Part shown: piece after piece, positions 1 through 64,000 of the stretch
Numbering within the stretch: position 1 is the first letter of the stretch
Layout of the letters: every line of letters begins with the position of its first letter
Assembly (NCBI RefSeq): GCF_031769215.1
Contig: NW_026782462.1
Location: 992,001-1,056,000 of the forward strand
Direction: 5' to 3'
Source of the DNA: Ylistrum balloti
Taxonomy: Eukaryota
Length of the DNA: 64,000 bases
Notes under the pieces: generated by a model
Told to the model about the DNA's origin: nothing
Database searches by the model: none
What the model saw: the letters and a program-made list of their open reading frames with translations, nothing else
Made by a program: the position numbers and the translations under genes

Positions 1-3000
1 ACTTGGCGTATATGATATGATCATCGACTTTAACAGCAAGATGTAAGTCAAAAGGAAACTAAAGATTGAAGTGTACAAAAACATATTAAGATGATGATGT
101 TTTATACAAATTCTTTACTGCATTCTGGGTAATCATTTTAAGGATACAGACTGCCATTACCGGAAGTCACCTGTCACCAATGTTATTGTTGTATTGAGAA
201 AAGCCTACCACTTTTGTCTTTACATCTGTACTCTCCAAGTTTGTGATTAACGCAACCACACGTATGATTTCATGGTGAACGATTGACAAAAGTCTGGGCT
301 GTTATTCACTTGGATAACTTTGCGGTATCATGGAATCAATAACAGGACATTTAAGCCAGTGGTTGGTCGAATATGATAGTGTAAACAAGATACCCCTTCC
401 TTAGTTTGTCAACTTTTCATTTTCATAATTCCCTCGGCTATTATTGAATATGTCGGGAATGCTTTCTCTACTTTTTGGTGTTGAAATTGTGCTACATGAT
501 CATCAGTCGAACATCATTTTATGTGCTTACTTGAAATATGGCCTATAAGTAAGAGGTACTAAATAGTAACGAAGAAAAACAACATATCAAGATATGTTAT
601 TGATATGATCGTGTGCCTTTAACGTGTATTCCTCGTGCTGCCTTTCCATTCCTCGCGCTGCCGTTCTTACTTTCTGTTACGGCATCCAATCTTTGAACTA
701 TGTTCCGATCCCAATGTTTACAGATATTGACTTAATTGCATTAAATGTATGCGATATATCAACAAAAATCTTAATGTATTTGCTGTGAATATTCTCAACG
801 CAAATAGCTTCGCTACAGACAGGACAAGATAACATCATCAATTATGGGTTTTATTTCATGAAAGCATGACAATAAGTTTCTTTCTGTTGACGATGAAACG
901 AACATGTAATTTACACCAGATGACTACACACAGATATTACTCTAAATGTTTCAGGCAAAAACAAAGTGTGTACATATCAAAGTTTGTCCAGGACTATGTG
1001 TTGATTATCGTAAATTCCAGACGAGAACTGTAAGGTAACTGTTACCACCTAGAGATCATATCGTTCCTATCACCACCAACGACCAAATACGACATTCATA
1101 GCTCGTTCACTACAATCAAATTATATTATCTTCATGTGCGTTTATATAATCAGTATAACGACTTATACTTGTACCATAGAATATAACACAAATAACGCAT
1201 TGATTGACATTTTATTTGAACGTTGACCATAAAGCCATCATCAATTGATTCTTTGTGTTATGGACATGTAAAGACTAACAGCGGATTGGGATATGTGTTA
1301 TCAAACTCATCTGTGAAATACAGCCCAGAGCGCGTCACATTAAGTAAGAAAATGATACCACCCATTAGGCCCAGTTGATGGTTCCGGTTTAGCACTGCCT
1401 TTATTGGGTCTGATAATTGATACACAACTCATCATCAATATATTATTGGCATAATTTTAGAAACTAAGAACAAATCAATAAATCAGGCGTTTTTGATTAG
1501 TGCGGAGCTATTACCGACTTTAGCAAAGGCAATTCACGACATCTCATACATCGGGTGTGTGTCCTGTACTTTTACATAGAAAGCCTTTCGGAAGAAAAGT
1601 CGTTAAAACATACATAGAAACATTCACAACTTTTCCAATATCATTGTGACATTTACACTAGATAATCTTCCGATTTAAAAACGAACGATTTAAAATTCTC
1701 TTCACACTTGTATGTGACAATGTCCTATATACATTGCTTTGGAACTTCCATCAGCGCCACGGAGTATGCAAAATATATCTCATTAAATACGAGAAGGAAC
1801 TCACAAATGTGGATAGTGAAACTATAGCCCACAAGCCCATTAGGAAACCGATCATATACTTTATCTAAACTTTTCTTACCAGATCTAGCTGAACATAAAA
1901 TAATAGTTCGTATGGATGATATTTTCATGGATAAAAAGCCTCGTGTACAATGGAAATCGGGGAACTTCAGTTTAAAACCGGGTATGACATATCGTTATAG
2001 GTGTTGGAGTAAATATTGGTACGAAAAGTCACGACAGAAAGAGTTCTTTCTCATAACTACCACCAATTCATCTGATATTTAGTGATTGTTACCAGTATCC
2101 CCTTCTGATTTTGACTTTACGTACATTGTATAATCCTTGGAATAACAAGTGTTGAGCAAGAATATACCACTTTATGATATCGTAAGAGAGTTGCTCCTGA
2201 ACCAATGAAAGTGACAGAAATCCTATAGAATTAGTTCCGGAGATGTAAGTTGTCACAATATTGGCCTATGCTTTGACATTTTATCACATCAAATGATATT
2301 TAGGGCCAAGACACCTGACCACAAAAACAATTTGTGGCCCAATGGCTCATACTTCGTGGAAGGATATCTTATTATATTTCCTAACGTTAGGCTAGCGAAA
2401 ACATATTTCTGGTCACTTTTGTACGCATAGGCGGTTTTCTCGGAAATGTTACCTGTCATTATATACAATCCGAAAGTTTGCAGGAAATGTGGACGAATTA
2501 TAGGATATTATACACGAGGGCCGTCAGGTAGTACGGGTTGTTTCCCTTTATGCTGTATCTGACGGACAGCATGGCATTCACGACAAAAAAAAAAAATATT
2601 GTAATTTTGTTCAACATTGCATATTCTGTTAGAACATCTACGTGTCATATGTATATATATATATAATACTAGCTCTGTCCTGAATCACCATATGTAACTA
2701 TAGGAAAGAGTTATTTTGATAACCACATACCATTCAAACATGGATCGGCCTGCGGACAGAAGCAACATACTTCTTCTCAAGGACGAAAACTCAGCTGAAG
2801 GCTTAAAGTAAGGCAGCGTCAATCGATAAATTAGGGGACACAATTCTGACATTAAAAAAAAAAGACAAAGGTAATGTCCTGTTATCGCCGCTAAGGATCA
2901 TGCAATAGGGTTTTCAATACCCTTCTTACAGAGTAGCAGTCAAATAGGATATTCAGCGACATTAAATGAAATTCGTTATAAGACATGTTCTTATATCAAA

Positions 3001-3944
3001 AGTTCAATAGTTAATGAAAAATGAGTAAACTTTTAGAGATCAAATAGTTTAAATCATAACCATGGCTTTTGAAAAGAATGTTAACCAAACTTAACATTTC
3101 AGCGACATCAAGAAGGTATCTTTTTATGTTAACCCTTTCCGTGGATCTCAGATGGAATAGGATCTTACGGGAGTGTCGACTTCTCATGAAATTTATGAAA
3201 CAAGCAAGACTTTGTTATCTTAACGAGCGCCTGGCATGATAAAATGAAAAAAACAAACAAACAAACAAAACAAACAAACTAAAAAAAAAAGGTTTTGTGC
3301 CCATATACATGAATTCCATTGATTAATTGACTCACCTGTTTTTAATTATAAATTAGCAGTTAAATTCGCATTTCTTCTGTATAATGTTGCTTTTCTGTGT
3401 AGGGATTCGTGAAATGGTTTAATAGACTAGCATATAAGTTTGTTTATTTACTTATCTGTTTGTTTGTTTAGCACTATAACGTCACACCGAGTACAACTCC
3501 GTGACAGTAGCAGTGTACAAAACTCCAGCCAGTCACAGCCCTTTTGTGTTATTTGTCTGTTTAAACCATACAATTTATGCAGGGTATGTTGAGCGTTGGA
3601 AACAGACTAGCTACGTGATGATGTAGTATACCTGCTGTCACGTTGTGTGTGATGTTAGTGTGAACGAACGCTGGAGACTTTAAGTTAACCTTAATGAATA
3701 ATATTGAGAAAGTCACTGCAACTAAGAGTGACATAAGCAACATTCAACGCTTGTCTGTAGAAATAAATTATATGTACGAAGAAACAATATGACCTTACCC
3801 AGCAAATAACTCATTCTTGCGTTACCAATTTGATCATTTATTAATTGAAAGTCAACAGTACTGTTTATAAAAATTCTTGAGTTCTTCAGTTTATTCAGCG
3901 GGGAGTGGGGAGTAATTGGTATGCATTAAAGAGAGGGAAAGCCA

Positions 3945-4262
3945 CGGACGACGTACTCACGGGTCGATACATTTGTTTTCGTGCTGAAGATAACCTTCTA
4001 ACAAATCCAATTTTCTATTGCAATGAAAATTATTTGTTAAATCGACATATGGAAGCCTACAAAGCGCTTCTGGATTGCATCATAAAACGTTATGATGGTA
4101 GCAGGGTTGTACGTCTGTTTTAAAATGAACCTGAAATGCCGAAAGGCCGTTTGAAGTCCCAAAAGTAATTTCACAGTCTAGAGTCCATCTGGATACGGCA
4201 GAAGGTGTCATTGAATTATAGTCTAAAATATAGTTGCTGGCAGCCGAATGTAATAATCGCAC
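3945..4262 (-). pseudogene. Possible decayed CUB-domain exon(s)
   Basis: Minus strand reads LDCEITFGTSNG..FQVHFKTDVQPC, then in a shifted frame YDA..KRFVG and KVIFST..VS..RGF. The spacing resembles CUB motifs; stops and frameshifts are present. Confidence 0.25.
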
Positions 4263-4489
4263 CTGATCTCATACCACAGTCGTGTCTATGATCGCTAGAC
4301 AAAACAACCTTATTAACATTTCAAACCTGCATGACATTAAAAAAAAACATTACAAATGATACTTTTCATGCAAAACTTGAAATTCTGCTTTTGCACAGAA
4401 ATTGGATGATATAGCGGTTACATCTGTAAGATGACAATACATAGCAGTCACCAACAAAATAACACAAAACAAAAAAAGGATCTCGGTAC

Positions 4490-6345
4490 AACACGATGTA
4501 TCGGATAGAGCAGGAGATACGCAAGTATCTGCAGCGTATTGTAAAACAGATAAAGTAGGAGAGAAGTAAATCTCGACAGGTCACTGTAAAACAGAAAAAG
4601 CAGGAGAGAAGCAAATCTCGGCAGCGTACTGTAACACAGATAAAGCAGGAGAGAAGTAAATATCGGCAGCGTACTGTAACACAGATAAAGCAGGAGAGAA
4701 GCAAATCTCGGCAGCGTACTGTAACACAGATAAAGCAGGAGAGAAGCAAATCTCGGCAGCATACTGTAACACAGATAAAGCAGGAGAGAAGCAAATCTCG
4801 GCAGCGTATTGTAAAACAGATAAAGCAGGAGAGAAGCAAATCTCGGCAGCGTACTGTAACACAGATAAAGCAGGAGAGAAGTAAATCTCGGCAGCGTACT
4901 GTAACACAGACAAAGCAGGAGAGAAGCAAATCTCGGCAGCGTACTGTAACACAGATAAAGCCGGAGAGAAGCAAATCTCGGCAGCATACTGTAACACAGA
5001 TAAAGCAGGAGAGAAGCAAATCTCGGCAGCGTATTGTAACACAGATAAAGCAGGAGAGAAGCAAATCTCGGCAGCGTATTGTAAAACAGATAAAGCAGGA
5101 GAGAAGCAAATCTCGGCAGCGTACTGTAACACAGATAAAGCAGGAGAGAAGTAAATCTCGGCAGCGTACTGTAACACAGATAAAGCAGGAGAGAAGCAAA
5201 TCTCGGCAGCATACTGTAACACAGATAAAGCAGGAGAGAAGCAAATCTCGGCAGCGTATTGTAACACAGATAAAGCAGGAGAGAAGCAAATCTCGACAGC
5301 GTATTGTAACACAGATAAAGTAGGAGAGAAGTAAATCTCGGCAGCGTACTATGTAACACAGATAAAGCAGGAGAGAAGTAAATCTCGGCAGCGTACTGTA
5401 ACACAGATAAAGCAGGAGAGAAGTAAATCTCGACAGGTCACTGTAACACAGATAAAGTAGGAGAGAAGCAAATCTCGGCAGCGTACTGTAACACAGATAA
5501 AGCAGGAGAGAAGCAAATCTCGGCAGCGTACTGTAACACAGATAAAGCAGGAGAGAAGCAAATCTCGGCAGCGTACTGTAACACAGATAAAGCAGGAGAG
5601 AAGTAAATCTCGACAGGTCACTGTAACACAGATAAAGCAGGAGAGAAGTAAATCTCGACAGCGTATTGTAACACAGATAAAGCAGGAGAGAAGTAAATCT
5701 CGGCAGCGTATTGTAACACAGATAAAGCAGGAGAGAAGTAAATCTCGGCAGCGTATTGTAACACAGATAAAGCAGGAGAGAAGTAAATCTCGGCAGCGTA
5801 CTGTAACACAGATAAAGCAGGAGAGAAGTAAATCTCGACAGCGTATTGTAACACAGATAAAGCAGGAGAGAAGCAAATCTCGGCAGCGTACTGTAACATA
5901 AATAAAGCAGGAGAGAAGTAAATCTCGGCAGCGTACTGTAACACAGATAAAGCAGGAGAGAAGTAAATCTCGGCAGCGTACTGTAACACAGATAAAGCAG
6001 GAGAGAAGTAAATCTCGGCAGCGTACTGTAACACAGATAAAGCAGGAGAGAAGTAAATCTCGGCAGCGTACTGTAACACAGATAAAGCAGGAGAGAAGTA
6101 AATCTCGACAGCATCCAATGCAACAAATGAAGTTTGACAGAAATCATTATCTGCAGCATACAGGGTTATGACAACAAAGAGGAGAAAGTAATTCTGGTAG
6201 CATACATCGTTATAGATACAAAGTGGAGAAGGTAATTTTGGTAGCATACATCGTTATAGATACAAAGTGGAGAAGGTAATTCTGGTAGCATACAATGATA
6301 TGAATACAAAGGAGAGATTGAAATATCGGCAGCGTACTATGTAAC
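4490..6345. repeat. 45-bp minisatellite (GTAACACAGATAAAGCAGGAGAGAAGYAAATCTCGGCAGCGTACT), about 35 core copies plus diverged flanks
   Basis: Directly visible tandem array. It explains the 175-597 aa minus-strand ORFs at 4366-6247. Confidence 0.97.
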
Positions 6346-7109
6346 AGACGTAAAAAGACGAAATAAAACAACTGTGATGAGGGCTAATCTGATAACAAAA
6401 GTAAACCTTCCCCTAGTAATCTTAGCCATTTCTTTCTTCTCGTCTCTTTTTTTCAGAACTCCGCAATTCAAAGGGTACATCAGATGACGTCATATACTCG
6501 AGATAGAAATGACGCACAGACGGATGGGGTAATAAGGCAGGAGGGTTTCCGGAAGTGTTTCCATGGTATTGCAGAATGACTAAGATAATCTTGTCATATC
6601 AGAACTGTTTCTGTTGTATAATAAGAACGTACAGAAACAGTTAAGTTTCCTTTCTATCGCTAGAAGGTTTTATACATTTACGGGTTTATATAAAGAAAGG
6701 AACGAATGTTTAAGATATAATCGGAATAGATAGCAGTCACCGGAGGTACATGTATAATTTTTTTTATCTAAAACTGATCCAATATAAACGAAAAAACAAG
6801 AATAAAAAACCAAGCTAGTCGTCCTATCCTACAATGTACACGTATTATATACTTCATGTAACTGATTTGTCTAAAATGTCGACGTGTTGATATGGCGTAT
6901 ATATTATCAAATATACATATGTCAAAGAAACCTGATAAAGTGCAGTGATGTCGACAGACCTCACTTAGTTGTGATTTGATAGCGTATACAGTTCTCGCAG
7001 TTTCTGTACGTTCTCTAAAATCTGTCTATTCATATTTGAATTGCAATTTAAAAAATTCTAAATAATTTCCCCATGGTAAGTGTAATAAAGAAATCAAGAT
7101 ATCAGAGTG

Positions 7110-8010
7110 ATGTTGATACAAGACTGTAGCTATTGCCTATATCTGACCTAAGTTTGGTCTGACGACAGTAATATAGATACAAGCCTGTAGCTATTGTCTA
7201 TATCAGACCTAAGTTTGGTCTGACCAGTAATATATACAAGTTTGCTATTGTCTGACCTAACAGTAATGTAGATACAAGCCTGTAGCTATTGTCTATATCT
7301 GACCTAAGTTTGGTCTGACGACAATAATGTAGATACAAGCCTGTAGCTATTGTCTACATCTGACCTATGTTTGGTCTGACGACAGTAATGTAGATACAAG
7401 CCTGTAGCTATTGTCTATATCTGACCTAAGTTTGGTCTGACGACAATAATGTAGATACAAGTCTGTAGCTATTGAGGACAATAATGTAGATACAATCTAG
7501 ACCTAAGTTTGGTCTGACGACAGTAATGTAGATACAAGCCTGTAGCTATTGTCTATATCAGACCTAAGTTTGGTATGACGACAGTAATGTAGATACAAGC
7601 CTGTAGCTATTGTCTATATCTGACCTAAGTTTGGTCTGACGACAATAATGTAGATACAAGTCTGTAGCTATTGTCTATATCTGACCTAAGTTTGGTCTGA
7701 CGACAGTAATGTAGATACAAGCCTGTACCTATTGTCTATATCTGACCTAAGTTTGGTCTGACGACAATAATGTAGATACAAGCCTGTAGCTATTGTCTAC
7801 ATCTGACCTATGTTTGGTCTGACGACAGTAATGTAGATACAAGCCTGTAGCTATTGTCTACATCTGACCTTAGTATGGTCTGACGACAGTTATGTAGATA
7901 CAAGCATGTAACTATTGTCTACATCTGACCTATGTTTGGTCTGACGACAGTAACGTAGATACAAGCCTGTAGCTATTGTCTACATCTTACCTAAGTATGG
8001 TCTGACGAGA
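7110..8010. repeat. 61-bp minisatellite (GTAGATACAAGCCTGTAGCTATTGTCTATATCTGACCTAAGTTTGGTCTGACGACAGTAAT), about 14 copies
   Basis: Unit starts at 7268 and 7329 (61-bp period); some copies are truncated. Confidence 0.96.
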
Positions 8011-8672
8011 ATAATTTTGATACATGTAGCACGTTTATAACGACAAAACCACGTCCCTGTGCCCCTTACCACATATCAAACTCTGTCAATCCGACACTTA
8101 TCTTCTCTTAATGGCAGAGAGCTGATCTCAAATGTAGAGATTGACGTCAGTAAATATGTAATGGTGTCGCTTTATGTAGCAATAGGACAGATATTGACTA
8201 TTTTAAGACGAGCTTGTGACGCCTCGTGACAGGATGGTATTGTATGATATCGCCAGACGTTTGATAAAAGGATGTTGTCTTATAACAGTGATGATGATGT
8301 GTTCAGGTATGCACTGAAAAAGAATTCTCACTGGAAACAATAGGAGTAACATAACATGTAAATATAAACACCCATTAAAAGTCAAATTGAACACGTAACT
8401 TGTATTAAAATACATATAGCAATGTCGTTACGAGGAAAGGTAAATAGATAAATTCAATGACGCGTGACCTGGTGACCAGCCTAAACTATGTAAAAGTTTA
8501 AAATATGATATGATCCGATAGAATTTTCCCCGACATTTCGATTCGGTTAAGAAACTTCCTGGCAATAAAATTGAAGAGGGCCATAGCCCAAAAAGGCTGC
8601 AATCACCCTATTGTTTTATCACAGGCTGGAAATCATTATTTGGTAACTAAGATTATGGCGTAGCTAGACGTT

Positions 8673-8941
8673 GAAAAAACTTGTTGTTATAATTAATGAT
8701 TACAAACCTACCTTTGTTGTTAACATTTTCTGAGTTTAAAGATGTACCACCATGCCAAGCAGACTAAGATTCGTCATCCAGTAATAAACATCACAAAAAA
8801 GGGGTGAAAAAATTGTTGTTACAATCAATTCTTTACTACCTACCTTTATGGTCAACGTTTTCTGAGTTAAAGATGTACCAACCACCATATCAAGCAGACT
8901 AAGACTCGTCATCCAGTAATAAACATCACAAAAAAGGGGTG
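8673..8941. repeat. Tandem duplication of about 133 bp (2 copies)
   Basis: Both copies end in AAGCAGACTAAGAYTCGTCATCCAGTAATAAACATCACAAAAAAGGGGTG. Confidence 0.9.
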
Positions 8942-11157
8942 TTACAAGTGCTTATGGTTCAAGGGAATCATCAACGACTGTTTACATCTCAAACAAACAC
9001 CAAATGAATTTTGTCGCGTCTACAGCTGAATAATTCTAGCAGAATTATAATCCTTCATGAAGTGTTTACATGTTTAACACGACAACAAATTGATTTTTGA
9101 ATGACAAAATCCTTGATATGTGTCCATCCTTCCTGTAGATTTGACATTGAACAACCTTCGTTCACTGTATCACCCAACATTTGTTTGATAACACAATAAC
9201 ATATCAATAATGTTGCTAGGAAGCATTCCTCTCAAAGATACTTCAACGTTGATTAATTTTATTATTATTATTATTTCTAAAGACAAACTTTTAAACATTG
9301 TTTCAAAGTAAATGAATTATTGCGTTTGCTATACGTGTAATTTGTGTTAAGAATCAGCAGAAAATCTTTTGTAAAGCACAAGTCGACACCATACAGGGCC
9401 AACGACCTGTGTATTCGCCATTGAAAAAAGAACAACATATATCTGCATTGCAGGCGGTTGTATTTTCGATTTTAGCTGTCACATCTTTCCGTATTTTTTC
9501 CCGATTTTCTACACTTTGTTTGGTCCTTTTTTGTTTCGTTTGTGTTTCGATGTCATTACAGAACAACCCTATTTCCGTGAATCTGAGATTGATTATGTAA
9601 TCTCGTGATGGAATCACACAAAATCAATAGATATTCATCCAAAGACAAAACTGACACACCATTGGTATGTTTGTAAAGGAGAATTATCCGGGATCAGGCG
9701 GGGAAAATGAAGGACTTGTAAAATGTTAGCCTAGCAGTATTGATTATAGATTGTCGATAGACGATTAATTTACAAAATACAACAATTTTCATGTCTTTAT
9801 TCGTATGTTTTCTACAATAGTAACGTTGATATTTTAGGTAGTTGTAGTTAATAATGTACTGTACAAGTTTGAGTTGATTAATCATAAAATAAAAACGATA
9901 AACATGATTGATCTCCCCGTGTAAACAAAGTGAGTGTATTTGTTAAGTGCTTGTGGATTTGTGTGACTTTGTTTTTATACCTCTCGTTGTGGTAGTGCGG
10001 AGCTGAAACCGATAGTTTCACTACTTAAACGTATAAAGCCCCCAGCAGGACACCATACCTGTCTTAAATACACCATCAAAACATTGTCTGTGAGTTCTCT
10101 CTTGTCGATTAATTTTTCATATTGACTCCGGTATTCTGAACCTGTTCAAGTCTATGTAGATTTACCTCAAATTGTCATTGTATGTTGCTTGGATCCGGTT
10201 CATGTCCGAATACCTGGTAATGAAAAGGCACTTTTTTAAACGTCATTTTCTTTATTTTAAATCACATATTATGAACACCATTTTAATAATAACAGTGACT
10301 ACTTTTGGAAATTAAAACGGTATTGATAATATTCCTCGACTAATAATCTTTGTTTGACGCTTAGTATGTATCCTATCGATATACATGTAATATAACCAGG
10401 TTGCGTTTCCTGTTATAGTGTGATAGCACTATATTTTTGCATTTAGTTCCTTACTTGAATCACCGTAGTTGTTGATATGATTATTAATGTTAAATTTAAA
10501 CACTGTTGGTGAATGGTCTCCTTGTTAAAGAGCCATGTGCCGAGACGAAGTTGTCATTGCCCGTCATCAGAGGAATCCTGTGTATGAATTTTATGAGAAG
10601 CATTGATCTGCAGCATTCGTGAATAAACTTTATCATTCTGAATCCTTTCTCTTTGAAAGAGTCACTAATAAAAATGTTATCTGAAATCTTTAAGTTCGTA
10701 CCATAGAATATGGTTGATTTAGTTAAGAGTGTCTTACCATTAATTTCTAATCACTTTGTGAGCTTAATGTCGTTTCCTTTTGGACATATACTGGCACAAC
10801 CGGCCCATTCTGTGTTGATGGGTCGTAACACATATTGTATGAGTGAATACGTGTTTTAGGGTTGCACAAACTAGAAACAGACACAAACATACGAACTCGG
10901 GCAATGGGACAACTTACAGATTCCTGCCGAGGGTGTTTCACTGAAATAACAACATAGACACGTTAAAATGACACACCGGGAATACAGCTTCCTAGTCCCA
11001 CCAAATGCGAAGCACCAGCCATAGCGAGACAGTATCGGCAGATGACTGACGACTTTTTTTAAGTGTCATCGCCAAGAATGACAACACATCCGTCCTTGTC
11101 ATGTACCGACAGCGGGTAACAGTCGATTTGATTCAATGCTTATTGTCAGACAAGGAT

Positions 11158-11197
11158 ACACTGGCGAGTCCTTCAGATGGACGAAACAGCTGTATGT
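11158..11197 (+). ncRNA. Minimal type I hammerhead ribozyme motif (core variant CUGGCGA)
   Basis: ACA-CTGGCGA-GTCC ttcagat GGAC-GAAA-C AGCT G-TA-TGT. Perfect 4-bp stem II, GAAA, short stem III with palindromic AGCT loop, GUA cleavage triplet, 3-bp stem I. One core mismatch (A6 to G). Confidence 0.6.
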
Positions 11198-14100
11198 TTA
11201 TGTGTCTCTGCTGTATAAAACTTAAAATTTATATTCAAAGCTGATATTCACTTGTGTGGTATTTTTCAGCGACGTCGAGGACAAAATTAAAATAAGTATC
11301 GTGTAGTGATATTTCTGAACGCCATGAAACGATTACAACGATCTGTGGTTTTGTGATTCGTTGTTATGGGCACTTTTAGTTAATGAATACAATTTATGTA
11401 CGTAAGCGTTGATATATTGTTCGACTAATCAAATTAACGCATATACTACAGGGGGACAATAATTGAATAAGCATGATTTCTGCAACGAAGAAACAATGCG
11501 GGAACTCGGCACCATTAAATGACGAATCAAAGTGAGTTGGTTTCTTCTAGTTATAGAAACAATTAGATTGAAATGTGAAATAGTAATAATATATTGCACC
11601 CCAAGGTCAATAGGCCTACCATCGCTGAGAATTCAACTGACTAATACTATTTCGTCTCCGAATGTCGCGACGATTGTAAGATACAGCAATCTGAGATTAG
11701 AACTGAATACAAGTAATACAAATTTAGGAATGGGAGCACGTAGGTTGATTAAATTGGGGAATTGCAAAAACAAATCAAAAACTCATTACTATATTTCGCG
11801 CCAATTTCATCACATTTACTTAATTGTTACGTCAGAAACTGTATCGTAATTTGTTTCACAACAGACTAGTTGGTGTAAATAAGTTTTTCTTATGCTGACT
11901 GTCAGTTGAAAACTGTAAGTACTCACTAAAGATAGTTAAAACAATTACCACCAGATATTTCTATATCACAAACTTCAAATTATATAGAAGAAAGCATTGA
12001 TTATATGTACCCTCAAACGGTAAACTAACACCCTAGAAAGGTCAATTTAATAGGACAAAGCGAGCTCGCTGCTAAACCACACCTACTGCGGTACACTAAA
12101 ACCATTTTGACTGTAACAGTAAGTTCAGAAGCGTGTTATTCGAACAAAATAGCACTCTATGCTGTAAAAATACGTGAACATCATGTGAATACACTCATAA
12201 TAAACATTCTGAAATCTTTTCTTTATGTATAGATATGAAAGATTCCTATTGAGATACAGCTTGATACAAGTAAAAAAAATGTTCTACCAAGATGCAGTAT
12301 GATACAAGTAGAGGTGAGTGTTGCAGATCTTACCAGTAAAACGTTGTTCTCGATATGGAATACCAGAGTAAGCATCTCTTTCATATTGCATGCTATGTAC
12401 ATACACAAGGGTTTGCTTGTCAGACATACGTTAAGGAATAAGACGTTTGCGATGCATTCTGACATTGATGTATCGTTATATTTTTCACAACTTCAAAGGC
12501 AGTGGTATTGAATGCGAGTAATTGTATCATTTCATCATTTGAAATCTTAATTATACATTAAATGTTAAAATAAATTACTGCTCTCTGTTTGATATGTGGA
12601 GTATGATGATAATAATAGTAATTATTATCATTAAATAATAATAATAGAAATTGTTATTTCTACTTCTGCTGATTACACGTTCAGCCAAAAGCTTTTATTC
12701 CACATCGTCTTTTTCTTGGTAAAAATCTGTGTGTTTGATGCCCTTCAACATAGACGCAGAAAGTGCGGAAGTGTCAAAAAGAATAAAAAAAAACAATCCA
12801 AGCTTATCGGTTCGACCACAACCTCTGTGAGTCGCTGTAAGTTTAAGACCCTCGTGTCTTAACTTTCACGCTCTCTTTCTTACCCAGAAAACAGACAAAA
12901 AAAAAAGCATTGCATTGTCTGCTGTGTAGGACTGCTTTATGTTCTAGTGTGCAACATTAATAACTAATTGCAATAATTCCCTCTTCTTTATACACTGTTC
13001 GCGTTTCTACGAGAAAACTGAAATGTATGGCCTCTACAAATAAACTCAGTGATTTAGTCAAAACAATCATAACTCGTACAAAAGGTAATTATAACAGTAG
13101 AGTCGTTATTTCTGAATTAGAGACAATGAGATTACGTTTATTTGTGTATATAATCGACATTGGCGTGCTATGATTAAAATATATAATTCGAACTTACAGA
13201 ATATCGTTAGAAACATGGATAAGAGGCATGAAAAAACACCACCAGAAAGTAAATAACTAGAAGTATCTAGCATATCAGTGAACAGTAGAAGTCTTAATCA
13301 ACAAAGTGTTATAAAATACGGTTTGTTCGTGTACTGATCTACAAGGACATCCCGAATAAAAAGTTCATCCAAAATTATCAATAATGTATGCACAGTAACA
13401 CTTTTCCTGGCAGAACTGTTGATACTGGTTGTTTACGGACGCCAACAATACGGTTAAAGTTTTTTCTTATCCACCACTTTGTAGAATGCCTTTTTTATTA
13501 CCCTACCTTATGTAAAATGCTTCAATAGTTTTCACCGGTGACAGATAAGGAAGATAACTACACGTTTTACTAAAGCAACAACGTCTCTGCTATTTTCCCG
13601 AATTATACAATTTCTCACGTCTTCAGTGAAAAAAAAAATCATTGTAAATTCCCAAACCAATAGAACTGGTATCTTGGGTTTAGAAAAAAAGATATATATA
13701 TATATATCTGAAAATTGGATTGTCTTGTTAAAGAATTAAAGATGCTTGATAAATTATTTTTGTGAGTAGAATATCTCCTCACCATCTAGATCTCGACATT
13801 CTTATTGATTAATATACGGTTCCTCAGTCGCCTTCTAGGTGTAAATCTTTTAGGTCCCGAGCGTAACTAACGTGTCCTAGAAAGCCGAAGAGGCAATATC
13901 ACCTAGCTTAATCCTTTAATTGTCTCTGTACATAATTCTGTATTGGAAATTAGAATAGAGTTAAGCTTCTTTCAATGAGTAGTAAAACCCTTATCATAGT
14001 ATCTGTGCAGTAGCATGCTTTTGAAATAGACTTTCAAGTTTGTAGCAATAGACAGTCTTCTGTGTTAGACACAAAGCGATTTAGGCCCAATTGTTTCTTG

Positions 14101-17100
14101 GAAAGCGGCATTTTATTCCATTAATAATGTACGGTTAATGATGTACGGTTAATGATGTGATTTTGATTTCATTCCGTTAATAATGTACGGTTAATGATGT
14201 GATTTTGACTTATGTAAACTACACAAATTCGTAAGTCGTCAACTGAACACACTACGTACGAGTACTTTATAAACAGATATGTCACAGACAGTTAACGTAC
14301 TGAACTGATTAATAGTGCAGCTGGTGTTAGATTTAATGAGAGTGCACCAGTAACGAAAATGTGAATACGGAAGGAACAATTAATTGTTTGTACAAAACGA
14401 CACGGTTTACTCTAGGTGTTCCAAAGATAGACTACCCTTCATACATCGACATTAGGCTGATAGCAGACGTTAACTCGTTAACTTTTTAATCACCTGTTTA
14501 TAAAGTTATTTAGTGCGCAAGCAGGTTTTTAAATACTTTTAAACTTTTAAATTAGCATGGGACTGTAAAATAAACCTTCCATTCGTTGCCAAACGTGTTT
14601 TTGTTTTTCTTCTTCGGTCTTAGCTTAAACTTGATTATATGTTTCCTTAAATAGATTGCTTTTGTTGTAAATAATAACTCTAAAATAACAGCAAAACGTT
14701 TACTTATGTGTCTCATCAAAGAAAAGCGTTGAAGTAAGCATTCATAAATTAAAAAAAAAAATCTAAACGAGACACTTTGGGTTCTATGTGTATGAAGTAA
14801 ACTTAAGTAACAAAGGGTAATTTAAATGAACAGTTCACCAACAATAGCCATTAGATGTATCCTTCTGTGTCGATGGCATACCGAGGTATACAACTCACGT
14901 TACCTGATGCCATTTCGCAATTCATACCTAGACATTAATCTTATGATTGAAGCAATTTTTTGTTGTTTTATGAAATTGTAAAGGACACACTCGTTTTACA
15001 TCATGGTATAAACATATACAGAAAACCTTGCGGAATAAGCTTGTTGTACTGACGGCAACCGAATTCAAACTGCACAGGATCTTTCGTCTATGGTAAATGC
15101 GTTATCGTCCGAGTAACCTCTTCATTTTGTTTGTTTGTGAATTATGGGATATAACAAACATGATTTGAACAGTGGAACAGTGGACAAAGAAACATTTTGA
15201 CATAGAAAAAGAAGAATAATTAAAACTCGGAAGGATGCACTTTTCTCCTAACATGACAAAGCATCCATGTCGACAGCGCCATTGTGGTGAGGAAATCGAT
15301 ATCTTTCAAAATGTCTCTGCAATCCTATTCTTTTATCGTGGCCTAATCAGGTTTTCTGTTTCGGTTCTCTTTTGGGAATCTGACACAAGCTCAGCTTAAC
15401 TGTGTGAACAATACAAAAATCGTCAGAACAGAAAATTGAATTATAGACTTTCCTGGCGCACAAGTCTGCAAAAAATATAGGAAATTTCGAGCTAGCAAAT
15501 GGAACTCCTTCACAGATTTGTGTACATGTCGGTATGTAGAGTACATGAATACGAAATAATAAAGAACATGTTCAATTAAGCTTTACTAGTGGAATATCGT
15601 TTAATAGGCGGAACTTGTTAAATGTGAGAAGGTACTTTTTTTACCTCCATGCACCGTTTGGAGACAAGCCCTAGGTATATGGATTTGTACGTTATACATT
15701 CGTAGGAATTATGATAATTTTATTGTCAGTGTTTTATTTACAATATCATTTTACATTAATTACATAGTCCCATATTAAGGTCAACTGTTACCTGGTATTT
15801 GCTTAATTCTGAAGGGGTTAATGTCCTTACAGCAACAAGGGCCCGGATGTGTTTTGATTGTTCCTGTCAAATAACTGATGTGTTCCTTTATCACAGAGCA
15901 TCACCGTGACGGTTTTGATCGCCCACTCAATCTCTAGTACATGAACTTTCCGTTTCATTTTTCACTTCGTAATATTGACCGGCCGATCCTATCTCCACAT
16001 TTCAAATTAGGCAATTTTGTAATATAATTGTATGTATATGATAAACACCATTGTATTTAGGTGCATATTCACACCACTAACCAAGTGTTGATACAGTAAA
16101 TGGCCAGATCCTTTTACAGTTAAGGATTCTCAACAATTTATCTGTTCTATTATGTATGTATGCATTGTAACAGAATTGATATTTTATGATATTGTGTTTT
16201 TCCTTTTATTTCTATTCACCTGGTATAATTCATCATGACCTTTCCTGAGTTGGTTTGCTGTGAAGACTACAATAATATAACCCGTGATGATGCACTCGTT
16301 AAAATATTTAATACTGATCTTTATTTGATTATAAACTTGGTGCAGCTTTATGTACGCTGTGCTATTTTTAGACAAACATTCAGATATCGTCACCTCTAGA
16401 CTTTCAACAGCTTGTAGATCATTGGTGGGTCATGAGGACTCTGCGGGATTGCAGAAGTGATGTTATATACAATGTACGTGATTCCCACGACATCAGAGAA
16501 TGTTCAATAAGGATGGGGACATCAAAAGAACAGAGGCTTTTGTATTGATAACCTTGTAGCGGTATAACTACGGAATCTCTATCCTATTGAATCGTGTAGC
16601 TACATTGTATATCTACTTACAATAATCTACTGGTTTATCAAATATATCAATAATTTGTTGATACTAATGTCATTTTGACATACAAGAAACATGTTATTTC
16701 GTAAGGATACGTAATACATCCTATTTATACCTTCAAAAGTACTGCGATAGATCTTGGTCATGACGTAGCCTCCGAATGACGGTTCTGAATGTTTTGTCTT
16801 TTGTATCTAGATTAAATAACGATAAAACTGACTTAATGAAATAGCCAAGATAACACAAGTTATTATTGCAGATGGACATAGATACATATATGGCGCTATG
16901 TCTTTTGGAGGGAATGAAACACTAGTATTTGAATTTAAATGGAAAAATCTGAGACAAAAAATATAACGTCAATTTTTTTTTTCTGTACAGTGCAAGGTAG
17001 AATGTAAGAACAACGCTTGATCGCCTCAGACAACTATATGGGAGCGTCAGAAGAAATTAGAGGAAAACGAAGGGCTCATAACCCAAGGTTTCTTTAGAAA

Positions 17101-17794
17101 TGATAAACAATTATGATCTGCTGTAGCTGTAAGACCTGAGATACATCTGTCAACCAAACAAGTAAAATTATTGACAGAGAGAAAAGTCCTTCATCATCAC
17201 AACAGAATATACCATCAACAGTAGACAAGTGACAAACATTTAGCAACGGCATCAACATCAACATTTCCATAAAACCCTATGAGACACAGACGATGTACCA
17301 ATATTACATAAACTTGTTTAATCAGAGATACCCACATATCGTAAACAGTAAGAGTGTTATCTTTGATGTAATAAACTATGGCATATCATCAATGCGAGGT
17401 GTAGACATAAGGAGTAAGAAATTGAGCATCACAGCGAAGATAAGTAAACAGAGACAAATCAAGGCTGACACCAGACAGTAAATCACCACAGGAGATCATT
17501 CGAACGGGACACTCACTTTAACTGTTTTTAATTGTGATTGTATATATGATATGTTTATGAGAATTCATAGACATCAATCGTTATACTTTGTACAGTCACT
17601 TTCTAGAAATTAAAGCCCCAATATACGTAACATTCACCAAAAATTTAGTGTAGAATCACACCTAATTATTGAGATATTCTCTAGGATGTAGTTAAAATTA
17701 AGTTATTCAAACAACAGTCACCATGACTTTGTGCAAAAAAGTATTGATATATGAGCAGTTGAAATTCGCTATTTGTAAACACACCTCCATTTTA

Positions 17795-18740
17795 AACACG
17801 CCGCCATCGAAATTACGATTGTTGCCGAACCACGTCGGAACGTTCATGACCTGATCTCGCGATAGTTGAGGTTTCTACTTAAAGAGGAAGCACATGCAGA
17901 TATGTCTACGGTAAGTTTTTGTTTACAAACGTTGTTTGCGAAGTCTTGTCGTAGACTTGAGGTATTCCTGAGATAAACATTAAGTTTTTGAGAAATTATT
18001 AGAAGGAGTAATTAGTTTAGAAACGATACGACGCACAATTATAACGTAAGAATTCAGAACTGGCCTGATGTATGATTGGAAAAAAAGGAAGCGACTGGTG
18101 AACGTCTGTGCTGTGTCTGCCATGTTTACACACGCGGAATATGCGCATGCGCAATGCCATCGCTACGAGCGGTAATGTATGAATTATTGCGGGTCCTACA
18201 TTGTTTATTTTCCGATTTTTTAAATTTTTACTTAAATTGAAAACAGTCAGTCTTATTTTCTTTAATTAAAGGAAAGTATTTGTTTTGTTACATAAATTAC
18301 GGGGAAAATAAGATAAAGTTTGTTTTTTATAGTGATTTTTACGTATATTGGCACTTTAAGGAATTTGCTGCTGCCGTTTTAGTTTTTTTTCTGTTGAGGA
18401 TTCATTTTTCCTAACTTTATACATTGTAGCAGAACATATACATTATAATGTAAATATATATGTATCTAAATATGATCACTGTGATATTATCTGTGTGATT
18501 AATGAATGGGGAGGGGGGTGTAAATCGTGTTACTGTTATATGAAATGAAAATGTAAAGAATGCAATTATATTTTGTTCGTTTTGATACACACTTCATGTT
18601 GAAATTGTTGATGCGCTAAAGCTGACCCGAATCGACATGTATATCCCTGTGTTTGCAGACTTGCGGGGTTAAACTTACCGTCAAGCTCAGGAGTCCGGCT
18701 GAGGTTAGACTATAATCGAAACCGGAGACCGGAAGTCAGA
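17795..18740. promoter_or_regulatory. CpG-enriched promoter/first-exon-like region
   Basis: YY1-like GCCGCCATC (17800), ATGTCTACG|GTAAGT donor (17902-17916), perfect NRF1 palindrome TGCGCATGCGCA (18142-18153), ETS CCGGAAGT (18729), minus-strand donor CG|GTAAGT at 18679. Confidence 0.4.
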
Positions 18741-19842
18741 CGGAGATTGAGAGAGTAGGACAAACTTATTAGATAGTGCGGGTTTCAATAATATATATAC
18801 ATGTATGATAAAAAATATGGACAAATCGTATACGTCCTATAAATAACACTGAAATAGTGTTTTAAAAACTTAACGAGAAAATAAAAACTTTAGGATAACG
18901 AGAAAATACAACCTAGAAAACTCATTTTCTTTTTTTAATTGTTCTTTATTGTTGCAAACAATCCTAGTTACAACGCAGAATCTGTCAATTATTGTACAAT
19001 ATCAAGATTTAACTTTGTATACTATTTCTGGTACTTGTAGTTACTATATAGCCGTATCTCGATAGCATCACAAAACGGACGTTAAAATCGATTTTACTTT
19101 TCAGATTATGACCGTTTCCAGAGCAACAAAAAATAAGTAAACATCGACGCGTCTAGTCAACGTCTGGATATCACATCCTTGTAGCACTTTTGTGTTTTAA
19201 ACAGTTGACCACTCACCGGGAATTCGATTTCCGGTTTGCGAACTTCTGGTTATCTGAAGCATTAACCACTGATTATCATCGTAATTAGTCTTGTTCAAAC
19301 GACAGCATATCATGAGAAAATATTGTGAAGCAATATTGTTACGGCGTAAGAATAGTTCCCGCCTGTGCCCATTACACGAGACAACTAAGAAGGATCGTTC
19401 CACTTATCTTTAAAACTGCACCAACTTATGCCTTAAGCTGAACATTCGCCTCAATGAAAGACTTCCGGTTCTGTCCCTTGGCTTCAGAGTCTTTAAAACA
19501 ACATATCATTCAGCAGTATGGTGATGACAATAATGGGTACATTCAAACGTGATCACATTATCAACTCAACATCATTCCATGCATTAAAAGAAAATATAAT
19601 CAAATGAAATTGCATTCCATCAGAGTAGACAATTTTGTGAGAGGTATATCGCTCGTCAGAGAGGGAATAATTACATACTCAGAAACTAGTGTGTGCATAA
19701 CCTAGAGCATCTAATCGGATACCAAAGCTTTGTTAATAAATGATAGAGTAAAAAATCTAACTATTTTACAACAATTGCAAAACAAGTTTTCAAACTTATG
19801 TTAATAACATTCGTTAGTCCTGATGGAAGCAAGCAGGGATTT

Positions 19843-19872
19843 TATCGTTGGAGGAAACCGGGGTGCCTCTGG
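19843..19872 (-). mobile_element. Meta-domain SINE core fragment
   Basis: TGGAGGAAACCGGGGTGCC is the reverse complement of a CCGGTTTCCTCC core. Confidence 0.45.
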
Positions 19873-20259
19873 CAAATCTCGTCTGTCTTGTCTTGTATTT
19901 ATAAAAACAACAACAACAAAATTCCAACATGTCAACTTAATTATAAACCAAACTCAACTTCAATGAATTTAGGGTCAAATGTGAGCAAAAGAAATATTTA
20001 CACGGAGACTCCTGTAAAAGTCCAATGAGATTAACACCAGGTGGTACAGCCTTCCAATGCTGACATGAAACTGTGTGACGTAGGAGACGTTTAGACTGAA
20101 ACTCGTTACAGAGATGATGAGTATTTCGTAAAATAATGATGTTTTGATAATAGCCAACACTTGATCATATCAATATAGCACCTGTTGTCCATGATAAGGT
20201 ATGCGACATCTGTCTGTAATCAGAATGTTATCAGTCTTTAAGTAGAATAATTCTCTGTT

Positions 20260-23200
20260 TTACCAGGATCTTCCAATGACTCACTGAATCGTTAAATCCT
20301 TAGCGCCTTGTAATCCCTTATAGACAACTCGATCCCGTTGTTGCCCAGAGAGTGTACTCTGTTTGATGATATAGGGTGGTTCGTGATGACATATTGACCA
20401 CTAGACATTGAGCAGACAGTGTCCAGTTGTCATGTACAATGTCACGGACAATCTGACACGACTCTGTTTGAACTGACAATGTTCACGTACTTGAGTTGAA
20501 GTGGTTCCAGAGTAACCACTCGACATTCCAACAACCTGTGTATCATCGTCAAATGCCACCCTTTCTGGGTTCATATCCAGACAAAGTCATCAGTCGGTTG
20601 TTCAAGAATAATCCTCGTCAGCGTTCCAGCGTTGACCTACTGTATTAGTGGAGTGGACTGGACAAAATCTTGATTGAAAACAAAAGCACTTTGTAGCATA
20701 AATTATGAAAGATGTATGAATGGAGGCATAGCCAAAATTGTCTACTTTCGATTTGTTTTCTTTACTTTTTCGTTTTTGTTTTTGTTATTACTGCTGCTGC
20801 TGTTGTTTTGCAAACAGTTGCATAAACTTTTTTACAATTATGCTATGCACAAATATTTTAGTAATCTTTGAAACATGAAGTAATTCCAATTCAATGTGTT
20901 GTCATTCCGTTTTGCCGATTTATAATGCATTATATTGTATTTAAATGACAATGTCTATTAAATACATGGAAGTTAGAGGCCGTTGTTTTTTTCTTTATGG
21001 TACACATTTCTAGCAAAATGTAGTACAGCTGTATCGCCAGGTTATGTACAGAGACGTACATTGTGCCTCAACCTAGAGTTGTTTAAACTTTATATTGACA
21101 GTAATCTCTTTATTCTGCTGAGATATGGTTAACGACAGCAGATGTTGTGATGGATGATTAAATATTCAATATTCAGTCCCTTATACCAAGCTCGTTACTA
21201 TCATCACTTAAGCAGCTTGTAATCCTGTGCGTTTACCAATGTAATATTTTTGGAGTGTGTTGTAATGTTTCATTGTCTGCGCCACTCCGGAGCGTGAAGC
21301 CTAAACGTCATCTATTGGAAATGGTGTAACAGTGTGATAGCCTCTGTTTGGTTTTGTCCTTCGCCATGTTACTTTGAAACTATCAAAATGGAACTTTTCT
21401 TAGTTATATGACTAAAGATATTTGATCATTTTTTTTTATTTCATATGTAATTTCATGAAACGAAGTTTTTTTCTATTATAATTATTTTTGCGAGCCTTGA
21501 CTAATATCGAATTACTACTCATTATAGATATGTAATTGTGTAGAGGACCATAGATTTATCATGATGTAACACTTTTTGTGAATTATATTTATGATAGTGT
21601 CCCGATCAACTTATACGTCGCGTGTCCACCCGTTTAATAAATACACGATCAACTTTTGGCAACCTGGCGCCAATTTAAAACACATCGTTTGCCACTATCA
21701 ATATGAACGGTATTGTGAGTGACCAGCCCTCCTTATCGTTGACCGCTATGTCTGTTTTATATATCTTATCATTCATGTCCCAATATTTGATGTGACGGCT
21801 GTCCACTCGAGGCTAGCCCAAGCCTCCTCAAACAAACACATCTAATATGCTGGTTAGGGTTTAATATCAATCCCAATCGACGAGGACATCAAACTGAAAC
21901 GCCTCGGTGACAAACTCTTATCTAAAGACAAATATCGGCTGTAATTTAGCTCTGGAGTGTTAATAGATCGCAGACATCAAATCAGACTCATGGCTAGTAG
22001 TTTTGTGCGTTCATCCTTTTAAAAGTGTGTAATAAAAATTAAAAGATAGGAACGTCGTCTGTACAAAATTATTCTTCCGGAACACTTCGTCTTATCTGCC
22101 TGCACGAAGTCAGGAGGCTTTTGTTCCTATCTTGGCCTATTTGACTGTATTTGAGTAAGGATTATGATTACGTTCATATTTTGGTATTTCCGTATTGTTG
22201 TTGACAAGTGATTGACAGTAAAGAGAACGTGCCTGATGTCAAACGAATGGTAGCAACCAGACCGAAAATGCACTTATATTGAATTAACTAGGAACACGTC
22301 AAATTAAGCCATAGAAAGATAAATTACAAGTGTACAATTATACGTTATTACTGTACACTAACGAACGACCGGATAGTTTAAAATATTAAACTTAGAAAAC
22401 AACAGAAAATTACTGTTAAAACGATGGGACAGAAAATGTCTGTAAAAAGATTTAGTACAATCCAAACTTGGATATCCCAAATGCACAGTTGATGTATCCT
22501 AATTCCCTAATGTGGTCATGTTGAATTCATTTGAACATTAAACATCTGTCAGACTGTATCTCTTGTAAATATGAATGTAATCTGAGTATCAGATAAACAA
22601 TCCTGACGTCTGTAACCGAAAGTTATCAAGTTAAATTAACATTTCTGATATTATCTGGTATTTACATTTCTGGTATTACGTGATATTGCCGTTTCTGATA
22701 TTATCTGATATCTACATTTGTGATATTATCTGATATCTACATTTGTGATATTATCTGATATCTACATTTGTGATATTATCTGATATCTACATTTGTGATA
22801 TTATCTGATAGTTACATTTGTGATATTATCTGATATCTACATTTGTGATATTATCTGATATCTACATTTGTGATATTATCTGATATCTACATTTGTGATA
22901 TTATCTGATATCTACATTTGTGATATTATCTAATATCTACATTTGTGATATTATCTGAGATCTACATTTGTGATATTATCTGATATCTACATTTGTGATA
23001 TTATCTGATATCTACATTTCTGATATTATCTGATATCTACATTTGTGATATTATCTGATAGTTACATTTGTGATATTATCTGATATTTACATTACTGATA
23101 TTATCTGATATCTACATTTGTGATATTATCTGATATCTACATTTGTGATATTATCTGATATCTACATTTCTGATATTATCTGATATCTACATTTGTGATG

Positions 23201-25220
23201 ATAGTTACATTTGTATCTGATAGTTACATTTGTGATATTATCTGATATCTACATTTGTGATATTATCTGATAGTCTACATTTGTGATATTATCTGATATC
23301 TACATTTGTGATATTATCTGATATCTACATTTGTGATATTATCTGATATCTACATTTGTGATATTATCTGATATCTACATTTCTGATATTATCTGATATC
23401 TACATTTGTGATATTATCTGATAGTTACATTTGTGATATTATCTGATATCTGCATTTGTGATATTATCTGATAGTTACATTTCTGATATTATCTGATATC
23501 TACATTTGTGATATTATCTGATAGTTACATTTCTGATATTATCTGATATCTACATTTGTGATATTATCTGATATCTACATTTCTGATATTATCTGATATC
23601 TACATTTGTGATATTATCTGATATCTACATTTGTGATATTATCTGATAGTTACATTTGTGATATTATCTGATATCTACATTTGTGATATTATCTGATAGT
23701 TACATTTGTGATATTATCTGATATCTACATTTGTGATATTATCTGATATCTACATTTGTGATATTATCTGATATCTACATTTGTGATATTATCTGATATC
23801 TACATTTGTGATATTATCTGATAGTTACATTTGTGATATTATCTGATATCTGCATTTGTGATATTATCTGATAGTTACATTTGTGATATTATCTGATATC
23901 TACATTTGTGATATTATCTGATATCTACATTTCTGATATTATCTGATATCTACATTTGTGATATTATCTGATATCTACATTTGTGATATTATCTGATAGT
24001 TACATTTGTGATATTATCTGATATCTACATTTCTGATATTATCTGATATCTACATTTGTGATATTATCTGGTATCTACATTTCTGATATTATCTGATATC
24101 TACATTTGTGAAATTATCTGATAGTTACATTTCTGATATTATCTGATATCTACATTTGTGATATTATCTGATATGTACATTTGTGATATTATCTGATATC
24201 TACATTTGTGATATTATCTGATAGTTACATTTCTGATATTATCTGATAGTTACATTTCTGATATTATCTGATATCTACATTTCTGATATTATCTGATATC
24301 TACATTTGTGATATTATCTGATAGTTACATTTCTGATATTATCTGATATCTACATTTGTGATATTATCTGATATCTACATTTGTGATATTATCTGATATC
24401 TACATTTGTGATATTATCTGATATCTACATTTGTGATATTATCTGATAGTTACATTACTGATATTATCTGTTAATCACATTTCTGGTATTATCTGATATC
24501 ATTTAAAAGTCATAGTCAGTTATGGTTAATGAAAAACGTCATTTTGCTTGTTATATGAGGCGAGATGCAAAGCGTTGACGTAACGTCAGTCAGCATGGCG
24601 ACATGACGTCATGTTATTGTCTGGTTGTTCAGACTGATATTTTCTCTTGTAACTACAATCCAGATTAAAACCGAGTTAATGGAAGACCACCATGCAAAAT
24701 GTAGTTCTATACAATCACAGAAATCGTCATGATTGCAGAATAACGAACGATGTAAACAAGAGTGTCATTGCCAATTGTTGATAAGAGCGAGATATCGGCA
24801 TCAGTATTGCTTCCCTAAAATACCATACACAGTATATAGTACTTATATCCACGAAACAACCACTACATTCAATATCTAGAATAATCCATATTCATATTAC
24901 GGACGTGTGAGTACTCACTTGTGCTGAACAAAATTATCTTATTGTTCAATGTGATTTGCCCTGTTTCTCTCTTGAGGTACCTGATCAATGTCGTGATTAA
25001 TTGTTTTAAGCGAAATCTTTAAAACAGTCAATTGTGTCCGATCAGGATGCCATAGACGACAAAATGACCGCTTCCTGGTGACAGTTTCCAAGACAAGCAT
25101 TGGAGTGTGGTGAGACCTCGACATTGTCCTGAACTTGTGATGAGAGGAGCGTCTTCATATTTCTCAAAGAAAATATGCTGTACACAATAACCAATGAAGT
25201 GAATTTGTTTGATAGACATT
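20260..25220 (-). pseudogene. Decayed TRIM-like gene (B-box, coiled coil, NHL/beta-propeller repeats)
   Basis: Colinear minus-strand remnants with stops and frameshifts. About 25170-24990: APLITSSGQCR / HHTPMLVL / NCHQEAVI / IGHN / DCFKDFA (B-box-like). About 21960-21720: MCLFEEAWAS..DIAVNDKEG. About 20600-20260: FDDDTQ..GYSGTT..Q..QF and VCSMSSGQYVITN..RVHSLGNNG..LEDPG (bivalve TRIM NHL-like). Confidence 0.45.
22640..24500. repeat. 25-bp minisatellite (TGATATTATCTGATATCTACATTTG), about 70 copies
   Basis: Unit starts at 22721, 22746, 22771 and 22796. Confidence 0.98.
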
Positions 25221-27101
25221 TCAAATCAAAGAGGTAGGACTATTGAATTCCTGCTAGAGGGGATCTCTGTCTGCGGTGTAAGTGATGCTGATACGTGTAA
25301 CCCCTCTGTGGAAATAAATGCCGAGACGAGACGAACAGATGCAATCGCAGATGTGTAAAGCGTGACATCAAATCTTTGATTAAAATGTCCACTGATCTTT
25401 GATGGCGCCGTGGTTTTTTTCATTATTTTAATAGAAACGTACATGTAATTCGGTATACCGTCAGGGATTGCGTCATAACAGCACGCGCTCCGTCTGGTTC
25501 CCTGTGAATGCCAAGATACACGTAGAAGTGATAATAGACTATGGATTCAGATATATTACACCTTCTTATTTTGAACACGAAGCATCGAGACAATTTACTG
25601 AGAGATTTGGTAGGTACATTGTACATGTTTGAACTACATTGTTCTGTAGTATCCCTAGGTTTATGTAGCGGTAATTTGAATACAGGAAGGAGACCGGATA
25701 GTATGGTAGGGGTTTAGTGCCACAACAAAGCAGGGTGCCGTATATACATACTTTTCTGTACATACGAACTACGTACATTTATGTACGTGCTTCACGTGCA
25801 TAACTAAATTCACAGCGCTTTAAAACTTCCTTGTCAATTGTTTTACAAGATTGATTTTAAAAGACATGCTTGTTGTAGTTGCGGACCTCCGTTTTAATGT
25901 TCCAACGTGTTCACGACACACCCCTATATCTTATTGTTCACTACTATATTTAGCTCACGCGAATATTGGGTACATGTGTACATGTAGACATTTGATTGCA
26001 GTTTTATTCTTTCATTGCGACGACGATCTGTGCGTTTGGCCAGGTGTTGAAAACAATATTCAATACTGCCTGGCATTTGAAACAGATATAGATGTATTCT
26101 CAGAATACGACATTACAATGTAATTATTCTACAAGCAATAGCTGTGTATTCTTGGTGGTGGAAACCACATTGTGAATTCTAATCTTGCTTGAAACATCTG
26201 TTTTTATTGCATAAAAAGTCATTTTAAAAAAATAAATGTTCTGAAGGAGTAGAATCGCGTGCGTCATCATAATCCCATCCCTTTTAAGTATGTTACTTTA
26301 CGACTCAAAAGGACAAATGAAATAGGTATAGCGAAATAACAGAATGTAAAAAAAATAGTCAACAAACATTTCTTAATTGTACACGAAAATAGACATAAGA
26401 TGATGGCGAGGCGATAAAATACTCATTGTCAAGACTGTCCAATTTTATAACTTTTTTTTATCATTGTGTATTTCTCTTCTGTGTGAGGTTGTGTATTTGA
26501 TACAATAACGTTCATGAAAAACTGTTGTTGTTTGCTTTTTTTAAATGAGTCCAGTTCAAGATATCGACAGATGGTTAGGGTCACGTGATAGCGCATTAGA
26601 GAGCTTTATAAGGAACTGTCAGAACTTAGACAAGCTTCCATCCTGTTTCACTGGCTAAGCTGGTTTTCTTGTGCTTCCGCTTCAGTACTGAGCGTCAAAC
26701 AATAAATCTTATTGAATTCAGTAATTCAAAGCTTACGGACAGAGATGGTATTACATTATAATGATTTTGTCATTAAATTAGTAATTATTTCATAGCGACA
26801 ATAAAATGTGCATTTAGTACATCTGTACTTGGGATGTACTCGAGCTTAGTACAACAGATCAGTAGAAGCTGACAGCCGAAGCTTAAAGTGTACCCTGAGA
26901 GTAATTTTATATTTAGATATAATGTTAAGAATGCCGTAAAATAATAATAATGAAAACCCCGTCAAAATCCGTCGCCCCAGTGTCGAGTTATTAAAGCTCA
27001 AAGTTGTCGATTTTCACCTGTCCGCCCAGACCTAATCAGCCGAATCGTCATTTCCGCGGAATCGAGGCTCTTCTACTCGTGACGTCATAAGTTCAACAGA
27101 A

Positions 27102-27370
27102 ATGGCAGTCAACATGACTGACAGTGACAAGGACACCGCAACTGAGAGCGATTTGAGCATGAGTTTTGAGGAGTCTGATTATGGTGTGAATGATATGTCT
27201 GAAGACGGAATCCAGCCCTACCGATTTGAACTGGAATTACAAGACGATGTATCCAGTGAGGAGGAAAATGACCCTTCGAAAAGTGACGATCGCTTCACTG
27301 GGTCTCACCAGTAGTCGTGAAAGTAGTCGAACAGTGAATCGTCGTTTCAAAGAAACAAAATAAAATTGGG
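27102..27370 (+). pseudogene. KolX-like (P2X7 cytoplasmic-ballast/Nanor-like) accessory gene, N-terminal remnant
   Basis: ORF 27102-27314 MAVNMTDSD...GIQPYRFELELQDDVSSEEE: acidic N-terminus with the I/VQPYxFE motif typical of KolX/P2X7-ballast-like proteins. It ends in a premature stop; a frameshifted ..AAT TGG followed by GT lies near 27370. Located inside the Kolobok TIRs. Confidence 0.6.
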
Positions 27371-28171
27371 TGTGGTTTTGGACTAATTTTAAGTCTCGAT
27401 CAACAATTTCTGACGTCGGGAAATCGCGTTTGTGCAAGACTATGCATACATTCACGAGGTGTCGGAAATTTCTTACCGAAGAAGTTTCGTCCGAGGGGAA
27501 TTTTTCTTTCCAGGGAATTTTCGTAGCACTATGGATATATATAGATAGGGTGTCAACAACCAATTATAACACCCTCCGCTGTGTTAATAATAATAATTTG
27601 ATGTTTTAGAAGTTTAAACAATTATTTGACTGGTTTTTACCCTAGCACTGGTACGCGTCTGTTGTTAGCCGACAGGCCTGTCGCCTCACAGGGTCACAAT
27701 TGTTTTTTCCAGCCACAGAGGTGCTAATTACCTAACCTGGCACAGGTGTGATTATGAGTTTAGATGACATCTCTACACTGTGAACTGTGTTTTCAAATCA
27801 AGATAGGTGATCTTATTGTTATTTTTACGATCGCAAAATTAATAACTTAACAACATCGTCTGCTGGAAGATCTAAAAACCAAATACACCTTATACAAACA
27901 ACATACACACATAACCTATTCTATAAATTCTAATAATTCTATTCTATACTATATAATAGTAGTATGAAAATTCTCGTGGTGAAAATTCCCGTGACCCATT
28001 CACGACTAGGCCTTCTCCGAGTATTAGGCGTTCACGATTACGAAGGAATGATATTCCTATGACCGCCCAAGTCATAGGCTAGCCTATCAATTTAAAATGT
28101 TTAGTTGTAGAATTAATAACAAAATATCAACCTAACAAATATACTTTTATTTAAACAACAATCAGTTTTAT

Positions 28172-28255
28172 TTATCGACGTCATGCATCGACACCCCATC
28201 CGTGTTAGTGTTAGGACAACCATACACACCGCTTCCCTCCTCGATAGGAAACCAT
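28172..28255 (-). pseudogene. THAP zinc-finger N-terminus of Kolobok transposase (frameshifted remnant)
   Basis: Minus strand from ATG at 28255 reads MVSYRGGKRCV, then after a 1-nt frameshift GCPNTNTDGVSMH. This matches the THAP start pattern M..xCxxxGCxNxxxxGVSxHxFP. The rest of the transposase is absent. Confidence 0.72.
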
Positions 28256-30519
28256 TTTAGCGGATTTAAGCGCTAACTCACCGACCCCTCGTTCACTACC
28301 TTAGATATTGCGAAGATGTGAAGTACTTTCACGTAAATAAACAAAGAAATTACCACGGAAAATCCCAAAATAGATCACAATCACATGTAGCACAGTAAAG
28401 ACAATATGGCTGCATCAACAAAAGCGTTGAACTTATGACGTCACGGGTTTGGGTGCCCGAAAACGAGGTCAACGCCTCTCAGTCAAAGGTGTGTTTTTTT
28501 AGAAAAGTCGCAATTTCTCAGTAACGGAACATTCCATGGCATTCGCGTTTTCGGCATAGTGTATTTTATGTGCAGAACTATTTTTCAAGGTCAACATAGC
28601 TGACCTCTCAGGGTACACTTTAATGTAGATGTACATTGTATATGGTTGTAGAGCAGTTTCCAACTGTGCTGTTGTTTACGTACATCTAAGTCTATAAAAT
28701 AAGAAAATGTGATAGGACAAATAATTATACCGTGGCTGAGTTTCCCTTTCTCAGACTAAATGTAATCATGTATCGTCTACTATATTGAACTCGGAGAGAA
28801 TCACATTTAGATCCGCCATTTGTTGGCGTGATTTGAGAATACGGGTTTCCTTATACATGTCTCGGGGCTCTTCACGGCTGGGTGCTTCCACTGCTGTGTC
28901 CAGATAAGTGAAACATGGCCTACAGAATTACGTAATATCGTCCCTATGTATCAGTGTATCACAGAAACTCAGAAATACCTACAAACAGTTTGTATAAGTA
29001 ATCATTGCCATTTTATCAGTTGTGTTTTATCCGATGTAGATGATTTTTCACGTTCTCTTGTCATCGTTAAAGCGAAATCTCGCTATTGCGATGGATGAAA
29101 ATGACACAGTTCATTTCTGCTGATTTCTGTTTTTTTTATCTGTTGACAAATATTTGAATTATTTACAATAGATTAAAAGCAAGCTTGATTTGGTATATGC
29201 AATGCATAAAATGAACATGTATAATACACATATGTAACTTGTAATATTGTACACCCCATTGATCTGTGAATTTAACCAGAACGGTGATAATTTGTTCTCT
29301 TCAGCCCTTTTAACAACAAGACAGTATCTACACGAGTCGGTCCCTTGACAGCCCTATAGAGAGAAGACAACCTACCACATCCCATTTTACATGTGGCACG
29401 GAAGGACGATGCAATAACTGTCGTCTGCCGAGTGTGCTATGGAGATATAGACTCCTGCGTTTTGTGGGTTTCCAATCGGAAGGGAGCGAGCCGAGGATCT
29501 GACGTTATATGTCCTTGGATTGAAGTTAAACGTCAATGGCTTCCCATTTCAAGTCTGCTCAGCTTTGAGATAAACATTGTACCCAACATATTTCCTCCTG
29601 AGTCACATCCTGTCGATACTTTTCCCCTTCAGATAGGTAGTTGTATAGATGAAACTTGCTTACGATAGCATACTTATTTTTCTTAGAATGCTAAACGATT
29701 AGTTGCGAAATTTTGATTTGGTAAAGGCAAGTTATTCTCCAGAGGCGCCATCTACCATCGGTCGTGTGATCTATTAGGCTATAGCGATACACGCCTGGCG
29801 GAGCTACAGTCGTTTACGGTAGTGTATAGCGGTAGGTGGGCGCCATTTTAACAAGATCCTGTTTTTACATGACAGTTATTTAGCGTAAACTCTCCGACAT
29901 CAAATCACAGATTAATTTGTTAGCTTATGTTATGTCCATTGCATATAAATGATCGTTTTATCCTGGTAGGGCGGTTCGGTTTTTGACGCCAGTAGAGTGA
30001 CCTTGGGAGAATGAAGGTCAGTCAATATGACACCGCAACACAATGACCAGCGTTTGAGATCGTAAATTCTAATATTTCCAATGTATATAAATTACTATTT
30101 TATCCTTAATGCCGTTTAAAGATGCTCGCTGAATGAGTTTTTCTTCAGTCCCGGTATGGAGTCTGTTGTTGTATAGATCTTTACGTTCAAATAGTCTCTG
30201 GTCCTCCATTAAACGTGACACCGAACGTTAAGGGAATACGGTCGCATTTTGTTACAGAAACACTGTTTTTGTCACCAAACGTAAAGATCGATAGCAGTAA
30301 CAACATTCTAAGATACACTAACATATCATTTTCGCATACCTGTAAATTTACTTCGGAAAACAAGACATTTCATACACATTATATATAACATTATTAGCAA
30401 CGGTGTTGGAAGTAGTTTCTTTGTGCGTTGTACTACAACAATTTTAAAATGTCGACATCTGAAAGACAAAGTTATAAGAAACGGTTTTGAAAGATGCAGG
30501 TTGATGAAGATTATGTTTT

Positions 30520-30830
30520 GCAGACGTAATGATCATCTCACTGCGGGTGATTCTATTTCTTTATCAGATACATATAAGACACTACAAGTAATACCTGGTG
30601 ATTCTGTAGCGTTTATCTTGATCTCATTTGTGAAATTCGAAAGACTTACTAGAATTGACCTAGATGGTCACGGTAAGTGTCATCGACGAAGCAAAAGACG
30701 CTTACTATTGCGGATACATGGTTTCATTTTCCGTGGACATTTTGAAGTCTGCGCGTAAATCTCTCTGTTTAGATTTTACCCTAGTTTCATCGTATTCGAT
30801 GTTTGATCGTGATTCCGTTAACATGTCGGT
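30520..30830 (+). mobile_element. Highly decayed Penelope-like RT end plus 3' tail
   Basis: I*DTT..SVYLDL..EI remnant, followed by GTGTCATCGACGAAGCAAAAGACGCTTACT, similar to 54886-54915. Confidence 0.55.
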
Positions 30831-32348
30831 ATGTTCTTGTTTTTTTTTTTTTTTAATCGTGTGGCACATTGTGAAAATTGCACATAATTTCGTAGCCAAT
30901 GAACTGTAATGAAATGGATTTAAGATGCCGTTCGACACTTGAATAACAAAGTTTTGTTTTCGATAGATTTCAGATAAATGTAATTCCCCATTTAAAAAAT
31001 ACTGAAAATAAGCTAAACGTTTAAGTTTACTGAAGATTTGTATGCACATATGTAACGATAAATTATCGATTGATCGTTATATCATTGATCATGTGATTGA
31101 CCTGTTATCACGTGATTTTCCAATATATTTGGTTATTCATCAACTATCATTATTTGATTATTACGTCAAACTATAGGCACTGACGTTACAACGTAAGTAT
31201 TGAATTAACAAAAAAAAAATCAGCTTCTGTTTGATTTTGTCCTCCTCATTTCGACTTAAATACCAGTCACAGTTTCGTTTTACGTAATCTATATGATATT
31301 GAAATGTGTTAAATTTGCTTCCAATTCATGTACTCGCAAAAGTGACTTTTTATGTATACCATGTGATGATGACGTCAACGTGATTATAAAGCTAACATGA
31401 TTTTCTTGATTGCAAACGAATAGAGTCTATCAGAATCCGTGTCCATTGTAATCTGTGACATTACAACACGACAAATAAACGATACTCCTTGGGACTTTCA
31501 TAAATGTGCATGTGTATGGATGATTTTGAAAATTTTCAAAACCATTGACGTAAAAGATGCGTGCGTATGGATGAGTAGGGGAATATTGCGGAGTCTTTAA
31601 GCATAGCACACTTGCAGTTTTGGATTCAGCAAGCACTTATTCGACAGTAATGTGTGGATATTTTGCTTATACCGAGAAAAGTGATAACAATCGAACCCTT
31701 AGCTTAAAACGCTGTTTTCTATAAGTGACTTTATGTTCCCCTTGCTACATTTCCGTACATAACTTGCACTAAGTAAAGTTTTACAGGTACATGACCCGTC
31801 GTTTTCATCACGTATTCCACTCGTACTGTTGCTGGTTAATCTGTATTATTACATTGTATAGTATAATGCCCCCAGGTGTACAAAGACTCTTAAAGGGCAG
31901 AAGTGAAAGAAGTGAATTATACCATAACATTTTTTGTTTGTGTATAGGTCAAAAAGTCGTTATCTTCTTTATATCTTATTGCTGAAAATTACCATAAGAC
32001 CTTTCCTTATTATGTCTCCACAAACATCGCTGATCACTCGCATTACACCCAGATTTTGTCATAAAACAGGCCTTATCTAACATATATTCCTCCCCCTCCA
32101 AACCCACTCCTTAATCAATTACATCTACAAAAAATTATCATCAATGATTCAAGACGTACAAGTGCATGCAGTATTTAGATTGGCCTCAGCCAATCCCTCG
32201 ACCTCACGTGAGATGTTTGGCCGGGTGTATATGTCATATCGATGAGGTAAATGTTTACACGAGAAAATCGAAATAATATCACAGCAATATGGGTATATCA
32301 TAATTCATTGTATATAAATAGTTTTAATAATTAAACATGCACATATAA

Positions 32349-32450
32349 TATCAAGATTACACGACTGCGTAATACTAAATGCATCACAGTACATACATGT
32401 AGTATCAAGATTACACGCCTGCTTAATACTAAATGCATCACAGTACATAT
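32349..32450. repeat. 54-bp tandem duplication
   Basis: TATCAAGATTACACG..TAATACTAAATGCATCACAGTACATA occurs twice. Confidence 0.85.
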
Positions 32451-35249
32451 TTTACATCGGAAAATATTGAAATGTTTTTTATTTGATATCATAGAGAGGT
32501 CAAGTTTCGGCTTCCAATGGCGATGTCTGATGATTTCGGGAAACATTTATAAAGAAGATGAGAGATATTTCCGTTTAGTTAAATATTTCTCATCACTAGC
32601 CATGTTGTACTGGTCTGCGCATGTCAATACATCAAGGTTCTCTGGTCTTGTAATACACATCCACCCGTACAATACAGGCATGCGCAAGTAGACATGTGAC
32701 GTGTTCTTTGGCGTCATCGCCTGATACAATGCCTACACATTTGTTTACAATTAGTTATTTGCAATGATTGTTTATCCTAAAACTATTTATGCTTCACAAC
32801 TGATATGACACGTGTTAAAATTAGTAGCAGAGAGTTATTGTTTTTGTATTACACAGCCCGGTGTTTAAACACTTCGAAAGCCTCCGATTGGTCGTTTCTG
32901 ACCTCCGGCAATTCTGATTGGTTAACCTCTGAACTCTGTCATTGAACTACTTAACATCAGATTACTGCAGTGTTAGCTTGAACCGAGATGTTTCATTTGT
33001 CCATGTCTTACTCTGTCAGAAGTCACGTGAAAATATTTTCAAAAAGCATGCACGTTGTAAAGCTTTTAACTAACAACTTAGCGAAGAAATATACTGGTAC
33101 ACACAAATTAATGTAGGATACCTGTACTGTATCGCATGGTAAGGTTTAGTAACTATCTAGTATAATTGCTAACAAATCAATTAACATAGGTGTACCTTTA
33201 TTGGAAATTTATACCCAAACAGAACATTATAAAGCACTACTGCTCCTGCCATCCCTAGATTTCAATGCTAACTAATTGGATTTTGATAAACGTTATAAAC
33301 AATGGTTACGCGTTTGAGAACCTCTATTTATATTTCATTTTAATTTTTTAGGGCAAACTTTCTTTGCCAAATCTATGTAAGGAAAATTGAATTTCTATGC
33401 CAATTTGCCAATTAATTCTGTAATGAAAAATATTATTTTTGTTTATTATGGCGTCCTCTGTCGTACATCGTCGACGTTTGAAGATATTTTCTACAATATT
33501 TTAGTATGAGAAATGAGAGATTCTTTCATTAATATTTGGGATGAAGAATGGGAGATTTCACCATCGAGGTCACAGAATATGGTAAATTCTATTAAGCCTC
33601 GGGTTTTACGACATTGTGTGAACCTTCAGTTGGAAAGATCCCTTTCTTATACCGCGACATACATGTATGAACGATTTGTATGGTAAAATGCAGCTTTCCT
33701 ATTCTTTAGAGATAATGGAACAAAGACAGATGCGTGTATTATTACAAATATCTATTTCACTATTTCTTTCACAACAGAAAGGTGTCATCAGTCTACGAAG
33801 CCATTCACTTATCATTGCGACTATGTTAAAAACACAATTAAATCACACTTGATATAAACCGTAGACGTGTTTTAATTAGCTGTCAAAGGGAACTTTGACC
33901 GGAAGGGCAATACACGGACTAATTTAATATTTTGTATGTATTTCTGAAATTCTCAGGTTTACATATAAATGAGCGGCATTTTACAACAAATCACATAATT
34001 ACTCAACAACTGCTGCCGTAAAAGCATACGTAGATACGAAATATGTAGTTTTGAAATAGATCACACAACTAAATCATTGAAAGAAATTCCACATACAATA
34101 ACCATGCTTTGAGTTTCCACTCTTCCATTGATCGTGTTTCACCCCTGTTTACAACAATGTAATTTGAATTCTATATGATCTTTTGTGATATTTGAATACC
34201 ATGCCAAAAAATCAATAATTAATGCTGATATTCCTATGTTTTCTATCTACTGTGGGCGATCTTGGGCTAATTATTATAACCCTTCATATTTGATAGACAC
34301 TGATTAAATTTATTTCTTCATAGCAACACGCGTCATGTGTATTCTATTGTCATCGCATAAAGAAAAAATACGTGTTTAATCACTAACTCAAATAGAAAAA
34401 AATATCATTACTGTATTTAGTATCTGTATGATTTTGTTTTATCATTTTCAAGCTCTGTCTTTCAGGAATTAAAATCAAGCAAATGTTCGTCATACCTATG
34501 TGTATCCAAACGTTGCCATGGTGATGGAGTTTACACGGGTATATACGGGTAGAGTAAATGTAATGATGTAATGCAGGTCATGATCCAAGTTACATCGATC
34601 GAAAAATATCGTGAAAGTTAAGTATAAAACCATCTCTTCCACACAAAAGATCCTGTTTACCACCGACCTTGATAGTAATTATCAACACCTTCATCAAACG
34701 GCATTCGGAATTAGTAAGGTTTTAGTAAGAGTAATCACTGCCTTGTCAGGAGCGAATTGACAGCACTTAAAAAAAACAAAACAAAAAAAAAAAAAAAACA
34801 GGCGTTTCAAGGATGAATCATTGGCACAGACTAACATTATGTGTTTGATTTGTGTTTTTATTTAAACACTTGTACAAATACGTGTTGATCTGTCTAATTA
34901 AGACTCGTCAGTAAATATTTCGATTAGTTATGAAGTCATCAAGTGAAGATAAAATCTTCATTGGCATGTTGACAAATATACAATTCTCGTATCTATTGAT
35001 TTCTTAATTTGCTTTCTGTTGTTTTAAAGTATACGTTTGCTGTGCTCTTCTCTAAGTGACATTTAATTTTCACATAGTAGATGAATCGTTTTACGAATTA
35101 GTCAGTCAAAATAAGATGGCTAATAGTTTATTTCTGAAGATATATATAAATATATATATTATATTTATATTTATAAAGATTATTTTAAGGATGTCACTTT
35201 AATTCCAAATGCAACTAACTCCTCTCAAAATCTAACCATACAAGTGTTT

Positions 35250-35385
35250 CAAGAAACTTCACCCTACAAACTTTTCCCCAAACTTCACCCTACAAATTTC
35301 TCTCGAAACTTCACCACACAGACATCATTGTAATCCTCATCATACAAACCTCTCTCGAATCCTGATCATACAAATGGCTATCGAA
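35250..35385. repeat. Degenerate 26-27-bp tandem repeat (AAACTTCACCCTACAAA...)
   Basis: Four to five diverging copies. Confidence 0.7.
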
Positions 35386-37417
35386 TTCCCAGGCTGAATA
35401 GTTGGCAGTGGTTATCAAATAATCGATAATTAATCAATTCGACATATTGGTAAATGTGATGGACTCACATAGTGCGCCATATGGCATGCTCTCGTTCTTC
35501 AGTAGGTTCGTATGTTGCGTCATGCTTTTAATACGTAATCGAATCTAGCTATACAATGTCGTGTTGCAGATTTTTCTTGTACAGTACATATTATGTGTGA
35601 TTAATGTGCAGCTTTTGTATAAATTGCCATAAAACACCGTACACTTAACAGCCTTTCCTACAATTGCACGTGCTGCAGACAAGACGCACCATCTGTAGAC
35701 AGCGGTTGGCCACGGTGTAACGTTACGTTGTTTTGACGATAAGCTCTCTCGGGAGGAGTTTTTATATTTCTTACATTTAATGTTGATGGACAAGATAGAC
35801 AAGTATTAGGGTTGGGGCTCCTTTACAACCTGTTCGTCTCCTACGGGAATATAGCGCAAGAATTAACTATATTTACAGATCTGTAATCAAATAAACAGTT
35901 ATTGGATTAATAAAAAGAACATGGTATAAAAAAGTCAAGTTGATATAGTCCTTTTTTGTCACCTTTTAAAAAAATAAAGGATAAGGAAATAATGCAAAAT
36001 GTTTTTAGAATGGATATTACTGCTAATTCCGCTGGAGACTTGATGGTGTATTTTATTGTGTACATTAGGTTTATTTTGATACATGTACAAGAGGTGTCTT
36101 TTCAACAACATGACGTATGGATTTAAAAATTGAGACAAATCGATTCCTATTAAATTAATTTTGGTCAGTTTCAGCTACATGTACCAATGTGCATTACATG
36201 TACTTGTCGTTAACATAGAAACGTTTTAGAGAGCTTCCAACAACAGTATAAAGTCACAGTATAATCCAATGGTTTATAACAATATCCTTTTAAATTGTTG
36301 TTGCACTGAGTTTCAGGGAGCCTGAATTTGTTGATTAACACTGCACAGCTGCACCGTCCGTTAGCACGCTTTCCTGTGGAATATTTATGAGAAAATACCT
36401 ATGTCTACAAGAAAATGCTTTCAGGAGTTTGGAAGCCTTTAATATTTCAGCACGTTGTGTAATTGACTGGTAGTGTTGTATGTAATTTGTGTTTTAAGTC
36501 ACCCGAGGATTGCATGTCCGTGTTCAGTATAAACTACATACGAACTAGGTTCTGTTGATTTCACTTCGCTACCAATCATATACGCTAAACCAAATCGTAC
36601 AATCCAAGACTTTCTAGGTAAAAAAAAAAAAAAAAAACTGGCAATTTCAACAAAGCCAGAGGTAATTCAATAATTGTATTGTAAATCGTTTATTCAAGAC
36701 ACAAATTGTTAAAGGCCGCTGAGTACACATACAAAACTGCGCTTAGCTGTGGAGGAGGGAAGTTTCAGATAGGAGCTGATGTTTACAAATATATTAATTA
36801 TCATATCCTGCGGTGAAAAGAGCATCAAATTATTTCTTTGTAAGAACCAAATGTCCATCAGTTTGATATCGTCCTGTATAACGTGCTAGTTATCCTACGT
36901 TTCGTCATGTTAATATCTGCATTGGTAATGATCATATGACACGCTGAGCTATAGAAAGACTTTCTACATCCGGTTTCAGTGTCCCTAGATATTATCCAAG
37001 TTAATTTAGTACAACAAAATAAGCTGTACCTTATCACATTAATCAAAAACAAGAATAGTTACTGAATTAAAAAAATGAAAACAAAATATTTATGATTTTC
37101 AAGGATGATTATGAGGCATGAAAGTTTTATTTAACACTTCTTTCAGTATCAGCGAAAAATCCGTTCAGAATTCCAATATATCGCAACGATGTAATTCACC
37201 AGTTAATTAACTGCCATATCATTATGTAATATCTTAAAAGTAAAATGTAAATAGAATCTGTAAGCATCCTAAACAAGTGGATATTTGGATCGGGACTGCC
37301 ATCTTTAACAGTTATGCAGTCACAGGGGTATTTCTGGTCCAAGGTTTTGGTATAATAAAGATATTGTTAATGCTGTATAAATGTTTATGCCACTTGGTTG
37401 TCAATGCTGTTACATAT

Positions 37418-37502
37418 CATGTCACGTCACAGCTCAGTAACTACATAATATACATGTCACACCTCAGTAACTACATAATATACACGTCACACCTCAGTAA
37501 CT
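37418..37502. repeat. Short array of the 30-bp GTCACACCTCAGTAA unit
   Basis: About 3 copies, same unit as 38225-38760. Confidence 0.8.
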
Positions 37503-38224
37503 GTTTGTCATATCAATCAACATTCATGGCTATGTTTCTTTATTTCTTGTTCTCAATATACACAAGTATATGTAATGTACCCTAAAACCGCTCGAGTTGT
37601 GGCCTGATTGTCAGGACGGTGTTATTAACTTTACAATATATTATATATCATGATATGACTTGAATGAGTAAAGTGGACACATGTATACCAAGTAAAGACG
37701 TCAGAGATGTGGATCATACTAGTGGTGATAGGTTGCTTATTCTGGTCGCCTTCATGAACCTTTGGTACAAAAGTGATATATTTATTCTTCTCATTGTCTC
37801 CATCTATAACCTAAAAGGTCACAAAGGAGAATTTATTGAGAAGTTAAAGTGATCTTGGAACTGTGGAACAATTATTTCACAACTTTTTGGGATGATACGA
37901 CTTAACACAGTCGTAAATTCTCGACTATATAAATTCTATATTCTTATTTCCTCGTAAAGTTGTACAAAACGACCTTTTTTATGTTCAGGCAATGCTTTCC
38001 ACGACAGGTCATTTTTTACACTTCCAGCATCGAAAGAAGCACCTACGTTAAATACATATATATGATCAATGTACAATTGTAATAGTAATGAAGTAAAACT
38101 TGTAAAGAAAATCCCACATTGATGCGATGTGTTAGAGGTGTAAGGTACACTGAACCATACACGTCACAACACCACAACGCCCATCGAATATCCACTCAAG
38201 CACTTACAAGTTATTCTATGTAAT

Positions 38225-38760
38225 AAACACGTCACAGATCTGTAACTACATAACATACCAGTCACACCTCAGTAATCATATAATATACTCGTCACACCTC
38301 AGTAATCATATAACCTACCAGCCACACGTCAGTAACTAAATAACATACCCGTCACAGATCAGTAACTAAATAAGATACTCGTCATACCTTAGTAATTATA
38401 TGATATACCTGTCACACCTCAGTAATTATATAACAAACCCGTCAAACCTCAGTAATTATATGATATACCCGTCACACCTTAGTAATTATATGATAAACCC
38501 GTCACCTTTCAGTAATTATATAATATACCCGTCACACCTCGGTAATTATATGATATACCCGTCATACCTCAATTATTATATAATATAACGTTACACTTCA
38601 GTAATTATATGATTAACCCGTCACCTTTCAGTAATTATATAATATACCCGTCATACCTCAGTAATTATATAATACACCCGTCACACCTCAGTAATTATAT
38701 ATTATGACGTAACACCTCAGTAATAATATATTATACACGTCACACCTCTAGAACTTTATG
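38225..38760. repeat. 30-bp minisatellite (GTCACACCTCAGTAATTATATRATATACCC), about 17 copies
   Basis: Unit starts at 38411, 38441 and 38471. Confidence 0.95.
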
Positions 38761-39414
38761 TTATATACGTTTCTCTACAGTACATATTTATAAAACATAC
38801 ACTTTACACCACGATGTTCTGTAAGTCATGACGCCTGTGACTATATAAAGAGATGTACACTGTACATGTATATACTGGCTCCGTATTGTCGCTTAGTACA
38901 GTAGTATGCCGGCAGTGTGATGACGTACATTTTGTATTGATTGTGTTTGAAAAATGTTTAATTCATTAAACATGAAATATATTGGGTAATACATATATAA
39001 TTTCACATCCTTAACGTAGGCCGAATATTAACCTGTGCGTTCCCTAAGAGCAGAAATGGCGCTGAGAAGTTGCCCGCGAAATATATCATTTACATTCCTC
39101 TAGGGATTAATTCGAATGACAGGGGAAACCAAAAACATTTCAAATCATAAAACAATTTATAAATATCTCTATTTGTTGTAGCAGATGTTCGTTATCATCC
39201 TAGGGGTGAGTTTTTTTTTAATATAATAATCGATACGTACTACATTATCTGTACACCCCGGTACTGAAACCTTTTTACTATAACACACTAATTCCCGTCT
39301 ATGTTTTCCAGAATGCTGACCATTAACATAAACTTTGTACAAAATAACGCAATAATCAGCATCTTCATTTCATTATCTAAGAACAAAGGTAATGCGGGAA
39401 AAGTTGTTTTAATC

Positions 39415-40290
39415 AGCTTAACACGGGTGTAGGTAATATAGATATACATAATAAAGTGTTGTTTGTAACACCTGACACGGGTGTAGATATATAGATATAC
39501 ATGATAAAGTGTTGTTTGTAACACCTGACACGAGTGTAGATATATAGATATACATGATAAAGTGTTGTTTGTAACACCTGACACGGGTGTAGATATATAG
39601 ATATACATAATAAAGTGTTGTTTGTAACACCGGACACGGGTGTAGATATATAGATGTACATATACATGATAAAGTGTTGTTTGTAACACCTGACACGGGT
39701 GTAGATATATAGATAGACATGATAAAGTATTGTTTGTAACACCTGACACGGGTGTAGGTTATATAGATACATGATAAAGTGTTGTTTGTAACACCTGACA
39801 CGGGTGTAGGTTATATAGATACACGATAAAGTGTTGTTGTAACACCTGACACAGGTGTAGATATAAAGATAGACATGATAAAGTGTTGTTTGTAACACCT
39901 GACACGGGTGTAGGTAATACATGATAAAGTGTTGTTTGTAACACCTGACACGGGTGTAGGTAATACATGATAAAGTGTTGTTTGTAACACCTGACACGGG
40001 TGTAGGTAATATAGATAGACATGATAAAGTGTTGTTTGTAACACTTGACACGGGTGTAGGTGATATAGATACACATGATAAAGTGTTGTTTGTAACACCT
40101 GAAACGGGTGTAGGTAATATAGATAGACATGATAAAGTGTTGTTTGTAACACTTGACACGGGTGTAGGTAATATAGATACACATGATAAAGTGCTGTTTG
40201 TAACACCTGAAACGGGTGTATGTAATATAGATAGACATAATAAAGTGTTGTTTGAAGCACATGACACGGGTGTAGGTTATATAGATACCT
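39415..40290. repeat. Roughly 46-60-bp minisatellite (ACACGGGTGTAG..ATAGATACATGATAAAGTGTTGTTTGTAACACCTG), about 16 copies
   Basis: Visible array; explains the ORFs at 39288-40355. Confidence 0.96.
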
Positions 40291-40879
40291 GTCTGTAAAT
40301 AAACCTCGTCACGATCCTTGATAAAGTAGGAAGTGATTGCTGTTATATAGAACACGTAGTATGGTATATCAGGTGTGTTTAGCCATTCTCCTTAGTTATT
40401 GATCTACCCGTCTTTAAAGTAAACACAACTGAATTTTCTTGAAGATCAATCAAAACAGAGTCTTTTCATCCATTGTGTAGTGAATATAATAGATGAATAC
40501 TTTCGTTTTCCGTATCGAAAGAATTAAGCTGTAAATTGTGATGGACTTAGGTGAAAATGGACTTAATGCTGACTGATATCTCGTAAATTACCAGCCAGAG
40601 ATTGTTGTTACAGTTGTAATCACTTCTGACCCCACGTGAATCCCTCTGTAGCTAAATTGATATAATGAGTACTTACAGCTGGATTTGCATCTCAAAAGGT
40701 AAAAGTTATTTAAAATTAACTGTAAAGCCTCTTTAAACATCATTAAACACGTACTTTAAACTGTAAAGTCTTTCCATGACCATATATTTCATGATAAACG
40801 TCCAAATGTGGGAAAAAGTCATCAAGTCGTTTATTACTTACATGTAACGCACATGGTTTAACATACATATTGTTACAAA

Positions 40880-41425
40880 CATACGGTGTAACACACACAT
40901 GGTGTTACACACACACACGGTGCTACACACACGGAGTTACACATACACGGTGTTACACACACACGGAGTTACACACACACGGTGTTACACACACACACAC
41001 AGTCAAGTTAACAATTCTGTATCTGTTACAGTTACACTGTGTTACATGGTGTTACACACACATGGTGTTACACACACACGGAGTTACACACACATGATGT
41101 TTCACACACGAAGTTACACACACAGTGTTACACACACACAGTGTTACACACACACGGAGTTACACACACACATGGTGTTACACACACGGAGTTACACACA
41201 CAGATGGTGTTACCCACACCCAGTGTTACACACACGGAGTTACACACACACGGTGTTACACACACGGAGTTACACACACACACGGTGTTACAAACACATG
41301 GTGTTACACACACGGAGTTACACACTCACGGTGTTACACACACATGGTGTTACACACACACACACACGGAGTTACACACACACACACGGTGTTACACACA
41401 CACGGTGTTACACACATGGTGTTAT
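40880..41425. repeat. Compound (CA)n-interrupted repeat GGTGTTACAC(AC)n / GGAGTTACAC(AC)n
   Basis: Visible array; explains the His/Thr-rich ORFs. Confidence 0.95.
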
Positions 41426-42202
41426 ATAATACTGATTTTTATGACTGGGTTTACGTTGCGTGTGTATATACGCAATAACCATGCAATGATTATAACGGAG
41501 TAAACTTGATTAAAGCCATGTCTGGAAAATAAGAAAAATATGTCTAACAAAAACTTTCTCTCACCAACCTAAATTTTCTATTTACATCGAAATTGTATGT
41601 AATGCTGTATTAAATTTATAGATCAACAATCGGTATAAATTGAAAAGGATGGGAATTCAACTTAGATATTTTTTACAGTAGGTACATTTAAGGATTTGTA
41701 CATGCGAAAATAATAGCTGATATCTGTGTCTAAAGCATGTGCGCAATAGTCTGCAGAAAGTAGACCCTTCTATATATATATATTATATATACAAATGTAC
41801 TGTATTAAATGCAAGCAGTCAACCCTCGCCATTTTCTTCTAACTTTATTTATTACATAGCAGTTGTACATACATTACAGAAAATGATAGGATTCAGAAAT
41901 AAGTACATAATACTTATCCGTCTCCTTTTATTCCTAGCACAGCAATGGAACAGTACAGGCAATATTTCATGCAATATTTATATATTGCACGTGCAGAGAG
42001 AGAGAGGAAGGGTGCAAAGGTCTAGAATTCGATGATTCTGAGACTCGCCATTTATCATCAGACGAATATCTGAGTCCATACTACTACACAAACAGTTTGT
42101 AAAAATTGAACGTTCTTCATTTATACAGAGTGAAATCTTGACGTATCATATAAATGAGCTTTCATTTCGAGTTTGAAAAACATGTGACCGATTATTTCAC
42201 AG

Positions 42203-42549
42203 ACAGGACGCGATAACGACCCGCGAAGGTAAGAGACGTCCATATCTTGATAAATGGTCATTTTGTAAACATAATAATCCTCGCCCCCAAAAGAACCTAA
42301 GACGGGTAGGGTTTACATTGGCCTGGACGATTTATAGGTGTGTATACCGTCCGATCATTAACGCACATTGTCCGAACTTTCTAACGAGGATTTTCTCTCT
42401 TTCTTCACAGCAGGGACATCTTTCTTAATCGTCCACTTAATTCGAATTCACTGTTGGACACTGAATTTGGTGTGAACTTTATAACGGCGTGTGAAATAAT
42501 TTCCTTAAGATACGAATCATCATTCACGGATATTGCACGAGACTGATCG
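42203..42549 (+). other. Two spliced exons (42203-42228 and 42411-42549) of an unidentified gene or lncRNA
   Basis: ttatttcacag|26 nt|gtaaga; 182-nt intron with CTAAC branch point (42381) and long pyrimidine tract ttttctctctttcttcacag; 139-nt exon then |gtaagt. Joined open frame reads TGRDNDPRSRDIFLNRPLNSNSLLDTEFGVNFITACEIISLRYESSFTDIARD*. Confidence 0.55.
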
Positions 42550-42869
42550 GTAAGTGACATATTCCTTATATCTGATACTTGCCTACAATGATATATCAAA
42601 TATGTTGATACACCGCATAAGTGATTTTATAGGCTATCTCGCATGTCTCGTTTGATAAACTACATGTAAAATGTCTATACAGTATAAACTTGTATTATAT
42701 AATACACAGTATGTCAGTCCAAATGTACGATATGTCTGTACCGTTTGAACTACTGCATCTATAAACATATATATATGTTGTTTCAATGGCAGATAACATC
42801 GATAAACAGTTCTATTTGAACGATCTAATTCTCGTTAAAACAAGAAAACAGTTCTTTTAAAGTATAACA

Positions 42870-43140
42870 TCGTACAAACGTCGTTAGTTTGCCTGTTGGT
42901 TTGGTTCCGTATTTTTATACCTTGTTCTCACTTTAGAACGCGACATTACTCACTTGGATTGACAAGGTTAATGTAAGCAGGTGTTTTTAATGAAGCACAA
43001 GCCGCTTTCACTTCCGGAACACCTGGAATTATTCTCCTTGTACTTTTTCATGAGTCCCTGTCTTTCATTTGTTCCTAGTTTGCCATAGCTTCATTGGATT
43101 TGAGTTTGGATTATGATTATGATTGACTGGATAGTATTTT
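42870..43140 (+). mobile_element. 3' tail of the Penelope-like family
   Basis: GTTAGTTTGC..TATACCTTGTT..ACTTGGATTGACAAGG..GGTGT..TTCCGGAACACC..ATTCTCCTTGTAC aligns by eye with 54790-55040. Confidence 0.7.
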
Positions 43141-43460
43141 TTGTTTTTGTTTTGTTTTTGTTTTTTGTTTTTGTTTTTGTTTTTTTTTGTACCTGTACAT
43201 GTATACACAATATATTATGTTTCACTGCTGGTGAGATACATTTACACGTGTACAAGTATATAATACATTATACAACGCGTGGTTAGTGACCAATCCATGT
43301 TATCCCAGGGACAATAGTGGTTTAATAGTGTATAATTATTCAGACATAGAAATAAAAAAGTGTTTCGTAATTATTTGTTATGGAAGTATCATGACATTAT
43401 GTATAAAGAAGTCTATATATAGACACCATAACACATAACTATGGTACTGAGCAGTTTGCT

Positions 43461-43640
43461 GGAATGAGATTCAGTGTTAAACTGGTCCCTTTGTGATATT
43501 ATAAACTTGGTCTACATTACGTATTTTGTGGAGTGAGATTCAGTGTCAAACTGGTCCCTTTGTGATTTTCCAAACTTGGTCTACATTACGTATTTTGTGG
43601 AGTGAGATTCTTCCAAACTTGGTCTACATTACGTATTTTT
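43461..43640. repeat. 69-bp tandem repeat, about 2.5 copies
   Basis: GAGATTCAGTGT at 43466 and 43535; the third copy has an internal deletion. Confidence 0.88.
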
Positions 43641-44041
43641 TTCTTCACCAAGTTTGGAATACCGCAAAGACCAGTTAAAAGTATTACAAGTGTTAGTGAA
43701 AACTACAATAGAATGATATGTAGAGGAAGTAATATGGTCTAAAATTAAGTGACTACTTTTTTTACAATGTTTGAGATTGCAAAGGCGTTGCTTTGCATTG
43801 TAGACACCGCCTGTGTCCCCAATGTTTGCTCTAATTTGCATACCACGTTATAATTTACTCGAATAGTGACATTGTTCAGGATTGCATTTTATGTTCATCT
43901 AAAATTATCAGATATGTGAAAATTCCGGAATGAATTGAATAATGAAGCTGCTGCATTTCCCTATCTAGACTTTGAAATATCTTTTGATTACTTTCGATTT
44001 TCCTTGTCGCCTCCTTGGTTTCAAAATTAAGCACTTAGCTT

Positions 44042-44076
44042 CACAGACGAGTTCTTGAGGGACGAAACAGCTTTAC
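44042..44076 (+). ncRNA. Decayed hammerhead ribozyme motif, same family as 11158
   Basis: CAGACGA-GTTC ttgag GGAC-GAAAC-AGCT-TTA. Shares GGACGAAACAGCT with the 11.16-kb copy; core U4 and the stem III G are mutated. Confidence 0.4.
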
Positions 44077-44149
44077 AACCTGAATTTTCTGCATCTAACT
44101 CTAACTTTGTATTAAAATCTGTTTTTCCTGTATGTACGTTTTTCTTTTA

Positions 44150-44460
44150 AACATGTTCTGTGTACTTTGTACAATTTCAGTTTACATTGTACAAGATCCG
44201 TGTTCATTGTACGAGTTCAATGTACTTTGTACATGTTCCGTGTACATTGTACAAGCTCTGTGTACTTTGTACAAGTTCCGTATACATTGTACAAGCTCCG
44301 TGTACTTTGTAAAAGTTCCGTGTACTTTGTACATGTTCCGTGTACATTGTACAAGCTCTGTGTACTTTGTACAAGTTCCGTATACATTGTACAAGCTCCG
44401 TGTACTTTGTACATGTTCCGTGTACATTGTACATGTTCCGTGTACTTCGCGTGTACTGGA
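44150..44460. repeat. 20-bp minisatellite (GTGTACWTTGTACAAGYTCC), about 15 copies
   Basis: Visible array; explains six overlapping ORFs. Confidence 0.95.
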
Positions 44461-46914
44461 CAATACTTATAGGCTGTTTTAAAAAAACCCGCTCGAGTAC
44501 GTTGAAAAAATGTGACAAAAAAAAAAAAAAAAAAAAATAAATAAATAAAATGTTGATTTAGAATTTTACCGACATCACGGACTATTTCCGAGAAAATCGT
44601 TCAATATTGCAATTAACCTATAATGGATTGACACCTTTTATTTGTTTGAATCGATATGGAATAGAATAGTCTGATCCTAACTAAAATTTCCTACATTATG
44701 TCAATAGTGATTCGAATGCGGCAAAAGCCAGAAAATACGACATTTATAACAATATGTATAATCACTAGAGATTTAACACCAACAAACCTAATATAGAGCT
44801 TTATCCCCTAATCATTTAATTATCAGTCATACCTATATATTATCATCACTACATTAGTGAGTGTTGCCGATACAGTATGTATAGTGTAGAATTAAAGAGT
44901 CTATTCATTTCATGCACTAAATAAATAGGGTCTTACATCAGAATGTGTTCTTCGCAGTGAGGTATTTACCATCATAACAGTGAGTTACTGTCGATCTGTA
45001 TTCTTTTTGTGTGGTTTTGTTGATCGCTATCAGTATCTTTGTTATTATTCCTAACAATCACATGTATATACACCTAGCAGACATTTAGGAACACGAATGG
45101 GTGGTCGTCTCTCTTGTCGTGTACATTCCAACATATTAGAAACAAACATTAATGGATTTATGAACGTAAATGTATTAACAGTGATTATGGGAAAACCCAA
45201 TCTCAGCTAACATCAAATCTGTGTTACACAAGATACAACGACTTCCACTTGGATCTTAATAAACGAAGCTGTTATGCTATCCCATAAAATTGAATTATGA
45301 TAGGAACCTGAAGGCTGCTTGAAGCAATCACAGAGATACTGACAAAGTTATGTACACGCCAGGGTTCACCTTATCTTAATGATATAAATAACGTCTTCAA
45401 CGTGTAAGAAATGGTTTTATGTTTATATCAAAATTGTTATAAAGTTCTAGAAAGATGTTCAATGATGTTATTTATCATCACGCAACCATTCTGAGAACTC
45501 TGGAAAGATCTAAACGGGAACACCAAGGTTTTTATCCCAACACCAGGAGGAATATGTGTGGGTATACAACTTAATAGTTGTATGATATCTGATGTAACAA
45601 AAATTTTTTAATCTTGCTGAAAAATAAAATTAATCACAATATCATGTAAAAATCAATGTGTTATTATATACTATTTACAAATGTGATGATTAATGGTAAA
45701 TTATTGTGCAAAATACACACAAGTCAATAGTACCTTTCAGTACAAACTTAAAGTCAGATACAGCAGAGTCAACTTGTTTGATAAATGTATCATACAAATG
45801 TTTTATCCTTTCGGGACTCGTCACACGGGGAGAAAGCATTGATATGATTGTAAACTAACTCTCATTCTATAGACATCGGCAGCAAATTACTTTTGCGAGT
45901 GTCAACTTTAATACCATGTAGATATAATCTGGCTATGTATCCCGGTATTAAACATGACGTGGATATATAGTTTGGAACGCATTTTATTACGAACAACATG
46001 CAATGTCAAAATTTAACAGAATCTGTTTTGAAATAGTCAAATTGAATTTCTGTATAATTTAAGGGCTGCGTTGTTTAGAGAGAGAAGATCGTTGCGTGGT
46101 TACCTTTTCAGTACGTGGCATCCTTTGATAAAGTTTGGATTTAGTAATTAATGGTAGCAATAATTGATCGTCAGCGGATGGTTTACAGAATCGTTTTATT
46201 AAGAAATTCTTTTACTTGAACTTCAAGTCCTATAATTCTAAATTTGCTTTCCATGTAAATATAGTACAAAGATGTCATTTTCACACAACGACACAGGAAT
46301 TCGAAATGATCTATTAAGACTAAATACGTTTCTGGCGCGGAATTAACTAGCAAAACACTTCATCCTCGCGTGTTTTTATATGGAGCGCTCTACAGTTATA
46401 TTCATTTAAATGTCTAATGAAAGAAAACCCTGTAAAAGTACTCATGGGAATAACAAGGAAATCAACGAGATGATGTAGGTATACATCGTGTGATGTTCGT
46501 CATACCGTTACCAGGAACATGTCTCTGTCTAGAAATCAAATTCATGATTAGACAAGTCGAAATCATACGTGGAATTCAGTATCGCAGGAAGGACAGAAGA
46601 AATAAAACCGCTAAGGGTATGGCAAGGGATCTGCCTCTAGTCCATGGGGAGGGCTAAATCATTTAATATTCTGATCACTTCCGCAGGAGGCAAACAAATC
46701 GATGTACACATATATTGGTTTTCTGTATTTGGTAACTATTATCTGGCTTGGTTTCTGGAAAGCAAACTGTCACAGTTGATATCTTTTAAACGATTGTTTT
46801 TGTCGCCATACAACTTCTAGGGAGTTCCAGGTTGTGTGAGTTTGTAGTCATAAGTATGATTATCTAAAAACATACAATGCATCAACACCGATCTGTCGTT
46901 CGATTTAAGCATGC

Positions 46915-49570
46915 TGAGTGAGTCTGTTGTTAGCGAAAGTCGGATAAGGTGATCGGGACGGGGTGGGCGAGTGAGTCTGTTGGTAGAGAGAGTCGGATAA
47001 GGAGATCGGGACGGGTCGGGGAGTGAGTCTGTTGTTCGAGGGAGTCGGATAAGGCGATGGGACGGGGTCCGGAAGTGAATCTGTTGTTAGCGAGAGTCGG
47101 ATGAGGAGATCGGGACGGGATGGGGGAGTGAGTCTGTTGGTAGAGAGAGTCGGATAAGGAGATCGGGACCGGGTGGGGGAGTGAGTCTGTTGGTAGAGAG
47201 TCGGATAATGCGATCAAGACGGGGTGGAGGGAGTATGTTTATAGAGAGGGTCGATTACGGAGATCGGGATGGAATTTGGGAGTGAGTCGGTTGTTCGAGG
47301 GATTCGGATAAGGAGATCGGGACGAGATAGGGGAGTGAGTCTGTTGGTAGAGAGAGTCAGATAAGGAGATCGGGACGGGGTGGGGGAGTGAGTCTGTTGT
47401 TCAAGGGAGTCGGATAAGGGGATCGGACGGGGTCGGGGAGTGAATCTGTTGTTAGCGAGAGTCGAATGAGGAGATCGGGAAGGGATTGGGGAGTGAATAT
47501 TTTGGTAGAGAGAGTCGGATAAGGAGATCTGGACGGGGTGGGGGAGTGAGCCTGTTGGTAGAGAGTCGGATAATGCGATAGGGACGAGGTGGGGGAGTGA
47601 GTCTATTCGTAGAGAGAGTCGATTAAGGAGATCGGGATAGGATTTGGGAGTGAGTCTGTTGTTAGCGAGAGTCGGATAAGGGGATCGGGACAGGGTGGGG
47701 GAGTGAGTCTGTTGTTCGAGGGAGTCGGATAAGGTGATCGGGACGGGGTGGGGGAGTGAGTCTGTTGGTAGAGAGAGTCGGAAAAGAAGATCGGGACGGG
47801 ATGGGGGAGTGAGTCTGTTGTTCGAGGGAGTCGGATAAGAAGATCGGACGGGGTGGGGGAGTGAGTCTGTTGTTTGAGAGAGTCGGATAAGGGGATCAGA
47901 CGGGGTCGGGGAATGAGTCTGTTGTTCGAGGGAGTCGTATAAGGGAATCGGACAGGATGGGGGAGTGAGTCTGTTGTTAGCGAGAGTCGGATAAGCAGAT
48001 CGGAACGGGGTGGGGGAGTGAGTCTATTTATAGAGAGGGTCGATTAAGGAGATCGGGATGGAATTTGGGAGTGAGTCTGTTGTTCGAGGGATTCGGATAA
48101 GGAGATCGGGACGGGACAGGGGAATGAGTCTGTTGTTCGAGGGAGTCGTATAAGGGAATCGGACGGGATGGGGGAGTGAATCTGTTGTTGGCGAGAGTTG
48201 GATGAGGAGATCGGGAAGGGATAGGGGAGTGAGTCTGTTGGTAGAGAGAGTCGGATAAGGAGATCGGACGGGGTCGGGGAGTGAATATGTTGTTAGCGAG
48301 AGTCGGATGAGGAGATCGGGAAGGGATGGGGGAGTGAGTCTGTTGGTAGAGAGAGTCGGATAAGGAGATCTGAACGGGTATTGGGAGTGAGTCTGTTGGT
48401 AGAGAGAGTCGGATAAGGTGATCGGGACAGAGTGGGGGAGTGAGTCTGTTGGTAGAGAGAGTCGGATAAGAAGATCGGGACGGGATGGGGGAGTGAGTCT
48501 GTTGTTCGAGGGAGTCGGATAAGGAGATCGGACGGGTATAGGGGAGTGAGTCTGTTGGTAGAGAGAGACAGATAAGGAGATCTGGACGGGGTAGGGGAGT
48601 GAGTCTGTTTTGTTGTTCGAGGGAGTCGGATAAGGGGATCGGACGGTGTCGGGGAGTGAATCTGTTGTTAGCGAGAGTTGGATGAGGAGATCGGGAAGGG
48701 ATGGGGAGTGAGTCTGTTGGTAGAGAGTCAGATAATGCGATCGGGATGGGGTGGAGGAGTGAGTCTGTTCGTAAAGAGAGTCGATTAAGGAGATCGGGAT
48801 AGGATTTGGGAGTGAGTCTGTTGTAAGCGAGAGTCGGATAAGGGGATCGGACGGGATGGGGGAGTGAGTCTGTTGGTAGAGAGAGTCGGATAAGGCGATC
48901 AGGACGGGGTCGGGGAGTGAGTCTGTTGTTAGCGAGAGTCGGATAATGCGATCGGGACGGGGTGGGGGAGTGAGTCTGTTGGTAGAGAGAGTCGGATAAG
49001 GCGATCGGGAGGGGGTGGGGGAGTGAGTCTGTTGTTAGCGAGAGTCAAATAAGGGGATTGGAACAGGGTGGGGGAGTGAGTCTGTTGATAGAGAGAGTCG
49101 GATAAGAAGATCGGGACGGGATGGGGGAGTGAGTCTGTTGTTAGCGAGAGTCGGATAAGAAGATCGGGACGGGGTGGGGGAGTGAGTCTATTGGTAGAGA
49201 GAGTCGGATAAGGCGACCGGGACGGGGTGGGGGAGTGAGTCTGTTGGTAGAGAGAGTCGGATAAGAAGATCGGGACTGGGTGGGGGAATTAGTCTGTTGG
49301 TAGAGAGAGTCGGATAAGGCGATCGGGACGGGGTGGGGAATGAGTCTGTTGGTAGAGTCGGATAAGGCGATCGGGGCGGGTCGGGGGAATGAGTCTGTTG
49401 GTAGAGAGAGTCGGATAGATGATTGGACGGGATGGGGAGTGAGTCTGCTGGTAGAGAAAGTCGGATAAGGCGATCGGGACGGGGTGGGGAGTGAGTCTGT
49501 TGGTAGAGAGTCGGATAGTGCGATCGGGACGGGGTGGGGGAAGTGAGACGGGCTGGGGATGTGAATCGGG
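46915..49570. repeat. G-rich 52-57-bp minisatellite (GAGTGAGTCTGTTGGTAGAGAGAGTCGGATAAGGNGATCGGGACGGGGTGGGG), roughly 49 copies
   Basis: Visible, strongly G-biased on the + strand, with interspersed unit variants. Confidence 0.97.
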
Positions 49571-52500
49571 TGGCTGGAATGAGTCCGTTATTAGATCATT
49601 GATTGATCTGATTGGACATCCAAAATGTTTTGTAAAATACGTTCTACATTGGCAAATGCTTATAATAACCGAATTGGTTAAATGACAAGTGTACAAGCAA
49701 GGAGATATCATTGAATCTCCCTACGTGTTCATTCGAAGTCAGTGTCTATTGTTAAATTTTGTATCTGGCTTTATTTTTATGTACATTATGAGTCACATAG
49801 GTCATTGATAAAGTACCATTCCGATTTGTATCTTTATAACAAAACGGTCAAAACCTTGCCTCAGAAACCAGAACCGTGGAACAAGTCAATACTTCTGTAT
49901 CCTTCAACATATTTTGAAAGTATTGCCTTGTATAGGGTATATAGTTTGAAAAAAGCCGGGTTTTGTGTGCTGTCTCCTGGGATAGTCTCAGAGGCAATGG
50001 AGAAAGCGACATCTGTTTTTATGACTAGAAAGGAGTGGGGCTGGCATTTGTTTCAATGGTGGTGCTCTGTTGCTAATGCAGATGTACTCTACACGGGCAC
50101 AGCAATCATTTTAAACTACAGCAGTACTTTATCTTTCGGACGGTTCTTTGAGAATTAGAGTCAGTGTGTCCTTACATTGGACGTGTACATATATAGCTAA
50201 ACTTTTTAAATCTAGAAGTTAATTTCGAAAGTGCAATTTCTGAAAAACAAAAGTACAAATATATTCCCTTACTCCGAATGAAACAATGATCATGTAATTT
50301 GTCGCGTCCTTTTTCAGATTCAACGTTAAACCCAGGTCTCCAAACCTCTGTGATAGTAAGTGTATTACTGTCTTTACAGTGTCGACAGCTGTCTTGTTAC
50401 ATTACCTTCTTTACAAGTATCTCCTAGTGTTCCCCTGTGGTTACCCGTCTTCTGTTGTCTTCTTAACGTGCCCGCGTAGTGCTGAATCGTACATATATGT
50501 AGGTATGAAATATATGGAAGTACATAATGTAGATAATTAAGGACATAAGCATACGGAATAGTTGTTATCAAACATTTATTTCACGGTTGAGATTTCTGAA
50601 GTATTTATTCATGACATTAAATCGTTAGTATGTTTGATCATTCGCCAGTGATATCTGATATCTGAATATGTATAATATATATATATATATATATATATAT
50701 TGGTGTCTCTTTGAACTTCAAGACTTTTCAATCTGTCGCACATGCCGATTTGTCAGTTGAAGTCATTTCCTTGTCCGTACAGCCTCGATCACAATGTACA
50801 TCCGTCTTGTGATTTTGTCCTTTACGAAACGCACAAACGTAGAGTCGTTACACTGAAGCGATTTGTTAAAGAGTTTCGTGTCTTCCGTGTCCCTTACAAT
50901 TACCGTTTGGTGCAAATGTAAGCGGTTTCTTTGTCATTCAAGATCGTTACATCTTCTGGTGGTGCCATTTTTAGTAACTTCCTTGTCAACCGTGCCTGTT
51001 AATTAATGTTGTGTGCCGATTGCCTCGCCCTCAATTCCCCTTACTTTTCTCCGTGTCTGTTACAAATATACATATGTACTTTACCATGGGACATCGTTTT
51101 AACCGATTTCCCTGTCCTTTGTTTCCGACATTTTCTATTAGTGTCGAGTTAAGCAATAACTTTCCCTTGAGCCTGTGACTTTACATTATGGTTTTCGTTT
51201 TGTGAAGTTGTGCCCTTGAACAATCACTTAATATGATTCTTGCATGTTCTAGCTTTGTGTTATAAGGCATTGTTAATGGTGATCTTTCTTAAATGTTGTT
51301 TGCAGTATTTTCGATGACGTAATTTGCCTTCTAGTTTCATCTGTTGGCGCTCTTCCGTCTTATCGATTTCTCTTCGCTACTATTCTACATGTTGATATTC
51401 TATGTCCTCATTCAAAGTAGTAGTTTGGTGTCAAAACATGCTTTGACGTGTTTTGTATAGTTGTTCGAAACAGATTCGTCTGTGTCATTTCCAGTACACT
51501 GAAAAACATTCTTCACAATACTTAAACCATATCATAGGTCCTAGAAGACTGCATACTCTAAAACCTAACTATATGTAATAACAGGGTTATGGAAAGTTAT
51601 GGTCACACAAAACGAGCCATATCATATACTGTACAAATGGTCCGGGATATCTACCGCATATCTGTCTAACGAAAGAATTATATAATAGAGGTACACTATT
51701 GCATGTCGGCCAGCGTGTTGCAAAATGTCTTCTTTGACTTAATCGTCAAATTACCTTATAAGTCCATCTTACCTGAAGAGAGTCTCCACTTAAGTAAATA
51801 AAATCATCGCGATATCACTCTTGTCAGCTTATCGTCTTGAAATATTAGAAGGCAATTGGGAGAACGGATTATTTTTGTGCCAATATGCGAAATTTATGTC
51901 TTGGGAACACTTTGGTGCGTGCAAATCCAATCATGGCACGCGATACATTGCTTATTATATTAATTCAATGTAATTTCGTATTGATTTTCAAGAAACATTT
52001 AGAATGTTACGGTTGATTTCGACATTACTGTTATCTCGGGAGGAATTTAACTCCAGCCCATAATGTTAAAGGTCAGATAGGGCAATGCTGAGTCCAATTA
52101 GATTATGTAATACCAGACACGGAGACAAAGTCCAGGTACTGTGTAAGTGGTCTGACTACTGCTTTGTGATATAATTGGTTTTTATTTTGATACGATGTAT
52201 CATATTGTTCAAGTAGATGTTTTTCGTAATTACTGAAACAACATGGCTGCCGTTTATTCTGTCTTACGAATACATTTCGACGATAGGTTTTGAAATTGTT
52301 CATTGGATAGTGCTGAAACCGACAGTTTGGTCGGAAGTTTTTAGAATCCTAATGCAATGTTACTGAAACGGGTAATCTGCAACAGACCTCGCCTTATATG
52401 TATCACAGAAGAGAAGGTTTACATACCATTGGTACTAGGGCGTGCTTATAATTCCGGAAATATCAGATATGATGTCAGATTTCAAGCTTTTAGTCTCAAG

Positions 52501-52714
52501 GACATTTCACCGACTTTAATACTTTTTCTACATATCTTCCCGTGAAATTCCTGGACGGGATCATCGAAGCTGTTCCTCGGCAGCGAAAGCAAACATCGAT
52601 AACTGCGTTGATCTGTTATCACCTAGATTATTAATTTAAGAGAGATGTAATTTGATAACCTAGATAAACACTATAACAGAATCATTCTTTTTAATTTGTA
52701 CTTATGTTTAAAGG

Positions 52715-53091
52715 CCTAAAGAAAACATTTACGAATGGGGCAACGTATTTTTAGAAACTTTAAGTGGCATAGATTTTCCTCTAATATAAAGCTTTAATCT
52801 TTGCCGACGAAATATCTTGATTCACGATTACTTCATGTTCTTCCATAAAAGGTAGATTTCCTATCACCTATCATAGGCATAGACCATGTTTTAAACTTAT
52901 TTACATATCAGATCCAAAGGTTTACACGTAAATTAGGTCTCGAATGTTTAGAAATATTTTCTAGGGCAGTTACTGATTTTTCGAGGCACATATAATGTAT
53001 GTATAGTCCTACACTGGTATTGGTCTAACGTGGATAAGTAAACCGGATAATAGCCATTCGTTTTCAGGTAAAAAAAATAAACATCTTTAGG
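52715..53091. mobile_element. Possible decayed MITE
   Basis: Imperfect terminal inverted repeats CCTAAAGA...ACGAATGG (52715-52738) and CCATTCGT...TCTTTAGG (53054-53091); no clear TSD. Confidence 0.3.
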
Positions 53092-54129
53092 AACAGGCGT
53101 AAACGTATATCACAGAAATCCAACCTAGATTATAAAAACAATTTTAACTTACTTAATATTAGCTGTATTTTATTGCATTTATCAACGGTTCTGATATATA
53201 GTTATGTAGTATAATTATCTTGTATATCTACAGTATATGTATTTATATATCTAGATTATAGCGGCACCCGAATCGATCCGATCAAGTTTACATCGATATC
53301 AATAGTGACGCAGTTCATAAAATATACATGTACTTAAAGTTCCTTTTATGTAATCCAATAACGGACGATTATAATTCTAACTGAGAGACTTAGAACACTT
53401 CCCTATATCTATTCCATTTTGGTGACGTTACCAAAGTTTCTATACGAATTTAAGTCTCTTGTATCTCTTACGGATCCTGAAATTTAGTATAGTCACTTTT
53501 CTTCAATCCTATCCGACAAAACCGCTGCTTGAACTTGTATTTTGTTGCCGAAAAAAATTAATGTTGCCTGTGAATCATTTATTAACAATTATGGATTTGA
53601 TTTTTAGGGAATAATGTATGTTTCTGCAGTGAAATTTCATTATCCACACAAGCATCAGTATTATACAAAGAGACATATCTCTTTTATCCTGGATATGTAG
53701 GCCCACGCTTTACCTGTATGCCATTTCCTTGTCATGCCATAGGGGAGAGTTCCCCTGTTAAGAGAAGGGTTCGACGTTACCACAATAATTCAATGATGCT
53801 GAGTAAGCCCTCAGATAACAATATTACATTTGTACATATATGGAAATAGATAAATTCGCGTTCATTCTAACCCTAACCCTAGGGTCAACCTGGCAAGAAC
53901 CGGCAACATAATGTTTACCTGCTTAAGAATCCCCCCTAGAAAAGATGACTGTAGCTGCAAGATTAGCATTGCCATAGCCAGCCAGGAATGCTTATGCATT
54001 AGATGGATTCTAGATTGTTACCTTAGCTTTTATACAATACTTCTTACATGCTCGAAAATCTCAGAAAGTTTGAAGAGATGAATTGGTCAAACGATTTATT
54101 TGCGTTCAAATAAAAGATGAAATAGATGC

Positions 54130-55170
54130 AGGGCGTAATCATAAAGAATGACCAAATGCCTGGTTGACAACATATTCGTTGAGTTTGATAGTAAGATCTT
54201 CCAACTGACCATTGCATACATATAGGAAATAACTATGCCCCTCTGTTGGTTGGCTAATATTTGTTTTCATACAAGGCTGAATTAACGACCTTGCACAGTC
54301 GTTTAATATCATTTTCTGATATATTAATGACGTTTTGTCCTAAAATAACACGTAATTTATTGACTACGTACATAGCATGTATCCGCCAGAACAGGAAATC
54401 AAAGATACGACAGACACTTCTACATCAGCTGCTTATTTCAATTTACAACGTAACTAACACAGTAGGCACGTAGACAGTTTTCCATCAAGCTGTGTGATCA
54501 ACGGGATGATTTCAATTTGTCTATAGTGAATTTTCCATTTCTGAATAGCGGTATCCATGCATCTCCAAATTATGCTATTTACATGTCACAGTTGATTCAA
54601 TAATCAAGTGCCTGTTCCCAGTATCACGATATTCGTTCAAGAAATTGTCAACTGACTGACAAACTCGTAACACAAGATGCAAGTCGACGAAAATTACGGG
54701 GAAAATTTATGGTTGTCATAGTGATCCCATAGAAATCTATCACTGAGATTACATTTCTTTGTACGACATGAAGCTGGACGTATTTCATTCTCGTTAGTTT
54801 GCAGGTTGGTTCCGTTGTTGTATACCTTGTTACCTTTTGAGAACGTGACATAATATACTTGGATTGACAAAGGTTTATATGGCGGGTGTCATTGATGATG
54901 CAGAAGACGCTTACTCCTCCGGAACACCAGGTCTCATTCTCCTTGTACCTTTTTCAGGAGTCTCCGTGTAAATCATTAGTTTGTATATATTTGCCCTGAT
55001 GTTGTGGAATTTCAATTTGAATTATGATTACGTTGATATGCTGGTATTTCTTTGTTGTTGTTTAGTAAATTTGAGCTTGGGTTATGATTACGTTGACATA
55101 CATGTTGATATTTTCTTGTTGTTGTTTAGTAAATTTAAGCTTGGGTTATGATTATGTGATATGTTGATAT
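54130..55170 (+). mobile_element. Penelope-like retroelement (Naiad-like, C-terminal RT) 3' fragment plus 3' tail
   Basis: Decayed translation: LVDNIFVEF..., NNYAPLL, YINDVLS (YIDD catalytic motif mutated), YPPEQEIKDTTDTSTSAAY, KLCDQRDDFNLSIVNFPFLNS, YMSQLIQ*SSACSQY, GKF. This is followed by a non-coding tail, with no C-terminal GIY-YIG evident. Confidence 0.8.
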
Positions 55171-56199
55171 TTTGTTTTATAGTACCATGATATATCGAAA
55201 ATCTTGACACTATGGCATCATTCTAAGTCACATTATATTCCATATTATCAGGAGGATTATTGAGTTCTTGCCATTAATTTCAAATTAGATAATTTATAAA
55301 TCTGGAATTGTCTCCACCATGAGATAGAAATCATGACCTTTCTCGCCAAGGCGAATACTCAACAGTATTGCTTTAGGAAACGTTTTGATCAGTGAGTCAG
55401 TAGGAAGAAAAAAGTGTAAGATGTCGGATGCAGATCGCAATAATTCGTGAGAGCAGGTGCAAAGTGTAGTTACATGACCTTCGTTGGTTTAAAAAGGCTC
55501 GACCCTTTTACAATTAAACTGTAAATTATTCTTGAGGCTTTTACATATTGATTACGCTACTATGTAAAAAAGATTTTGTGAACGTTGAAAATTTTAGCAT
55601 GCCAACGACTAATTAGTTTTTTGGTGAAACGCCAAAAACCTGATAATTTCTTTAAAAGATCTTTTCTTATTGATTGCAACACTTAACTTGTAAAGTTTTT
55701 GAAAATCATAAAGAAACAGGTCACTTAAAAACGAAAAAAAAATTCAATGCATTCTTTACAGATATTTAAAAAAAAATATGTATAAATTAAATTGACATTA
55801 CCCACTTCTTTGGTATTGTTATGTATATATATATATGGGCAATGTTTGAACATCATTTGACACAGAAAATGTGTATATGTAATTAATGAAAATTATTAAA
55901 TCAATTGTAATAAGCAGAGGCCCAATGTGTCATGACCAGTCAAGGAATAAATCGAGTTGTACTATCTAAGCTTGATGATTCAAACCTTGTTTTATGAATT
56001 AATGAATTTTTGATTGTAAACAAAATCACTGTTCGGATCTATATGTACTTAGATATTTTCTTTTCTATTTCCATTACCTTTCTATTCCCCCAATAGTTCC
56101 TATTTCAAATTATATGTTGCCTCCGCAAACACAGCCAATTTCACGACTCGATGTCCCTCTTACTAGTCCGAGAATCCAGAAAGGGTCCATCGCCCTCTC

Positions 56200-56600
56200 A
56201 CTCATGCCACCGAGTTAATACAAGAGTCTGGCCATGCGTCAATATGTTTACGTCTCCTGTCCATATCCCAACATGAACAGCTTTCCACCAAGCTATACGA
56301 TAAGCATGGTGATTTCCCGGATAGCAACTTTTTCTACATCCGTATCCTATGGTGTTTACATGTTGCAGTTGGTTCGATATTCAGGAGCCTGCTCCCATTA
56401 TCGAGATTTTCATGCAAGACGTTGTTAATTAATAGGGAAACTCGCAACCCAGGATTTCGAAAGAGGCTGGATAATGAAAATTATGGGAAGGTTTACTGTT
56501 GTTATATTTCTCAATTTTTGTGCGATATGAAGCTGGACGTGTTTGATGGTCATTAGTTTGCTTGCTGGTGCCATTGTTGTATACCTTGTCGTAGATTGTC
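56200..56600 (+). mobile_element. Penelope-like RT C-terminal fragment (same family)
   Basis: Reads STKLYDKHGDF...SYGVYMLQLVRYSGACSHYRDFHAR. Downstream ATGAAGCTGGACGT...GTTGTATACCTTGT matches 54769-54830. Confidence 0.75.
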
Positions 56601-58504
56601 TCAGTATAAATCCAATTCGGTGTTTTGATACAATTTCATGGCCTTATCATAACTGTATATTTTTTCAGTATTTTACGAAAAAAAAAAAAAAAAAAACAAG
56701 ATGACATATTAATCAACAATTAGATACGTCCCGATATCCCCCTCACCCCGAGCATATTCTTTTCATCTGGAATACTGCCTGCTTGAATTTTATTTTTTCA
56801 TAAGCAGATTGCATTATTAAGACTATTGATCAATTTTGGGAGGGAGTATTACTGAAGGCAACTGTAATATTATGTAATAGAGGGACACCGCTGTTCTCGG
56901 TACAGCAAAGTGTCATTAGTTATATGGTATCGATAATGTTATAAAGTCTCCGAGGTACGCTGTCGTTTATAGTGTCAGCGGTAATTGTCGGACCGTTACC
57001 TCATGTCCTCAGGGGACGGTGTACTGCGGGTAATTTTGTAAGTAAAGTGGGAAGGCCTTGGTCAACTGATTATATATCATTGTTGCTGAACAACATTTTG
57101 AATACTTTGAAGTTTGGTTTGACTGCATGTGTCATGCTGGCGGCATTGTTAAAGTCCTTGCTCTTAATTTATTTGGAGAAATTGCATGGATGATAGCATG
57201 AAAAATAGACGCGATAGTTATATACGTTCAAACATGAAAAAACATTGAGCTGAGCTGCTTTTAAATGAGATTGATGTTGTTTTCTCTGGTAAAGTTGAGT
57301 TAAGTTGTCCTTGGAAAATGTAAAACTACATGACCTTAGGACATCAATTTCATGTCACCTATTGATTGCTATTAATAATATGTCGCTTTTTTTCCTCGTG
57401 TCTTGTATAATCTTTCACAGTCTCACTTGCCGCTGGTTATTGTATAATACTGGTTTTGCGTTCTCTGTTACACTACTGATATACACATAACTAAGGACTC
57501 ATTGTTTGTACAATATCGCCAAACCCAATTAACAAATTAAAGTTTTCCGTTAAGATATCAGACCGTCTTTAAATTATATTAGCCAGTTTCTGAAAGTATC
57601 GCTATTTCAATCGTCATTGGAATTATCTATTTCGTCCATTTTGACATTATGCATCCTCTTTGAATATAACCTGTGTCGTTAGGGCATTGGGAATTGTTCT
57701 ACTCTAGCGTTTTAGTTTAATGACACGTCAGTCGCTCTATCATTAAAGAGCTCTGGGCACTAACAGAAATAACTATTCTTGTCGTATGAATAGGTATAAA
57801 TGGCCTTTCTGAACTGCGCAATATTTTCGGACAATGCATTCAGATAAAGCATACTGAATTTTTTACGTCCATTATGTGTACTGAACCATTTTATATTGTT
57901 TTGAATTAATTTAATTTTGTCGCTCGCTTTTCCCAATCATTATGTAAAACCTCAAAGCAAAGATGATGGACAAATAAAATAATAATAATAGAGCTTATTT
58001 GTTTAAAAGCTAATGTGGTGACACTATTTGCTTTTATTTCTTAAACTTCAATAACCAAGAAAACCGGACCTTTGGGATTGAACATGAAGATATTAACGAC
58101 TTCGTGTCCCGTTCTAACTGTTTATTGATGTAGAACACTTGCAATAGAGAGAGAGAGAAAAAAAAAAACATTTAAAAACAATTCTATGAATAGCCGTGAT
58201 TTCGTGAAGTCATACGTCATGTATTTTAAGAGTGTGAAATGCAATATAGGAATAGCTGTTAGTGCATGTTGAATATCGCTGTGGTTTCGTTAAAAACATC
58301 CATATTTCCGAGAACATAAATTGTTGTTAAAGATTGTTTTTCGAACGAAAAAGTTTCTCGTCAGATTGTTTCGTTGCATTGAACAAAAAAAAAAAAAAAA
58401 AACTCTTCCCGCGCAGATTCTTTAGTAACATAACATTTAAAGCTATGACAAAATCCTTTTTCCTTCAAACAGCTTTACTTTTTACTGTTCTTGGGATAAT
58501 TCAG

Positions 58505-58575
58505 AAAACACTCGGCGTTTTTCCAAGGCCACCAGGGAACGAACTCAGTGCTCTCCATTCCCCTTACTGAGCATA
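58505..58575 (-). mobile_element. Decayed tRNA-like SINE head
   Basis: Minus strand ATGCTCAGTAAGG..GAGCACTGAGTTCGTTCCC shows degenerate A and B boxes. Confidence 0.3.
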
Positions 58576-58959
58576 ATTAGTAATTGCTTTCATTAAACCA
58601 ACACATTTCAAGACAGTGATACAGGCGCTAGGCGATCCATATTACAGGACAAAAAATACAGGCGTTAGGAGATAGCAATCATCAATAGTTTCAGGCTTTT
58701 AATGTGGCCTTTCCATCTAAATTCAAATTTTAAATGTGCATCGGAATGTTAGGGAAAGAGAGTTGCTCTAATGTAGCATGTCGGAATGAGAATGTGTGCG
58801 ATGTGTGTGATCGACTGTCAAAAAGGATAACTACATACATGTAGGTACAAATATTATTACAAAAAGGTAACTTTTTCCCCAAAACGTATGTATTTGTTTG
58901 TTTTATTTAACAGGAAAATTCTTGATTCCGGTATAGCGTCTGAGATATGCAGTCAGATA

Positions 58960-59200
58960 ATTATTTCTTTACATATGAACAAGAATGAGATTAGGTTTTC
59001 CGGAAAAAAATGTCCCTTTTTTGGCTTCATCGACGATATCAGCACGTTCTGAAATGAGAACCATGTTCACAGCCACGAAACATCCAACCGAACAGTATTT
59101 ACGTTAATCGAACACACCCATCTTCATTCCTGTAAGATCGTTGTGGAGACCATTAAACTTCCCAGTCGTCTTCATCAACCCTTTTCACTGGTAACTATGT
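58960..59200 (-). mobile_element. Decayed Penelope-like RT end plus 3' tail (minus strand)
   Basis: Minus strand reads KFNGLHNDL (similar to the family KFYGRHHDL end), then GTCGATGAAGC...TTCCGGAAAACCTAATCTCATTCT, similar to the tail at 54890-54940. Confidence 0.5.
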
Positions 59201-59584
59201 GTTGTTAACGACATGGGAATCATTAAGTTACGAAACAAACATTTAAGTATTGAAACACCTATGACATGTAAACGGTCTAGGTTTGGGAAATAATATGCTA
59301 TTATCTATAATGTAAACTTCGCGATAAGGATATTGAAATCATCACATTTATTGCATAGTTTAGTTAAAAATTGTCCATTCTATTTGCAGTGCACTCGTCT
59401 TTAACATGCTGCTGTCATTAAAATGACATAAGATTTAATGAAACTGTGTTGTTACACTAGATGGTAATTGTGTATACAATAAATATAAATGCAATGATAG
59501 AAAATATATTGAGTCAAATATAAGTACTGACACGACAAAGAAATGAAAATATTGCAGATATTAGGTTAATTTCAAATTCTTATA

Positions 59585-59774
59585 NNNNNNNNNNNNNNNN
59601 NNNNNNNNNNNNNNNNNNNNNNNNNNNNNNNNNNNNNNNNNNNNNNNNNNNNNNNNNNNNNNNNNNNNNNNNNNNNNNNNNNNNNNNNNNNNNNNNNNNN
59701 NNNNNNNNNNNNNNNNNNNNNNNNNNNNNNNNNNNNNNNNNNNNNNNNNNNNNNNNNNNNNNNNNNNNNNNNNN
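59585..59774. other. Assembly gap (190 N)
   Basis: Run of N. Confidence 1.
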
Positions 59775-62700
59775 ATCTTAACCAATGACGTTGAACACAC
59801 ATTCAGTAATAGACGTCTTTTTCAGTGTAACTACACGAACAAATAGTTCTTTCTCGTTATAAATGAAACTCTTCCTTTGAAGCACACTGGGGAAGACGTG
59901 GTTTGCCTCTCGCTCACACTACATACCTATATTTCATTCAATCAGATAAGAATGGTTATTGTTCAAAGACCTAAGTCTACTAACGACCAAGAGACAACAT
60001 TCTGACCAAAATAGAAAATTCAATTAGACGTGGAATCACGAAATAACATATTGAATGTACCGAGTGATTCGTTACACTACACCTATATTTGGATATATAG
60101 TCTTAGAATCCTCATTTAACAACGGGATTGTTTACACTGTCTAGAACACCGAATTCACACTTGTTTATTAACAGTACCGGTTTCCGGACGGTCATTTCTT
60201 ATGTAAAGTACAGTAGATTGTACATCACAGTTACAACGTTTTTGTCATTCTTTATCCAGATGTTTGTTTTTATGAGACAAATGCAATGCTTATAATTTCA
60301 TTCTTGTTACAGAAAAAATCTTAATATTTCCGAGTAAACAGAATATTCAATAAAATCATACTTGACATCGGGAGAAGGTCTGAGATGTTTTTATACTCTT
60401 CATTTGTTTTTTTTTAAATCAACAAGTCACTGTCATTTTGTACCTCATAACTGTTAATTCGTAAATTCATTATTGATCAGTGTAAACTTTCACAGAATAT
60501 ATTTTTACTCTTGTATAAAATACTTCACAAAAAGACAACGAAAACCACATCATTACATATCAATATTAACACTTTAGCACTTTAGTGACAAAATCGGAAA
60601 TCCAGTGTAGCAATTCTTTAGCAATAGAACCTATAGCCTGAAGCTACATGTTGAGTAATGTAATGCTGAACTCGCAGATTTAATCTAGTAATGAAACTTT
60701 GATGATGGAATCCATAGAAGATGAAAAAGAACTCTATAGATATTTGGACGTGTCATTTAAAAAATTCCTCAATGATGTTACGTTTACCGGAGTGTTTGAA
60801 CTTCCCTATCTGCATCACTCATAAAATTGACGGAATGCCTTCGTTACAATTTTGTCCTAGATTCCACATCCTTGCCCCAGTGTGGGTCATGTGAGTGCTG
60901 GTGTTGAAAAGGACTCAAAATTAGAAAAAAAAAAAAAAAAAAAACCACAAAGCATGGAAAGGAAAAAATATATATCCATGTGATAACTGTTGTAATAAGA
61001 ACATCATGTTTTTGTTCCTTGTTCTCAGTTGGGAACATTAAATTACTTGTATTTTGCTCACGTTTTAAGGATGGGTCTGTTTACCCTTTTAGTCGTGAAC
61101 GATACAGTAAAAGTACTTCAAACAAGATTGCAGGGAAGGTCTGTGGAATCCCGTGCGTGCACATTTGAAATAAATAATAAACATGATACCGACAAGGAAC
61201 CCTGAAGTAAACTTGTAAAAACGAAATTTTCGATTAACCACATGGTCATCTATTTTGTCAACTCCGAAAGCCGGCGTTACCATCTGTCCTTGGCATCCGT
61301 CAATTTCTGAATCTAGATCAACCAAAAGCTTTTTTTTTGCAGACATTCTGTTGGAAAAGCCATATTTTATTCAAACATCTTAAAGAGTGTCATAAAGCAA
61401 TCCTTTTCACCAATACTCATCTGGAGGCGTTGCTTCGAACAGAAGTTATTGGTGAAATGATGAATTTTCTCACTGAAACGGATACGGATAAGTCGCTGGT
61501 CGCTCCGATTTTTATTTACAACATGTCTTGTTAAAAAATTATTGTAAAGACTGTTAAATTCCATAATTAACCTAGCATGCGTTACTTTAAACATACTTTC
61601 AGTTGTTGTAACACTTTACACTCAGACGATGGCTCAATCTACGACCATATAATGTCTACAACAAGGATGCGATTTTAGTTCCATTGTACAATGATTATCG
61701 AGTGAAAGATGTGGTAGCCTCTTGGTAATTACGGTAACCTCAAAACTACTCACGTTTCTTGGAATAGCTGAATGCATCCAAGCTTATGTTGTTTCAAACT
61801 ATGTATTTGTTCCATTCGATTAAAAAAAGTATTACAATGATTGGATTGATCTCCTTGATACCCTGATATTTGAAGAGCTGAGCTGGAAATTGCCTAGATT
61901 AGTCAAAGAACATTTCTTCATCGGGAGTCATGTTTTTTAATGAAGCCAAGAGATCTTGAGAAGTGACAGAAATCCACTTTAGAAAGAATCCTAGCGTTTG
62001 ATGTATGATTAGCATTATAAAAAAACACCCTTGCTTCGAGGCCTATTCATAATGGCATTCACTCTTCACTTTGCACATGTGTAAAGGCGAAATCACATGC
62101 ATTTTTAATAGCAGAGACTTATTCCTGACAGTAAAGTAAGACTTTTGTCTCCGTTTTTATAGTCGCGTTTCCACTAATGAATTTTAAATTTTAATTTTAA
62201 TGTCGTTATATATGGAATATCGACTTTAACAAAACACAAATGATCTTGAGACGGCGAGATGGATTTGATGGTACTCAACCTTGCAGGATGACAGACAGCT
62301 TTGCGTGTGGCGGGTTTAAACTTTTCTATTTGGAGTATCCATCGTTACCTCACAGGAAAAAACTTCCACCACCAAAGGAACAATCGGTGTTAGATATAGC
62401 AAACAGCTCTATTAATGTCTCTTCTTTCATCTATGGAAAAAAAGCTAAAAAAAAAACTTAAAAATAAATAATAATAATAAAGTGTGAGATTCGAAACAGG
62501 ACATAGGTTAGTGAATCAACTACAAAGTAATAGATAGGGTGAAGAAGAGATGCTGCTACTAACACAAGAAACAAATTCCGATAGGATTACGGAAATAGTG
62601 AGGGTTTTTTTAAAAACCTGTTGGTTGCAGTGTTGGAAAAAATCGAAAAGCAGACACAATGTCATGTATATCTCGAACATTGGATTGAAAAACAAAATAT

Positions 62701-62925
62701 ATGATCACATATCTCGGTTTGAGATGCACTGATTAATTCAAACAGACGCGTAGGGTTATTTCATCAAATATTTACAACTTCTCCGAAGTTCGGATAAGGG
62801 ACTTAGATGATGTTAATGTAACAAATGCAAAATTTCTAAACTACATATAGCGCATAATTAATGGTTATGTCTTGATGCTTAATGCTTTATGTACCAATGT
62901 ACCAATAATTACGATTTCGCAAATT

Positions 62926-63100
62926 GGGTGGTCAGGTGACGCGGTGGTACGTATTACACTCGCCTTCCACCTAGGCGTCTGGGGTTCGATTCCCGGAACG
63001 GACTTGAAAAGGTATGGTGTTTGACCACCGGGTAGTACGGTTTTCACCCACAGAAAAAAAAAACCCTCGCGGGCTTCCATCCGGGCGGTTGATATACGCT
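62926..63100 (+). mobile_element. tRNA-derived SINE with Meta-like core domain
   Basis: A-box-like TGACGCGGTGG (62937), anticodon-like stem CGCCT/AGGCG, B box GGTTCGATTCC (62983-62993), then CCGGGTAGTACGGTTTTCACCCAC, resembling the MetaSINE core CCGGGTACTCCGGTTTCCTCCCAC. No intact cloverleaf. Confidence 0.72.
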
Positions 63101-64000
63101 TAAAGCTTATTTCGAAATTGTTGTAAAATAATAAAGTTTATATTATATGTTCATTTCGCCCTATGAGGATATAATAAGAACATGATATACGTGACAAAAA
63201 ATGTGCCTCCCGAAATTTGCTCTCCTTGTTCATGGACAAAAATGGTGAAACGAAACAGGGGCCCAAACTTCGGCGGTACAGTACGGTCTGTACTCTAGCG
63301 GCTTCATCCATCGAGTTGCTGGGTTGTTCAAGGTCATCATTATTGATATATTATATTGTATGCTATTTTGCTAAAAAGTAAAACTGTGGAGCTTCGTTGA
63401 ATTGTTGCAAACACAAATGATTCCGTAAATTATATCACCACCATCCAATATCCTTTACCTCGGCGGCTAAATATCTAGTAGGCTTGACTTTCATCTCATT
63501 TCATATTTCTGGAGCATTTACACACTACATTTGACTATCTACACTATCTTTTCCGTGAATAGTATTAACATTCGCTGTCATAAATCAAACATTAACTATT
63601 CACAACTAAACTTAAACCTCTTCAAAATACTGGTTGGTTTTCAGTGACATTTTGAAATATTTTGCCTCAGATTCCTACTGTCACGTGCTATACAGTGTAT
63701 GCTGGTCGCAAAGGAATGACGAGGTATCAAAGACATCACAATCAATTTGGAACTTACTCAACTGACTACTGCACAAGTAGCGCTACAAACACCTGTGATG
63801 ATCTATGTTGGATTAGATTCCTGTGTCTCATCTACAGGTCGATATAATAGAATACATCAAGAATGAACACAGGCTAATTTATAGATTCATAAAAGGCGTC
63901 TCCTTCTGATTTAAAGGTAGACCCATTTCTCGCTCCATTACTCTACACATTCGGAGGTCAAAACATTCCACATCTCTATAAAGATGACATTGTATACAAG

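Follow-up and report, generated by a model that had tools for sequence, protein, structure and literature searches.

Kolobok, Kol0 and KolX have been defined by Kojima and Bao (Kojima & Bao, 2022; PMC9587614), with Kolobok-1_XT as the type of Kol0 (Kapitonov & Jurka; PMC9587614). Termini of the form 5'-RR...YY-3' separate Kolobok from piggyBac, and the KolX relatives borne by piggyBac elements mostly lack the Cys-rich N-terminal half (Kojima & Bao, 2022; PMC9587614). The background on Kolobok, KolX and P2X7 that an earlier account of the present locus (hereafter the sequence-only reading) had supplied agrees with that paper. Here we describe a DNA transposon of ~1.7 kb in the window (the whole stretch of 64,000 nucleotides of Ylistrum balloti DNA that was analysed). 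It occupies positions 26883–28623 with its TTAA included and 26887–28619 as the element proper, and it very probably represents a cut-and-paste DNA transposon of the Kolobok superfamily, Kol0 lineage, in a non-autonomous form with an internal deletion. Its features are as follows.

26883–26886, no strand: left TTAA target-site duplication (sequence read; 26 of 29 family copies TTAA-flanked on both sides)
26887–26901, plus strand: left TIR, 15 bp, AGTGTACCCTGAGAG, starting 5'-AG (100% complementary to the right arm)
27075–27097, plus strand: left subterminal 23-bp box with TGACGTCA, CRE-like (96% complementary to 28426–28448)
27102–27314, plus strand: remnant of KolX exon 1, an acidic ORF with GIQPYRFE (ORF read and alignment to consensus)
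27458–27996, no strand: nested 539-bp MITE-like insert in KolX intron 1 (gap relative to the long elements)
28165–28181, no strand: 17-bp filler at the internal-deletion junction, where long-element position 770 is joined to 6765 (alignment to the long element)
28182–28255, minus strand: remnant of the transposase start, with ATG at 28255 and the first ~25 THAP codons, the C-x4-C part (comparison with the long relative)
28426–28448, minus strand: right subterminal 23-bp CRE-like box, mirror of 27075–27097 (complementarity to the left box)
28605–28619, minus strand: right TIR, 15 bp, ending CT-3' (exact reverse complement of AGTGTACCCTGAGAG)
28620–28623, no strand: right TTAA target-site duplication (sequence read)

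Results

Ends and gene remnants of the focal copy

The sequence-only reading had described perfect 15-bp TIRs with TTAA on both sides, and they are found exactly where it placed them. The TTAA and TIR arms together form 19 nt of 100% complementarity, and the termini, 5'-AG...CT-3', are of the RR/YY type. The element ends are also exact in public reads, in which contigs with many different flanks break at 26882/26883 and 28623/28624. The left CRE-like box, which ends 5 bp upstream of the KolX ATG, is found also in the family consensus and in the long element on contig C211 described below. Within the right box, the G at 28445 is private to the focal copy, every contig covering this position in all four public runs carrying A.

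The acidic plus-strand ORF with GIQPYRFE, likewise noted in the sequence-only reading, encodes 70 aa with 21 Asp and Glu versus 4 Lys and Arg residues, and 26 of 29 copies of the family keep this reading frame open. A Pfam search with the focal ORF alone gave no match; the P2RX7_C profile does not cover KolX exon 1, so the ORF is identified as KolX through the long relatives. Three other Kolobok families keep the motif GI(Q/R)PY(R/Q)FEPE...DRLGxxxW in their KolX exon 1, and the acidic 'GIQPYRFEP' ORF is confirmed as a reliable flag of this exon. In the focal copy a private 25-bp deletion beyond ~27295 shortens the exon and takes away its ...LGNIDW end and the splice donor, such that the ORF ends DDRFTGSHQ and a stop, as against DDRLGNIDW and a splice donor where the 25 bp are retained.

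On the minus strand, the THAP start claimed by the same reading proved to be the ATG at 28255. From there the stub begins MVSYRGGKRC, continues GVYGCPNTNTDGVSMH beyond a 2-bp frameshift and is cut off at the internal-deletion junction. The same residues open the Pfam THAP match of the C211 counterpart (E 2.2e-13) from profile position 1, and the 2-bp loss that causes the frameshift is common to the whole short family. An ATG near 28561 (MPKTRMPW...) was considered as the THAP start and rejected, being that of a short upstream ORF in the 5' leader. The focal copy encodes no functional protein and supplies cis sequences only (TIRs and subterminal regions).

Internal deletion and nested insert

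The KolX and THAP starts are convergent, and ~6 kb that lie between them in the C211 element are absent. The focal copy corresponds to positions 1–770 and 6765–7210 of that element, with 5,994 bp absent, and these collinear ends establish both the facing gene starts with a missing middle and the internal-deletion derivative that had been proposed from the sequence. The family consensus aligns in the same way: its positions 1–606 match long-element positions 5–613 (93.6% identity), 1148–1315 match 605–770, and 1333–1769 match 6765–7206 (94.8% identity).

The TIRs of the nested MITE-like insert are imperfect and 16 bp long (GGTGTCGGGAATTTTC / GGTCACGGGAATTTTC), and a 9-bp target duplication, CATTCACGA, lies on either side of it, at 27449–27457 and 27997–28005. 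Every copy of the 1.77-kb family contains the insert; the long elements on C211 and C525 and a 1.2-kb derivative on C179 lack it. This insert at 27458–27996, the private 25-bp KolX deletion and the frameshift of the THAP stub go beyond what the sequence-only reading had described.

Long relatives and their proteins

The C211 relative (G000:C211:941047-948256; 7.2 kb) matches the focal copy at both ends and contains a multi-exon THAP and DDE transposase gene that is convergent with a three-exon KolX gene. All of the protein evidence is exon by exon, without joined multi-exon models, and the transposase exon map derives from tblastn. A C2CH THAP zinc finger is encoded at L032:886-1134 (PF05485, E 2.2e-13, profile positions 1–61), the DDE core exon matches PF20700 at 2e-6 (Pfam), and the exon after it, which carries DVWH (a D-x-x-H motif), matches MULE at 1e-3. 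The DDE core is seen in the long relative only, because that region is deleted in the focal copy. The library search gave 2796 homologues, some with THAP and PF20700 architecture. By eye, an H/C cluster of the H-x2-H-x8-C-x-H type was also noticed downstream of DVWH, in ORF L032:4480-4851.

KolX exon 3 matches Pfam P2RX7_C in both C211 (5.3e-6) and C525 (2.5e-8), and a PDB search with this exon returned P2X7 only (residues 544–593, E 0.012). The KolX of the long relative keeps the Cys-rich N-terminal half, and the THAP/DDE and Cys-rich KolX domains that the sequence-only reading had expected in longer copies are both present. Three other Kolobok families show the same division of KolX into exons 1, 2 and 3, with the motifs conserved. 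Exon 2 alone had no match in Pfam, and its PDB hit to SPMIP5/C10orf82 was repeat-inflated (per-domain E 3.5) and judged not significant; the Atlas clusters nearest to exon 2 carry P2RX7_C (score 0.86), which we treat as a lead only.

Based on hallmarks and Pfam matches rather than on a tree against curated Kolobok transposases, the superfamily is most probably Kolobok. TTAA target-site duplications, RR..YY ends, a THAP-DDE transposase and KolX, the attributes by which the element was originally named as such, are borne out in the focal copy and C211 taken together. That the focal copy is instead a piggyBac-type non-autonomous element seems to us scarcely credible. TTAA duplications are present and piggyBac targets TTAA too, and a KolX-like protein occurs in a few of its families; yet the AG...CT termini fit the Kolobok RR/YY rule (PMC9587614), the transposase of the long relative combines THAP with a Mutator-like/MULE DDE domain bearing the D-x-x-H motif, the Pfam matches of the parent's exons and homologues include no piggyBac family, and the Cys-rich half retained by the long relative's KolX is mostly missing from piggyBac-borne relatives.

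No intact transposase of the same family was found in this assembly, all three loci (C211, C525 and C71) being broken or truncated. The C211 transposase has a stop at codon 6 and its KolX exon 3 a frameshifting 11-bp deletion, the C525 element is truncated, with neither the THAP end nor the right TIR, and the C71 locus is fragmented. At their ends the long copies differ from the short family by ~5–6%, so that its direct parent is neither of them. C105, C146 and C988 also carry long TIR pairs; these belong to short-family copies with nested insertions and were rejected as autonomous elements.

The short family across the genome

A search by element ends, which the sequence-only reading had proposed, recovered TIR-sharing copies in number (a short family of ~135–155 elements in the genome) in addition to the longer C211 relative. 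The TTAA+TIR 19-mer recurs far above chance, with 189 genome occurrences versus 0 for the reversed control; the left-end and right-end 24-mers have 135 and 154 genome matches, versus 0 for each control. At least 40 of 231 candidates are near-full-length family copies. Among 29 copies examined, 26 have TTAA on both sides and unrelated flanks, and in 20 both TIRs are perfect. With duplicates removed, 24 of the 29 are independent (23 unrelated sites and one representative of a tandem array), and these have a mean pairwise distance of 1.9%; family copies, at 0.4–1.5% from their consensus, mark the short family as very young. Empty paralogous sites were sought in the C448/C1175 tandem array, all units of which are filled. 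Other deletion derivatives have different breakpoints, one of 643 bp on C36 and the ~1.2-kb form on C179 that lacks the MITE.

Mobility of the focal locus and its family

The insertion at the focal locus is present in 4 of 4 public runs from two studies, and its flanks carry different SNPs. Empty TTAA sites in other individuals, which the sequence-only reading had suggested looking for, did not appear: neither an empty-site (skipping) joint nor an excision footprint was seen in these four samples, in which read contigs show the presence and not the absence of variants. When the assembly was searched for an empty allele or haplotig of the site, the left flank proved to be single-copy.

The uniform presence of the insertion, the lack of an empty-site joint in the four runs and the lack of an intact same-family transposase in the assembly would all suit a family that no longer moves, left fixed as the fossil of a recent burst and with the focal copy common to all individuals. 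We put the chance of this a little short of even, given the small sample and the bias of read contigs towards presence, and given that perfect TIR pairs in 20 of 29 copies and a divergence of 0.4–1.5% are compatible with very recent activity.

It had also been suggested that the unmutated TIRs could still be mobilised in trans. This stands in part: the perfect TIRs and the very young family speak in its favour, while the TIRs of other Kolobok families differ and, since the assembly holds no intact same-family transposase, trans-mobilisation of the short family today is plausible at most. One source of activity might be the transposase of a different Kolobok family, the family's own parent lineage being extinct in the assembly. 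The short family lies ~1% from its consensus, yet none of the three same-family transposase loci is intact, and at least one other family, C339 (53% aa identity), begins with the same 8–9 terminal bases (AGTGTACC) and has a twin of the CRE-like subterminal box. Such cross-mobilisation nevertheless appears rather unlikely: none of the other Kolobok families compared carries the focal TIR within 3 mismatches, THAP domains show sequence specificity, subterminal regions from different families do not align (BLAST), and an intact same-family copy may merely be missing from this individual or assembly.

In each of the ~150 short copies the two CRE-like promoter boxes face each other over ~1.3 kb with no intervening gene ends, so convergent transcription units are possible. 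That the short copies act as dispersed units of this kind, with sense/antisense RNAs or the KolX exon-1 peptide damping the Kolobok family, for example via small-RNA silencing, is a conjecture to which we attach very little weight; if true, the short copies would be self-made repressor loci and not inert passengers.

Discussion

The full element of ~7.2 kb comprises two convergent, intron-containing genes with a subterminal CRE-like box ahead of each. The THAP and DDE transposase starts near the right end and reads towards the middle, as does KolX, a free-standing P2X7 'ballast'-like zinc protein, from the left. We infer that an ancestor lost ~6 kb, from KolX intron 1 to THAP codon ~25, leaving at the junction a 17-bp filler of the sort expected of abortive gap repair or end joining. 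The MITE (539–541 bp) would then have entered the remnant of the KolX intron, and the resulting 1.77-kb derivative may have been amplified to ~150 copies by transposase acting in trans, with TTAA insertion and duplication each time. Gutting to the ends and the first gene bits is an ordinary way for such elements to decay and spread.

The value of this analysis is mainly one of annotation, in that it records a mollusc Kolobok family that is young, high in copy number and non-autonomous, along with its broken autonomous relatives. What is known of Kolobok and of the origin of the P2X7 ballast domain is unchanged, both having been published already (PMC9587614). With its perfect ends and ~150 copies, the short family might be used as a natural substrate in tests of Kolobok transposition and of what KolX does.

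Comparison with known systems

The closest system is Kolobok Kol0, with which the focal copy shares TTAA duplications and 5'-RR/YY-3' termini, and C211 and C525 share a D-x-x-H DDE transposase and a KolX with similarity to the P2X7 cytoplasmic ballast. The focal copy differs in being a deletion derivative with only KolX exon 1 and ~25 THAP codons, and in bearing a nested MITE. It resembles piggyBac MITEs in its TTAA target site and short TIRs, but differs from them in its termini, which are not piggyBac-like, and in a parent transposase that combines THAP with a Mutator-like DDE domain. KolobokP solo LTDRs (Kojima & Bao, 2022) are also abundant, short non-autonomous Kolobok units of bivalves with short TIRs; unlike these, the short family has neither long terminal direct repeats nor a His-Me nuclease gene, and its parent carries KolX, a marker of Kol0. 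A further likeness is to Ds from Ac and to non-autonomous P elements. Both gene stubs are non-functional (the THAP stub frameshifted, KolX reduced to exon 1), so the focal copy offers no candidate for a KP-like repressor. As in those systems, the ends are kept, the coding middle is gone and filler DNA lies at the junction, copies number ~150 versus 2–3 autonomous parents, and several independent deletion forms exist side by side.

The window copy and its repeat family

The element at window 26883–28623 consists of the 15-bp terminal inverted repeat (TIR) AGTGTACCCTGAGAG, 1,703 bases and the exact reverse complement of that repeat, with TTAA outside both, precisely as the sequence-only reading had described. 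That reading had also seen an acidic + strand ORF with GIQPYRFE and a − strand start of THAP, the zinc finger that opens the transposase; both are present.

Features of the window copy
From 26883: left TTAA, then 15-bp TIR AGTGTACCCTGAGAG
27075–27097 and 28426–28448: second inverted repeat, 23 nt, TGACGTCA core, ~190 bp inside each end
27102–27314, + strand: ORF of exon 1 of KolX (the second, P2X7 ballast-like gene), 70 aa, 21 acidic against 4 basic residues, including GIQPYRFE
ATG at 28255, − strand: THAP start MVSYRGGKRC, then a 2-bp frameshift, then GVYGCPNTNTDGVSMH

The left 23-nt box stops 5 bp upstream of the + strand ATG. The TGACGTCA core is CRE-like, and the mirror-image boxes precede both gene starts.

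A search of the window's own genome with the full 1,741-bp query gave at least 40 full-length matches among 231 first-look candidates. The 19-mer of TTAA plus TIR occurs 189 times in the genome against 0 for its reversed control, and the left- and right-end 24-mers (≤2 mismatches) occur 135 and 154 times, their reversed controls 0 times. These short-family copies measure 1,733–1,777 bp from TIR end to TIR end (consensus 1,769 bp) and lie 0.4–1.5% off the consensus, with a mean pairwise difference of 1.9% among 24 independent copies. TTAA is found at both sides in 26 of 29 copies extracted at their TIRs. The outer flanks of the 29 are unrelated, apart from two copies that are nearly identical there and five that belong to a tandem array. 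In contigs from four public runs, some ten or more distinct, unaligned flanks adjoin exactly 26882/26883 and 28623/28624, independent evidence for where the mobile unit begins and ends.

The tandem array derives from one short-family insertion plus ~1.9 kb of flank, with a period of ~3.64 kb (G000:C448:18000-37774, G000:C1175:1-40000; extracts L046, L051–L053). Its units are 99.5% alike, occur in both orientations (at least four on C448, five on C1175) and are all filled, with identical TTAA flanks in each. Three other copies are split by later insertions of other elements of ~1.7 to 7 kb (L031, C105:396964-405612; L033, C146:579598-583028; L047, C988:116010-124721).

The window copy itself is 0.87% from the consensus and has lost 25 bp and 9 bp in deletions private to it. 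The 25-bp deletion, after ~27295, takes out the end of exon 1 and its splice donor, and is why the ORF ends in ...DDRFTGSHQ* rather than ...DDRLGNIDW.

Internal deletion and nested insertion

One of the TIR pairs in the genome spans 7,210 bp and belongs to a long relative (G000:C211:941047-948256, or L032:501-7710 in inverted orientation).

Alignment of the short-family consensus with the C211 long element
Consensus 1–606, long element 5–613: 93.6% identity
Consensus 1148–1315, long element 605–770: 89.3% identity
Consensus 1333–1769, long element 6765–7206: 94.8% identity

By this three-block alignment ~6 kb of the long element (771–6764) is absent from the short family, which bears out the reading of the window copy as an internal-deletion derivative with its middle missing. 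Seventeen unrelated bases occupy the deletion junction (window 28165–28181). A block of 541 bp (539 bp at window 27458–27996) is inserted at ~609 of the long element. Its imperfect inverted ends, which start with GG..., are 16 bp long, and 9 bp of target, CATTCACGA, are directly duplicated on its two sides; it is therefore a nested MITE-like insertion, which would have been amplified as a passenger along with the short family. This insert is probably a member of an independent repeat family. At least one partial relative of it, 80% identical, lies outside any Kolobok copy (L048:4380-4501).

A ~1.2-kb derivative on contig C179 has nearly the same deletion without the MITE and so looks like a precursor state of the short family; a 643-bp derivative on contig C36 has different breakpoints. 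Together they indicate that several independent deletion forms have arisen from the family. Three findings go beyond the sequence-only reading: the MITE inserted in the family, the pair of deletions private to the window copy, and the damage to the parents (see below).

Genes of the long elements

Protein searches of the genes in the C211 element and in a second long copy, C525, were run exon by exon, and the reading's attribution of a THAP transposase and a KolX/P2X7-ballast-like gene holds for the C211 relative. The transposase is read inward from the right end and opens with KMASYR*GKRCAAYGCPNTSTDGVSMHAFPLNRPDVCKQW..., a THAP domain matching PF05485 from profile position 1 (E 2.2e-13) and the counterpart of the window's − strand start. 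The DDE core lies on further exons: L032:3227-3700 matches PF20700 'Mutator-like transposase' (2e-6), and the exon after the core gives a MULE match at 1e-3 and contains the D-x-x-H signature as DVWH. Farther along, one exon shows an H/C cluster, spotted by eye only, and another contains ...SEVEGYHSVINQFAPK. Library homologues of the core exon number 2,796 at E ≤0.001, and THAP + PF20700 proteins are among the longest. With these as queries, tblastn places between five and seven exon blocks in collinear order, the number varying with the homologue.

KolX is read inward from the left end as three exons.

KolX exons
Exon 1: acidic; GIQPYRFEPE...DRLGNIDW
Exon 2: CQCNRC...ECVCCEE...CITDHPGF...VCLD...
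Exon 3: ...AYRQLARWCWGFLG...PSCAVSLIRRTFP...YTGF

Exon 3 exceeds the Pfam threshold for P2RX7_C in both copies (26.9 bits in C211; 34.5 bits, E 2.5e-8 in C525), and its sole PDB matches are four P2X7 sequences (residues 544–593, best E 0.012). Three further Kolobok families in the genome have counterparts of all three exons, 39–67% identical and with GI(Q/R)PY(R/Q)FEPE kept among them, and in each family KolX is convergent with a homologous transposase. Exon 2 (L032:6370-6588, − strand) also weakly matches both internal repeats of SPMIP5/C10orf82, a sperm microtubule inner protein, with the match centred on VLRT..YRQYH; with a whole-sequence E of 1.4e-4 and a per-repeat E of 3.5, this match is probably not significant.

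Capacity for movement

As regards cis sequences, the element is fit for movement: both TIRs are perfect in the window copy and in 20 of the 29 copies, and its family is very young. The sequence-only reading had held that such ends could still be mobilised in trans. The TIRs and the family's youth favour this, but no intact same-family transposase was found in the assembly when all 60 core-exon candidates were scored, and we infer only that the short family may be mobilisable in trans. Just three loci reach ≥79% identity to the core exon. The C211 transposase has a stop at codon 6, ahead of the zinc-binding cysteines, and its KolX exon 3 an 11-bp frameshifting deletion; C525 stops at long-element position 6286 and so has neither THAP end nor right TIR; the locus on contig C71 is fragmented. 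The ends of C211 and C525 are ~5–6% diverged from the short family, so neither is its direct parent.

Within 3 mismatches, the short-family TIR is absent from the other Kolobok families compared (35–61% amino acid identity). The C339 family has the first 8–9 terminal bases in common with it, plus a twin CRE-like box. In the C339 copy this box lies as far from the ends as in the window copy (L045:1311-1336, 8346-8371), the transposase is only 53% identical, and the 16-bp TIRs, AGTGTACCTAGATTAC (L045:1123-1153, 8558-8588), are not immediately flanked by TTAA on either side.

At the window locus the insertion is present in all four public runs (two studies), in contigs whose flanks bear differing SNPs and reach 24–28 bases into the TIRs; it looks common to the sampled individuals. 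The empty TTAA site that the reading had proposed seeking in other individuals did not appear: no contig in the four runs skips the element, although contigs cannot prove an empty allele absent.

Relationship to known transposons

Kolobok elements generate TTAA duplications, are set apart from piggyBac by 5'-RR/YY-3' termini, have the C/DxxH motif in common with hAT, P and MuDR, and carry a zinc finger after that motif; the Kol0 lineage encodes a second protein, the P2X7 ballast-like KolX (Kojima & Bao 2022, PMC9587614). A piggyBac identity is rejected by the termini and the type of transposase. The short family and its long relatives match Kolobok (Kol0) in every other feature tested; for the zinc finger, the H/C cluster spotted by eye is a candidate. 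With these features present and piggyBac rejected, the element is a member of an already described kind: the window copy is an ordinary, internally deleted and amplified Kolobok element, and what is specific is only this Kolobok family in the mollusc Ylistrum balloti.
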